63,806 nucleotides of DNA, from assembly GCF_000002075.1 (NCBI RefSeq), contig NW_004797271.1:2575341-2639146 (forward strand). Direction: 5' to 3'. Numbering within the stretch: position 1 is the stretch's first letter; every line of letters begins with the position of its first letter. The translations under genes were made by a program, and so were the position numbers. Below, piece by piece: positions 1-63,806 of the stretch. The notes beneath the pieces were generated by a model. It had not been told where the DNA came from. It did no database searches and was given only the letters and a program-made list of their open reading frames with translations. This DNA is from Aplysia californica. Taxonomy: Eukaryota.

Positions 1-370
1 CACCTCCCCCCCCCCCCAACCCCCACATTAGATCTATACCGCCAACCCCGCTTTGTCAATGTAAGAAAAGACCCGCTAATAATAAACGTAGAATTTGTGT
101 CTTTACATCGCTATCCACCCACTGTCTGAGTTGTATGGTTCCTATTAATCCAATGTAAATTTGTAACGTTATTATACTGCTAGAGCCAATTGGCTGCCAG
201 GGGGAGTCTGCACACTACACATGACACTCACTCAGTAACTGCTTGATAATCTGTTTCCCACAGACGTCTCTGCGAGTTCAAATATAAAATAATATATATA
301 CTGGTACATATATAGTACAATAATAATAATAATAATAATAATATAATGTATACTGGTACATATATAGTAC

Positions 371-404
<34 letters not shown>

Positions 405-597
405 TAATATATATATATTACGATATATAATTGTACATTTCAGTCAAGTGCTCATACATAATAATCATTCTTCGCTATGTAAGTAGATCATGAACAACTC
501 TAATGAGCGCGATTGACATGAAAGCACATAGTTAGTAGTCAATATAACTAGTTGTATTTGTATAATGACAGGAATTCCAAGTACCGGTGAGTAAATG

Positions 598-638
598 AGT
601 GCGTGTGCGAGTGTGTGTGTGTGCATGTGTGCGTGTGC

Positions 639-673
<35 letters not shown>

Positions 674-821
674 TGTGTGTGTGTGTGTGTGCGTGTGTGC
701 GAGCGTGTGTGTGAGAGAGGGAGACAGAGAGACACAAACAGGGAGAAGAAACACTGACACACACACACACACGCAGAGAGAGAGAGAGAGAGAGGGGGGG
801 GGGAGGGAGAGGGAGAGAGAT

Positions 822-865
<44 letters not shown>
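598..865. repeat. (GT)n, (CA)n and (GA)n microsatellite cluster
   Basis: Directly visible; source of the spurious ORFs at 465-1037. Confidence 0.95.
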
Positions 866-867
<2 letters not shown>

Positions 868-1998
868 ATTTGTATCATCTTGTTAGACGCTCTGGCATGG
901 TCAACGCGCCACACCTCTACAGTGTGATCCCAAATAAAAAAAACTGTACAACTTTTTTGTTGATATGTTCCTCCACACTGAAGTTTTGCGTTTCAAATTT
1001 GTACACAACCTTTGGAAGTGAAAAGGAATTTGTCTGATATTCATTTTTTTAGATGAATCCACAAAATAGTTTTGCTCTACAAAGCGCGTAAAAAGCAACC
1101 CATTTTCAGCTACGTCCCCATTTTTGTAGCATGACGCACTAGTTCGCATTAGGCCTATCATTAAAAATCCCAACGATTGCGCCATATTGCAAACTACAGT
1201 AGTCTAACAGACCAACAGAAGTTTGCAGACAGTTTTTCTCAAGTTTCCTTTGCCTGCTGAGATCATGGTTAAGATTAGTAAAGAACGGAAAGCTTCTTGT
1301 ATTGAACATTTCCTCACCACCAACTCATTCCATAAGTTTCACGCAAGATACGAAAATAATGTTTAAGTGCCTTTAATAGGCCTTCTTTGATGTCAAGGGT
1401 GGACATGGTCCATCAGTTAGGACCTGTAGAGAATCAGAACTAAAAATTCCCAGACAAAACGACAATTTCAGGTTAAACACACACCGTTCGCACCCCTACC
1501 TTAAACGTCACAAGGGTGCAGAATTCAGTAGATGAGCCCCATGAGACGTCTGTCCGTAGACGATGTCTGAAGCGATGACTTTCCTACATCTCAACGGTTC
1601 GCATTCTAATTCTCAAGGCAGATCTTCATCTACGACTGTACCCTTTTCCCGTTCGCGAAGCTGTCATAGGATAACAATGTACTGATGATTCCTCGAACGT
1701 CTTGAAAAGCGTGAACATTTCCTCTATGACATTTGGTTCCTTGGCAAAGCCCGTATTCACCTTTCAGGTTTTATCAACTCCACAAATGCTGTCTATTTGG
1801 GCAACCTCACCCCCCCCCCCCCCATATTATCTCTAGAAACAGCAAGGTGTACAGTGTGTTTGGCTGTGACTACTCATGATTGAGTGGATCCTTGTGTTTG
1901 GCCACCACTGAATATTACGAGCGACGCGTTAAAATGTGTCGAGTCCACAGGAAGACATACAGACAGACCATGGGTTGTCGGAATTCAAGTATACCCCC

Positions 1999-2098
1999 NN
2001 NNNNNNNNNNNNNNNNNNNNNNNNNNNNNNNNNNNNNNNNNNNNNNNNNNNNNNNNNNNNNNNNNNNNNNNNNNNNNNNNNNNNNNNNNNNNNNNNNN
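1999..2098. other. Assembly gap (100 N)
   Basis: N run flanked by poly-C. Confidence 0.99.
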
Positions 2099-2795
2099 CC
2101 CCCCCCCCCCCCCCCCCCATTTTTTTAACTCTGAGGGAGAAAAGAAATATTGTCTAAAGATTACAGGGATGGAAAAGATAAGATTTTAAAAATAAAAGGA
2201 AAGGAAAAAACAAACCAATCATTTCATGACTTTCCTTACAAGATCTTTTTAATTGGTGTATTTTGCATTTACAGGTGGTTTTTTTTATAAAAGCCAATTC
2301 CGTTTTCGAAAATAAATTTCTTCTCTGTGAATTTTATTTCAAACAAATTCCTATTGAATGAATTATATCGGTTCCAAATTACAACATTCTAGTACAAATT
2401 TTGTGCGAGATATTCAGAAAAAAAGTTGAATTTTTGTTTTTAAAAATATTATTCTGTAGGCCTACTTCTCTTCATTATCTTCGTAGTTTAAACATCTCGC
2501 GAAAGGATAGCCGGCGTCTGAGGTGTAGTGACTACGCGCTTCGCTTTTGAACACAGGAGACACGAATTCCCTTCCCAAGTGGGGAGAACTTTTTATCGAG
2601 TATCCCTCTAAGCCCGGATCTGCCCTGACAGGCGTAGTCTGAAGCCCGCCTCCTAAATGATCTACACTGTGTTGATAGGGGCGTAAAACACGGACATTTA
2701 AGATGGAGGATGGTATTCATCACGTGTATTGCGTGGGCTGGCTATATACTCAAGACTTGCTTTAAATGCCCGTTGTTACGAAGGTACATTATAAT

Positions 2796-2967
2796 CACCG
2801 AACCTGTCCAATACAACCACCAATTGTCGAAAGTAAAAAAAGTCGTCATCTGAGACAGATGATCCTCTTGGACAATGTCACTGTAATAAGGAGGGGGTGG
2901 GGGTGGGAAGTGGTCGTTTGTACAGATGACTGTCTTGAACAGGTGGTCGTTACAGCAAGTTTGACTG
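2796..2967. mobile_element. Tc1/mariner-like MITE (degenerate)
   Basis: CGAACCTGTCCAATACAACCACC ... GGTGGTCGTTACAGCAAGTTTGACTG, similar to 54348-54522. Confidence 0.6.
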
Positions 2968-3128
2968 CACATAAATGTATTCAGTTTGTCTTTCAATCTT
3001 TAATACATGTATTTACCTAGCTAGACTACAATGAAAAGTTTGATTCCGTTAAAAGGATACTTTCTTCTGTCCGCTCGAGACACCCATTTATTTGAAATAT
3101 GCTAATATTGTTTTGTACCTGCAAAGGT

Positions 3129-4977
3129 TCATCATCATTGCCATTTTCGCCCTGGATCAGGATATAGACCACGAACAAACTCAAACACTTTCCACCTTTC
3201 CCTATCCTGAGCGAGTCGCTTGACCTCACTCCATGTCTTCCCATTTTTCTGTATATTCATTTCCGTGACTCTTCTCCAGGTTCCACGTGGTCTACCCCTT
3301 GATCCTTTACCCTGTGGGTTCCAATCTAACACTTTCCTTTTTAAGCAGCTGTTTGATTTAGCGAAATTGAGTCCAATCCATCGCCAACGCCTTCATCCCA
3401 CTTCATCTCCGACTAGGCTCTGCCTCGTTCTTCTTAATACTAATACATGTACTTCCTCGTTGGTGATCCTCAGTAGCTTCCTCGGAGTCAGACACTTGTT
3501 CAAGAAAACCTGGATCCTCTTAAAGCACGTCTGAGATGCGTTCCATGTTTAATTCCATTTCCATACAACAGGACTGACTTCACATTTGAGTTGAAAATCC
3601 TCAGTTTTGTTCGTCGTAGTGAGATATCCCTGATCCTCCAAATCCTGTTCAAAGAAATAAATGCAGTCTGTGCCTTTCCAACACGGGACTTTATTTCAGC
3701 GCCTGTTCCTCCCTCTCTGTCAATTATACACCCAAGATAGCAGAAACGTCTTCTAGTGCATTTCCCTCTACTGTGACCTGCTCCTTTCTTAGTGCATTCT
3801 ATCCTTAGGACTTTTGACTTTCCAGGGTGGATCCTCAATCCAACAGACTTTGATAGGCAGTTTAAAATTGTGGTCTTTGCTTGCATCTCTTCCTGAGCGT
3901 GTGACAGAAGCGCCAAGTCATCCGCAAAATCCAGATCGTTCAACTGTGTCCATGGGGTTAACTGTAAGCCGTTTCTGTGTCATCTGGTGGTTTCCTTCAT
4001 CAGCTAGTCGATTCCCAAGATAGAAGAGAAAAGTTTATCATAAACATCCCTGTCTCAAACCGGACTTGATGTCAAAGCTGTCAGTGAGCGGACCATCATG
4101 TACAACCCTGCAACTTGTCCCTTCGCACATGCTCCTGATGAGGTTCACCAACTTCTGTGGGATTCCGTGATGTCTCAGTATCTTCCACAGTGTTGCTCGG
4201 TCTATACTGACAAAGGCCTTCTCATAGTCAAGAAAGTTGACGATGAACTGGGAGTTCCACTCAAGGGACTGTTCCACAATGATCCTCAGCGTGACAATCT
4301 GGTCCGTGGTTGACCGATTTGTCCGAAAACCAGCTTGTTCATCCCGAAGTCTTGGATCCGTTGCAGTCTTGATTCTCTCCAGAATGATTTTGTTGAAGAC
4401 CTTACTTGATATTGAAAGAAGAGTGATTCCTCGGTAGTTGCTGCAGTTGCTGAGATCCCCGTTTTTTAGGAAGTTTCACAAGGTGTCCTTCTTTCTAATC
4501 CTTTTGGAACTTGCTCTCATTCCAGATCCTGGTAAACAACGGGAGAAGGAGGTCTGCCGTCACATTTGCATCTGCTTTTAGGGACTCAAGTGGAATCTGA
4601 TCAGGACCGGACGCTTTACCGTTGTTCAGCTTCTTAATGGCATCCATAATTTCTTGTTTCGATGGAGCATCACGGCAGATTGGCAACTTATTTCTTGCTG
4701 GCAGGATGTTTGGCGGGTTACTTGGTGGTGATCTGTTCAGGAGACTGTTGAAATGCTCTACCCATCGTCTTGACTGAGCTTCCTTTCCAAAAATGGTTTT
4801 TCCCTCCTGGTCCTTTACTGTTGTTACTTCTGGTTTCCCATATTTTCCAGATAGAGTATTTGTAGTCTGGTAAAGGATTCGCATGTTCCCTCCTGCTGCT
4901 GCCTCCTCTGCCCTCTCTGCCAGTCTGTTCATGAATTCCTCATCCCCTTGTTCTACTTGCATTTGCTTCTGCCTTCA
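3129..4977 (-). mobile_element. Decayed, 5'-truncated RTE-clade LINE (reverse transcriptase pseudogene)
   Basis: Frameshifted RT fragments: KASGPDQIP, FLDYEKAFVSIDR, GLRQGCL, DLDFADDLALL, CYLGCII, FNSNVKSVLLYG, WNPQGKGSRGRPRGTWRR. Ends in a (TGA)n tail. Confidence 0.93.
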
Positions 4978-5007
4978 GTTGTCTTCTAATCCTAATTAAA
5001 TCCATGA

Positions 5008-5175
5008 GGGGCTCTCGTGGTAAAGAGGTAAATGTGTTCGCCTCTCATTCAATAGGTCCAGGGTTCAAATCCGAATAGCGACGGAAAATTTCAATTGTGT
5101 TCTGGTGCTAATCATTTCCAATTACTGTTGGCTAATCCATTCCTTGTGTTCCAATTTCTTCACCTGTAAATATTA
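5008..5175 (+). mobile_element. Degenerate tRNA-derived SINE
   Basis: A box TGGTAAAGAGG (5018) and B box GGTTCAAATCC (5062); no complete cloverleaf. Confidence 0.55.
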
Positions 5176-5784
5176 ATGACTGCTAAATGTGGTTGTTAGT
5201 TCCCACTCTTTCCTACCCCAGTCCTGTAACTGTGTTACATCTTTTTTCCAAAAGAGACAATCAGAATTCCGGCATGTTTTCCTTGTACTCAAACAAAAAA
5301 TATTCAAGAAATTTCACGATCTGCATTGGAAATTACACAAAGATACAGACCCCTTTAAACTTATTTAGAAAACTTGAACATATTGTTGTGGGTGACAGGT
5401 GTATAAATAAATATATTTTAAATATGCATGTATACATGTCTATACATGTGTATATGCAAGTCTTTTTTAGAACATCTAAGCGAGGAAATGAATGGAGAAC
5501 CACAATCGCGGATGTCTGTTTCAGATCTGGCACTTTATGATAACAATATGTATTTTTAAAAAGTTAATGTCGCAACACGGGACGCAGGCTCAAAGGCTGG
5601 ACGGATCCTGTTTCGAGTGAGCATGTCCACATTTGAAGGGTAAATCACTTTGTACTTTAACAAGGCCTCTGACTCGGAGAGGAACTCATTCAAATATCAA
5701 AGAAGGATAAGCATTTTTACTAAATTTCCCCAAATTAGCCAAGTCCAATACTGAGTTACATTGGCCGGATTACCAGCACTCTAT

Positions 5785-5966
5785 CAGTTTTTAATTTTAG
5801 TAAGTGTTTTACTGCACTTGCAACACAATAAGGTCATACAAGTGCCGAAGATTAGAGGTATTACAAGAGAGTAATAAACACAAAAAAAAGGAGGGGAGAT
5901 AAAGACGATAGATGTTTGAAAGGAAAGGAGAAGCAAACCACACCATAGCACCCACCAACCACCCAC
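5785..5966 (-). mobile_element. Short retroposon family A (variant hairpin)
   Basis: Same body; TSD CACTCTAT; hairpin GGCACTT...AAGTGC. Confidence 0.85.
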
Positions 5967-6022
5967 ACTCTATGAGTGTGTGCTTGTGTTTGTGTGTGTG
6001 GTGAGAGAGAGATAGAGAGAGA

Positions 6023-6070
<48 letters not shown>

Positions 6071-6117
6071 AAGCGTTTGACAGTGAGATTCACTAGCATT
6101 TTTACTTAATTTACATG

Positions 6118-6562
6118 TATATGAGTAGGCATCGTGGCAAAATCAGGTGCTTGTCAAAACAATGAAATCGAAGAAAATAACATTATTCCTCCAGTTGTGC
6201 AATTTCTATCAATTTTGTTTCGTTTTGGGCTCAACACCTTTTATATCCAATTAAAGGCACATTTTTGGTTGAATTAACCTGAAAAACATTGACCAAAGGC
6301 TAAAAAAATGCAAATTTGTAGTTTCCAGGGATACTCAAGCTTTGGAAGTCACCAAATTTTGGCAGCCATTTTCTTGATAATTTTACCTGAGATACCAGGC
6401 GACCCCCACCTCATTCAATCACAAATATTTCGACTTCTTTTCAAGATAGATGGCTACTTTTAAAATCAAAAGCAAGACAAATAAACATGCTTAGGATGAT
6501 ACCAATAACTTCATATGCTTAAAAAACTGAAGAGCACCTGATTCCACTATGTATCCTGACAT
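6118..6562 (+). mobile_element. Unclassified TIR MITE family (~440 bp), copy 1
   Basis: TIR core GTGG..AATCAGGTGCT / AGCACCTGATTCCAC; homologous to 38327-38767, 52817-53253 and 54567-54876. Confidence 0.75.
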
Positions 6563-6689
6563 GAGTACAAAATTTCCACACAATGATCATGTTCAATACT
6601 GAGCCACTGTGGCTGGGCTACCAGCACTTTTTCTCATTGAACTATTTGACAGAAAAAACCAAAATATTACAGAAATATCTTTGAGAGTA

Positions 6690-9600
6690 TAATATATATG
6701 TTTATTGAATTTATCAATTTTGAGTGTGTGTGCGTGTGACAAAAAGTATGCATGAGCAGAAAGAAGAAAAAAAAAAGAATTGAGTATTAAAAATGTTATC
6801 ATCTTTCCAAAAGACTAACAAGTGGCTCTAAAACAACATGCACATGTTGGGCAACCATAATCAACCCCTGCCCCTCCCCCTCAAAACTTGCTACTTGATT
6901 TCATTTCAAAATAGAAAACTTGCATTTCCTACCATTTCTGTTTGTGTCCAAAAGGTTCACACACCTTTCAGAAGTTCTGCAACTAACGTCTTCTTTATGA
7001 AATCCCACCCAATACAAGCACATTCTAAAACTCATAAAAAACAAAATTGTAGGGTAAGGGATGAAGGCATTAAAAAAACAAACAAAAACAAAACGAGCAA
7101 CAGGTACCATGGTATTTCATCAGGTATTAAATATTTTAATATCTTAGCTGTATACATAAATTCACTAGAGACATTGTGCACACTCACTGTTGCCAGCAAT
7201 ATGTAACTTGACAATTCACTTCTATAGTTACAAGACAAATCATCTCACGACTCTTGCGTTTTACATGAATCCATAAAAATGTGTATAGCCAAGACCATAT
7301 CGCCCCTTGAACAGGAACGAAGTTGAGAAGACTTAAACAGTAACTGATATTGTTCTGGTTCTCAGACAACATGCAAAAAAGACAATGTGTGAAATTGTAT
7401 AGGTTTACCGCCCCTTGCCACACAGTAAGGTTATTTAAGAGGCGGGACCTCTGAATTTAACTTCCATCTAAGACATTAAATGCTTGTCACTCCTATGACA
7501 AAATTTAAAAACCTGTAAGAGTAACTACATTGACCTGCACAAGAAGAAATTGCGAAAAAGCCTGATACCATTATCCAACAGGAACCAGGTTTGACGGTTC
7601 AGTTGAAGGTTAGGACTTTCATACATATATTATATATGTGATAAACTCAAAGAGCTCTTAATAATGTAAAGGATTGGTAGCATCTCCAACAGTAGTTCAC
7701 TGACAAGACCATGTCAAAAGTGACTGCTAAAAGACAAAAAGGATAGGAAGGGGAAAAGGGAATAAAAAGGCAACATAAGATTATGCAAAATTGCATATTG
7801 TACTGTCGATTTGAAAAAAGCTCCAAAAAAACAACTAAACAAACGAGAAAATGCTCTAAAAAAGTATGACAAACATGCCCTTGCTTTTTCCAAAAGACTT
7901 TCTGCATTTGTAATAAAAATGAGTATGGTAGTCTTTCACAACCCAGGCTTAGGTCCCAAGGCATCATTCTTCTCTTTCAGTTAAATATCGATACATATTA
8001 GGACGTTTTACAGAAAAAAAAATAAAAACCACATCACCTGGGCATTAGGACTATACATGGAATAAAGTCTGTTTTAGTATTGTAAAGAATTACAGTATTC
8101 CCTTGCCATATAGATCACATTTCACGGACTTGTATATCCCAGTTCTTTCTAGCTGAAATGAGAAATCTATGGAAACTCTATAAACAACAATATAGAGAAA
8201 ACCCATGTATAGGAAGTTTTAATTTGGAGTAAAATTACTATAGGCAAACATCTTTTTTGATATCACTGATCTCTCAAAATCTGAGGATAAAAAGGGTTTT
8301 TAAGAAGCTAGGAGAGGTTCATGGTAGTGCAGGGAGATACCATGAACGCATAAATTAAGAAATAAATATATATATCTTTTTTATTCTGCTTCACAGATTC
8401 CCCCCATTGTGAAAGGTTCTGGAAGGTAATTTCCAAAATAATCGAAGGAATACTGTACTTCAGTCAGCCTATTTCAGACCGGAGAAAAGAAAAAATTTAA
8501 ACTTCGTTATAAAAAGTCTTTTCAAAGTTAAAGCTACTCTCAACAGACAAAAATATTAACCATGTTTTCCTTGTCACCATCTTTTCTCTTGGCTACAGGA
8601 TTACAAACAGCTCTGGTGCTCATCCAATCCCCACAAGAGAGTGCGATCATTTCCTAGCAAGAAGAACTTAGGTGACACAGAAATGTTAAAGCCATGAAAC
8701 AATAACATGTAAGCTCTCAGGCACTAAACGAAGTAAATGTTCCACCACAGACCGGTTCCCTTCTCCACCTATTTTTTTCATATCACCAAAAAGACCTTTA
8801 CTTCAAGTAGAGTTAGGGCCCCGAAAGTTGATCCACAAGTTCACTCAAATCTTCCAATCATCATCCTCTACAGTGATTGAGGCATAGGAGCAATAAGAAA
8901 AGCCAAATAAACGTAAGAGAAATTCTGACAGAAAAATCAGACACAGCAAAACAGAATGAATCAAAAACTTTTTATAGTCCGGTTACACAATAAACTTGAA
9001 AGCAACCCTGCATCAACAGCTCCTTTGATGTACAGTCACTGACAATGATGCAGCGTGGTGGCATTTCTCAGGTGTCTCATTGACAAGACGGAGAATTTCT
9101 GAAACTAACTGGCTGGTCAGCAATAAGAAATGCCCCGCTTAGCATATAAACAACAAAAAGGGGAAGGTGAAGTGCCAAACAGGAAACAAGTCTGAAGCAT
9201 TCCTCCTAAATAATCTCAAGGACATTTCAGACAAAATGGCACCCCCCTCACTTCAGATTTCTGGCACAAAGCACCGTACCATCTCCCACACATTAACTTT
9301 GAGCCAGAATTTTTTGCAGCCTGAGGAATGACTGCACCAGTGAAGAAGGAACTTGGATGAAGTTAAAGAAAAAGAAACAAACAAGTATGTAAACAAAATC
9401 ATGGCAAGTGACTTGTATTTCAGTAATTTTTACACAGCTTGGAGAATAGATGAGCGCACATAAGGAACGAGCATTATCAAAAAAGAAACAAAAACAAAAA
9501 AACAACACTTGTGAAATAGACATTGCATTGTCATTCCTCATTTACAGAGCACAATTTTCACATTTAAATTACATACAAAACAGAAAATATATAAAAGAAA

Positions 9601-10207
9601 CAATACAAAATGCATGGTTGCCAAAAAACAAAAACAAACACCACCCTTACTGGCACTATCACCAATATGCTGAGTTTCTAAACTCAAATTTAACTTTCCC
9701 TTGTCAGTACAAAAGCATCCTTAAGACTAAACCATGTTAATATACCAGATAAATATCCAAATTGATAATGGTTGCATTTCCCTGAAAATTGCAGTCCTAA
9801 TGCAGATGAATTTCCTTCAAATTCACAAAAATATTACTTTATTACCTTATAAAAATAGTCACATGCTGTCTGTGGAACCTTTTTTATTGTTATCGACCAG
9901 CCCACAGATATCACAAAGGGAACAACAGAACTAAAATGTCAAATTTTACTAGGTCACTAATGAAAGCATGATTGATGGACAAATCCAAGGCCAATGAAAG
10001 GGTCCACGTTACCCTTTTTAGAAGTACCAAACGACAAACACACTTACACAGCATGAATTCTTAAATAATAATTCTAAGCAAAAGGATAATACAGACCATG
10101 GGGGTTTTTTTGTGTGTTTTTTTTCTTCTTCTTTATATCATGTAACAGGTGACATTATGTTGTTTGTATAACACATGACAAATGATTTTGGTCCAGTCAT
10201 AGCATTT
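6690..10207 (-). other. SNX3: Probable long (~3.5 kb) SNX3 3' UTR
   Basis: Follows the stop codon; T-rich on the sense strand; no recognisable transposon copies; AATAAA on the minus strand at 6701-6706. The end point is inferred. Confidence 0.45.
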
Positions 10208-10313
10208 TCACGTGGTCCTGATCTTCCCCGGAACATAGTTTTTGTCAATAACCGGTTCTTGCAGGAACATATGCAAACACTTCTCGTTCTGGGCTAATGG
10301 GTGGCCAGCAACT
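10208..10313 (-). CDS. SNX3: SNX3/12 coding exon 4 (terminal)
   Basis: Acceptor TTTTCCCAG|; [18 protein letters not shown]...PGKIRTT followed by TGA. Confidence 0.95.
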
Positions 10314-13300
10314 CTGGGAAAAGAAAAAGTTGGAAAAAATTGAACAGCTAATAGCAAAATTCCTCCCACAGTAAACCTACTGTGCTTTCTGTCACCTCAT
10401 TAAATACTATGCAGAAGGCTATTATCCCATTGTTATAGAGGGTCACCAGAACACTTCATGGCGGCATGTGAACATTTGATGAGGAGCCAAGGCGAACAAT
10501 GCCACATGCGGGTGGGAGGGGGCATATATCTGTAGCTCAAGAATGGGAAGTGTACGAATGGTACACCTTTGAGAGAAACAAATAATTTAGTCTCCATGAA
10601 AAAAAAAAGAACAGCACACTTACCCTTTGCAAATCTACAGCATACTCTGTGCTACACAAAGTCTAAGGAAGATCTCGTCAGTTGTTTTAGTAGAGGGATT
10701 TACGGCGCTCGCAACTGCATAAGGTCATATGAGCACCAGAAGATTAGAGGTGTTACAAGAGAGTAACAAACATAAAAAAGAAGAAAGGGAGATAAGGACG
10801 ATAGATGTTTGATAGGAAAGAAGAAGCAAACCACACCAGAGCACCCGCCAACCACCCACAGATCTCGTCAGTAAACTTATAGATTAGGTCATAGGCTATT
10901 TGGAGTTCGAGACGGAAGGAAAAGTAGTAATAGTTATTTACTTGTGCCAGACTCCTCATATTGTTATTAAAAGCAATTAAGGGAAGCATATCAAAACAAG
11001 TTTTTGAGAGCTTTTTATTGTAAGGTATTTTCCAAAACATGTGGTAGGCTTTTCAAAGATTTTAAAAGGTCATTTAAAAATAATCTGAGCCGCAATATGC
11101 AGGAAAAAGTCTCATACTTCGTGCTAGATAGCCTCGGCAGCTTTCATGAAAAAAGCTTTTACAGCATGCAGGAATAAAAAAAAAAGTTAATATCTCCATG
11201 ACAACCGTTTGGTCACAAGAAGCAATGGTCTAAACAGGAAGTGCAAAACAGTCAAGTGAAAAATAAACTGAGCGATGAGGGAATGAGGAATGAGTGTTAC
11301 AAAAACATGACACAAGATGTAGTAATCTTGGTGATTTTTTTTTTTTTTAGGCTGACCTTTCTAACAGATGCAAAACAGAACATTTCATTCTTCATTCCAT
11401 GACCAAACTCATATCAAATGCTCATTTTGAATCCAGTTGGGATGATTAACAGCAATTTCAGTGCACAATATGAAAAAAACAAACAACTGAACTTCTTTAA
11501 CACTTTGCAGGCACTTGGCGCAATTATGTGCAGGTGAAAATTATCCGTTCTGGTCACCTGGCGTACTTTTACGCCAGGTCCGAAAAGTCTGTTGCAGTCA
11601 CTCTCCTGGCTGGGCGACCAGATGGAGTGGGTTTTTTTTCTAAGATTAGATCTAAATGAAACTAAAGAAAAACTGAAAATTAAACTACAGTGAATTCAGT
11701 GCACCCTTTAAATGATTCTGAACCACAGTTAATTTTTTCAAGTTCGAAAATTAAGCGGTTCGGAAGCTTTTAGCGACCAAAGTGACAATCTTTCACAAAT
11801 ATAATATATATATATATACTCTTTAACATTTTTAACTTCACACCTCATATTAAACGCAATATCTTGATTAATACTTAACGAATCTGTCCGAAATTTTCAG
11901 CTTACGTGACAAGTGTAAAAATTTCAAATTAATTGGAAGTGTAGTTTTTGAGCTACACGCTTCTAAAATATGTGAAGTTAAAAATGTTAATTAGTACAGT
12001 CAAACCTGCCCTGACGGCCACCTCTATAAGACGGCCACTTTACATTTCCCCCCTTGTGTTTTTTTCTATATAATTTAACTGTGTAAAACTGGCAACTGTC
12101 CAGCGGCCACCATAATTTAACACACAACCCCTTTCACACTAAACAATAACACCTGTCTTAGACGGCCACCTTAGAGACTCCATTACGTTTTGTCATAAAT
12201 TGAGCATTGACCCCTGGCGTTGTGTGCAAGCCGCCATAATCCAATCACCTTTCGTTGTAGTTAGGTAGTCCCTCCAACCGATCACTGTTGACCAATAGGT
12301 AACAAATTTTCAGCTGCTGGTGAGGTAAGCGTGTGATCCCTCATAACCATAAGCCCCGCCCAGAACTCGTACACAAATCATAAGCGAGATGAGTGGTCTC
12401 TGTTTATCCAGTCTGTAACAAAGTAACAAAGGACGTCAACATGAACTTTTGACAGAAGTGTCGCTCGTTCTCCGAGTGGTGGCGATCCATGTGTTTGTTT
12501 TACCACAGCACTTGGTCCTCCTTGTCTGACACATTTCGATTTATTGTCACCCTTGAAAAAAAAAAGACCCCCCCCCCCCCCCCCTGTAAAAACAACAACA
12601 ACAATGCGGCTACCTTCGGTTGGGACCTCAGAAAGGAATGGTTTGTTTTCTTCATCTTGATCAGTCTTGCCTAAGACGGCCCCCTGTCTTATGCGGCCAC
12701 TTTTCTTCTTGACAATGGATGGCAGTCTTACACAGGTTCAACTGTATATAGATGTCAATAGCTTTCTAGATATATAAGTTTCAGCGTCTCCAAATCTACA
12801 CTAACATTACAGTAGTTTCCGCCTAAACGCACGCCATACAAAGGGACGCTCCGCTCAAACCCACACTTTCGTCATATGACAGGTTTTTTACTACATAATT
12901 TAAACGTACAAACGCACGGTCACTCCATCTAGAAGTAAGCTCTGATCCGCAAAACACGCTGATGGGTAAAGTTTGACAAATGGAAATTTATAACCTACTT
13001 GTTCATTAAACCACAAGAGAAATGTTTCTCTGAATGTAGAGACCTATGATTCTGATGTCGTCCATGAATTTGCGGTCGGGGGTGGTCGCTAGGACAGCCA
13101 CATAGCTGGGCTGTCATCTCTATGACTATCACCAACAGTTTCCTCTTATGCTATCTGTTCCCGACATTTTATGGTGTATATCATTACATTGAGTCTGTCT
13201 TTCTGCCCTCCCTCAACGCTTTTGTATTCTTAACCGCAGTCGGGGAATCCTTCACAAAACAGTCACGTGTCACCACATTATCGGCCAAAGTGCCTCCCTC

Positions 13301-16300
13301 CCCCCATCCAGGGGAGGTCTCTAGAATATCAAGGAATTGAGACGACATGGCATGCACGATGTACACATAAGCTTGTTTGACTTGCAACTTAGAAAAACAA
13401 ACACGTTGCGTTCGCTTTTGAAGGTCACAATTGAATTCAGTCGAGTAGTGCTATGATTGTAGATTTTGCCTCATTGTGGAAGAAAAATCTGGCTGACCCC
13501 GACTCAATTCAACTGAATTTGATTGGCAGTGTGCACTGGGTATTAGGTCAAATACTTCTGGTAGGATGAGGAAAATAAGGACCGCATTCAAAATTTGAAC
13601 CTTACTTGTTGATAAACTGTTCAAGTCCCTTCCGTCTATCCTCGATGAATTCATCCTCAAAGATCCCATCGTCTCCTCTAAAGGGAAGCTGTCTTTTCAA
13701 TGCTTTTCCTGGCAGTGGGGGCACAACAATCTGTACAGGGGGAACAGAACAGAAGTAAATTGAATTAATCATAACCTGACCAGATATCAAATGCCACACC
13801 AGTGGAATAAAAGGATGGTTATCACTGATATCTTTTTTTTTTATAGTAGAGGGTTTTACCGTGCTCGAAATGCATAAGGTCATATGAGCGCCAAGGGGTG
13901 GGTGTCAACAGAGAAGTCTTTACAGGGAATCAGACTTAGACTGCTCACCTCTCTAGCTTCAACAGCACAAGGTCTGCTTCAACTATCAAGGCACTCCGGA
14001 AATAGCAGGTCACAAGAGAGTGACAAACATACACAAGAAGTAGAGGAAAATGACAATAGTAAGGATCAGGAAAGAAAAAGCAGCAGTTCCCAGTTGTAGA
14101 TCAGGCACAGTTATGAGCGTGACATGAGTCAGCCCATTTACAATTCTACTATGCTTGAACGAGAAATGTTCCCCCCTTTGGGAATGACCTAAAAACACTA
14201 CCGTCAGTGGCACTGCCCTGGTGGGGTACTGATATCTTTGAACATATACTACGCTTCAGAAAAACAGAATATAGCAAGATTGCAATAGCACAGAGGAGCA
14301 AGAGAAGAGTAAAATCACAAAAGTACAGATTCTACTTGAAGCATGATTTTAGTTTTAGTACAGGTTTTACGGCGCTCACAACTGCATAAGGTCATAGAAG
14401 CATGATTGAAAGTAAAAATGTTGTTTAATGCACTCATAACGAATGAACTTGATAATATGGTGGTGTCTGGCAAATAGTACGCTGGGTAAAAGCACAACCT
14501 GCTTTAACTTAAAAGTATCACTTGAGCCTATTTCCGGGTATTTACTGGACGCGCCGCCGGCCTGATGGTCTAATCCCGTGTATTTACTGGATGCGCTTTA
14601 TCAACTGACATCTCTGGTGTTTTTCGGTTACAAGCTACGGTAGGCAGCAAGCCAACTGTTTACCCACTTGTTTTGTTTCACTAGAAAAAAGTAACGTGCA
14701 ATACTTTTTTTTAGCTGTAACGGACTAAGCCAGTCACCCCCACATTGTGATAGATGATTTTATTATGAATTGAACACAAAAAAAAATAATTGTGTCACTC
14801 CCAGACATTGCCATTTCATAATACTGATAAAATAAAAACTATTTGGACAAATTAGACGCAGTTTTCTTTTTCTATAAGAATATTTTTTTCTGTTTTTTTT
14901 TGTTGCTTTAAAAAAAATTATGATATCTTTCAGTCTTTTTGTGGGCAACGATTCAACATACCCAAAAACAGTCAGGCTGCAATAGTTGTTGGATGAACAA
15001 TAGTTCAGGCTCAACTGAGGTTAAAACACACTCGCAGTGCAGAACCTTATTTTTTTAAAATGGTTATTTATCACTTGTAAGTGCTCCGTCAAATTGACAA
15101 CTCCATCTAATAGCAATCATTCGTGTGTTAGTGTCAGAAACTGATCGGTCATAAAATGATTCATTTCACTTGGAACTGATGGAAGAGAAGCAAACACCCA
15201 TGCTCTTCTTTATTACTTGAAACTGCGGCTTTGCCAGGGAGAAAAATACTTAGGGACCTGGTGTGAGATACCTTGGAGTCAGATACCGACTATATGAGTT
15301 TCAACAAACATGACAAAAGGAACAAAGGGAATTGTTCTTTTTTTTCCCTATGTGACAAAAAAAAATAAAGACAATGAAAGAAAAAGCATAAATGTTTGGA
15401 TATATTGTGCTTAGTGCTTATTATTGTCATTCCTGAAATCAGCTGTTCGGTCTTTAGACAAATTAGAATTTTAAAAAGTAACAAAATCTTCAAATAGCAT
15501 CTTGCTTACTTTGCTGTCCCTTTCCAGTTCATTTCGTAACCATTCAAAGTCACTGTATCTGCGTCGTACACTTGATTCTTTGAGCTTGAAGACAGGTAGA
15601 TTTGTCTGAAAAAAAACAAACAACAAAAATACATTGAAGTTATTTTCTCACATTCAAAATTATATAATACTGAAAAAAATCGCCAAAAACAACATAACAA
15701 TACCCATACCTATCAATCAAAAGAAACACTAATAATATAAGAAGTACAGGCAAACTTCGTTATTTTCAAATATCGCCCATCTTGGGGTCAGCATGAAGTT
15801 GGCAGTCTAAAGGGGCTGGAGGTATAAAATGGGGTTCTAATGCTCACCTCTGTCAGACAGCCCTGACTGCTCAGCATCAAGAGAAATTATTCTGCTGTGT
15901 GATCTACTGTTTCTGAAAAGTTTAAATAATTTCCTCTGACTATTCTCAATATTTTCAGGGTTTTTCTTTTAATTTTAATGAAAGTTGATAAAGTTCAGTT
16001 CGGAATCCCAAATATTTTGCAGATTTGGATTTTTGATACGTCGTACACAATAAACACATTCTTGGCCTACACTATTGCCCTCAGCTTAGGTTAACGAAAT
16101 TCGCTGTCACTGATTTTTATCCCACGCTGTGCTCGAAATATTTTGCTATTTGTGAGTTTCCCCTATTTTTGGAACCGGAGTTCCCTTTGTCCAATTTCTG
16201 GGTTTTGTTTTGTTGTCTGGTGGCCGAAGTCGACCACAACGCTAACGTGATGCTCATGCCGATTTAATTGAAAACAGCTCGTAATTTTAGAAATTCTGAA

Positions 16301-19300
16301 TCTATACGATTCAATTGACTCAGAATCAGATGATGAAGTGCGAAATAATGGTAGTTTGAGATGAGAGAAAGAGGTAGATCTCCTGTCGACAGCAGTAGGC
16401 AAGTACTAATACTAGTACTAGAGTCTAGTATGACGACTAAAGATTTAAGCGATGACCCTTGAAATAGTGTAGCCTTAGTCATCATAAGCTTATCAATTTA
16501 GCTTTCTTTGCTTTGATATATATATTTGTGTATAATTTAGGAGAGAAACAGCAACACCCTCACAACAACAGCAAACATATTGTACTGGCTAGTTTGGCCC
16601 AAAAAAAAAAAAAGATTTAATCCCCAAAATTTGTCATTTTTTGAAAAGCTATAAAACATGATGAACAAAATAACACAGAATCAATAATCTTTCTATTCTG
16701 TAAAGTTCAACATCTCCAACTGAAACTGGCCAAGTTTCATAAATCTAACATGAATAAGTACAGAGTAACTGGATTCTGAAAAAGGTCCAAAAAAGCTTGC
16801 AGGCAGCGGCTTAGTCTGAGCTAAGGCGCTGGCAGCAAGTGAGTTAACATCTTGTCAAATTCATGTTCGCCGTACTCCAGGCTTTAGCCCAACTAATATT
16901 TTTCCAAGGGCAAATTGACATTGGCAGGGGGAGGCCACGAGAAACATGGAGGAGATGCGTGGAAAGGGGACATGAGAGAGATGAAGCTCACTTGGAATGA
17001 GCTCGGAAGGAGTTTGTATGTGGCCTATACCCTGCCAGGGGTGAAAGGCATTGATGATGAAAGTGACACTGAGCAAATACAGGGGCTCTATACACAGAGA
17101 ATGTATGTTAACACTGTTAAAGTTAGACAGCTGAATATAAAGCAGTGACGTAGACTGTCAGGGTCTGATTGTTTTCCTTCTTACACACCAGGAAGGTGGG
17201 AATGGGTTGGAGTTGCCAATGGCACAGCATGTAAATTCTCAAAAATCAGACTCAATTTAAAAATTCACCTTAACTGTTCTTAACAGCACTTGCTACACAA
17301 TAGAGGGAGTCAACAGTTTCAATACCCATTCTTCATATTGAGTAACCGTAGACTCTAGTGTAGAAGTATAAGATGCTAGCCTAGCGGAAACTTAGATCAA
17401 ATTTTTAGCTTGCACCAAATTGGTGCTGCAAAGAGGAGTTTCACGCACCTTTCTTCTTGTGCGGGAAGAACGATGCCTAGATTTCTCTACAGTGACAAAA
17501 ATAACTTTGGTGCAAAGATTTTGCTTGCTCCCACCAGACACGACCGCAAGCGGTGCGACGAGCATAAACCCTCCTCGCTGTCTGTCTCTTCACTGGCGCG
17601 CGTGCAGCCAGCGGGTGACGGATCGCAAGGATGTAGGCTAGGCCTATGTAGATCTAGAGCACTGACTGGTTTAGAATAATTAGAAAAGGGGGAGGGGAGG
17701 TGGTGAAGGAAGGCCAGGGTTAGGTGGAGCGCTAGCACCAATAGCACCCCGCCACTGGTAATAACGAAAAATGTTTATTTCGCATTTTTAAAATAATTTT
17801 TAAAAATATATTTTTTAAACGGAAATTTTTCCATTTGCGGAATTCTGCTAATTTGTGGAAATCCGCAAAATTGCGGAAGACTGGAAGCCCTGTCTTCATG
17901 AAACTCAAAGTCTGTGAAATCCACATTGTTATCAAAGTCAATTTCAATATTTAAAGCTGTCATGAATTATTACTTTTAAAGTTCTTGTCACTACTGATTG
18001 GCCTGTAACAGCTCTGGGGCCAATGTGATTTCTGATACTGATATAACTTTTACCACAGAGTCCATTGTATGGGAAGGAATCCAAGGGCTAATCAAAGAGA
18101 GAGAGGGAGATAAAGTGAAAAGACGAAAAGGAGAAATAATTTCCCTGAAATATTTTGCGGGTCAATGGAATATTATCGTTTGAACTTGGCTCCTACCATG
18201 GCCCAAACTGGAACCCTTTTCATTCCTTTTCAACGTCATCCTCCTCTGCAATAAATTCATAGTCAGCATATACAATAATGGGAAAAGACCTTAATAACTG
18301 GGACTGCAATACATTTATACCCAGCGACGGTAGAAACTTTCCACTTTGGTTTTTGTAACTGGGCCCTTGTTCACGTGAGTTAGTAAGTGAGCTAAATTTT
18401 GTTCATCACTCACCATGTACTCGACAAGGGTTCCATGCAATTTTTTTCCTGCACAAAAATTTAACGACGTGGTCATGTGACCCACAAGCAAATTAACACA
18501 TTTTTTGACTAAACACATTACACCCTAACTCGCCCAGGACTGCCCGGGAATTCCCTTATGCGCTCCACCCTGACTTGCCCGGAACCGCCAGCGTTGACCT
18601 AGTGTCTTTAGAAACGAAGTCTCGTCAAAAACTCTGGGGCCGAGATTTTGATTTGCAGTTATTGCAAAAAGTTTTTTCTTTCGTTTGATACCGAAACGAA
18701 ATTTTTCGGGGGAGTAGTTTTAGTATTAGAGCCGAACGAAGTGAGATCGCTTTACCGACACTTCATAGATGTCTCGACTTGTTGAAAAGCGACACAATTG
18801 AGTTTGAAAAAGGAAATAACGACGGATTTGAGCAAAAACAAGCATATATATGACAATTCAGATGACTCAAATTTTGACGAAAATGTAGCAAGAGTTCAGG
18901 GCGATTCCGATTGATCAGACTAGAAAATCTAGAATGTAGATCTAGGGCCCGACCCCGAGGCTGAGAGTGAGAGTGACGGTTCGGACACCCCGATTGAACT
19001 AAAGTAGAACATTTCCACAGTTTGCGCATACATAAAGTTATATTTTTCTGAAACTGCATTCATTTTTCGTTTTAACTTTTATTTTTTAAGGATTTTTGGA
19101 ATTTGTTTAGTATTTTTAAAATGTGATTTTTAAAGGCTTGTATTCACGGGAGGTGGGTTCCTTCCCCTTGCTTAGGATCTAACAATGGATTTCATGTCCA
19201 GACCCTTAGGGTGTAATGAATTAAGTTCCGCCGAAATTATGAAACCTTCAAAAATGTGCTTTGATCAACACATCAGCGACTTTAGAACTGAAAAAAACAA

Positions 19301-22300
19301 GTTACATAGACATTCCAGCTAGCTCTTTTGTCGTCTCAAATTGCTGTACAAGATGCCGAAGTTAAGGCCCCAAGGAGCGCTGTTGGACAATTTGATTACT
19401 GCAAGCTGTACTATCGGCCCGTAGAGTGGCGAGGATGCTTCATTGCTCCCAACCTACCATCAATCCTGAAAGATAAGCTCCAAGTCACTGGAGTTAATTA
19501 CACATGCTAGGCAAACCACAGGTTGATGCTGCTGAAGAAGACAAGACAGATTTTGCTCTGGTATCTTTGAAATCACTTTCTCACAACGACTAGCTCTTCA
19601 CTTCAATTTCATACAGACACTGGAAGAGTCATCAGCGATAGAAGGAAAAAACTACGGCCTTGAAACACATTCGGACATCGAGCAAGGCGGCCTTATTATG
19701 ACCAATGTTCGCCATCTTTCCAAAAATTAAGCTTGAACTGACTGGGAGCTATGAGGGAGCTCCCAAAACAACAAGAGTGGAATGGACTGCCACAACAATA
19801 AATTTGTCAAGAAACAGAAAGCTGACTCCATCAATGCGCAGAACATGCCAAGCTTGCATCATTGCAAGGGGCTACAATGCCCGCTACCAACGTGAAATTT
19901 TGAAATCAAAGGGTACCAGTTTGTGCTTAACACTATGCCACTATATGAGACACGATCAAGAAAAAAAACGTAACTCACTTATTGAAATACTTTGCAATAT
20001 GTCTGTGTCAGTTTTTGTTTCTATAGGTTGAATAATAAACACAATACAGGCTTCTCTCCATGTGGAAAGTTTCCATTGCCTCTATGTATATTTATTGGCA
20101 ACAGCAACATATATATATAACGAAGTGGCTAGCCGTACTTAAGTACTGCTAGACTGGCAGTCTAGCCGTACTTAGATCTAGGTTTGGCCCTATCGACTCA
20201 AACCTGTTACTGTTAAGTACACAGGTCTCGTTAGATCTAGATCTAGTAATTATTCAGGTTCAAATACATGCAAGTGCAAGTCAGTAAGGCACCTTTTGGT
20301 TTTGTCTGAAATACAAATACTTTAGGCATTGCAAACTAAAAATTTCATTTACAATTCAGCCATCAATATTAACCCTGGAAGCGCGCAGGCCCTATATAAA
20401 GGGCGTGAGCCGGGCTACCCGGGAAGCGCGCACGCCCTATATATAAGGCTGACCTACTTCGACCGGGAAGCGCGCAGGCCCTATATAAAGGGCATAGACG
20501 CTGACCCTTTTCAAAGGAAAATTCCAGTGTTCCTTATATGGAAAATGACGTAGTCAATTACAGGCCAAAGTTATAAATAGTGACCAATGACTTTGCAAGT
20601 TATCTTGACCTCGTAGAGCGTCTCTTGGCCGAGATATCGATCGATAAAGTGACGCGGTCCCGCTGAGCGACTACACGCTATGTGTTATCACTAGTTTCGC
20701 CGTGCTGATGTACTAATTGTTGAGTCTATCGCGTTCTCGGCATTGTTTGTATTTATTTGATCGCTGATCATTTTTGAATGGCTCATTCTATCAGCTTAAA
20801 GAAAATATATGCTTTTTATCATCCGTTGAGCCGTAAATGGTCATTTTTCAGTAGCAGGTATACATTTCGGGTATCTCAGCTGTTTCCCCCCCCCCCCCCC
20901 CGCCAAACCCCCGTGTTCACAACTGATCGGCCGTGGCGGCGGGGCATTTTTGGCGGGTTACTTCTGGTGAAACGCTGAGCGCTTCTAGGGTTAAGTACGG
21001 CTAGCCTGACAGTCTAGCCGTCCTTACGTACGGCTAGCCTGGCTGTCTACCCGTACTTAAGTACGGCTAACCAAGAAGTCTAGCCGTACTGCCAGTCTAG
21101 CCGTACTTATCTTAAGCCCTATTAACATTAGAAAACAGGAGGTTTAAAATACATGCACTGTCATTAAGGCACCTGGTTTCGTCTCAAATACAAATACTTT
21201 GGGTACTGCAAACTAAAAATTTATAGGAAGAGGCTAGCCGTACTTAATGACGGCTAGACTCGCGTACTTATTCTTAATATGATGGCTAGACTGACCATTA
21301 AAAAAAAAATAGGCCTACTGAATTGTTATTATACATTTTTAGTGTGCAGTACCTAAAGTATTTGTATTTGAGACGAAACCAGGTGCCTTAATGACAGTGC
21401 ATGTATTTTGAAACTCCTGTTTTCTAATGTTAATAGGGCCTAAGATAAGTACGGCTAGGCTGGCAGTCTAGCCGTACTTAAGTACGGGTAGACAGCCAGG
21501 CTAGCCGTACTTAAGGACGGCTAGACTGTCAGGCTAGCCGTACTTAATATTGATGGCTGAATTGTAAATGAAATTTTTAGTTTGCAAAGCCTAAAGTATA
21601 ATTTGTATTTCAGACAAAACAAAAAGGTGCCTTACTGACTTGCATGTATTTGAACCTGAATAATTACTAGATCTAGATCTAATGAGACCTGTGTACTTAA
21701 CAGGCTTGAGTCGATAGGACCAAACCTAGATCTAAGTACGGCTAGACTGGCAGTCTAGCCGTACTTAAGTACGGCTAGACTCTAAGTCTAGCCGTACTTA
21801 AGTACGGATAGCCACTTCAAAATTTATATTTACAATTCAATAGGCCTATTTTTTTTTAATGGTCAGTCTAGCCATCATATTAAGAATAAGTATGGCTAGC
21901 CCAGCTGTCTAGCCGTACTTAAGCACGGCTAGCCAGCCAGTCTAGCAGTCATTAAGTACGGCTAGCCTCTTCCTATCCTATATAATCAATTACAAGACTT
22001 GACACAATTTACAGTTGCTACACAATCAAGTAGATCCAGATCAAGACGAGATCTAATCTAGATCTAGATCTAGATTCTAGTAGGTAATGAGAACAACATT
22101 GTCCTTGCAGCATGCATTAATTTTACATATGATAGAGACCAAATAATAGCCTATCAAATAGTACTACAACTGAGACAGTTTTTGTTATAATATGTGTTAT
22201 TGACAATTTAGACAGCCGTCGGCTGAGTACCATCATACTCATACTCATGGTAGGCCCATAGCCATACACATAAATTGATAATGATCATATGATGGCATGA

Positions 22301-22788
22301 CATGACCATGTCCTGTGGTGAAAGTTGTTACTCAACTAGATTCTAGGCCAAGTCTCATTGACATTATTAGTCAGTCAAAAGGGTGGGGGAGGACGAGGAT
22401 ATTGATAATAGATAAATCAGTTTCTATTAAAAGAGATCCCATGGCAAGACCGGGTAACGAATTCAGAAAACGGTACCCAGAAAAAACATGTTAAACTTCA
22501 TTGAGAGCACGATTTCAGGAACTGCGGGGAGCCGTTTACGTCGAAAGTCACACCCCCTTTTTGAAGAGCTCCTTTGGGCTTTGACCACTGAAATCTGACG
22601 ACAAAGGACTTCCCTTTTCCATTTCTTACCTTCATTCGGACTTCGTAATCAGTGTATCGTTTTTTGGCTACACCGTGAGTCTGTGGATCTGAAACATCGA
22701 TTTCCAAAAAGTTCGCTGGAGGTGAATACGCATCTTCTAGGGTCTGTTTCTTTGAGGAAATCCTCGCTGTGGCTGTGGGGGTGGTCAT
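10208..22788 (-). CDS. SNX3: Sorting nexin-3/12 (PX-only SNX), complete spliced CDS, 4 exons, 161 aa
   Basis: Exons 22788-22630, 15605-15510, 13730-13606 and 10313-10208 join with GT-AG introns (phases 0,0,2) to give 486 nt. Protein: [35 protein letters not shown]...YTDYEVRMK|[32 protein letters not shown]|[42 protein letters not shown]|[34 protein letters not shown]. This is the SNX3/SNX12 PX-domain signature. Confidence 0.97.
10683..10859 (-). mobile_element. Short retroposon family A, full-length copy
   Basis: Starts GTGGGTGGTTGG; ends in a hairpin plus TAAAAC tail; 13-bp TSD AGATCTCGTCAGT (10670-10682 and 10860-10872). Confidence 0.9.
11997..12744. mobile_element. Tc1/mariner (pogo/Tigger-like) MITE
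   Basis: TA TSD; TIR CAGTCAAACCTG / CAGGTTCAACTG; repeated ACGGCCAC motifs. Confidence 0.8.
13606..13730 (-). CDS. SNX3: SNX3/12 coding exon 3
   Basis: IVVPPLPGK...[10 protein letters not shown]; acceptor TACAG|, donor |GTAAGG; 125 nt. Confidence 0.95.
13836..14227 (-). mobile_element. Short retroposon family B (~390 bp), full-length copy
   Basis: 12-bp TSD ACTGATATCTTT; highly similar to 37583-37992; same 3' hairpin tail as family A. Confidence 0.9.
14349..14396 (-). mobile_element. 48-bp tail-only retroposon insertion
   Basis: Tail of family A/B flanked by the 11-bp TSD GAAGCATGATT. Confidence 0.8.
15510..15605 (-). CDS. SNX3: SNX3/12 coding exon 2
   Basis: Acceptor TTTTTTCAG|, donor |GTAAGC; PX motif [11 protein letters not shown]; 96 nt. 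Confidence 0.95.
16920..17061 (+). mobile_element. RTE 3'-end fragment (same family as the 3' half of 45161-45587)
   Basis: GAAACATGGAGGAGATG...GGGACATGAGAGAGATGAAGCTCACTTGGAA is nearly identical to the reverse complement of 45255-45310; TGATGATGAA tail. Confidence 0.8.
20373..20990. mobile_element. piggyBac-type MITE
   Basis: TTAA TSD on both sides; TIR CCCT(G/A)GAAGCGC, 11/12 match; the sister copy shows the empty site with a single TTAA (~21544). Confidence 0.9.
21226..21819. mobile_element. Second copy of the same MULE-like element, inserted inverted inside the first
   Basis: 9-bp TSD AAATTTATA (21217-21225 and 21820-21828); the sequence is the reverse complement of the outer copy. Confidence 0.8.
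22630..22788 (-). CDS. SNX3: SNX3/12 coding exon 1
   Basis: ATG at 22788; encodes [13 protein letters not shown]; donor AAG|GTAAGA; 159 nt. Confidence 0.95.
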
Positions 22789-22948
22789 TTTTCTCTATTC
22801 ACTTCAACGACGGAAAACAACCCCTGCGCAAGAATTGATGACGACACGGAAATGTGCGCTCCTTATAACACAGAAATCTGTGACGTTCACAAACAAGTTT
22901 GCTAAGGGGCGCTACTCTCGCTCAATTGTGATTTTAGTTATTATTTAC

Positions 22949-23620
22949 ATTAGATTTTTTTCTGCTTGCAGTGCCGGTGGGAAGAGGAGATATAATGTGC
23001 TTTCCACTTTTGATGCTTCCACATACTTGATAATAATTCCAAACATCGTGTTCATGGTATTACTAGATTCTAGAATCTAGATCTAGATTCTAGGCTCTAG
23101 GTCTAGATATCTAGATCTAGATCTATATTCTAGATCTAAATCTATCTACATCTAGATTCTAGATCTACATTATTTTATTAGACTAGATTCTAGATCTAAT
23201 TAGATTTTTTTCTGCTTGCAGTGCCGGTGGGAAGAGGAGATATAATGTGCTTTCCACTTTTGATGCTTCCACATACTTGATAATAATTCCAAACATCGTG
23301 TTCATGGTATTACTAGATTCTATATAGACTAGATTATATCTAATTTAGATATATCTAGATTGAGATCTAGATTTTTTCTAGATCTAGATATCTAGATCTA
23401 GAATCTAGATCTAGAATCTAGAAATCTAGATTTAGATCTAGACTAGATATTAGATCTAAATCTTTTCATCCGATAAAAAAGTTCCAAAAAAGAATGTAAA
23501 AGTGTCCTGTGCTGTGACTGATACACTTGACTTAAACTTAGACTTAGATAGATCTAGACTAGATTCTAGATCCAGATCTAGTCTATATATATATCTAGAT
23601 TCTAGATCTAGAATCTAGAC
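22949..23620. repeat. 124-bp direct duplication interleaved with TCTAGA/AGATCT palindrome-rich tracts
   Basis: 22949-23072 matches 23199-23322; scrambled TAGATCTAGA tracts at 23063-23198 and 23313-23620. Confidence 0.9.
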
Positions 23621-23624
23621 TAAA

Positions 23625-24125
23625 GAAAGTGGCTATTCTCACCCGCCCGGAAGTTCTCGCAACATCAACTCCTCCCCTCTTCTCTCTCTCTCTCTGTCTC
23701 TTTCTGAATACTGTCTATCGGTGTGGACGATCAAATTGACCAAAACAAAGTTTAAAAATGATGTTAAAACACAAAAGTAAATTAATTTGGTTGTCTACAA
23801 AGATGCTACGGCTATTTAACTTTTCGAATCGAGCCGAACTACGCGGGTCGCCATTTTGTTTTGCCCGGAAATTCTTGCGCTACTCCTCTCTCTCTTTCTT
23901 TCTCTCTCTCTCTCCACTGCCCACAGACAAAATTGTACGCTTTTAGTAGGCTACAGTTGTAATGGAACGTTTATTCACGGCACAGAATTCTACAATTTTT
24001 CTGTTATCACAGTGTAGAATTCTGTGGTTTAGGGTGAACGCAAAATTTGGTGAACGCGCACCGGGTGAGAATAGCCACAAGACTCGCCTGCACTATTCTC
24101 ACTCCGGGTGAGAATAGAGGTGGCC
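23625..24125. mobile_element. MULE-like non-autonomous element, copy 1
   Basis: 17-bp inverted repeat GTGGCTATTCTCACCCG / CGGGTGAGAATAGCCAC plus an extra terminal hairpin; 9-bp TSD TAGACTAAA. Confidence 0.8.
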
Positions 24126-24164
24126 TAGACTAAATAAAGGTACGCTCAAAAACTTGAAAAAGAA

Positions 24165-24659
24165 GAAAGTGGCTATTCTCACCCGCCCGGAAGTTCTCGC
24201 AAGATCAACTCCTCCCCTCTTCTCTCTCTCTCTGTCTCTTTCTGAATACTGTCTATCGGTGTGGACGATCAAATTGACCAAAACAAAGTTAAAAAATGAT
24301 GTTAAAACACAAAAGTAAATAAATTTGGTTGTCTACAAAGATGCTACGGCTATTTAACTTTTCGAATTGAGCCGAACTACGCGGGTCGCCATTTTGTTTT
24401 GCCCGGAAATTCTCGCGCTATTCCTCTCTCTCTTTCTCTCTCTCTCTCCACTGCCCACAGACAAAATTGTACGCTTTTAGTAGGCTACAATTGTAATGGA
24501 ACGTTTGTTCACGGCACAGAATTCTACAATTTTTCTGTTATCACAGTGTAGAATTCTGTGGTTTAGGGTGAACGCAAAATTTGGTGAACGCGCACCGGGT
24601 GAGAATAGCCACAAGACTCGCCTGCACTATTCTCACTCCGGGTGAGAATAGAGCTGGCC
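24165..24659. mobile_element. MULE-like non-autonomous element, copy 2
   Basis: Nearly identical to 23625-24125; has its own 8-bp flanking repeat AAAAAGAA. Confidence 0.8.
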
Positions 24660-26656
24660 AAAAAGAACGCTTGCTCGCAATAAAATTATAAAGCGAGCAC
24701 TTGTCACTTGTGAAGAAAGCGCTTGCTTGTCGTTGAGGTTTAACTATAAGAAAGATTGCAAATCGCGCTTGCGACTGGTCAGAACTTTGGCATTTGGCGC
24801 CATAGCAGATTCAAGTGAAGACTAACTATTGTCTGTGTCTAAGTGAGTTATTTATATCATGAGTATAACGGTCGTCGGGGGATTTTACGTAAAACCAGAA
24901 TTAGAACAAGAATTACCTACTAGTATTACTAGGACTGTGTAATTGTGTCACAAGTCAAAAGACTGCACTCTCATTGCCCAATGGCAGTGTCTAAGTACAC
25001 GATAACCGACAACTCAGAGTCTTTCCACCACCACGATAGCATGATCATTACTTCCACCACCATTTGTCTTTCCTCATGTTTAATTTCATTTTTTTGTGTG
25101 TTATAGTTTTTCTGTAATCAATTATTTTTTAAAAATCACATGGCACAAAATCGACAGCCGTGCCCAACACCTCTGCCCCCAGCAAGCCGAGAGTGTGTGA
25201 TCACTACACGCAATCTCATTGGTCAATATAATTAACTTTGCCCCTGGCAAGATCAACTCAATTTGGTTGTTCTGTTCATACTAATGATGCAGGGAGGGCC
25301 AGTTTAGATAGATGTAGTGACTGGATATTAAAGCTCACGTCTCGATTTTTATCATTATAATAGACACATTTTTCATAAATGCTGGAAATATTTAGGAACA
25401 AGGGTCAGAAGTCGGAACGGAGGTCATGCTGGTTTCAATTCAGAGTCCAAATATAATTTTTGTTTATTCGGACTCGAGTCTGAATATAATTTTTGTCTAA
25501 TCGGACTAGAGTCCAAATATTCACTACGTATTTATAAAGAAAATATAATAATATAAAATTATTTGGCATAAGGTACCTTATGCGCATTCAGAGAAAGCAG
25601 TTTTTACATGCGGTAACTAACTTTTTTTCTGCCAGCCATTCCATGACAAAAAGGATTGAATTTAATAAAGAAAAAAATAATCACTTATCCATCATGGCTG
25701 CCAGGCCTAAACAGATGGGACGCACATTCTTAAGTCAAGTAGCACCAAAAAAACTACTACTATTTAAAGTATAAAGTAAAGGTCTGTGTAGGCCTACATG
25801 TTTTATCAAGACATATGTCACAATATGTGTCACAATCTCAACTCATCATTCATCTTTCATTTACCCTAGTATATAATGATAAAATGAGTGAAACATTAAC
25901 AAGACTCATCACTGGTCACTCATCGGCCGAGTGAAACAAGACTTCACTGGCACTGGTTGCTCATCGATTAATTTAATGGCACTTTTCACTACACTGAAAA
26001 CTGCCTTATTATGATTTATAATATTATTGTGGCACAGATGTTATTTTACTTTTACACCTATCTCGTGTTCTGTATATTCTATAGCATTTTTCTTATTCAT
26101 TTTTGTTTTACACAAATTTTGGCTTTATATTCATGAAATTATTTATCTTTGAGGTATTTGGTGTTTTAAATACAAATTGATAATAGGCCTGTTACCACAG
26201 GCGCAATTGTGTAATTGTGTAGTATGTTTCACATGTTTTTAAGAAACTGGTGGGTTTCAGGGGGTCATGGCCCCGTGTATTTTACCATAATGTGACGTCA
26301 TGCTAGGCCTATTACTATTAGATTTGAGATTCTCTTGAAAACAAAATTGATGTTCAACGGTTTTAATGGCCATATATATGTTCTGCAGACAAAAATATGA
26401 TGGTTTAGCCCCCTAAAGTGCTAAAGTAGTGCATCTGCGTGTTGGTTTGAAGGCTGCATGCTGGTGTGAAAGTAAACATTTACCCATTATTTTACTTTTA
26501 TTCTCATCTCATGAGACCCTGACTCTAGGTTGATTGATACCCATGGTGGAAATTTTTTTTCTTCTGTCAGCAGCAAACTGGTCTTTATAGATAGATCTTG
26601 ACTCCAACACCATCTTTCTGTTTACAGCCTTTCATTTTAAACCTCTTTTTATTTAG

Positions 26657-26730
26657 AAGTCTCCACATCTTTGAGTGCAGCGGTTGGGGAGTCCTACTTG
26701 TGTTTGAGTGAACACTTGGAAATTACAAGG
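26657..26730 (+). other. Possible non-coding 5' UTR exon of CCDC28
   Basis: Acceptor CTCTTTTTATTTAG| and strong donor AAGG|GTAAGT, lying between the promoter and the first coding exon (which has its own acceptor). Confidence 0.4.
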
Positions 26731-28045
26731 GTAAGTTAAATTTTCCAACTTTAGCACAGTACATTTGATAATGAACATGGGTAATTTTAACTCACTCGCT
26801 GCCAAAACTGAGGAGTTTTGGTTTTTTTCTATATGTGCTTCTGACTGCATTTGCGGTTCATTACCGAAACCCCTCGGTCTTGTCTTTGTGGTACCTGCTG
26901 TCCTTTGTGAGTTGATTGTGAATTGTTTGAGTTATTCCATTGATAAATGGATAAAATATAGATTTTATTTCTGGACGACCGTTCACACATCAGTTTCGTC
27001 ACAGTGGCGAACAAATGATCTCAAAGCATTTTTGAAAATGATGGACCCATTATATGACTGGTCGGATTTAGACTTTCTAGTGCTGAAGAATAGGACAGGA
27101 GTAACAGCAAGTGTAAGGATGTAAGGATTAGTGACAGTCAACTGTTAGATCTAGTAAAAGGGGTAGGCGAACAGCTGTTGAAACAAGTAGTGACTTACTG
27201 ATCAGTGATAATAAATATGATGAATCTTGACATCGATCCTGTGGCCCCAGGGGCAAGTTCTAGCTTCCCTCACGCCATGTAAGCATAAAAGGAAACAGAC
27301 AGAAGCTCTAAATCCAGCAGGAGTTGGAACTCTCTCTCTGTGAGTGGACCAAACTTGCTTTGCCGACTTTTATGCCGAGTTGGTCATCCAGGCAAATTAC
27401 GTTACATAGCAAGGTCCTTCATCAATTTGGACAAGTTGGTCAAAAACACAAGTGTGTATATATAAATAAATATCTCAACGTAACTTACATTGTTCTGTTT
27501 TTGTTCAAACCTTGTTTTGTACCCAAACTGACACGAGAGGCATACTCATGTATTTTTAAAAAACCAACCAAAAGTCACATTTCATTTAGACAGGTTTTAA
27601 AAAAAAAGAATTTTGACTCGTTTGCAAAAATTCATTAAAAAAACAACTCATTAAGATATCTTTAAAATTCCTTTTGTTTTGGACAGTATGTTTTATTGCC
27701 TTTTTGCTTGCTAAGTTTCATTAATGGCTGGTGAATTATGTTACAATGATTTTTTGAAATAGGTGTCAAATTGCTTGGCAATCTTCGGATGGTAAGCCAA
27801 AAAGTGCCCTCCTCGAGGGAGTTAATGGTGAATTAGCTTTACTTGGTCCAATTACTTTATGAATTCCTTTGGAAGAAGAAAATGGTTTTGTGTAGATTAC
27901 CTTCTAAAGGGGGCGTTTGAATCTTTTTATCCTTCATTCTAGGTTTAATGTCAGTATTCTTTACTGCATAATTGAAACTACTTTTCTGTCTCTGCTCAGT
28001 CGCGGAAGAGCTCCACAATTATCTGTATATGTCAGTCAGGCTGTT

Positions 28046-28203
28046 TATCATCATTGCCTTTCTCACCCTGCACCAGGGTATAGGCCACTAACAAACACTG
28101 TCCACCTTTCTCTATCCTGGGCAAGCCTCTTGATGTTATCCTATGTCTTCCCACTTTTCTGTACATCAATTTCTGTGATTCTTCTCCAGGTTCCACGCGG
28201 TCT
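28046..28203 (-). mobile_element. RTE 3'-end fragment
   Basis: Homologous to 3135-3290 (TCCACCTTTC..TATCCTG, TTCTCCAGGTTCCACG); TGATGATA tail. Confidence 0.75.
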
Positions 28204-28211
28204 TATGCGCA

Positions 28212-28529
28212 TTGTAATTGTAAATGTGGTTATTCATCAATGTCATGCTCATAAATGTGCCTGAACTGCTACAGGGAACTGCTGCTTTTTCTTTTCTAAT
28301 CCTTACTGTCGTCATTTTTCCTCTTCTTCTTTTGTATGTTTGTCACACTCTTGTGACCCGCTATTTCCAGGGTGTCTTGATAGTCGAAGCAGACTTTGTG
28401 CTGTTGAAGCTAGAGAGGTGAGCAGAGTAAGCCTGATTTCCTGTAAGTACTTCTCTGTTGACATCCATCCCTTGGCGCTCATATGACTTTATGCAGTTGC
28501 GAGTGCCGTAAAACCTCTACTAAAACAAA
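28212..28529 (+). mobile_element. Short retroposon family B, 5'-truncated copy
   Basis: Homologous to 37661-37970; abuts an RTE 3' fragment in opposite orientation. Confidence 0.85.
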
Positions 28530-28603
28530 GTGTTTTATTTTCAAAAGTTTAATTTTGATCATATAAAAAATGTTTTGTGTGTTTTGCCACAGGTCTCTAC
28601 TGA

Positions 28604-34655
<6,052 letters not shown>

Positions 34656-35766
34656 TTCATCTTATTTGTTCACAGACTGGAGTGAAAAATTTAAACCACA
34701 TCAGAGAGGTAGCTTTTACTGTTTTGTTGACCTGGATAATGTTTGTCCTTCTTTTGAGTGGGGGATGAATGGATCTGACTGTTTTTGATACTTTCTTTGT
34801 TTTCACAGAATGCGTGGTACTGATGGGATTATTGATAATGAATGACACAAGAATTAACTTGTTGAATAGTTTTTTTTGCTTTTTAAAAATTACTTTCCTT
34901 CCTCAGGAAAATGGCTTTAAATAACAGTATTGCATACTTTATGTTGTGTTTGCGTGTCCCTCCTTATTTTTTTCCCTTTCTATTCTTGTTTTATGCTCCT
35001 ATTTGTATTTTCGGCTGGTACGGGTGAAGACTGGATTTATCGTTTCATTCATGCAGCAGAGTACATATCAAAATTTGTTTTCTTTGCTGTGATATTGTTT
35101 TGTATGTTCATTTTTAGTTTTGTACCTTCTTACTATCTTTTTGCTTTATTTTTACCTGAACACGTTATCTGAAAATAGTTGGGATTTTTTTTGGGGTTTG
35201 TGGAGAATTTATTTTCTTTTGTCAGTCTGAGCTTATGTCTTTGAAATATTGAAAAGAGCTTAACCCCCCCCCCCCCCCCCAAGAAAACCCCCCAACAAAA
35301 ACACTTGATATTTTAGAGGAGAAAATGGGCATCTGTGGTGCCCTTGACTGTTGCATCCAAATTCCTGAGAAGTTCATTTTGTTGAGGAGTATCTCTATTT
35401 TTCTGCTGGGATGTTGTATCCCACTCAGGCAGAGTCAGAGCAGCCTTCCTCCAAAAAGGTTTAGATTGTTTTGTTAGCCGTGTTAAGTTGAACATTTATT
35501 ATGGATTTGTGATCTTTTAGAGAAGAGAGACTGCCATGTAGAATGGCTGCTTCAAATTGTAGGCAGTACAAAATCTTATTTATTTACTCTCATCTTATTT
35601 TCTCTTTAAAAGTATTCCATTTCCTGTGCCATGCTATACGGGCACCATTCCATGAAATTCCTGCAAGTTTTTTGCCACTCACAATTCCAGTGACAACTGC
35701 AGTTTTACTATAACTATAAAGGTTCCTTGTCTCAAGGTTGGGTATGTGAAACCAAAGAGGCACTTG

Positions 35767-36150
35767 CAGCTGAACTACCTGTCACTTGTTCGTGATATCA
35801 GAGGACACAGGGCTATATTTATAACCAGCTGAACTATCTGTTATTTGTTGGTGAAATCGGAACACCCGGTCTATATTCATAATTAGCACATCTATGTGTT
35901 ATTTGTTGGTGATATCAAAAGACATTGGGTTATATTTATAACTACCTGGACGATCTTAAATTTGTTGGTGATATCAGATGACACTGGGCTATGTTCATAA
36001 CCAGCTTAACTATCTATTGTTTGTTGATGATATCAGAAGACACTTGACTGTATTCTTAAATGTCATTTGTTGTTTGTATCAAAAGACATTGAGCTGTATT
36101 CACAACAAGCTGAAATACACATGTACATGCATCTGTCGTTTGTCCTGGAT
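35767..36150. repeat. Degenerate ~59-bp minisatellite (~6 units)
   Basis: Recurrent TTTGTTGGTGATATCAGA.GACAC.GGGCTATATT..TAACCAGCT. Confidence 0.85.
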
Positions 36151-37582
36151 ATAAGTTCTGGCCCACTAGTGACTCTGAGATGTATATTGCTGTAGACTTT
36201 TTATTTTATTTTATGTTTTGCTTTTACGCCTAAAATGTTTGTTACAGCACACGTTTAGACTTCTTTAATTGAATAATTTTCTTGTAAGAAATTCATATAG
36301 CTTGTTATACCTTTTATTCTAAAACCAGTGAATTATTGATTGGTCACCATGGGCAGTTCCTGGTCTTTAGTGCCACCTTACACAGTTAAAGATCTGGATC
36401 TCAGAACAATTGTTGCTTTTACTTTTGTTTGTGATAAATGTTTCGCTCTACTATGATTGTATATGCTTTGTTTTTGTTTTTGTCTCTTTTCTGACATTTT
36501 TTACTAATACAACATTCATACAAACCAGTAGATCTGTGTTGCTGGTAGCACAAAAGAACCTGGATGTCTATCCGTGTTTATATGTTCCCCACTTTCAAAG
36601 TGTAGCTTGTATCCTTGACAATAAAAGTATTAAAATTCTTAAAATCATCATTTAGAAATGAGTGTGTATGTTACCATTAATTTTTTTCTGTTCTGAGAAT
36701 TATGTGTATAGGCTTTGAAATCTGAGAGTCTAATGTAACATGGAACTTTGGGCTTTGTTCTCATTCTGTTTATACTGACTTCATACATAGATGATTTGTA
36801 TTTTTATCTGATGTTTTAATCTGCTGTTCTTGAAATTTGCTTTTTTGCTCCTGACATATTTGTCCTAGTTGTTATATGTGCCAAGTACTTTGTTCTTGTT
36901 GTAGTTGTTGTTGCATGATGTACTTTTACCTTTAATATTTCCACCCCCTGAAATAATTCTAATGAAATCACAAAGCAACTGCTTATCCTATTCTTTGTCT
37001 GTCTGATATTGATTGAGTGCACCCGTTAAATGCTGCCCCGGACATATGGTTTGCTACTACTTATCATGTTCCACCTCTCAATCCACTTAATATACTGGGC
37101 CAGCATTGGGTAGAATCTGCATGAGCCCCCAATCTGAACATACATGAAAAGTCACTTTCCTGTATGACATCAAGGAGACCCTGATGTGACCTCACTGAGT
37201 GTGGAGACTACGATCGCGCGTTGAAGTTAAAAATCAAGCATGTTCTGAATGTAGGACTCAAGTGGACTTTTACTTTGCATTGATTTGTTTGTGATATGAT
37301 AATTCTACTTTAAGTTGAAGAGAAACTTGCTTGGCCAAATAGATAAATGTTCTTTATTTTTCTGCTTCTACTTGGGAATATATGTGACGGGGTCGGGAAG
37401 ATCCGTATGAAGTTGTTGAGCAACTTTTTATAAAATGAACAAAAACACCAACTCATGTGAAAAAGAGAACCTTCAGACTAAGGATCTATGGATTGATTAA
37501 ATATCTGCTGTGAGAAACTTTGTAGAATATTGTATGGTAAAATTTAAAGTCTACATTTCATATGAGGTCTTAGAATCATTTT

Positions 37583-37992
37583 ACCCCCCGGGGCAGTGCC
37601 ACTGACTGAAGTGTCTCTAGGCCATTCCCAAAGGGGGGACATTTCTCGTTCAAGCACAGTAGAATTGTAAATGGGCTGATTCATGTCACGCTCACAACTG
37701 TGCCTGATCTACATCAGGGAACTGCTGCTTTTTCTTTCCTAATCCTTACTACCGTCATTTCCTCTCCTTCTTTTGTATGTTTGAATTGTTTGTCACACTC
37801 TTGTGACCCACTATTTCCGGGGTGCCTTGATAGTTGAAGCAGACCTTGTGCTGTTGAAGTTAGAGAGGTGAGCAGAGTAAGTGTGATTCCCTGTAAAGAC
37901 TTCTCTGTTGACACCCACCCCTTGGCGCTCATATGACCTTATGCAGTTTTGAGCGCCGTAAAACCCTCTAATACTATAATAAAATAATAAAA
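37583..37992 (+). mobile_element. Short retroposon family B, full-length copy
   Basis: Same 5' end (ACCCC..GGGCAGTGCCACTGAC) as the 13836-14227 copy; GGCGCTC...GAGCGCC tail. Confidence 0.9.
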
Positions 37993-38326
37993 AGAATATT
38001 TTTTTCTTAATTTAATATACTGAGGCATGGGATCAGAAATACATTTTAGTCACAATTTTCTTACTCCTTTCTCTTGAGCATGCTATATTCTAGGTTGTTA
38101 CGAAGATAACTAAAGGATTACTCAGAAAATGCTTTTGAAGTATGGTTTCCATTATTATCATGAAATAGACCAGTTTGAAGGGTTTTCTTACATGCCACAT
38201 TCATGCACATATGTTTGGCCTGTAATATGTTTTACATTGCAAATTACAGGGAGGTGTTCTATCTGACAAACACTCGTTCTGCTTTGCTTTTCGTTGCTTT
38301 TGTGGGTTTTTATATCTGAAAATAAC

Positions 38327-38767
38327 ATATGTGTCGCGACATGGTGGAATCAAGCTCTCGTCAATTTTTGGGCGTATGGGGTTATTGGTATCATCTTAAA
38401 GCCTGTTCATTTGCCTTGCTTTTGGTGAAAAAATATCCATCTATGTTGTTGAATAGGAGTCGAAATATTTGCGATTGATGGAGGTCAGGGTCGCCTGGTT
38501 TCCGAGGTGAAATTAGTGAGAAAATGGCCGACAAAATTTCCACAACTTGAAAGTCCCTGGAAACTGAAAATTGACATTTTTTGTGCCTTTAATCGATGTT
38601 TTTCAGTAAAATTCACTCAGAAATGTGTTTTAAAATGGGTATATAAAAGGTGTTAAGCCCCAAAAAAAGAAATTTAAAAAAAAATTGCCAAACGGTAAAA
38701 AAAATGCCAATTTCTTTGATTTTACTATTTTGACAAGCGCCTGATTTCACCACTGTGCCTCACATAT
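38327..38767 (-). mobile_element. Unclassified TIR MITE family, copy 2
   Basis: ATATGTG...GGTGGAATCAAGCTCTCGTCAA / TTGACAAGCGCCTGATTTCACCAC...CACATAT. Confidence 0.75.
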
Positions 38768-38824
38768 CATGTTTTTATGCTTTATATTTAAAGTAATTTG
38801 ATTCATTGACGACTGATCGATTTT

Positions 38825-38872
<48 letters not shown>

Positions 38873-40506
38873 TCATTTTTTCTTTCTTTCTTTGTGTTGG
38901 GAAGGATACAGAATGTCTCATGACTGTACTTAATATTAGAAGACTGCATTTACGACACTCTGTGATAATATAAAATATATGTAAAATAACCCAGAGACTT
39001 ACCATCAGTGGAGCCTCCTTGGTGGGAGTACTACCAGCATACCAGAGAGCAGCAGAGACTCACACTAGTTCATTTATTGTTTGAGGATTATTACAGAGTT
39101 TGTAGTTCTCAAGAGTATATCGCATTATATATCAGTGGAATTACTTGTTTGAAACGGCCACATCATGTATGAGTGTCTCACCTTTCGTGAATAAATACAG
39201 TGTCGTTGACAGTGTTTTACTTTTTAGAGCTACCATTAGCTCAAAATAGGCTCATTTATGTGTTTTTGTAAGTGGAATGAACGTAATCTTTTTCTACTTA
39301 ATAAATCTTTCATTTTGTTGCTCTTGAAATCTAAATTAAGTGTTGTTTTTAGAGAGTTATGTGTGTGGACTACTTTTCTGGCTGGTTCAGAGATGTAGTC
39401 AATTAAAGGAAAGATGGAGCAGATAATGATAGTGGATGTATTTAATTTTACTTACGAGTCAAATTGCACGTCAGATGGTCTACCGCTTACAAAGAGCATT
39501 CTTGTACTGTTAAACAATTTTTCATCATTTGATTTTGATGAAATTTGATGCATTAATACATTTGTTTTTTCTTGAAGAGAAAATGATGAATGGGGTATCA
39601 TGCTGGATTACAGACAGGATGGGTTTGGTTTGAATACCAGACTGGGGGTTTTCGAACTCGGAGTTTTTAAGGCTCTCAGTCCATTTAGCTTAGTCCTATT
39701 GGAGACGGACGTTAAATTGGAAGGTCCTAGTGTTGATAGGGGTGTTGAACCCATGCACTTACTATTTTGATAAGATGATGAGTGTTTTGCATTTTTCCCC
39801 GTGATCTCAAGCCTTTTTAGTTTGTGTGCTGGCATCATTCTCCTGTAAAGGAAGGAAACGGTTGCGAATCAAGGTAGTCTTTGGAAAAATATTGTTTCTG
39901 GTATGGACAGTTGTAACTGAAAGTAATAATCTTTGCTTTGTCTGTCGAGAAATTTTCACTTACTTCATAAAGTTTCTTCTGAGATTGAGATAGATGTAAA
40001 ATGCTATTTGAATGTCATCTTGCACGTATGATTTTTAGAGTTGAGAACTATATACGTCATCCTCTGAAATAGAGCGTAATACAAATTGTAATGTTAATAA
40101 AAAGGATTTTCTCATTATATGGTCACGTTTATGTAGTTTGGTGTACTACACTCTTGAAATGAGATCTGTTTTGGATAGTTTGTACAGTTTGAATGTTCAA
40201 GAAAGGAGTTAAGCTTTTTTTAAAGGAAGTTTTTGTAATGATCTTGAAATTAATAATATTAGGAAGGCCGTAAGGAATTTTTTAGGGTTACTTGGTTGGA
40301 GATTTCTGTGCCACATCATAGTTAATGAATTTCTGTATTTTAAGTTTAAGTTTTGATGTTGTGAACCTGTTTAACATAACCATATGACATTTTGGAGGCA
40401 AAGCCGAAGAGTCTTGTCCATGAATCTGTGGCAAGTTTGTTTACTCACAAAGTCATTGTGGCTCATGTGTTTAACTAGTCGATAGATTTAAAAACACTGC
40501 AATTAA

Positions 40507-40581
40507 CCCCTTCACTGCCTGACCGGAGACTGTCTTGTGCACTTTGTTAGGATTATGGAGCAGGTCTGGCAGTGAAATGGT
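40507..40581. mobile_element. Ultra-short piggyBac-like MITE
   Basis: TTAA on both flanks; imperfect TIR CCCCTTCACTGCCTGACC / GGTCTGGCAGTGAAATGG. Confidence 0.6.
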
Positions 40582-40842
40582 TTAAGGAAAAGACCACTTT
40601 GCTTCCTGTCTCAATGTCTTTCGCTATCATTTTTACTTTTTGTATTTCTCACAGTTATCTTTTTTTGGTTACCAATCAAAGGACATGTTTTCTACTTCTT
40701 ATTTGAGCACCATGCTAAATGTGCTAATAGTTTGTGTGTTGTTGTCATCAGTATTATAACAGATGGAGTTTTAATATGTAATACTTGAGCTGTTTTGCAC
40801 AATCCTGACATGATTCATGTATCAATTGCTTCCCTGTCAGTG

Positions 40843-41011
40843 GTTTTAGTGCTAGTAAGCGTTTCATGGAACTTGCAGCACATTTATTAAGTGATGAAGA
40901 TTAGAGGTGTTACAAGAGAATAACAGGCGCAAAAAGAGAGAGATAAAGACAATAGATGTTTGAGAGGAAAGAAGGAGCAAACCAGACCGGTGCACCCGCA
41001 AGCCACCCACC
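40843..41011 (-). mobile_element. Short retroposon family A copy
   Basis: Homologous body (GAAGATTAGAGGTGTTACAAGAG...ATAGATGTTTGA...CCACCCAC). Confidence 0.8.
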
Positions 41012-41400
41012 CTGTGAGTGGGGGGTACTATAAGAGACTTGCTGCGCTCCAGAAGGAGGTGCAACCTTTCGCTTTTATATCTTCTGATTGTTGTTTTTTT
41101 CCATTTTTATTTTCCTGATTTCTTGATGAACATTCTTAATATTGTTTCCAACCTTAAGTAGAGATGAAAATGTCTTGTACTATTTAAGAATATTTGATTT
41201 TCTTCTTGTGTTATTGCAAAAAATGTGAACATATCATTTGTTTATTTATTGAGTTTTTTTTAGATAGTGTTTGTACTTGTGTCCTGTTTTATTTTATGCC
41301 ATATCTGTGCCACTGTAAAGAGTATGTAATTAATCATGGTGGGCATGATGTTGAATTACTACATTTGATTTGATTTTCTTATATGCACCCAGGAGTCAAT

Positions 41401-41433
<33 letters not shown>

Positions 41434-41547
41434 ACTCCAAACTTTAAGTGAGGGGTGGACATATAGTTATAATCTGGTTGTTTTTTGGCAAGCAACTTCT
41501 GATATGTTGTCTGATGTGCACCATGGTCTTTGGCTTTCAATTAATTT

Positions 41548-41727
41548 TGTTTTAGTAAGCATTTTATGGCACTTGCAATACAATTAGGTCATAATGTAAG
41601 GGCTGAAGATTAGAAGTGTCGCAAGAGAGTAACAGACACAAAAAAAGAAGAAGTAGGAGAGATAAGGAGGATAGATGTTTGATAGGAGAGAAGGAACAAA
41701 CTACACCAGAGCTCCCATCAACCATCC
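41548..41727 (-). mobile_element. Short retroposon family A copy
   Basis: Homologous body and tail. Confidence 0.8.
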
Positions 41728-42762
41728 GCTTGACTAGTCTAATGTCCACTGCAATCTTTGATTGGTCACAGATTCTGCCATGTGTGCCTTCGGAATGCAA
41801 ACATACAGTTGGTTTTGTGATGGTGCAATATCACCGTTAGGTAGCCTACTATGATACAGACAGGCCTACCATTATATGATTATGTATACCAATCATTGTT
41901 GTTGTTTGTCTACACACTTGTCGTATCATGATGACTGGCACACAAGTAAATATACCTGAGAGAAGAAGGAGAGGCAGACAAGCAAGGTGCTATGTCAATT
42001 CCGTCTACAAGTACAACTGGACCCTAAGATTGAAGCACGAGTTGTTCCATGGGACGGATGATTGGGAGAAGTTGAGACAACTGATGAGGCATGGACAGAC
42101 ATAGACCAGTTGCAACCATTAATCTTAATGATGCAGATATGTAGTAATACTAACAGGCTTATGGTAAAAAAGCCTGGGATGCCTGTGCCTAAACATTTGG
42201 ATCATGGTAGACAATGAATTTGACAACCTTGGAGTGATGGATTGCATTAAAACATTTAACAGACCCCCTGCCCTCATGTTCTTGCACTTCTCTGTTTTAC
42301 AATATTTTTGAATATTCTGTGTGATTTTCAGTAATTTGAACTGAGTGAGAGATTTTTTTCACATGAATGTCTTCTCTGTCAATACTAGTATGTGCCAATG
42401 TCCTGGTTCACCTTGCTTTAAAGTTGAAAGGCAGAGGAGAGTAAATATATGAGTGTTTAAAACTGTGTGAAAGACTTTCTTGTTGTTCATTTCTCCATGG
42501 TTTGTGAGCTTGACAGTCACTTCAATGTGGGTGGTTGGAGTGTGCCTCTGGTAGGTCCTACTTCATTACTTTTCTGCCGTTGTTTCTGTCTGTTTGCCTG
42601 TCTTACTTTTTCTTCGCACCAAATGACCATTATTCAAATTATTGTGTCGATGTGCTTCTCTTTACTTAAAACAAATATAGTCACTTCAACGACGATGACC
42701 ACATTTCTTGAGTAGATAACTCTCTGTACATTTGTATTTTTGTTGTTCAAAGCAACTCCAAT

Positions 42763-42766
<4 letters not shown>

Positions 42767-42849
<83 letters not shown>
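42767..42849. repeat. (TA)n microsatellite
   Basis: Directly visible. Confidence 0.97.
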
Positions 42850-42853
<4 letters not shown>

Positions 42854-44291
42854 GGAGTTCGCCTAAACGGAGCACAGCCAATGTTATAATTATAAGTTCT
42901 AACAGTGATAAACCAAAGAAAATAAAATCCCATATTTATTTTTCTTCTCCTTGAGCAACCTCTTTAAACCTATGTCCAGGCTAAACCGAAGAAAATCAGG
43001 CAATCATGCTGATTTTTTAACAACTTATTCCACTGTGCATGTATATGTTTATCTGCACAATTCAGTCATGTTAAAATGTAGACAAAATGTGTCAATGTCA
43101 ATAAGAAGGTGGACACATTCCACATCACTGAACACTTTTTTTGGTGACCTTCCCCTGTCCAGTTATCTGGAGTCTTCAGTGTCTAGCAGAAGTAGTGGTG
43201 GTTGGAGGGCACTACTCAGAAGTTCTACTTCTTTTCTTTCCCTCTGTTGTTTCTGCCTATCTGTCATGCATCTTCCCTTCACTTCACTACACAATCATTA
43301 TTGTGGATTCTCTTTACTCAAAAACTCAAAGCAGAAGTATTGTAGACTTTGACTAGGTTAACAAGTCGGCCTGATATACATGTACTGATATTGATAAAGG
43401 TCACATCTGCTTCACTGGCTGAGCAGCTGATAACATTTTTTCTAATCAGGACTTGACATATGATAGAATCTCTTTACTCTTTCACAACAAATCTTGTATG
43501 GTGAGACATACGGAAATACATGTAACAGGTTATGGGGCTGATCTATTAGGTATATATGTTCTGAAAGGGTTAAGCTTTTATCTAACTCAAAATTGAATTG
43601 ACTTAATGCTAAGATAGGCTATACTTCTTTGCCGAAGTATAAAAACTTTTTTCTTATATGGAGCAGATAATAATTTGAGGTCGGCCGAGTCTTTAAAGAA
43701 AATTAAAGTGAGATTTGCCCATCTTTCTCGTACCAAGGTATGAACAGTTTCTTTTGGTTTTGTCTTATGAGATAGGAAAAGCAAACTTACACAATTTGGA
43801 TACTGAGACCTTATCATTGAGAGTTTATGTGTATTGTGTATTAATTCCTTTGCTCTGCACTCATTTCTCTCTGACCGTGACCCTCCCCCTTTAGCTCTAT
43901 CTTGATTATGTAATGAGATGTTTATCTGTGTGTCAGTGTGTTTGTGCTATGGCTTCCTTTTGCATCGTATCAGTGTTATCTGCCAGGCAGTACCATCGCT
44001 CCCTCTCACAAATTGAGCTGAGTTAAGCAAAAGCGTCTCCCACTTTTTTTGCCTACTCTCCCCTGCATTTGACCCTTTAATTTAAAACCTACTAAATTTT
44101 TAAAGTTTAAACATTTTATTTTAGAAAGGAATGTTTTTTAAAGAGAGCTTATATTTTCATACTTTTATACTTTTCTTTGGTCATGGGTGTATTGACATGA
44201 AGGGGCTTAAGTTCATCGGAAGAGCCGTATTGAATCTATAGGGGAAACATGTATTATTGATACTCGCCTATAATACAAATGATTTCTTTTG

Positions 44292-44621
44292 GTGGTATCA
44301 GTGGCCTAGTGATTAGGTCTCACTCTCAACCATAAGGTTGTGGGTTCGAATCCCATGAGGGGCCCTATATTGTGTCCTTGGGACAAGCACTTCACACCAA
44401 TTTTTCTCACTCCACCCAGCTATAGAAAGTAAAAGATCTTGTCAGTAATGTCAGTTTGTTAGTGTTTGAGCGTGTGAACTCCACAGCTTGCACTGTATGC
44501 TTCCTTGGTAGCTGAGAATGTTTTTGAGTGTTCTAAGGGTCTGCTGGGGTAATAATAGTAGTTATAGAGCATGCTGTAGAGCATGGATACGCACTATTTA
44601 AATTATGCAATTATCATTATT
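44292..44621 (+). mobile_element. tRNA-derived SINE with CORE-like central block
   Basis: A box TGGCCTAGTGA (44302); B box GGTTCGAATCC (44343); TGTGTCCTTGGGACAAGCACTT block; ATT-repeat tail. Confidence 0.75.
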
Positions 44622-45160
44622 ACACTGTGCAACAAAATTTACCTTTTTTTCTGCTGCATTGAGTACATGTAGTATGAAAGATATTCATTTGTCATCCTCT
44701 TTACTTTTGAGTAAAAGAAGACAAGAATTGAAACTATATGGCAGACTCTTTTATATGGGACAATTCATGCTGTTGGAAAAGCAACAGACTTGACAAGGTA
44801 AAAAAGTAGTGAGTGCAACTATTGGGAGTGTATCTATTGTTCTTACAGAATAAATGGGAATGGAAACTGTTATTTCAACATTTTTCTCCTGTCTTGGATT
44901 AAAAAATTCACGTAAAAAAACTGTTGAAAGATATTTAAAAAGTTACAGAACTAATAATTCACAAAAGCTCTGATCTTGGAAAAGATTGTCCTGATAAGTC
45001 CGTAGCTCAGGCCGAAGGGCTAGAACTCAAATGGCTGCCCGATCAGAAAAGATAAGTCCATGGTTTTCCTGTCCGCATTGCCACACAAACACTTCATGCC
45101 ATGGGGGAGGGGAGGTGTTTGAACACTGGTGGGGCTTGCTCTGTTTGCAAATTCAGTTGT

Positions 45161-45587
45161 CATAATCATCAATGCCTTTTAACCCTGGCAATCCATAGGA
45201 CACATACAAGCTCTTTTCATTGATCTCTGTCCTGGACCATCCTTCCTAGCTCGTTCCAAGTGAGCTTCATCTCTCTCATGTCCCTTTCCACACATCTCCT
45301 CCATGTTTCCCATGGCCTCCTTTCGGCTTTCACTGCCTCGCATCATAAACTCTCCCTTCGGAGAAGTTCCACGACCAGCCAAGCAGAGATTCTGGTTTTT
45401 GCTTGTATGTGTTTCTGTATCAGGTTCTTTTTACAAGAGAGGTTGTTAGCCTCGTGACTCAAACCCCAACCTGGAGGCAGGATGACTCTGTTTCAGGAGT
45501 CACTACCTGGTTCGCCCTTTAGTTGCCTCGTACGACACGCTAGCACCACGTCAGATCTATTCTTCTCAATGCTGGGACTGCATGGCA
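45161..45587 (-). mobile_element. Non-autonomous bipartite RTE derivative (5' UTR fused to 3' end)
   Basis: 5' structured motif, then an RTE-type UTR motif (CTCCAGGTTGGGG...GGCTAACAACC...TGTAAAAA), then an ORF2 C-terminal remnant ([23 protein letters not shown]) and a TGATGA tail. Flanked by imperfect ATTCAGT direct repeats. Confidence 0.75.
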
Positions 45588-45815
45588 GATTCAGTGTTCA
45601 GTCAGAGAGAAATAACATTGTGCTGTTAAGCATGATGCACAAGAAAAGATCCATTGCCCAAATAGACAAAATCAGTTCCAAGGGAGAGTACTTGGTCTGC
45701 TGACAACACACAGCTGATATGAAATATTCCAGATGCGGAGAAAGATTATGACTCCATTTAACTTTTTTTTTTTTACAGTGCAAGTATTTAATGCCCCGAC
45801 AAGACATATTAGATA

Positions 45816-45982
45816 ATTAAGGAGGCGTGCTTTGATCCTGCCCGTCGGGGGCCAACCCAGGCTGAGAGGGATACAACATCCCAGCAGATAGATGGAGTTA
45901 CTCAAAAAAAATTCTTCCCACACGAGAATTGAACTTGGGTTTTCTACATTTTGTGCCTAACCGCCACACCACAGATGCTAGT
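45816..45982 (-). mobile_element. tRNA-like-headed SINE family (other copies at 2514-2660 +, 31236-31404 - and 48437-48555 -)
   Basis: Shared blocks such as GGATACAACATCCCAG and GAATTGAAC; A-like and B-like boxes on the element's sense strand. Confidence 0.6.
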
Positions 45983-48018
45983 CCGTTCGAATAAGGAAAC
46001 TTCATGCTAATGCATGTTAGTCAAGTTTGTAACCACCAACAACACAGCGAGTGACCTACTCAACTATGCTGACAGCAACAAAAATAAAAACAACCAACAT
46101 TGACAGTACAGCAACAAAAACAACAAACGCTGACAAAAACAACCCCCCCCCCCCCCCCTCAAAACCAACCACTCTGTTGACAGCAACAAAAATGAAAACA
46201 ACAAATAGTAAAACACAAGAATGAATGGAATAACAGTTTATTCTTTGAAATTTATGTGATGAGTCCACAAATGAGTCAATGCCAAAAGTCATAAACTGTC
46301 ATAAGGACTCAATGGCAAAACATAAAAAGAGTTTAGTCCATGAAAACTCTCAGAACACATGTAGGGAGATGCGCATATCATTTGCAACAATGTAAGAACT
46401 AAACAGAAAATAAATCAAAGAAAACTAGTACAAAGGGCAATACTTTTACCAATAAAATGAACATTAAAAAAATATGATTATATTTCTTGTACTGCTCGCC
46501 TACTGACTCAAAGACTATTTGCTAACTAAGATAAGTGTAATAGCATAGTAATAAATGATGATTAAAATAAACTGATCAATTAAACTGATGGAACAGCAAG
46601 GCATACACAATATTAGTAGGAGGGTAGCTATGCAATGGCATCTGATATTACGGGGAAAGCACACTAATCAACTTAATGCTTACACAACAGGAAAGATGAA
46701 CTTGTATTGTCAAAGTTAAGAGTTTTTCGGAATAAACAAAAATGGATACAGCAGGCTTGCCAGCTTTTTCAAAACTCAATAAGGGACACCAAATATTATA
46801 TATGTAACATCAGATTTTGTGAGAACAAACAAAATCATATCAGTGGGATAGGATTTGGTGTAGTGTATGATAAGGTTACCGTCATCTTGTTGCATTTTTA
46901 CATGATTATCTACATCATGAGAAAGATGTGCTCCAATAAGAACTGAAACCTAGATTTACATTTGATACCTGTTCTAGGCTAATTCTTAAGCACAATCATT
47001 AATGCTGAAAAACAAATTCGAACTGCTGGTTTTATTTAAAACGATTGATCTAAAATGTGCTATTAACAGAAGTGTAGCGAGCCCTTGCTGATTGTATTGG
47101 GAATTGTGTGCTTTTGATAAGCTAAAAGTTACTTTATCACCACAAGTTAACTTCGAAATTGGCTCATGGAAATGGCTGTGGCTAAAACAAGCTCTCAAAT
47201 TCCTGACTGTCGAACAGGTCACTTACTAAAGAAATAGTGCTCTTTTGAATGCAAGCGAAACATAACAGGCGTCAGCAGTGGGGCTGAAGAGAACATCTTG
47301 TTTCATTTGCTATTACTCCTACTGTTTGTATACAAGATACATCACTCCCTGAAAATAAGATAAAAATAGAGAAGCAAGCAATCTTATTACCACTTCTCAT
47401 TTCTGAAGAAAAAAAAAGGTATCTAAATTTAAGCTTGGTTTTTAAAGTCATGCTACTCAATCACATTGTTGTATGCTGACTTTTAGTGGCTCAAAACAAC
47501 TATACAGGTGATGGGAGAAGTTTTCTAATTTTCTCTGGTCTAAATATGTACTGATTTTAATATTAACTAATATATCAGGAAAATTATTAATATGCTATAC
47601 ATATATATATATACATGAAAAATACAGTTGTATGAAGTGGCTCAAAATGAAGAAAAAGGATCACTACGAATACTGATTCAAAACCCTTTACCGTACTTTT
47701 GTTTTACAGACAAAACACTTCAGAGTTCATGGATGATAAAAAAGTGAAAGTACTGTTTATGGGCAAAGTTTGACAATTGTGGGACAAACCAAATTGACTT
47801 TCTGCACAAAACCACTTGAAAAAAGCTGAAAAGAAAAATTACTGGTTTAGTTAACATCTGCATCCCTAAGAAATCACATGAAAATGCCTAAGGCATTATT
47901 CTTTTCAGACAAGTGAATGAAATATCAAAGTGAGATAAAATTTTAAATACTCTAAGATCTCACCATGCATCTACTCCCATCTTCAAAGAAATAGAATCTG
48001 TACATTATGAATGAACAG

Positions 48019-48058
48019 TTGCGAGCGCCGTAAAACCCCATACTAAGCTAAAAAACTA
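48019..48058 (+). mobile_element. ~40-bp tail-only retroposon insertion
   Basis: GTTGCGAGCGCCGTAAAACCCC...CTAAAAAACT flanked by AATGAACA repeats. Confidence 0.7.
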
Positions 48059-48592
48059 AATGAACAAGATGTACACAAACAATGTATTGAAAGATTTTTC
48101 TCACACTGATACTGATAGACAGCTGAATACAACGGCTACTTCTGGTTTTGTCTTCATAAAAGTGGAGGGTAAGATGGATGGGGGGAGGGATGTAAATGTT
48201 TAACGTTCCCATTCACACAACTTAGAGGCTTTCGGAAGTGGGCTGTTTAGACCCTGCCTGTCCGAGCCAACCAATGACATGTTTGCTTATTTGAGTAAAG
48301 AGAAGCACATCCACACAATAATAGTCATTTAATGCTGAGAAGATGTAAGACAGACAGACAGACAGAAAAATAGAGGGAAAGTAAAGAAGTAGGACCTACC
48401 AGTGGCACCCTCCAACCAACCGCAAAGCCAACCATGGCTGAGTGAACTACAACATCCCAGTGAAAAGATGGAGATGACTTGATCAAATAAACTATCACAT
48501 GAGGGAATCGAACTTATGACTTTTGTGAGCAAGACGAAAAGCCTAACCACCAGGGAGGAGAAGTGAGGACGGAATGAGCAATGTGAAAAATA

Positions 48593-48846
48593 CAGTGGAG
48601 TCCCCTTAAATTGAAATCTGCAGGACCATTGAGTTTTCTTACAGTGTTTGCTCAAATGGAAGGTAACAAATCGGTGCCCCCCCCCNNNNNNNNNNNNNNN
48701 NNNNNNNNNNNNNNNNNNNNNNNNNNNNNNNNNNNNNNNNNNNNNNNNNNNNNNNNNNNNNNNNNNNNNNNNNNNNNNNNNNNNNCCCCCCCCCAGTTTA
48801 TCACCGTTTTCAGATTAGATGCGTTAGGTTCAAGTGGACTCCACTG
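48593..48846. mobile_element. Tc1/mariner-like MITE spanning an assembly gap
   Basis: TA flanks; perfect 11-bp TIR CAGTGGAGTCC / GGACTCCACTG. Confidence 0.7.
48686..48785. other. Assembly gap (100 N)
   Basis: N run flanked by poly-C. Confidence 0.99.
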
Positions 48847-49015
48847 TATTCCAAATGCTAGTTAATCACAACATGGTCTCCGTGCCATGTTCGTAGTGCA
48901 AGTTTTTGCAATGAAGTCGTTGCAAAATTACAGCACAGAACCACAACAGGTGCACGGGGTCTGTGGAAAAACATTTGTACGATAACCAAGGCGCTTGCAA
49001 GATGCGAGCATTGCT

Positions 49016-49225
49016 TCATGAAGAGAGTTTGCTGCTGGGCTCCTGCTGTGCTGTTGCTGACTTGCTGCTGCCGCTGGGATCCTGCGCTGATGACTTGCTG
49101 CTGCTGCTACCGCTGCCACTGTCTGAGTTGCGTTTGAGTTGTGCTGCTGACAGGATTGGCTGCCGCGCTCGGGCGGGACTAGGAGTGCGAGAGCGGAGGT
49201 GAGGACGAGGCCTGGCAGGTGTCTC
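49016..49225 (-). CDS. CEP97: CEP97-like terminal coding exon
   Basis: Acceptor TTTTTCTCCATCAG|; ETPARPRPHLRSRTPSP...EPSSKLSS then TGA, in phase 0. Confidence 0.75.
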   Translation of the reverse strand, partial: ETPARPRPHLRSRTPSPARARQPILSAAQLKRNSDSGSGSSSSKSSAQDPSGSSKSATAQQEPSSKLSS

Positions 49226-52200
49226 CTGATGGAGAAAAACAACAACAACAACAAAATTAGTCTTTTTCTTTGTGTTACTCTACTAGCTCTCAGGGGTAGG
49301 TGATTGCTGGCTCTTCAACACGCAGTGCAACTGATATGATCATTTTCCCCTACTTTGTAGGACCTCTTGAAATGTAAAAAACAATAGTTTAAACAAACTC
49401 TGTTTTGAAGACTTTTAAAATTTGTTTCAAGAGAAAAAAGAGACTTCATGTATTACCAAAAATATAAACAGTGTTTAGATAAGTATAAGTCTCACCAGCG
49501 ATAATTTGTGGCTACCTTCAGAGGGGAAACCAAGAAACTGAAGGGCCTATTCACTTTCTAGAACAATGGTTCTTTACATGGGTTCAGTTAAACCTCATGG
49601 GTCCGGAGAGTCGGTCTCAAGGATTTAGTAGGGGTTGGCACACACACACACAAACACACACGCACACACATACTTGTGTGTATGTGTGTAAGTTTATGTG
49701 TGCCTGTGCCTGTGTCTTGATCCCCCAGTTTTGGACCAATAACAACAACTGCTAATATTATTTTTTTTTATTTCTTCAGATAAAGGTGCAAAAAAGTATA
49801 ACGGGGCCTATCAACAGAAATACAAATTGAAACAATTTCTTAAATGCTGATGGAAACGAGGGCTCTTTGAGCTACAAGCGAAACATTGTTGAGCCACAAT
49901 GAGTCTCAGAAATGCACAAATCTTTTTCACAGTGCGACTGGATGTAATATAGTCGTGTAAATATAATAATTATAGTTTGACTTTCCTTATGGTAAGTAAA
50001 ATATTTTTAAAAGTTTATTGTATATAGACAAAGTGTTAAGTGTTCACTACAAAGGAGTCCACTTAAACCTAACATGGTTAATCTGAAAACAGTGATATAC
50101 AAAAAGAAAATAACAAAATTCCAAGTTTTTTTTCTTCTATACGAGCAACCTCTTTAAACCAAAATCCCAGCTGTACAAAGACAATCTATAATTCAATCTG
50201 TTATTCATCATGCCATTAAATAAAAAGTCTGAGAATGCATTTTCGTCTACCTCAAAAATTGCTTGAAGTATCTTGTTCTATTGAGCAGATATTTAAGGAA
50301 GAGCTAGACGTGATTTTATCAATAACAAAAATCAGAGAAAAAAACTAAGCAAGTGATAATCCTATCCAAATGAGAATTAATTGATCAAATCAATCTCCAC
50401 TCAGGCTATATTCTCTACAATAACGGACAAGCAGTCAAGAATCTTAAAACAGCATAACTAATTATATGATCTGATGCTGGCTGACATTTTAGACACCACA
50501 CACAAAAAAGCAATAAATCTTATTAGTGCGTTTCAATAAAAGAGAACATTTTAGTTGTAGGAAGGATTAAAATCTTGTAAAAGGGAGATTTCACTGAAGA
50601 AAACATTACTTTGAATTATCATTTCTAAGTAACAACTATTTTTTAAAAATTTTGGTGAAAAAAAAACAAGAAAGAAAACAAAGAAAACAAAACCAATGGT
50701 CTGGCTTCTTATTTATAAAGAATCCTAGAGAACAATGGGTTTTTTTTAAAACACAAAACCTTAGGATAACATCCAATGGCTCTGTATAATCTTTTATGCC
50801 ATGCTAGACACAGAAAGCTTTTTATTTCTTTTAAAGGTAGGGAACTTAATCATGGAAGGACATACACTAAAATATTCCAGGCACAGAGGGGAAAATATGG
50901 ACCCGACTCAGATTCAAACTTTAGACCATGAAGTGCTTGTCAACCTTTTTATATCCAGCGCTCACTTGGCCAACTTTAAAGAGGCTAAAATTTCAATATG
51001 GTACCGCCCAACTACATGTATTTCCAAGTGAGGCATTAAACTTAAACAATACTTGTTACTACTCGGATGATCCCCATCGTCCACCAAAATGAGTATCGCC
51101 CAGTTTGACAAGTTCTGCTTAAGACTTTCAAAATGTTGGTCAGTTCGCAATTGAATGTGTCACAGTCGTCAGTATATTTCAATGGCTAGTTTCACTAATC
51201 CCAGGACCAATGTCTGCTGTGTGAGCAAAACAGGTGGCATGTAAATCTTTATTGCTGACACACTGAAAAGCATTACTACACTGCAAAAGTTCTAAAGCAA
51301 GCTTAGATCAGTTGCATTTACAATTCACTTCAGTTTCACAACACACTTTTGAAAGCAATTCTGTTACAATACACTTTTACTGAATTTACGTTTCCTTATT
51401 TTGAATTGTTTATCTTTACTACAAATGGTCAAAAAGTGTAAGTCTGTTGATTATAAAAATACACAGGTCTGGGAAAACTTAAAGGCAAATTTTTGGGGTT
51501 AAATTTCGCACGCAATCCTAACTGCACATAAATGAAAACAGAAAATTATTTTAAGCCTCCAAGTTAAAGCTAAACAATCTACAAAAATTACAAGTTTTCT
51601 CAATAAAAAAAGGCTTGCTCTACAGACTATAGTAGTAAGGAATATGTCATACTATTGTGGCAAGAAACAGATACACATAATCTATTTTAGGCAGTAGGCA
51701 TTCATACCCAATACAGTTCTCTCTAAGAGTCTCTAAGAGGGATGATCACGTTTTGCCTGAAGGACGGTGGAGAAGACAGAAACGTTAACAGAGTGATGTT
51801 GGAAAGTGGAGATTATAGACACAAAGTAAAACCCTGATAACACAAACTTTTCAAGACCACAGAATTTCTGTGTGTAAAGCAGATTTTTATGTTGTAATGT
51901 ATAGAATAAAGAGGGAAAACAAAACAAGGGATTTGAAATCCTTTTGTGGTAACAAGAATTTCGTGATAGATAGCTTTGTATTTAACAGAGTCTACTGTAT
52001 TCAAAGAGTCAGAGGCAAGAGCTTCGTAAAAACATTTTTTGTTGTTGTAAGTACCTACTGCCAGAAAATTTCAGGGACTGAGACCAAAAAGTACATCCAG
52101 TATGGTGCTATATAAAGTCTATTATTTTGTTACCAAAGTGTTGATACATTCAAGTGTGATCAGTAGCCCGAGTGATTGTCTTTTCGTGCATGTGTTCTTT

Positions 52201-53730
52201 GTCAGATATATGAGTGTACACGTATTTGAAAGAATTGTTGTATGTTGAATGGGCCAGTATGCATGAACCGCTGATTTAAATCTTATCCTATTCTGATGCG
52301 CATGAAGCCACCAGGAAGAGGGCGCTGTAGAAGTGATCTTTATTGTTATTATTATTATTATTATTTATACACTTATCACACCATTGGGTTCCTACCGCTG
52401 GCTTTAATTCAACAAAACACAGGCAGTAATAATCTAGAAAGTGATCATTGTGAATAAACCAGAACCCCCGGATGCCTGGATAGAACATAAGATTTATCAT
52501 ATAATATGTACACACTTTCATTAGCTTAAATCAGAGCTGCAGGCAGCCTTATAAAAAGAACACACTGATGTTTATCAGACATACACACATTAGCTTAAAT
52601 TATAGACGCAGGCAGCTTTCACTTTGCAGAAACAAAAAGTTATTCTATATAGCGTCACCAAGGCTTATGGGTGGGTGCTGTTCTAAAGGAAAGGTGGGGA
52701 TTGGAGGAGAGGGGAGTGGTGGGTAGTCAAGATGCCCCAAAACAGCAGAACAAAAGTGCATAGTGAACAAGGAGTGCACAATTTGACTAAAGTGACAGTT
52801 TCTCCTTGTGCAACACACATGTGTGGCATTGTGGTGAAATCAGGTACTCATCCAAATAATATTTTTTTAAACCCACGTTTTCCTCCCACTGAGCAATTTT
52901 TAAAGATTAAAATATTTTTGGGGGGTTCCGTGCCCTTTATGTCCATTTGAAAACACATTTCTGTGTGGATCTTACTGTAAACCATGGATGAAAGGCAAAG
53001 CAAATGTAAATTTGGTTTCCCAAAACACTGAAGCTCTGGAAGGCACCAAACTTTGCAGCCATTTTCTTGCTAATTTTACCTCTGACCCTCACCTCCATCA
53101 GTTGCAAACATCTTGACTTCACTTCAAATCAAGATAGATGGGTATTTTTTTCCACCAAAAGCAAGACAAATATAAACAAGCTTTCAGATCATACCAATAA
53201 CTCCTTATGCCCAAAAACTGATGAGTGCCTGATTCCATTGTGTTGTGACACATAGTTTTTATCTTTTATGTTCTCTTGTGCAACACATATCTTCTAGGTG
53301 CTCTCAAAGCATCTTTCAGTCTTAGGACAAAACAAAGCAAAAGCGAGGAAAGGGCCGAGAACTTACTGAGTGAGTCTGGGTCTGAGAGACGGTTTGCTCA
53401 TCGGCTTTAGGGGAGATATCCTGGGGAGTGAAGTGAAGGAGCCTGGTGAGAGGCGTGTGATCATGTGATTGAGAGAAAAGAGAGAAAGAGAGAGAGAGAG
53501 AAATTGGGAGAGAGAAAAGAGAGAAGGATACGGAAGAAGGAAAAAGAGAAGAACAAAAAGAGAGTGAGAGATAAAGGAAGAGAGCTGGAAAGACAGAGAC
53601 AGAGAGAAATAAAGACAAAGAAATAGAGATAGATAGATAAATAGAGACAGAAAGAAAGAGAGAGAGGTAGAGACAGATAAATAGAGACAGATAAATAGAG
53701 ACAGAAAGAGAGACAGAAAGAGACAGAAAG

Positions 53731-53777
<47 letters not shown>

Positions 53778-56700
53778 CTGATACAGTGTGTCATGTGACC
53801 ATGCAGTGAACAGAGTGAAAAGCAAAGCAAAATAATTATAAAAGTAAAGAGCCCATTCATTTAGAGTGAACAGAACTGTGAGTACAAACATAGGAAAAAT
53901 ATATATGTCCCTATTCCCCTTGACATGGAACAATAAGCACATCTTTCCAATTGCAAATATAGGAATGTTGGTAAGAAAAATTTCTGTCTCTCTCCCTCTA
54001 TTTGTCTCTCTCCCTTCCTTTATCCGTCCGTCCCTCCCCCTCTCTCTCTTTCTCTCTCTCTCTCTTTCCCCCTCTCTCCTCCCTTCTCTCTCTCTCCCCT
54101 TCTCTCATTCTCCAATTTCTTATTATTCCTCTTTCTCCCTCCGTTCTCTTTATATCTCACTTAATTTATTTTTTGTCTCTTTCTCTATGTCTTCTTTCTT
54201 CTTTTAATTAGTAACCAAAAAGATCTTTCCCCAAACGTTAACTAAACTAAAAAAAAAAAAAGCCCTGAGACCTAGACGTAATATAGAAACCGCTGAATCA
54301 AAAACGAAATCACAGGACAAAAATACGTTCAGAATTCTAAAACAGCACAGTCGAACCCGTCCATAACAACCACCCATTATCGAGAAGAAATGTGGTCATC
54401 TTTCAGAGGTCCTTTTGGACAGTGCCAATATCATGCATAGAAAAAAGCAAAGGGGCAAGAGGGAAATGGTCATTTGTGTAGGTAGTTGTCTTGATAGGTG
54501 ATCATTAGAGCTAGTTCGACTGTATATCATTTCTACTAGTTTATGTCACAAACATGCTCTCCTTATACATGTGTGGCTTGTGGTGAAATCAGGTGCTCGT
54601 CAAATTAACGGAATTCGAAGAAACCAGTAGCTTTGACGTTTCCAAGGAGACTCAAATTTTGGAATCCACCAAACTTGAATGGCCATTTTCTCCCTTAATT
54701 TACTTTTGACACCAGGCGACTCCCACCTCCTTCAGTCGCTATTATCTCCACTTCAAGATAGATGGGTATTTTTTTTAATGAAGGCAAGGCAAATGAACAG
54801 GATTTAAGATTATATCAAAAACTTCATTTGCCTGAAAATTGAAGTGTGCCTGATTCTACCATCTCGTGACACACATACTTCATACACAGACTATCATTCA
54901 CCTTAACTTGACATCCAATGATAGAACAAAAAACAAATTGGACTGTTCAATACTATCACCAAACTGTCAAATTAATCTTGGTTAAAACAGACTTGCTGAA
55001 GTATGATCTAACAACTTACCTCATTTGACGAAGGTGAGGTTTTGGTGTCTTGGTGTTTCGAAGGCAATAATCCGTGAAATGATTGATTGCGACGGACACT
55101 TGAGCTGGACTTTTTCATCACTGCCCCCTCCATGATGATGGGGCTATGGGTTGGACGGGTTGGGTCGACCTCTGAGGGGAGTGACGTTGGTTGTCGGTGG
55201 TCGGAAGGTGTTCTGGAATAGACGTAGAGAAGATTGAAGCTTTGAATAAAGGAAGCATGACATATTGTGATAGAAAAATGTAATTAAAGCTATTTGGTTT
55301 TCCCATAGCCGAAGACTGATACCCTTAAAAGGCACCTTTTAAAAATAAATCATGACACACCAATATTACACAAAATGTACTCCCCTCAAATTTGCCTTCT
55401 TGAAAGTAAGTACACAACTTGAACTTTTCTTCACACAGAGAGGAACAATAGGTTAACACAAAAAGTTTGCTTCAAAGAGGTAATCGGATTGAAAAAAAGA
55501 AAGTATAAATGATCTATCAAAATAAACAATACACATTTGCATTTGAGCACAGACATTCAAGTTATATCTCACTATTAGTTCCTGCGGGTGTGCAGATGGT
55601 GTAACTGCTTCTCCCACCCCCATCCTTAGATTGCTTCAACTTGATGTACTGTACCCACTCAAAGATCATATAAATAAAGCAGGGCACAGAAGTGGATTAG
55701 AAAAAACAAGACCCCATCACACTCTTGTTTTGAAAAGTGACATATGACGGGGTCTTACACTGACTCACCTTCTGTGTCCTCGCCGAGAATGCCGACTGTC
55801 GTCAGAATGACTTCCTGAGGAGCTCTCATTCGGGGCTCTGGGCGGGAGCTGTGACCCAGCATCAGAAGCACCGCCTTCCACATCGCTCTCACTGTGGTTC
55901 CGTGACCTTCGACCTGACTGCCTCTCATCGTCTGAGAGCTGTTTCAAACTAGCAGTGTCGCTGCTGTCTTCTGGGTTGGATTTTTTCCTCATCAGCGACT
56001 CCTTTGTCTCCCTAACTGCAGTGGAGTTGTTCTTGGTGATATTCTCCAGATTTTGAAGCAGGTTGCACTTCCCGCTGCGAGAATGACCTGACTCGCTGCT
56101 AGACCCCCGCCCAATATCTTTTGCCGAACCAATAGACTGACTTCTACGGCAGCTGACAGAAGGGGACGAACTATGACCTGCTTCAACAACCACTGTCTGA
56201 GTCTGGGCAGAGTCTTGCTCATTTTCTTCGCGAATACTTTCAGGTAGAGATTCATTGCTCGGTGATTTTCTGGAGGTGTCGGTGCGGGCACTGCCGGGGA
56301 GAGATTCGTTACTGTGAGAACGTTTGGACGTGTCCGTCCTAACACTCATGAGAGACTCGCTGCTCTGTGTTCTCTTTGAGCTTTCTCCCCTAGAACTGCC
56401 CCCCGACACAAGAGACTCGTTGCTGATGGTGCGTTTTGACACATCTCCTCGGTAACTGCCAGGTAAAGATTCTATGCTGGGCGACTTTTTGTGGATCTCC
56501 GATTTAGAACCATTATGGCTATCATCGCTGCGACCGCTGAGAGAGTTGAGAGAGCTGGATTTGTTCAGAATCTTAGCCTTTTGCTCCATCATTAGCTCAG
56601 CTACGGATAATCTCGTTTTCTCTTCCCCACCGTCTGACTTGTCCATGCCAACAATGAGAGGACTGTTAGGTCGGCTGCCAGATGAATGTCTACGACGTCC

Positions 56701-59700
56701 ATCCAACACTGGTCTGCCCGAACTCCCATCCTTGACCTCTGACATGGCTGAATGAGCTCCATCATCTTCTGACTTTTGATGGCCACCATAGCCATCAACA
56801 CTGCGACCCCTGTTTTCTTCCAAGACATTGGATTCCTTTCTATCTTCTCTCTCACCTGCCATAATAATATAATCTTGGGTCCAGTTAGATGTGGGTGTGT
56901 GCAAGTCTCTACTTCGTTTTCGTCTGTGTCCACGAGTCTTTGTTGATGAGTCTGAGCTCCCTCCCCCGTCTCCATCTTTCTTTGATGAATCTCGAGCTTC
57001 CTGCCCCCCCGATGAGGTCTTCTCACTTTGCCTTTCCCATCTATTACCCGATTTCAAAGCCTCATTAGTTGACATGCTATCAAGCTCTGACACAACTTTA
57101 CCACCTCCTGAAGCAATGGCCAATTCTGGTGTTGATTTGCTTTTTTCTGGATGAAGCTGATAATCTCTACTCCGCGTTCGCCTGTGACCTCGGCTTCCAC
57201 TGCTTGGGCTTCCATGTGCTTTCTCTTGAGAATCATCTTGCCCATAAGCTTTCCTAGCCAGAACCGACTCTGCAATTGCATTGACACTCTCTAAAAAAGA
57301 CTTAGCCTTATCAACTGTGAAGGTTTCTGACATGCTAGAAGACTGACTTGCTGCCTGTCTGTTTTGCTCAAGGTTTCCACAAGGTGGTGATACTTTGAAA
57401 GATGGACTTTCAGTTCCAGCCTTAGGGGAAATTCTGACTCTACTTTCAGTATCCATACCAGGGGAGGGAAAGGCGTTAGGGGAGCTCGCTTTTCCAGTTT
57501 CAATCATTACACTCCCAGAACCAAGTTCTCTTTTTCTAAGATGAAAGGTTGGAGACTCGCGTCTCCCTGAGCCAGAAGGTGGTGACTCTCGTTTCTTGCT
57601 GGGAGAATTTTTTTTGCCAGGGACAGTAACAACAGCAGTACCCCTGACTTCATCTTCAGCATGCTGTTGCTGTGGCTGCTGTTTATGTTCTGACAGCTTT
57701 CCTGGGCTTGGTGGGGGTACTGGGTTGTGTCTGGGTGCTTCCCCTGACGACAAATTTCTGTTTCTGTCTCTGACATGTAGAGGAGACTCAGGAAGTCTTC
57801 TGGAACCTTCTTTGCGCTGCCCACCGGAGGAAGTCGCATGAGCTAGCACTGGTTGGTCCTGTTGAGGCCCAGCTTGTTTGTGTGTGTCAAAAGCCCCTGC
57901 AGACGGGCTACTCTCCTTTGAGTTTGTCATGTCAGCTGGGCTTTCCCCCGAGAAGTCATAACCCTTCTGTAAGTCTTTGCTTCTGGTGCGCCGGTGAGTG
58001 TGGAGTTTTGGATGGGTCAAAATTGCAAAACGTCCTTCACTGGCTGAGTTGTTAGTGTTCTGACCCTCCAGACTCTCAGATTGTAGCTCTGCGAAGCTCT
58101 GTTGGTCTTCCTGATAGTGAGCCAAGGATCGTGAGTTCTTTTTTTTATCCCCAGGTCGAGGCGACTTGCGATATTTTTTGTGCTTACGTCTGACTTTCTC
58201 TGAGTTCTCGGCTGAGTCAATCTCCTTCTCACTGTCGTTGCAGCTATCACTGCCACTACTGGCAGAGTATTTCAGTCTCTCCTGTCCTTTGGCCAATTTA
58301 GCCATGATAATATTGGATTCGAAGGACTCTCCAAACCCAGACAAGGCCTTCACATAGAACCTGTGGAGGGAAGGGAAAGAATTGTAGTTTTCTGTACACA
58401 AGGCGATAACATGTCAGAAAATTCATTTTGTTTAACATCTGATATAATGTCAAGCACACATAAAACTAAGAGATTCTAAAAATTTAAATATATCAGGTCA
58501 ACAACAGTAGAAAATTAAACAGTAAAATATCAAAAACACAAAGAGTATAGGTTTACACTGAATATTGTAGTCTCAAGGATTTAATTTTGCAATTCAGAAA
58601 CTTTTTATTTAAAAGATCTCAACAGTAAACATTTTACAAATCTCCTTTCCATCATTACACTATGGGCACAATTATCATTCGAAGGGTTCATTTATTTCCT
58701 CTCTTATAAGTAATGAAATTAACTGACATTTTAAAAGAAAACACTCCACAAAACCAAATGCTTCACCAGGACCTTCATGTTTTCTGAACGTTTCGAATGA
58801 AATTCAGAAGAAAAAAAAAATTTACATCTGCCCCTGTGAGTAATAAACGATACAAAATTTTCATAATGAAAAAATGGTTAACATTATCATACTTATAAGT
58901 CGTTGATGGATTCAGTCCCTCAACTAAGGCTGAAGTTCTCTGGCATATGAAGGCTTTTAGCTGATCATTCACATAAATCCTGTATCCTGGGGAATAGATT
59001 CAAAGAATGATCTCAACAACTGTTATATTTTAAATGTTGACTGTGCCCTATGCTTGAGCATCAAAAATGCCAAACCATGTAACATCATTATACTTGCTTC
59101 TGGAAATGAAAAAAAAAATGTACCTCTTGACCTCATATTATATTCCACAATTACATGTGGGTTTTTTTTATGATACATCTAAAACTGTATTTATCTCATT
59201 TGACAAATTATATAATTTCATAGAACGATGTTTTCCAATAGTTTAAGACACTAGCAAAGGAGGGAGGTTAAAACCCTTTGAGTATGTAGCAGACACATAC
59301 ATGCGTCTGACTAGCGGCAGAGTAAGGGCAACATTTCGGGGTAACAGCCAACAGATACAAATCAGAAACACGAGTTTGCATTATAATTCAGAGTAAGCAC
59401 AAGTTAAGCAGGTTCTTTACGTGCGATGATCCAAGTAACTTACCACTACAACCCAGACACAAATAAAAAAAGATTATGGAAGGACAATAACTGGACAGGG
59501 TGAAAGACAGACAAACCAAACCACTGGCTCACCAATGATGTGGCGGTTTCCCTCCTCCTCCATATCTCGACCGGAACAGGAGGAAGGTTGCCATGACAAC
59601 ATGAGTGTGGAACGGTTCAAGTGTCGTAACTGCAGCTGCCTGGGTGGTGTGGGTGCACCCTGCACAGGAACCTGCAGGAAGTAGGACTCCTCCTCTTCCG

Positions 59701-59744
59701 ATGGGTAGGGGGAGAGGGAGTGAGGGATGCAACCTGGGAGAGAG

Positions 59745-59784
<40 letters not shown>

Positions 59785-59841
59785 TTTAAAAATGTATGTG
59801 TGTGTGCCTGTGCGTCTGCATGTGCGCATGCAACTGCGTGT

Positions 59842-59918
<77 letters not shown>

Positions 59919-62900
59919 AAATATATACTCGTAAATGAGGACTTCGACTAAAAATAACTAATCTTGAGAGCACTTTATGTGTGAGGTGATATGTGAACTC
60001 ACCCCAGTGACAGGCCTCGTCTGTACTGTGAGTGCCCTCTGGAGGGTGGTCGTGGAACGGGGTCACGGCGACAGTGTCAGACTGGTCTGAAGCCAGAAAA
60101 ACAGAGAGAATGATGTTTTGTGAGGGAGGTGAGCACTTTGTGCATCTTTCACAACCAGTGCACACTGAGAACCACATTCATTTGACTGAGTTGGGGCCAG
60201 CCAGATTTTCTTTCTCTGATGGGGTAAAAGCTACAGTTCTCTCTCTCTCTCTCTCTTCTGGCGCTGTGGCTTCATAAACGGTCAGCGATGCCGACAGCAC
60301 GCAAGAACTCAACACTCGCCCGGAGGTCCTTAAAAAGCTACAGTTCTGGCCTTGTTTGACCAAATTCAACTGTGACTTTCAAAGTCAAGAGTGTTTGTTT
60401 TTCAAAGTCGCAAGTTGAATTAGTTGTATTGTGCCGAAATGGAAACTTTGGCCCCTTCATAAAGGAAAATGTGGCTGGCCCCAACTCAATTTGATTGGCA
60501 CTGGGTATAAAAATGGTCTTGTTAAGTACAGTTCACTCTACAAGAACATTTCAAACGATCGCCAAACAATAGAATGGTCATAATTGAACAGAAAACTTTT
60601 TTTTACAGGCATCAACATTCCAAATAAAACAGTTCAATTTGTAAATGAGATAACAGACATTGAAGAGCATTGTACAAAAAAAAATCAGTGTGACCCGAAA
60701 TTTAAAAAATGATCTCAAAATCCAAGAATAGGCTCCCACAGTTCAACGCGAACTTCCTTGGCTACCAGGCTCATTTATTTTGAGCATATTAAACCCTCAG
60801 GAGACATTTGTATCATAAGATCATGTGAGGCAGATAATGTTACTAGTTATTCACATATTCCATCTCTAGAGATTACTTTGTACCCATTTGTAAGTGCGAG
60901 AATATCTTGGTCTCACTGGTAAAATAGAAGGCAAAAGTGTGAGCCTGCTCACGCAAGTTCTAGAAAATAGGGAAAAGTAATTTTCTACAGAATACGACAC
61001 TCTACCCACAAAAGCTATCCACTGTGAATACAATGCTTACTTCATATCATTCGGAGAGACAGAGCACCGATCTTCTCGCAAGAATAACTTACTCTGTGAC
61101 AAGGAGTGCCTCTAACTAATAATAATACATGTAGTTCATCTGTTAATGTCTGATGATGACCAATGCAACTGCAGAGGAGAATATTTTTTAAGTGAAATAG
61201 AAGAATTAAAGGTTAAGATGACTAGTGGCTTCTGTTATCGCCAATGAGGCCAATTCAACCGCATTCTTCTATCGCCTAAGGTAGGTTTGAGGGGAATAGA
61301 CGACAAAGAAAAGTGATAGATATTTTTCAGGCAGATATTTGACTTAACTCTCTCACTTAGATACAATGTATCTGATGGCAAGATGAAGACAAAATGATCA
61401 GATTGATATCTAAGTGCAGGAGGTTGTTAGAATAGAGAAAAGGTACTGACCTGTGAGATCAAAGTTAGCACCGTCAAGGCTGTTGGAGCGGAAAACTGCG
61501 GAGGAAACAGACTCCAAGGCTTCTTGTAACTGTGTCACCTGGAAACAATAAAAGTAGTTCTTATAGCCTGAGTCTGAGTAACTTTCGAACTAATCCATCA
61601 TGGCATTTCTGTACCAAACCAGTATGTGAAAAAACCCAATGTGAATGCACCAATAAAAAGTCAATGTAAAATAAAATCATTGTGAAAAAAAAAAAAGAGT
61701 CTATGAAGGCTTTCCTCATTTATTGAAAACAAAAATAACAGACTTAGGCCAAAAAGGCAAGACATTGCTAATACGTTCGGCCAGTGCAAACACACCTGAC
61801 TCTGTAGACCAGCACATGTCCGCTCAAGATCCTGTGTGCGGTTGAGTTCACTGTAGCCTGAGGTGGTTACCGCCTGTGACAAGGTGGATGCTGCGGTGGT
61901 GGTGGGGCTGAAACTTGTGGTAGTGTTTGCCCCACTGCTGTGACCACCAGTGCTGTTGAGGTCTTTTGTGGAGGACAGGTTCTGAGATTTGAGCACTTGT
62001 ACCTGGGAAAAAGGCCAGAGACAATAAACAACACCATTCCAGCCATTCTAAAGCCCCACTGTTACTATTCTCTAAGGCAGGGGTCATCAAATTGCCACCC
62101 AAAGGCCAGATCTGGCCTGCAACATCAGTTTGTCTGGTCTGCCGTCATCCCAACACGTGGGCTGAAATCATAATTTTTTCTTGTGTATTTAATCTGAATT
62201 GTTAAAAAATTTAATCAAAAACATAGTTAAGGATCTTCCAGGAGCCTATCAACAGTACATCTCCCTTATGAATGTCTAAGCACCACCAGTTCTCCCCCAT
62301 TTCTTCAGTTCTTCAGTCTCTATTGCTTCATCAGGGAGAATGACTTTCTGCTTTGAGTTGTGCCTGTAGAGCTATACAGTCAAACCTGCTCCGACCGCCA
62401 CCTATGTAAGACAATCATCTGTACAAATAGCCACTTCCACTTTTATTCTCCCTCACATTTTTTTTTTTACATTATAACGACATTGTAAGACGTACGCCAG
62501 TCTAAAATGGCCATTTTTGTCTTCGAAAAATGTGGCTATCTTAGACAATTTTGACTGTATTTCAAAACAAAAAACTTAACATTCTTCAAAGAAATCAGCA
62601 AAGCATTCTGTACCTCATGATAAAGAAGCCGAATGGCCTCCATTTGTAAAATGCGTAGTCGTTTTTCCTCTTCATACAGCTTTCGATTCCTGAAAAGATA
62701 ATAGAAAAAACAAGAATAGTACTTTGATATTTTCTTGTTCCACTTAACAGTACCCGCAAACATACACACATACAAAAAGACATTCTCTAAAGTAGAATAT
62801 CTTCTGAAATCTTAGTAGAATAATGTGGTCCATAACATGTTGATGCAAATGTTGTTCAAAAACAGCACAGACACCATGCTCACTAGCACATATACACACA

Positions 62901-63398
62901 CATAGGCACACACACACATATACAGGCAGTAGAATATTCTAATGGATCTTGCCCTTTTAGAATAAAGTGATATATAACCTGTTTTCATAAATGTTGCTCA
63001 AACAACACACATGCATACATTAATACATGCATGCAAATACACACATGCACATACTTGATCTATTAAGCTCAGTCATATCTGAGATGGGCTTTTAAAAATC
63101 AGCCTCTTAAGTAATTTTACAATCTTGAGACAAGTGTTTATATAATTCCATGGCTGGATGCAACACTTAAAACAAACGCCATTTTGCAATTTGAGGTTTC
63201 AAGCAAGCCACTGATTTCAACACAAGCACAAGCAAGCCCAAGAAGTAGCATACCTTTCCAGATCCTTCCTTAACAGCATGATGTGGTCTTCTGCCCTTCT
63301 GGCTCGGATTTCTTTCCGGATGGAAATGACCCTAGCGTTGTTCTCTCGAGCCCAGTAACCGCGCCAGAAGGACTGGATCAGCGTGGCTGCTTTATCAT
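49016..63398 (-). CDS. CEP97: Centrosomal protein 97-like, 3' portion (11 exons; the 5' LRR part is expected beyond the window end)
   Basis: Exons 63398-63254, 62689-62614, 62002-61796, 61538-61451, 60086-60003, 59733-59533, 58986-58893, 58360-55769, 55212-55020, 53420-53367 and 49225-49016 have consistent phases and GT-AG introns. The IQ motif AATLIQSFWRGYWAR followed by IRKEIRARRAEDHIMLL...EEEKRLRILQMEAIRLLYHEVQ resembles the CEP97 IQ/coiled-coil region. Confidence 0.85.
52817..53253 (+). mobile_element. Unclassified TIR MITE family, copy 3
   Basis: Same TIRs and internal GCAGCCATTTTCTTG / CAAGATAGATGG blocks. Confidence 0.75.
53367..53420 (-). CDS. CEP97: CEP97-like 54-nt exon (phase 0/0, potentially a cassette exon)
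   Basis: Acceptor CTCCCCAG|; DISPKADEQTVSQTQTHS; donor |GTAAGT. Confidence 0.65.
53470..54205. repeat. GA-rich tract (53470-53780) and CT-rich tract (53985-54205)
   Basis: Directly visible low-complexity tracts of complementary composition. Confidence 0.9.
54348..54522. mobile_element. Tc1/mariner-like MITE
   Basis: TIR CAGTCGAAC / GTTCGACTG; a related copy lies at 2796-2967. Confidence 0.7.
54567..54876 (+). mobile_element. Unclassified TIR MITE family, copy 4 (internally deleted)
   Basis: Same TIRs and internal blocks. Confidence 0.7.
55020..55212 (-). CDS. CEP97: CEP97-like exon
   Basis: Acceptor TTCCAG|; RTPSDH...SSVRRNQSFHGLLPSK...NE; donor |GTAAGT; open in the required phase. Confidence 0.8.
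55769..58360 (-). CDS. CEP97: CEP97-like giant exon (2592 nt): end of FN3 plus Ser/Arg-rich low-complexity region
   Basis: Corresponds to the 878-aa ORF; acceptor CCCTCCACAG|; begins FYVKALSGFGESFESN; donor AG|GTGAGT. Confidence 0.9.
58893..58986 (-). CDS. CEP97: CEP97-like exon: FN3-like core
   Basis: GYRIYVNDQL...VEGLNPSTTYK (FN3 LxPxTxY pattern). Confidence 0.85.
59533..59733 (-). CDS. CEP97: CEP97-like exon: start of FN3-like domain
   Basis: Acceptor CTCTCCCAG|; ...GAPTPPRQLQLRHLNRSTLMLSWQPS...; donor |GTGAGC. Confidence 0.82.
59745..59918. repeat. (AAT)n, (CA)n and (TA)n microsatellites
   Basis: Directly visible. Confidence 0.95.
60003..60086 (-). CDS. CEP97: CEP97-like exon
   Basis: Acceptor CTTCAG|; DQSDTVAVTPFHDHPP...CHW; donor |GTGAGT; phase 1/1. 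Confidence 0.72.
60153..60508. mobile_element. TIR MITE
   Basis: Inverted repeats TGAGTTGGGGCCAGCCA.ATTTTC / GAAAATGTGGCTGGCCCCAACTCA; the same right end also occurs at 13483-13542. Confidence 0.65.
61451..61538 (-). CDS. CEP97: CEP97-like exon
   Basis: Acceptor TTTCCAG|; VTQLQEALESVSSAVF...; donor |GTCAGT. Confidence 0.82.
61796..62002 (-). CDS. CEP97: CEP97-like exon
   Basis: Acceptor TTTTTCCCAG|; VQVLKSQ...LERTCAGLQSQ; donor |GTGTGT; 207 nt. Confidence 0.82.
62614..62689 (-). CDS. CEP97: CEP97-like exon: coiled coil
   Basis: Acceptor TTTTCAG|; NRKLYEEEKRLRILQMEAIRLLYHE; donor |GTACAG. Confidence 0.87.
63254..63398 (-). CDS. CEP97: CEP97-like exon: IQ motif
   Basis: DKAATLIQSFWRGYWARENN...KDLER; donor AG|GTATGC. 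Confidence 0.88.
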
Positions 63399-63806
63399 CT
63401 TCAAGAAGGGAAAAGAAAGGCTCCAAATGATTTTCTTTACACATGGGGACAAGAAAGAGATAGAGAGGAAGGGGAACATATCATATATTTCCTTGTCCCC
63501 ATGTGTGTGAGAGATCACTTACATAATGTATCATTGTATATTGTGAAACACTATGTGAAGGAACTGTAAAGAGCCTAGACATACACTGTATGGGAGTGGG
63601 CACTATGGAATGGATCTTCATTATTATCATTCTGGACTTGCGTCTCCTTACAGACAGTACTCTAGTCTTGTTTCAAAATTCTAATGGTAACTGATTTGAA
63701 CTTTTCTCAAGTATCTTGTTTGAGTAAAGAGAGAAACACATTGACACAAAAATGGTCATTTAGTACTGGAAAAAAGTAAGACAGTAAAAACAGAGAGAAA
63801 GTAAAG

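What the first reader, a model, noticed from the sequence alone, without database searches (positions are those of the whole stretch)
45505..45587. Structured 5' RNA motif at the head of a non-autonomous RTE element: candidate self-cleaving ribozyme of unassigned class
Seen: on the minus strand the element begins GCCATGCAGTC-CCAGCATTGAGAAGAATA-GATCTGACGTGGT-GCTAGCGT-GTCGTACGAGGCAAC-TAAAGGGCG. It can form an imperfect first stem (GCCATGCAGTC/GATCTGACGTGGT) closing a loop that ends in GAAGAATA. It can also form a second hairpin (GTCGT-ACGAG-GCAAC, one mismatch), with possible loop pairing CCAGCA/TGCTAG. It sits just upstream of the RTE-type UTR motif GGTTGGGG...GGCTAACAACC...GTAAAAA. Known: non-LTR retrotransposons, RTEs included, carry HDV-like or twister ribozymes at this position to cut their 5' end out of read-through transcripts. 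I recall, without being able to verify it here, that a GAATA...TGTCGTAAGAGGCGACTAA motif recurs at the 5' ends of invertebrate non-LTR elements. Inference: this is a decayed copy of a 5'-processing RNA. I could not fit it by eye to hammerhead, twister, pistol or canonical HDV patterns, so it may be an uncharacterised class or variant.
Basis: partly seen in the sequence, partly recalled or inferred. Interest (0 to 1): 0.75.

Follow-up and report, generated by a model that had tools for sequence, protein, structure and literature searches.

The report
Knotted RNA heading RTE jumping genes
The start of this dead jumping-gene copy carries a worn version of a doubly knotted RNA fold that heads RTE-type jumping genes in this animal and appears in DNA from other organisms. 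It may be a new kind of self-cutting RNA, but cutting has not been tested.

Summary
The sequence is as described. On the minus strand, 45586 is the first base of a TSD-flanked, internally deleted RTE-clade LINE copy.

It has 200 exact hits in this genome (control 0), mostly in a second RTE family. It is also in at least 119 metagenome contigs.

- Two tandem H-type pseudoknots, S1/S2 and S5/S3.
- An invariant hairpin, S4, and two single-stranded blocks, GAAUA and UAAA.
- The fold starts 1-2 nt from the element's 5' end.

Covariation supports it:
- On a structure-blind alignment, 88% of cells pair against 77.5% when shuffled (0/500).
- Slid controls give 36-51%.
- RNAalifold finds S2, S5 and S4 on its own.

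No Rfam 15 family matches, and an HDV-like descriptor fits none of 7 heads. The window copy is decayed, with six pairs broken.

Function is inferred only. My best reading is a 5'-end-defining self-cleaving ribozyme of an unassigned class (about 0.4). A non-catalytic RNP, stability or translation element is nearly as likely. The RNA-seq data were too thin to decide.

The parts
45158..45586 (-). Whole element copy. It is an internally deleted ('bipartite') RTE-clade LINE: about 240 nt of 5'UTR, the first ~28 nt of the ORF, then the last ~150 nt and a GAT-type tail.
   Evidence: Longer copies run into an APE endonuclease ORF (L014) and RT pieces (L015).
45587..45595 (-). Upstream copy of the target-site duplication (ACTGAATCT).
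   Evidence: compared with 45149-45157.
45149..45157 (-). Downstream copy of the target-site duplication (ACTGAATTT, one mismatch).
45583..45586 (-). S1 5' strand (nt 1-4). The window reads GCCA and the family majority reads GCCG.
   Evidence: S1 forms 4/4 pairs only at offsets 0 or 1 after S2a (33 and 39 of 133 heads, against 7 or fewer at other offsets).
45575..45580 (-). S2 5' strand (nt 7-12). It lies in the loop of S1.
   Evidence: Six to seven of its 7 pairs show changes on both sides.
45571..45574 (-). S1 3' strand (nt 13-16). The window reads CAGC and the majority reads CGGC.
45558..45562 (-). Single-stranded GAAUA block (nt 25-29), at the end of the linker that crosses S1.
   Evidence: Invariant in A1. 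However, the search patterns required it.
45552..45557 (-). S2 3' strand (nt 30-35). The window has 2 substitutions here.
45548..45551 (-). S5 5' strand (nt 36-39).
   Evidence: Pair types UA/CG and CG/GC alternate between families.
45541..45545 (-). S3 5' strand (nt 42-46). It lies in the loop of S5.
45537..45540 (-). S5 3' strand (nt 47-50).
45522..45536 (-). S4 hairpin (nt 51-65). The window has G63>A, which breaks one pair.
   Evidence: It is 99-100% paired and never varies, but the search patterns required it.
45513..45521 (-). UAAA block (nt 66-69) followed by the S3 3' strand (nt 70-74). The window has U70>G, which breaks one pair.
45482..45503 (-). Further hairpin with a CUGAAACA loop. 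Family 2 has a hairpin with a similar GAAAA-type loop and a different stem at the same place.
   Evidence: Seen by eye only; no count was run.
45427..45477 (-). Downstream RTE 5'UTR block (CCTCCAGGTTGGGG...GGCTAACAACC...GTAAAAAG). It probably corresponds to the published conserved RTE 5'UTR domain.
   Evidence: A 23-nt piece quoted in PMC5786205 section 20 resembles its start. I judged the likeness by eye.
45344..45346 (-). ATG of the RTE ORF remnant. The internal deletion junction lies near 45318/45317.

Best explanation
**What it is.** The 83 bases are a decayed copy of an RNA domain of about 75-80 nt. The domain sits at the very 5' end of RTE-clade LINEs and their internally deleted, non-autonomous derivatives.

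**The fold (shown by covariation).** It consists of two tandem H-type pseudoknots:
- S1 (nt 1-4 with 13-16). Its loop (nt 7-12) pairs with nt 30-35 to form S2.
- An A-rich linker that ends in GAAUA.
- S5 (nt 36-39 with 47-50). Its loop (nt 42-46) pairs with nt 70-74 to form S3.
- An invariant hairpin S4 (nt 51-65) and a UAAA block between S5 and the 3' strand of S3.

**Most likely function (inferred, about 0.4).** The fold is a self-cleaving ribozyme of an unassigned class. It would cut read-through or host co-transcripts one or two nucleotides 5' of S1. That would give the element RNA a defined 5' end without a promoter of its own. HDV-like ribozymes do this in R2, L1Tc and some RTEs, and twister variants do it in the RTE-clade element Perere-3.

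**The window copy itself** has six of its pairs broken and would not be active.
For: **A real 5' terminus.**
- 29 of 30 copies start at the same base.
- TSDs abut the start of the head in the window copy, in family 1 copies whose flanks I compared by eye and in the metagenome family M1.

**Recurrence.**
- The pattern has 200 exact hits in this genome against 0 for the reversed control.
- All 150 scored genome candidates match model R1.

**Covariation.**
- On the structure-blind alignment A1 (28 heads), 88.1% of cells pair against 77.5% shuffled (0/500). The covariation score is 0.317 against 0.156 (0/500). Slid controls give 36-51%.
- On A2 (100 heads), 83.9% pair against 72.9% shuffled (0/500). 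S2 and S3 were not in the model that made this alignment, and they show 7/7 and 4/5 pairs with changes on both sides.
- RNAalifold predicts S2, S5 and S4 de novo, with 8 of 14 pairs compensatory.
- S3 takes six different sequence pairs across families.

**Positional analogy.**
- Perere-3 carries an active twister variant at this position (PMC8501958, sections 17-18).
- Kojima notes that bipartite non-autonomous LINEs arise in RTE, Ingi, Vingi and R2, and that RTE, Ingi and R2 carry 5' ribozymes (PMC5786205).
- The ORF's named relatives include many Schistosoma proteins at 50-59% identity and 'craniofacial development protein 2-like' entries.
Against: - There are no cleavage data of any kind.
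- Folding energy is no better than shuffles (z -0.5 for an intact copy). Nested-only folding cannot score pseudoknots, so this is weak evidence.
- Poly(A) RNA-seq gave only 27, 52 and 46 reads of 13-15 million, and no pile-up of read starts at the element's first base.
- In two of the three runs, 3 and 5 reads run across the 5' boundary into one identical flank. Most head reads carry changes in the S4 loop and in UAAA, so I take them to come from one mutated copy and read them as uninformative.
- The base before S1 is a purine in most families: A in 26/40 family 1 copies and 10/12 M1 copies, G in 17/17 M2 copies. A purine start fits ordinary transcription initiation as well as cleavage.
- A group of six contigs has the second pseudoknot but no S1/S2 within 100 nt. 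The second half may therefore work on its own, for example as a protein-binding site.
- The invariance of GAAUA and S4 is partly forced by the search patterns.
Confidence: 0.4

Rival explanations
1. The fold is a non-catalytic RNA element. It could be a binding site for the element's own protein that brings the 5' end into the RNP, as the R2 5' pseudoknot does. It could also be a 5'-end shield against exonucleases, or a translation element. In this reading the 5' end is made by transcription initiation or by another nuclease.
For: - The covariation evidence is the same and fits this reading equally well.
- A group with the second pseudoknot only suggests a separable module.
- All 16 aligned bipartite copies keep the whole head but have 16 different internal junctions. 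That pattern is expected if the 5' and 3' ends lie together in the RNP and the reverse transcriptase switches between them.
- The base at -1 is a purine in most families.
Against: - The structure starts within 1-2 nt of the terminus in every family where S1/S2 is present. Binding alone does not require that.
- A review states that RTEs lack promoters of their own.
- Related LINEs use ribozymes at exactly this position.
Confidence: 0.35
2. It is mainly a DNA-level internal promoter, possibly combined with an RNA role as in the L1Tc Pr77/L1TcRz dual element.
For: - The 5' end is sharp, with a purine at -1 and a pyrimidine at -2 in 34/40 family 1 flanks.
- The GAATA and S4 blocks are invariant.
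- There is a precedent for a dual promoter/ribozyme in L1Tc. I saw only the start of that abstract in a search listing (PMC3383444).
Against: - Compensatory changes in four helices indicate selection at the RNA level.
- Majority-type heads are almost silent in three poly(A) libraries, despite at least 150 head copies in the genome. At position 1558 only 3/10, 2/8 and 0/14 reads lack the single-copy variant.
- The -2 position lies in the flank, so its bias reflects target choice and not a promoter.
Confidence: 0.12
3. It is a diverged member of a known ribozyme class (HDV-like, twister, hatchet or pistol).
For: - S1/S2 have the same strand order as P1/P2 of HDV-like ribozymes.
- Family 2 has an extra hairpin where P4 would lie.
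- The second pseudoknot is a hairpin with an 8-9-nt loop that pairs after a UAAA. That loosely recalls twister P4/L4.
- Two first-reader notes of this scan read it as HDV-like.
Against: - No Rfam 15 match at gathering score in the window.
- No match on the head at E<=10, and none at E<=5 in 10 loci from 7 or more families.
- My HDV-like descriptor gave 0 solutions in 7 heads.
- Only 0-2 nt lie between S2a and S1b, where P3/L3 must sit.
- No conserved C precedes S2b.
- The twister L4 and L1 signature letters are absent.
Confidence: 0.08
4. There is no function. The conservation only reflects recent common descent of the copies.
For: Within one family the copies differ only by neutral decay.
Against: - The motif is shared by families that differ at most other positions.
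- It is also shared by contigs from other sources, and double-sided changes keep the pairs.
- The slid and shuffled controls fail to reach the observed values.
Confidence: 0.03

Closest known systems
HDV-like self-cleaving ribozymes at the 5' ends of R2, L1Tc, Baggins and some RTE elements
   Same: - It sits at the extreme 5' end of a non-LTR retrotransposon.
- It is a pseudoknotted fold of under 100 nt.
- Its first helix starts at or next to the first base.
- S1 and S2 have the P1/P2 strand order.
   Different: - There is no room for P3/L3/P1.1, because only 0-2 nt lie between S2a and S1b.
- No conserved catalytic C precedes the second strand of S2.
- A second, separate pseudoknot follows, in place of a nested one.
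- There is no Rfam hit, and descriptor threading gave 0/7.
Twister variant (T-variant) ribozymes at the 5' end of Perere-3, an RTE-clade LINE of Schistosoma mansoni (PMC8501958)
   Same: - It holds the same position in a related LINE lineage. The ORF's named homologues include many Schistosoma proteins at 50-59% identity.
- TSDs abut it.
- It is a double-pseudoknot RNA.
   Different: - The conserved twister loop letters in Table 1 of that paper are absent.
- The strand order differs.
- No twister model matches.
[quoted passage not shown]
   Same: It is a block conserved in the 5'UTRs of RTEs from many animal phyla and reused in SINEs. The window element also carries what looks like this block, at 45427-45477.
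   Different: - That paper places its domain 'not at the 5' end but in the middle of the 5'UTR'.
- The quoted 23-nt piece matches the downstream block, not the head.
- No RNA structure is proposed there.
- I could not see its figure 2 or its supplementary alignments.
R2 5' RNA pseudoknot / protein-binding motif, and the L1Tc Pr77 dual promoter-ribozyme
   Same: Each is a 5'-terminal structured RNA of a LINE that combines roles such as processing, protein binding and promoter activity.
   Different: The clades and folds are different. For these papers I saw only search listings and the starts of abstracts.

Membership tests
HDV-like ribozyme | The sequence matches a curated covariance model (HDV, CPEB3 or drz families in Rfam 15). 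| tested here: not met
   - 0 matches at gathering score in the window.
- No match on the head at E<=10.
- No match on the head at E<=5 in 10 loci.
HDV-like ribozyme | A nested double pseudoknot: P1 from base +1, then P2, a 3-bp P3 with L3, P1.1, and a C in J4/2. | tested here: not met
   - My permissive descriptor gave 0 solutions in 7 representative heads, while shuffles sometimes gave solutions.
- Only 0-2 nt lie where P3/L3 would sit.
HDV-like ribozyme | Self-cleavage immediately 5' of the first helix. | not testable with these tools
   It needs a cleavage assay. The RNA-seq data were too thin.
Twister, twister-sister, hatchet, pistol and hammerhead ribozymes | The sequence matches the family's Rfam model. 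| tested here: not met
   Searches gave no match on any head.
Twister ribozyme | Conserved L4 and L1 loop letters and the P2/P4/T1/T2 arrangement, as in Table 1 of PMC8501958. | tested here: not met
   I compared with the alignments by eye. Only a UAAA block and a loop of about 9 nt are shared.
RTE-clade LINE (the host element) | A single ORF with an APE endonuclease followed by a reverse transcriptase. | tested here: met
   - L014 ORF: Exo_endo_phos_2, E 2e-5.
- L015 pieces: RVT_1, E 8e-6 and 5e-5. These fragments score slightly below Pfam's cut-offs.
- 891 homologues at E<=1e-10, many with both domains.
RTE-clade LINE (the host element) | Clade assignment by RT phylogeny. | not tested
   I built no tree. 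Indirect support:
- Homologues named 'craniofacial development protein 2-like'. The link of that name to RTE/BovB is from my recall.
- A short-repeat tail and bipartite derivatives.
- The downstream UTR block, which resembles the published RTE 5'UTR domain.
Bipartite non-autonomous LINE | It keeps only the 5' and 3' parts of the parent, and TSDs flank it. | tested here: met
   The window copy joins about 270 nt of the 5' part to about 150 nt of the 3' part.
Published conserved RTE 5'UTR domain (Kojima 2018) | Sequence likeness to the Ceph-domain 3' half. | tested here: inconclusive
   Only one 23-nt piece is printed in the text. It resembles the downstream block at about 45455-45477, not the head. 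The figures and supplements were not available.

The most novel reading that the evidence does not exclude
The double-pseudoknot head is a new class of self-cleaving ribozyme. It would cut one or two nucleotides 5' of its first helix and so define the 5' ends of RTE-clade LINEs and their bipartite and SINE-like derivatives in several animal lineages. That would be a third, independent ribozyme solution at this position, after HDV-like and twister.
Probability: 0.33. Interest if true: 0.85.

Novelty: new variant of a known kind. Interest (0 to 1): 0.72.

Why it matters
RTE elements are among the most widespread LINEs in animals and the source of many SINEs. How their RNAs acquire a defined 5' end is known only for a few lineages.

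This work offers a conserved, covariation-supported fold at that end that matches no curated RNA family. It comes with a concrete helix map, intact natural examples and a covariance model, so the question can be tested directly at the bench.

- If the RNA cleaves, it adds a ribozyme class. It would also help explain why RTEs so readily produce internally deleted, promoter-less derivatives.
- If it does not cleave, it is still a strong candidate for the 5' recognition element of the RTE RNP.

Tried and rejected
**Readings and leads I dropped**
- **Small-RNA-derived SINE head (5S, tRNA, 7SL, snRNA).** No Rfam match, and the head continues into a LINE ORF.
- **A second family seeded from the 81% copy L008.** It is only a decayed member of family 1.
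- **Folding energy as evidence.** It is not significant.
- **HDV-like threading.** 0 of 7 heads. I considered a circularly permuted HDV reading, with S2 as P1. I rejected it because it puts the cut after S1a, yet every copy keeps S1a.
- **Twister.** Rejected after reading Table 1 of PMC8501958.
- **'RNA starts with C, so it cannot be a transcription start'.** I dropped this argument after one search showed a conserved purine one base upstream.
No signal.
- **Proof that the metagenome families are RTEs.** tblastn with the L014 ORF hit 0 of 119 loci. Those copies are non-autonomous and their parent LINE is unseen.
- **Blind scan for S2a anywhere upstream.** It is noisy when G-U pairs are allowed: 7/7 pairs in 41 of 164 heads, against 7 of 164 for a reversed control.

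**Literature**
- The motif string appears in no paper text.
- Four further word searches found no description of this head.
- Ruminski et al. 2011 is not held, and supplements are closed, so a prior description there cannot be excluded.

Full report
**1. Observation**

I searched the window's own 927-Mb genome with 471 nt spanning this site.
- The search gave 2155 first-look candidates, and all 40 scored candidates matched.
- In 29 of the 30 loci fetched, similarity starts at the same base and the upstream sequence is unrelated. L021 differs in its first six bases.
- The window copy is flanked by a 9-nt target-site duplication with one mismatch, at 45595-45587 and 45157-45149.

So this is a true element 5' end.

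**2. What the element is**

- Sixteen copies aligned end to end share the first ~270-400 nt and the last ~150 nt. They end in a GAT-type repeat tail, and each has a different internal junction (16 of 16).
- A longer copy (L014) runs from the same head through about 240 nt of UTR to an ATG. The ORF begins with an APE-type endonuclease (Pfam Exo_endo_phos_2, E 2e-5).
- Another copy (L015) holds reverse-transcriptase pieces.
- The ORF has 891 homologues at E<=1e-10. Named ones come from Schistosoma (50-59% identity), gastropods, fish, turtles and amphioxus. Some are named 'craniofacial development protein 2-like', a name that I recall being given to RTE/BovB-derived genes.

I did not build an RT tree.

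**3. The recalled motif is real**

- Most hits belong to a second RTE family, which I call family 2. It has its own homologous ORF start and differs from the window's family (family 1) at most UTR positions.
- The same pattern, with A or C at one position, is in at least 119 metagenome contigs.
- Together these gave 164 distinct heads in 35 clusters at 88% identity. The five large clusters are M1 (36 heads), family 1 (30), M2 (28), family 2 (20) and M3 (18).
- In M1, TSDs abut the head, and the copies are 480-750-nt bipartite elements.
- The L014 ORF hit none of the 119 metagenome loci. The parent LINEs of those families are unseen, and I cannot show that they are RTEs.

**4. The fold**

Comparing families gives five helices (family 1 numbering, base 1 = 45586):

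| Helix | Pairing | Note |
|---|---|---|
| S1 | nt 1-4 with 13-16 | first helix |
| S2 | nt 7-12, in the S1 loop, with 30-35 | directly after an invariant GAAUA |
| S5 | nt 36-39 with 47-50 | |
| S3 | nt 42-46, in the S5 loop, with 70-74 | directly after UAAA |
| S4 | nt 51-65 | invariant hairpin |

These make two tandem H-type pseudoknots.

*Covariation on the structure-blind MAFFT alignment A1 (28 heads; counts)*

| Measure | Observed | Shuffled | Shuffles reaching observed |
|---|---|---|---|
| Cells paired | 88.1% | 77.5% | 0 of 500 |
| Covariation score | 0.317 | 0.156 | 0 of 500 |

With the partners slid by 1-3 columns, pairing drops to 36-51%.

*Covariation on alignment A2*

I built a covariance model holding only S1, S5 and S4 (R1). 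It found 100 matches in 92 sources. The window's only match is 45505-45586 (minus strand), at 55.5 bits and E 3e-11. On the resulting alignment:
- The whole structure is 83.9% paired against 72.9% shuffled (0/500).
- S2 and S3 were not in the model. They show changes on both sides in 7 of 7 and 4 of 5 pairs.

*Other support*
- RNAalifold on A1 predicts S2, S5 and S4 by itself, with 8 of 14 pairs compensatory.
- S2 examples (5' strand/3' strand): CAGUCU/GGACUG (family 1), GCAGGUG/CACCUGC (family 2), GUGGGUU/GACCCAC (M1), CGGGCU/GGCCCG (M2) and GUGACCU/GGGUCAC (L183).
- S3 examples: UGCUA/UGGCG, UACU/AGUG, CCUGG/CCAGG, CCAGG/CCUGG, UCCAU/AUGGA and CCCAU/AUGGG.
- S1 forms four of four pairs only when its 3' strand starts 0 or 1 nt after S2a. 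That holds for 33 and 39 of 133 heads, against 7 or fewer at other offsets.

It is 57.2% paired against 57.7% shuffled, and 420 of 500 shuffles reach the observed value.

*Caveats*
- In A2, families 1 and 2 are one or two columns out of register for S1 and S3a.
- Some M3 rows were aligned to a false 5' part.
- The invariance of GAAUA and S4 is partly forced by the search patterns.
- Nested-only folding energies are not significant.

**5. State of the window copy**

Against the family 1 majority, the window head has seven substitutions in 83 nt. They break two pairs of S1, two of S2, one of S4 and one of S3. It scores 55.5 bits against 67.3 for intact copies. It is a dead copy.

**6. Known families**

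- Rfam 15 gives nothing at gathering score in the window.
- It gives nothing on the head at E<=10.
- It gives nothing on the head at E<=5 in ten loci from seven or more families. The 23 weak hits all lie elsewhere in those loci.
- A permissive HDV-like descriptor of my own finds no solution in seven heads.
- S1/S2 do have the P1/P2 strand order of HDV-like ribozymes, and family 2 has an extra hairpin where P4 would be. But only 0-2 nt lie where P3/L3/P1.1 must sit.
- The twister core listed for Perere-3 (PMC8501958, section 17) is not present.
- The conserved RTE 5'UTR domain of Kojima 2018 (PMC5786205, sections 19, 20 and 24 read) is said to lie in the middle of the UTR.

**7. Function**

What is shown: a conserved, covarying RNA fold that begins 1-2 nt from the element terminus. 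Everything below is inferred.

*For a 5'-processing ribozyme*
- The position matches that of known 5' ribozymes in related LINEs.
- A review states that RTEs lack promoters and that some carry HDV-like ribozymes (PMC6765202 passages).
- An active twister variant sits at this place in Perere-3.
- Kojima remarks that bipartite LINEs arise in clades that carry 5' ribozymes.

*Against, or neutral*
- Three poly(A) RNA-seq runs gave only 27, 52 and 46 reads, and no pile-up of read starts.
- Most head reads carry one variant set. At position 1558 these are 7/10, 6/8 and 14/14 reads.
- In two of the three runs, 3 and 5 reads cross the 5' boundary into one identical flank. I take these to be one mutated, co-transcribed copy, which says little.
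- The base before S1 is A in 26/40 family 1 copies, A in 10/12 M1 copies and G in 17/17 M2 copies. The RNA therefore probably starts with a purine, which suits initiation as well as cleavage.
- Six contigs with T-rich upstream sequence have the second pseudoknot but no S1/S2 within 100 nt.
- Twelve copies sampled by their 3' end (99% identical) are all 5'-truncated at different points, and none has a head within 800 nt. Ordinary truncated copies therefore coexist with the head-bearing bipartite ones.

My estimates: self-cleaving ribozyme about 0.4; non-catalytic RNP, stability or translation element about 0.35; mainly a promoter about 0.12.

**8. Novelty and limits**

- The motif string is in no searchable paper.
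- Four further word searches found no description.
- Ruminski et al. 2011 is not held, and figures and supplements were not visible. An earlier description cannot be excluded.
- An earlier follow-up in this scan (s1-680739, seen, after my) reached the same general reading. It is not independent evidence.
- Cross-species material here is unnamed metagenome contigs. I did not try to identify their sources.

Noticed in passing
L001-L030 (own genome); window 45158-45586: All 16 family 1 copies aligned end to end keep the complete head and tail, but each has a different internal deletion junction. The M1 family in metagenome contigs shows the same pattern. This looks like repeated template switching between the 3' and 5' regions, not amplification of one master copy.
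   Followed up: partly
L210-L221 (own genome): Twelve copies sampled by their 3' end are 99% identical there, which points to recent activity. All are 5'-truncated at different points (173-485 nt kept), and none has a head within 800 nt.
   Followed up: yes
Base -1 of heads in L001-L209: The base before S1 is non-random: A in 26/40 family 1 copies, A in 10/12 M1 copies, G in 17/17 M2 copies. In family 2, base -2 is C in 9/10. In family 1 flanks, base -2 is a pyrimidine in 34/40, which suggests a target-site preference.
   Followed up: partly
L014:1481-2120: Strand-specific RNA reads switch strand within the element. Head reads lie on '-' and ORF-region reads lie on '+'. The variants and flanking letters in the reads suggest that each set comes from a single copy embedded in a host transcript. 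One loose end at 1801 reads straight into the element's 3' part, so an expressed bipartite copy exists.
   Followed up: no
L061-L090 (family 2): Family 2 carries an extra perfect 8-bp hairpin (CCCCATAG-TTTTAC-TATGGGG) inserted between S1b and GAAUA. M2 and M3 have 18-nt and ~60-nt GTAA-rich linkers at the same place. This linker tolerates large insertions.
   Followed up: partly
L138, L191, L139, L160, L099, L170: These contigs have the GAAUA-S5/S3-S4 half preceded by T-rich sequence, with no S1/S2 within 100 nt. This may be a different element type that reuses only the second pseudoknot.
   Followed up: partly
Window 45427-45477 (-) and L101, L133 downstream of their heads: A second conserved UTR block (CCTCCAGGT.GGGG...GGCTAACAACC...GTAAAAAG) lies ~110 nt into the element. 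It resembles the published RTE 5'UTR / Ceph-domain piece.
   Followed up: partly
Run X12 (organism B), laid on L014: Contigs of a second species label hold the same family with the same 5' boundary and few differences (2-9 in ~110-125 nt). The family is shared by close relatives.
   Followed up: no
L097:2397-2482, L139:10228-10311, L053:249-345, L141:1334-1422, L148:1695-1787, L138:4822-4926, L099:3479-3566: Second, weaker matches to the head model lie inside the same loci. Some have changes in the S4 loop and stem. They are more decayed or more distant copies that the exact-pattern searches could not find.
   Followed up: no
L083 upstream of its head: A run of N lies directly upstream of a family 2 head. 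I left it as is and excluded the row from the counts.
   Followed up: no
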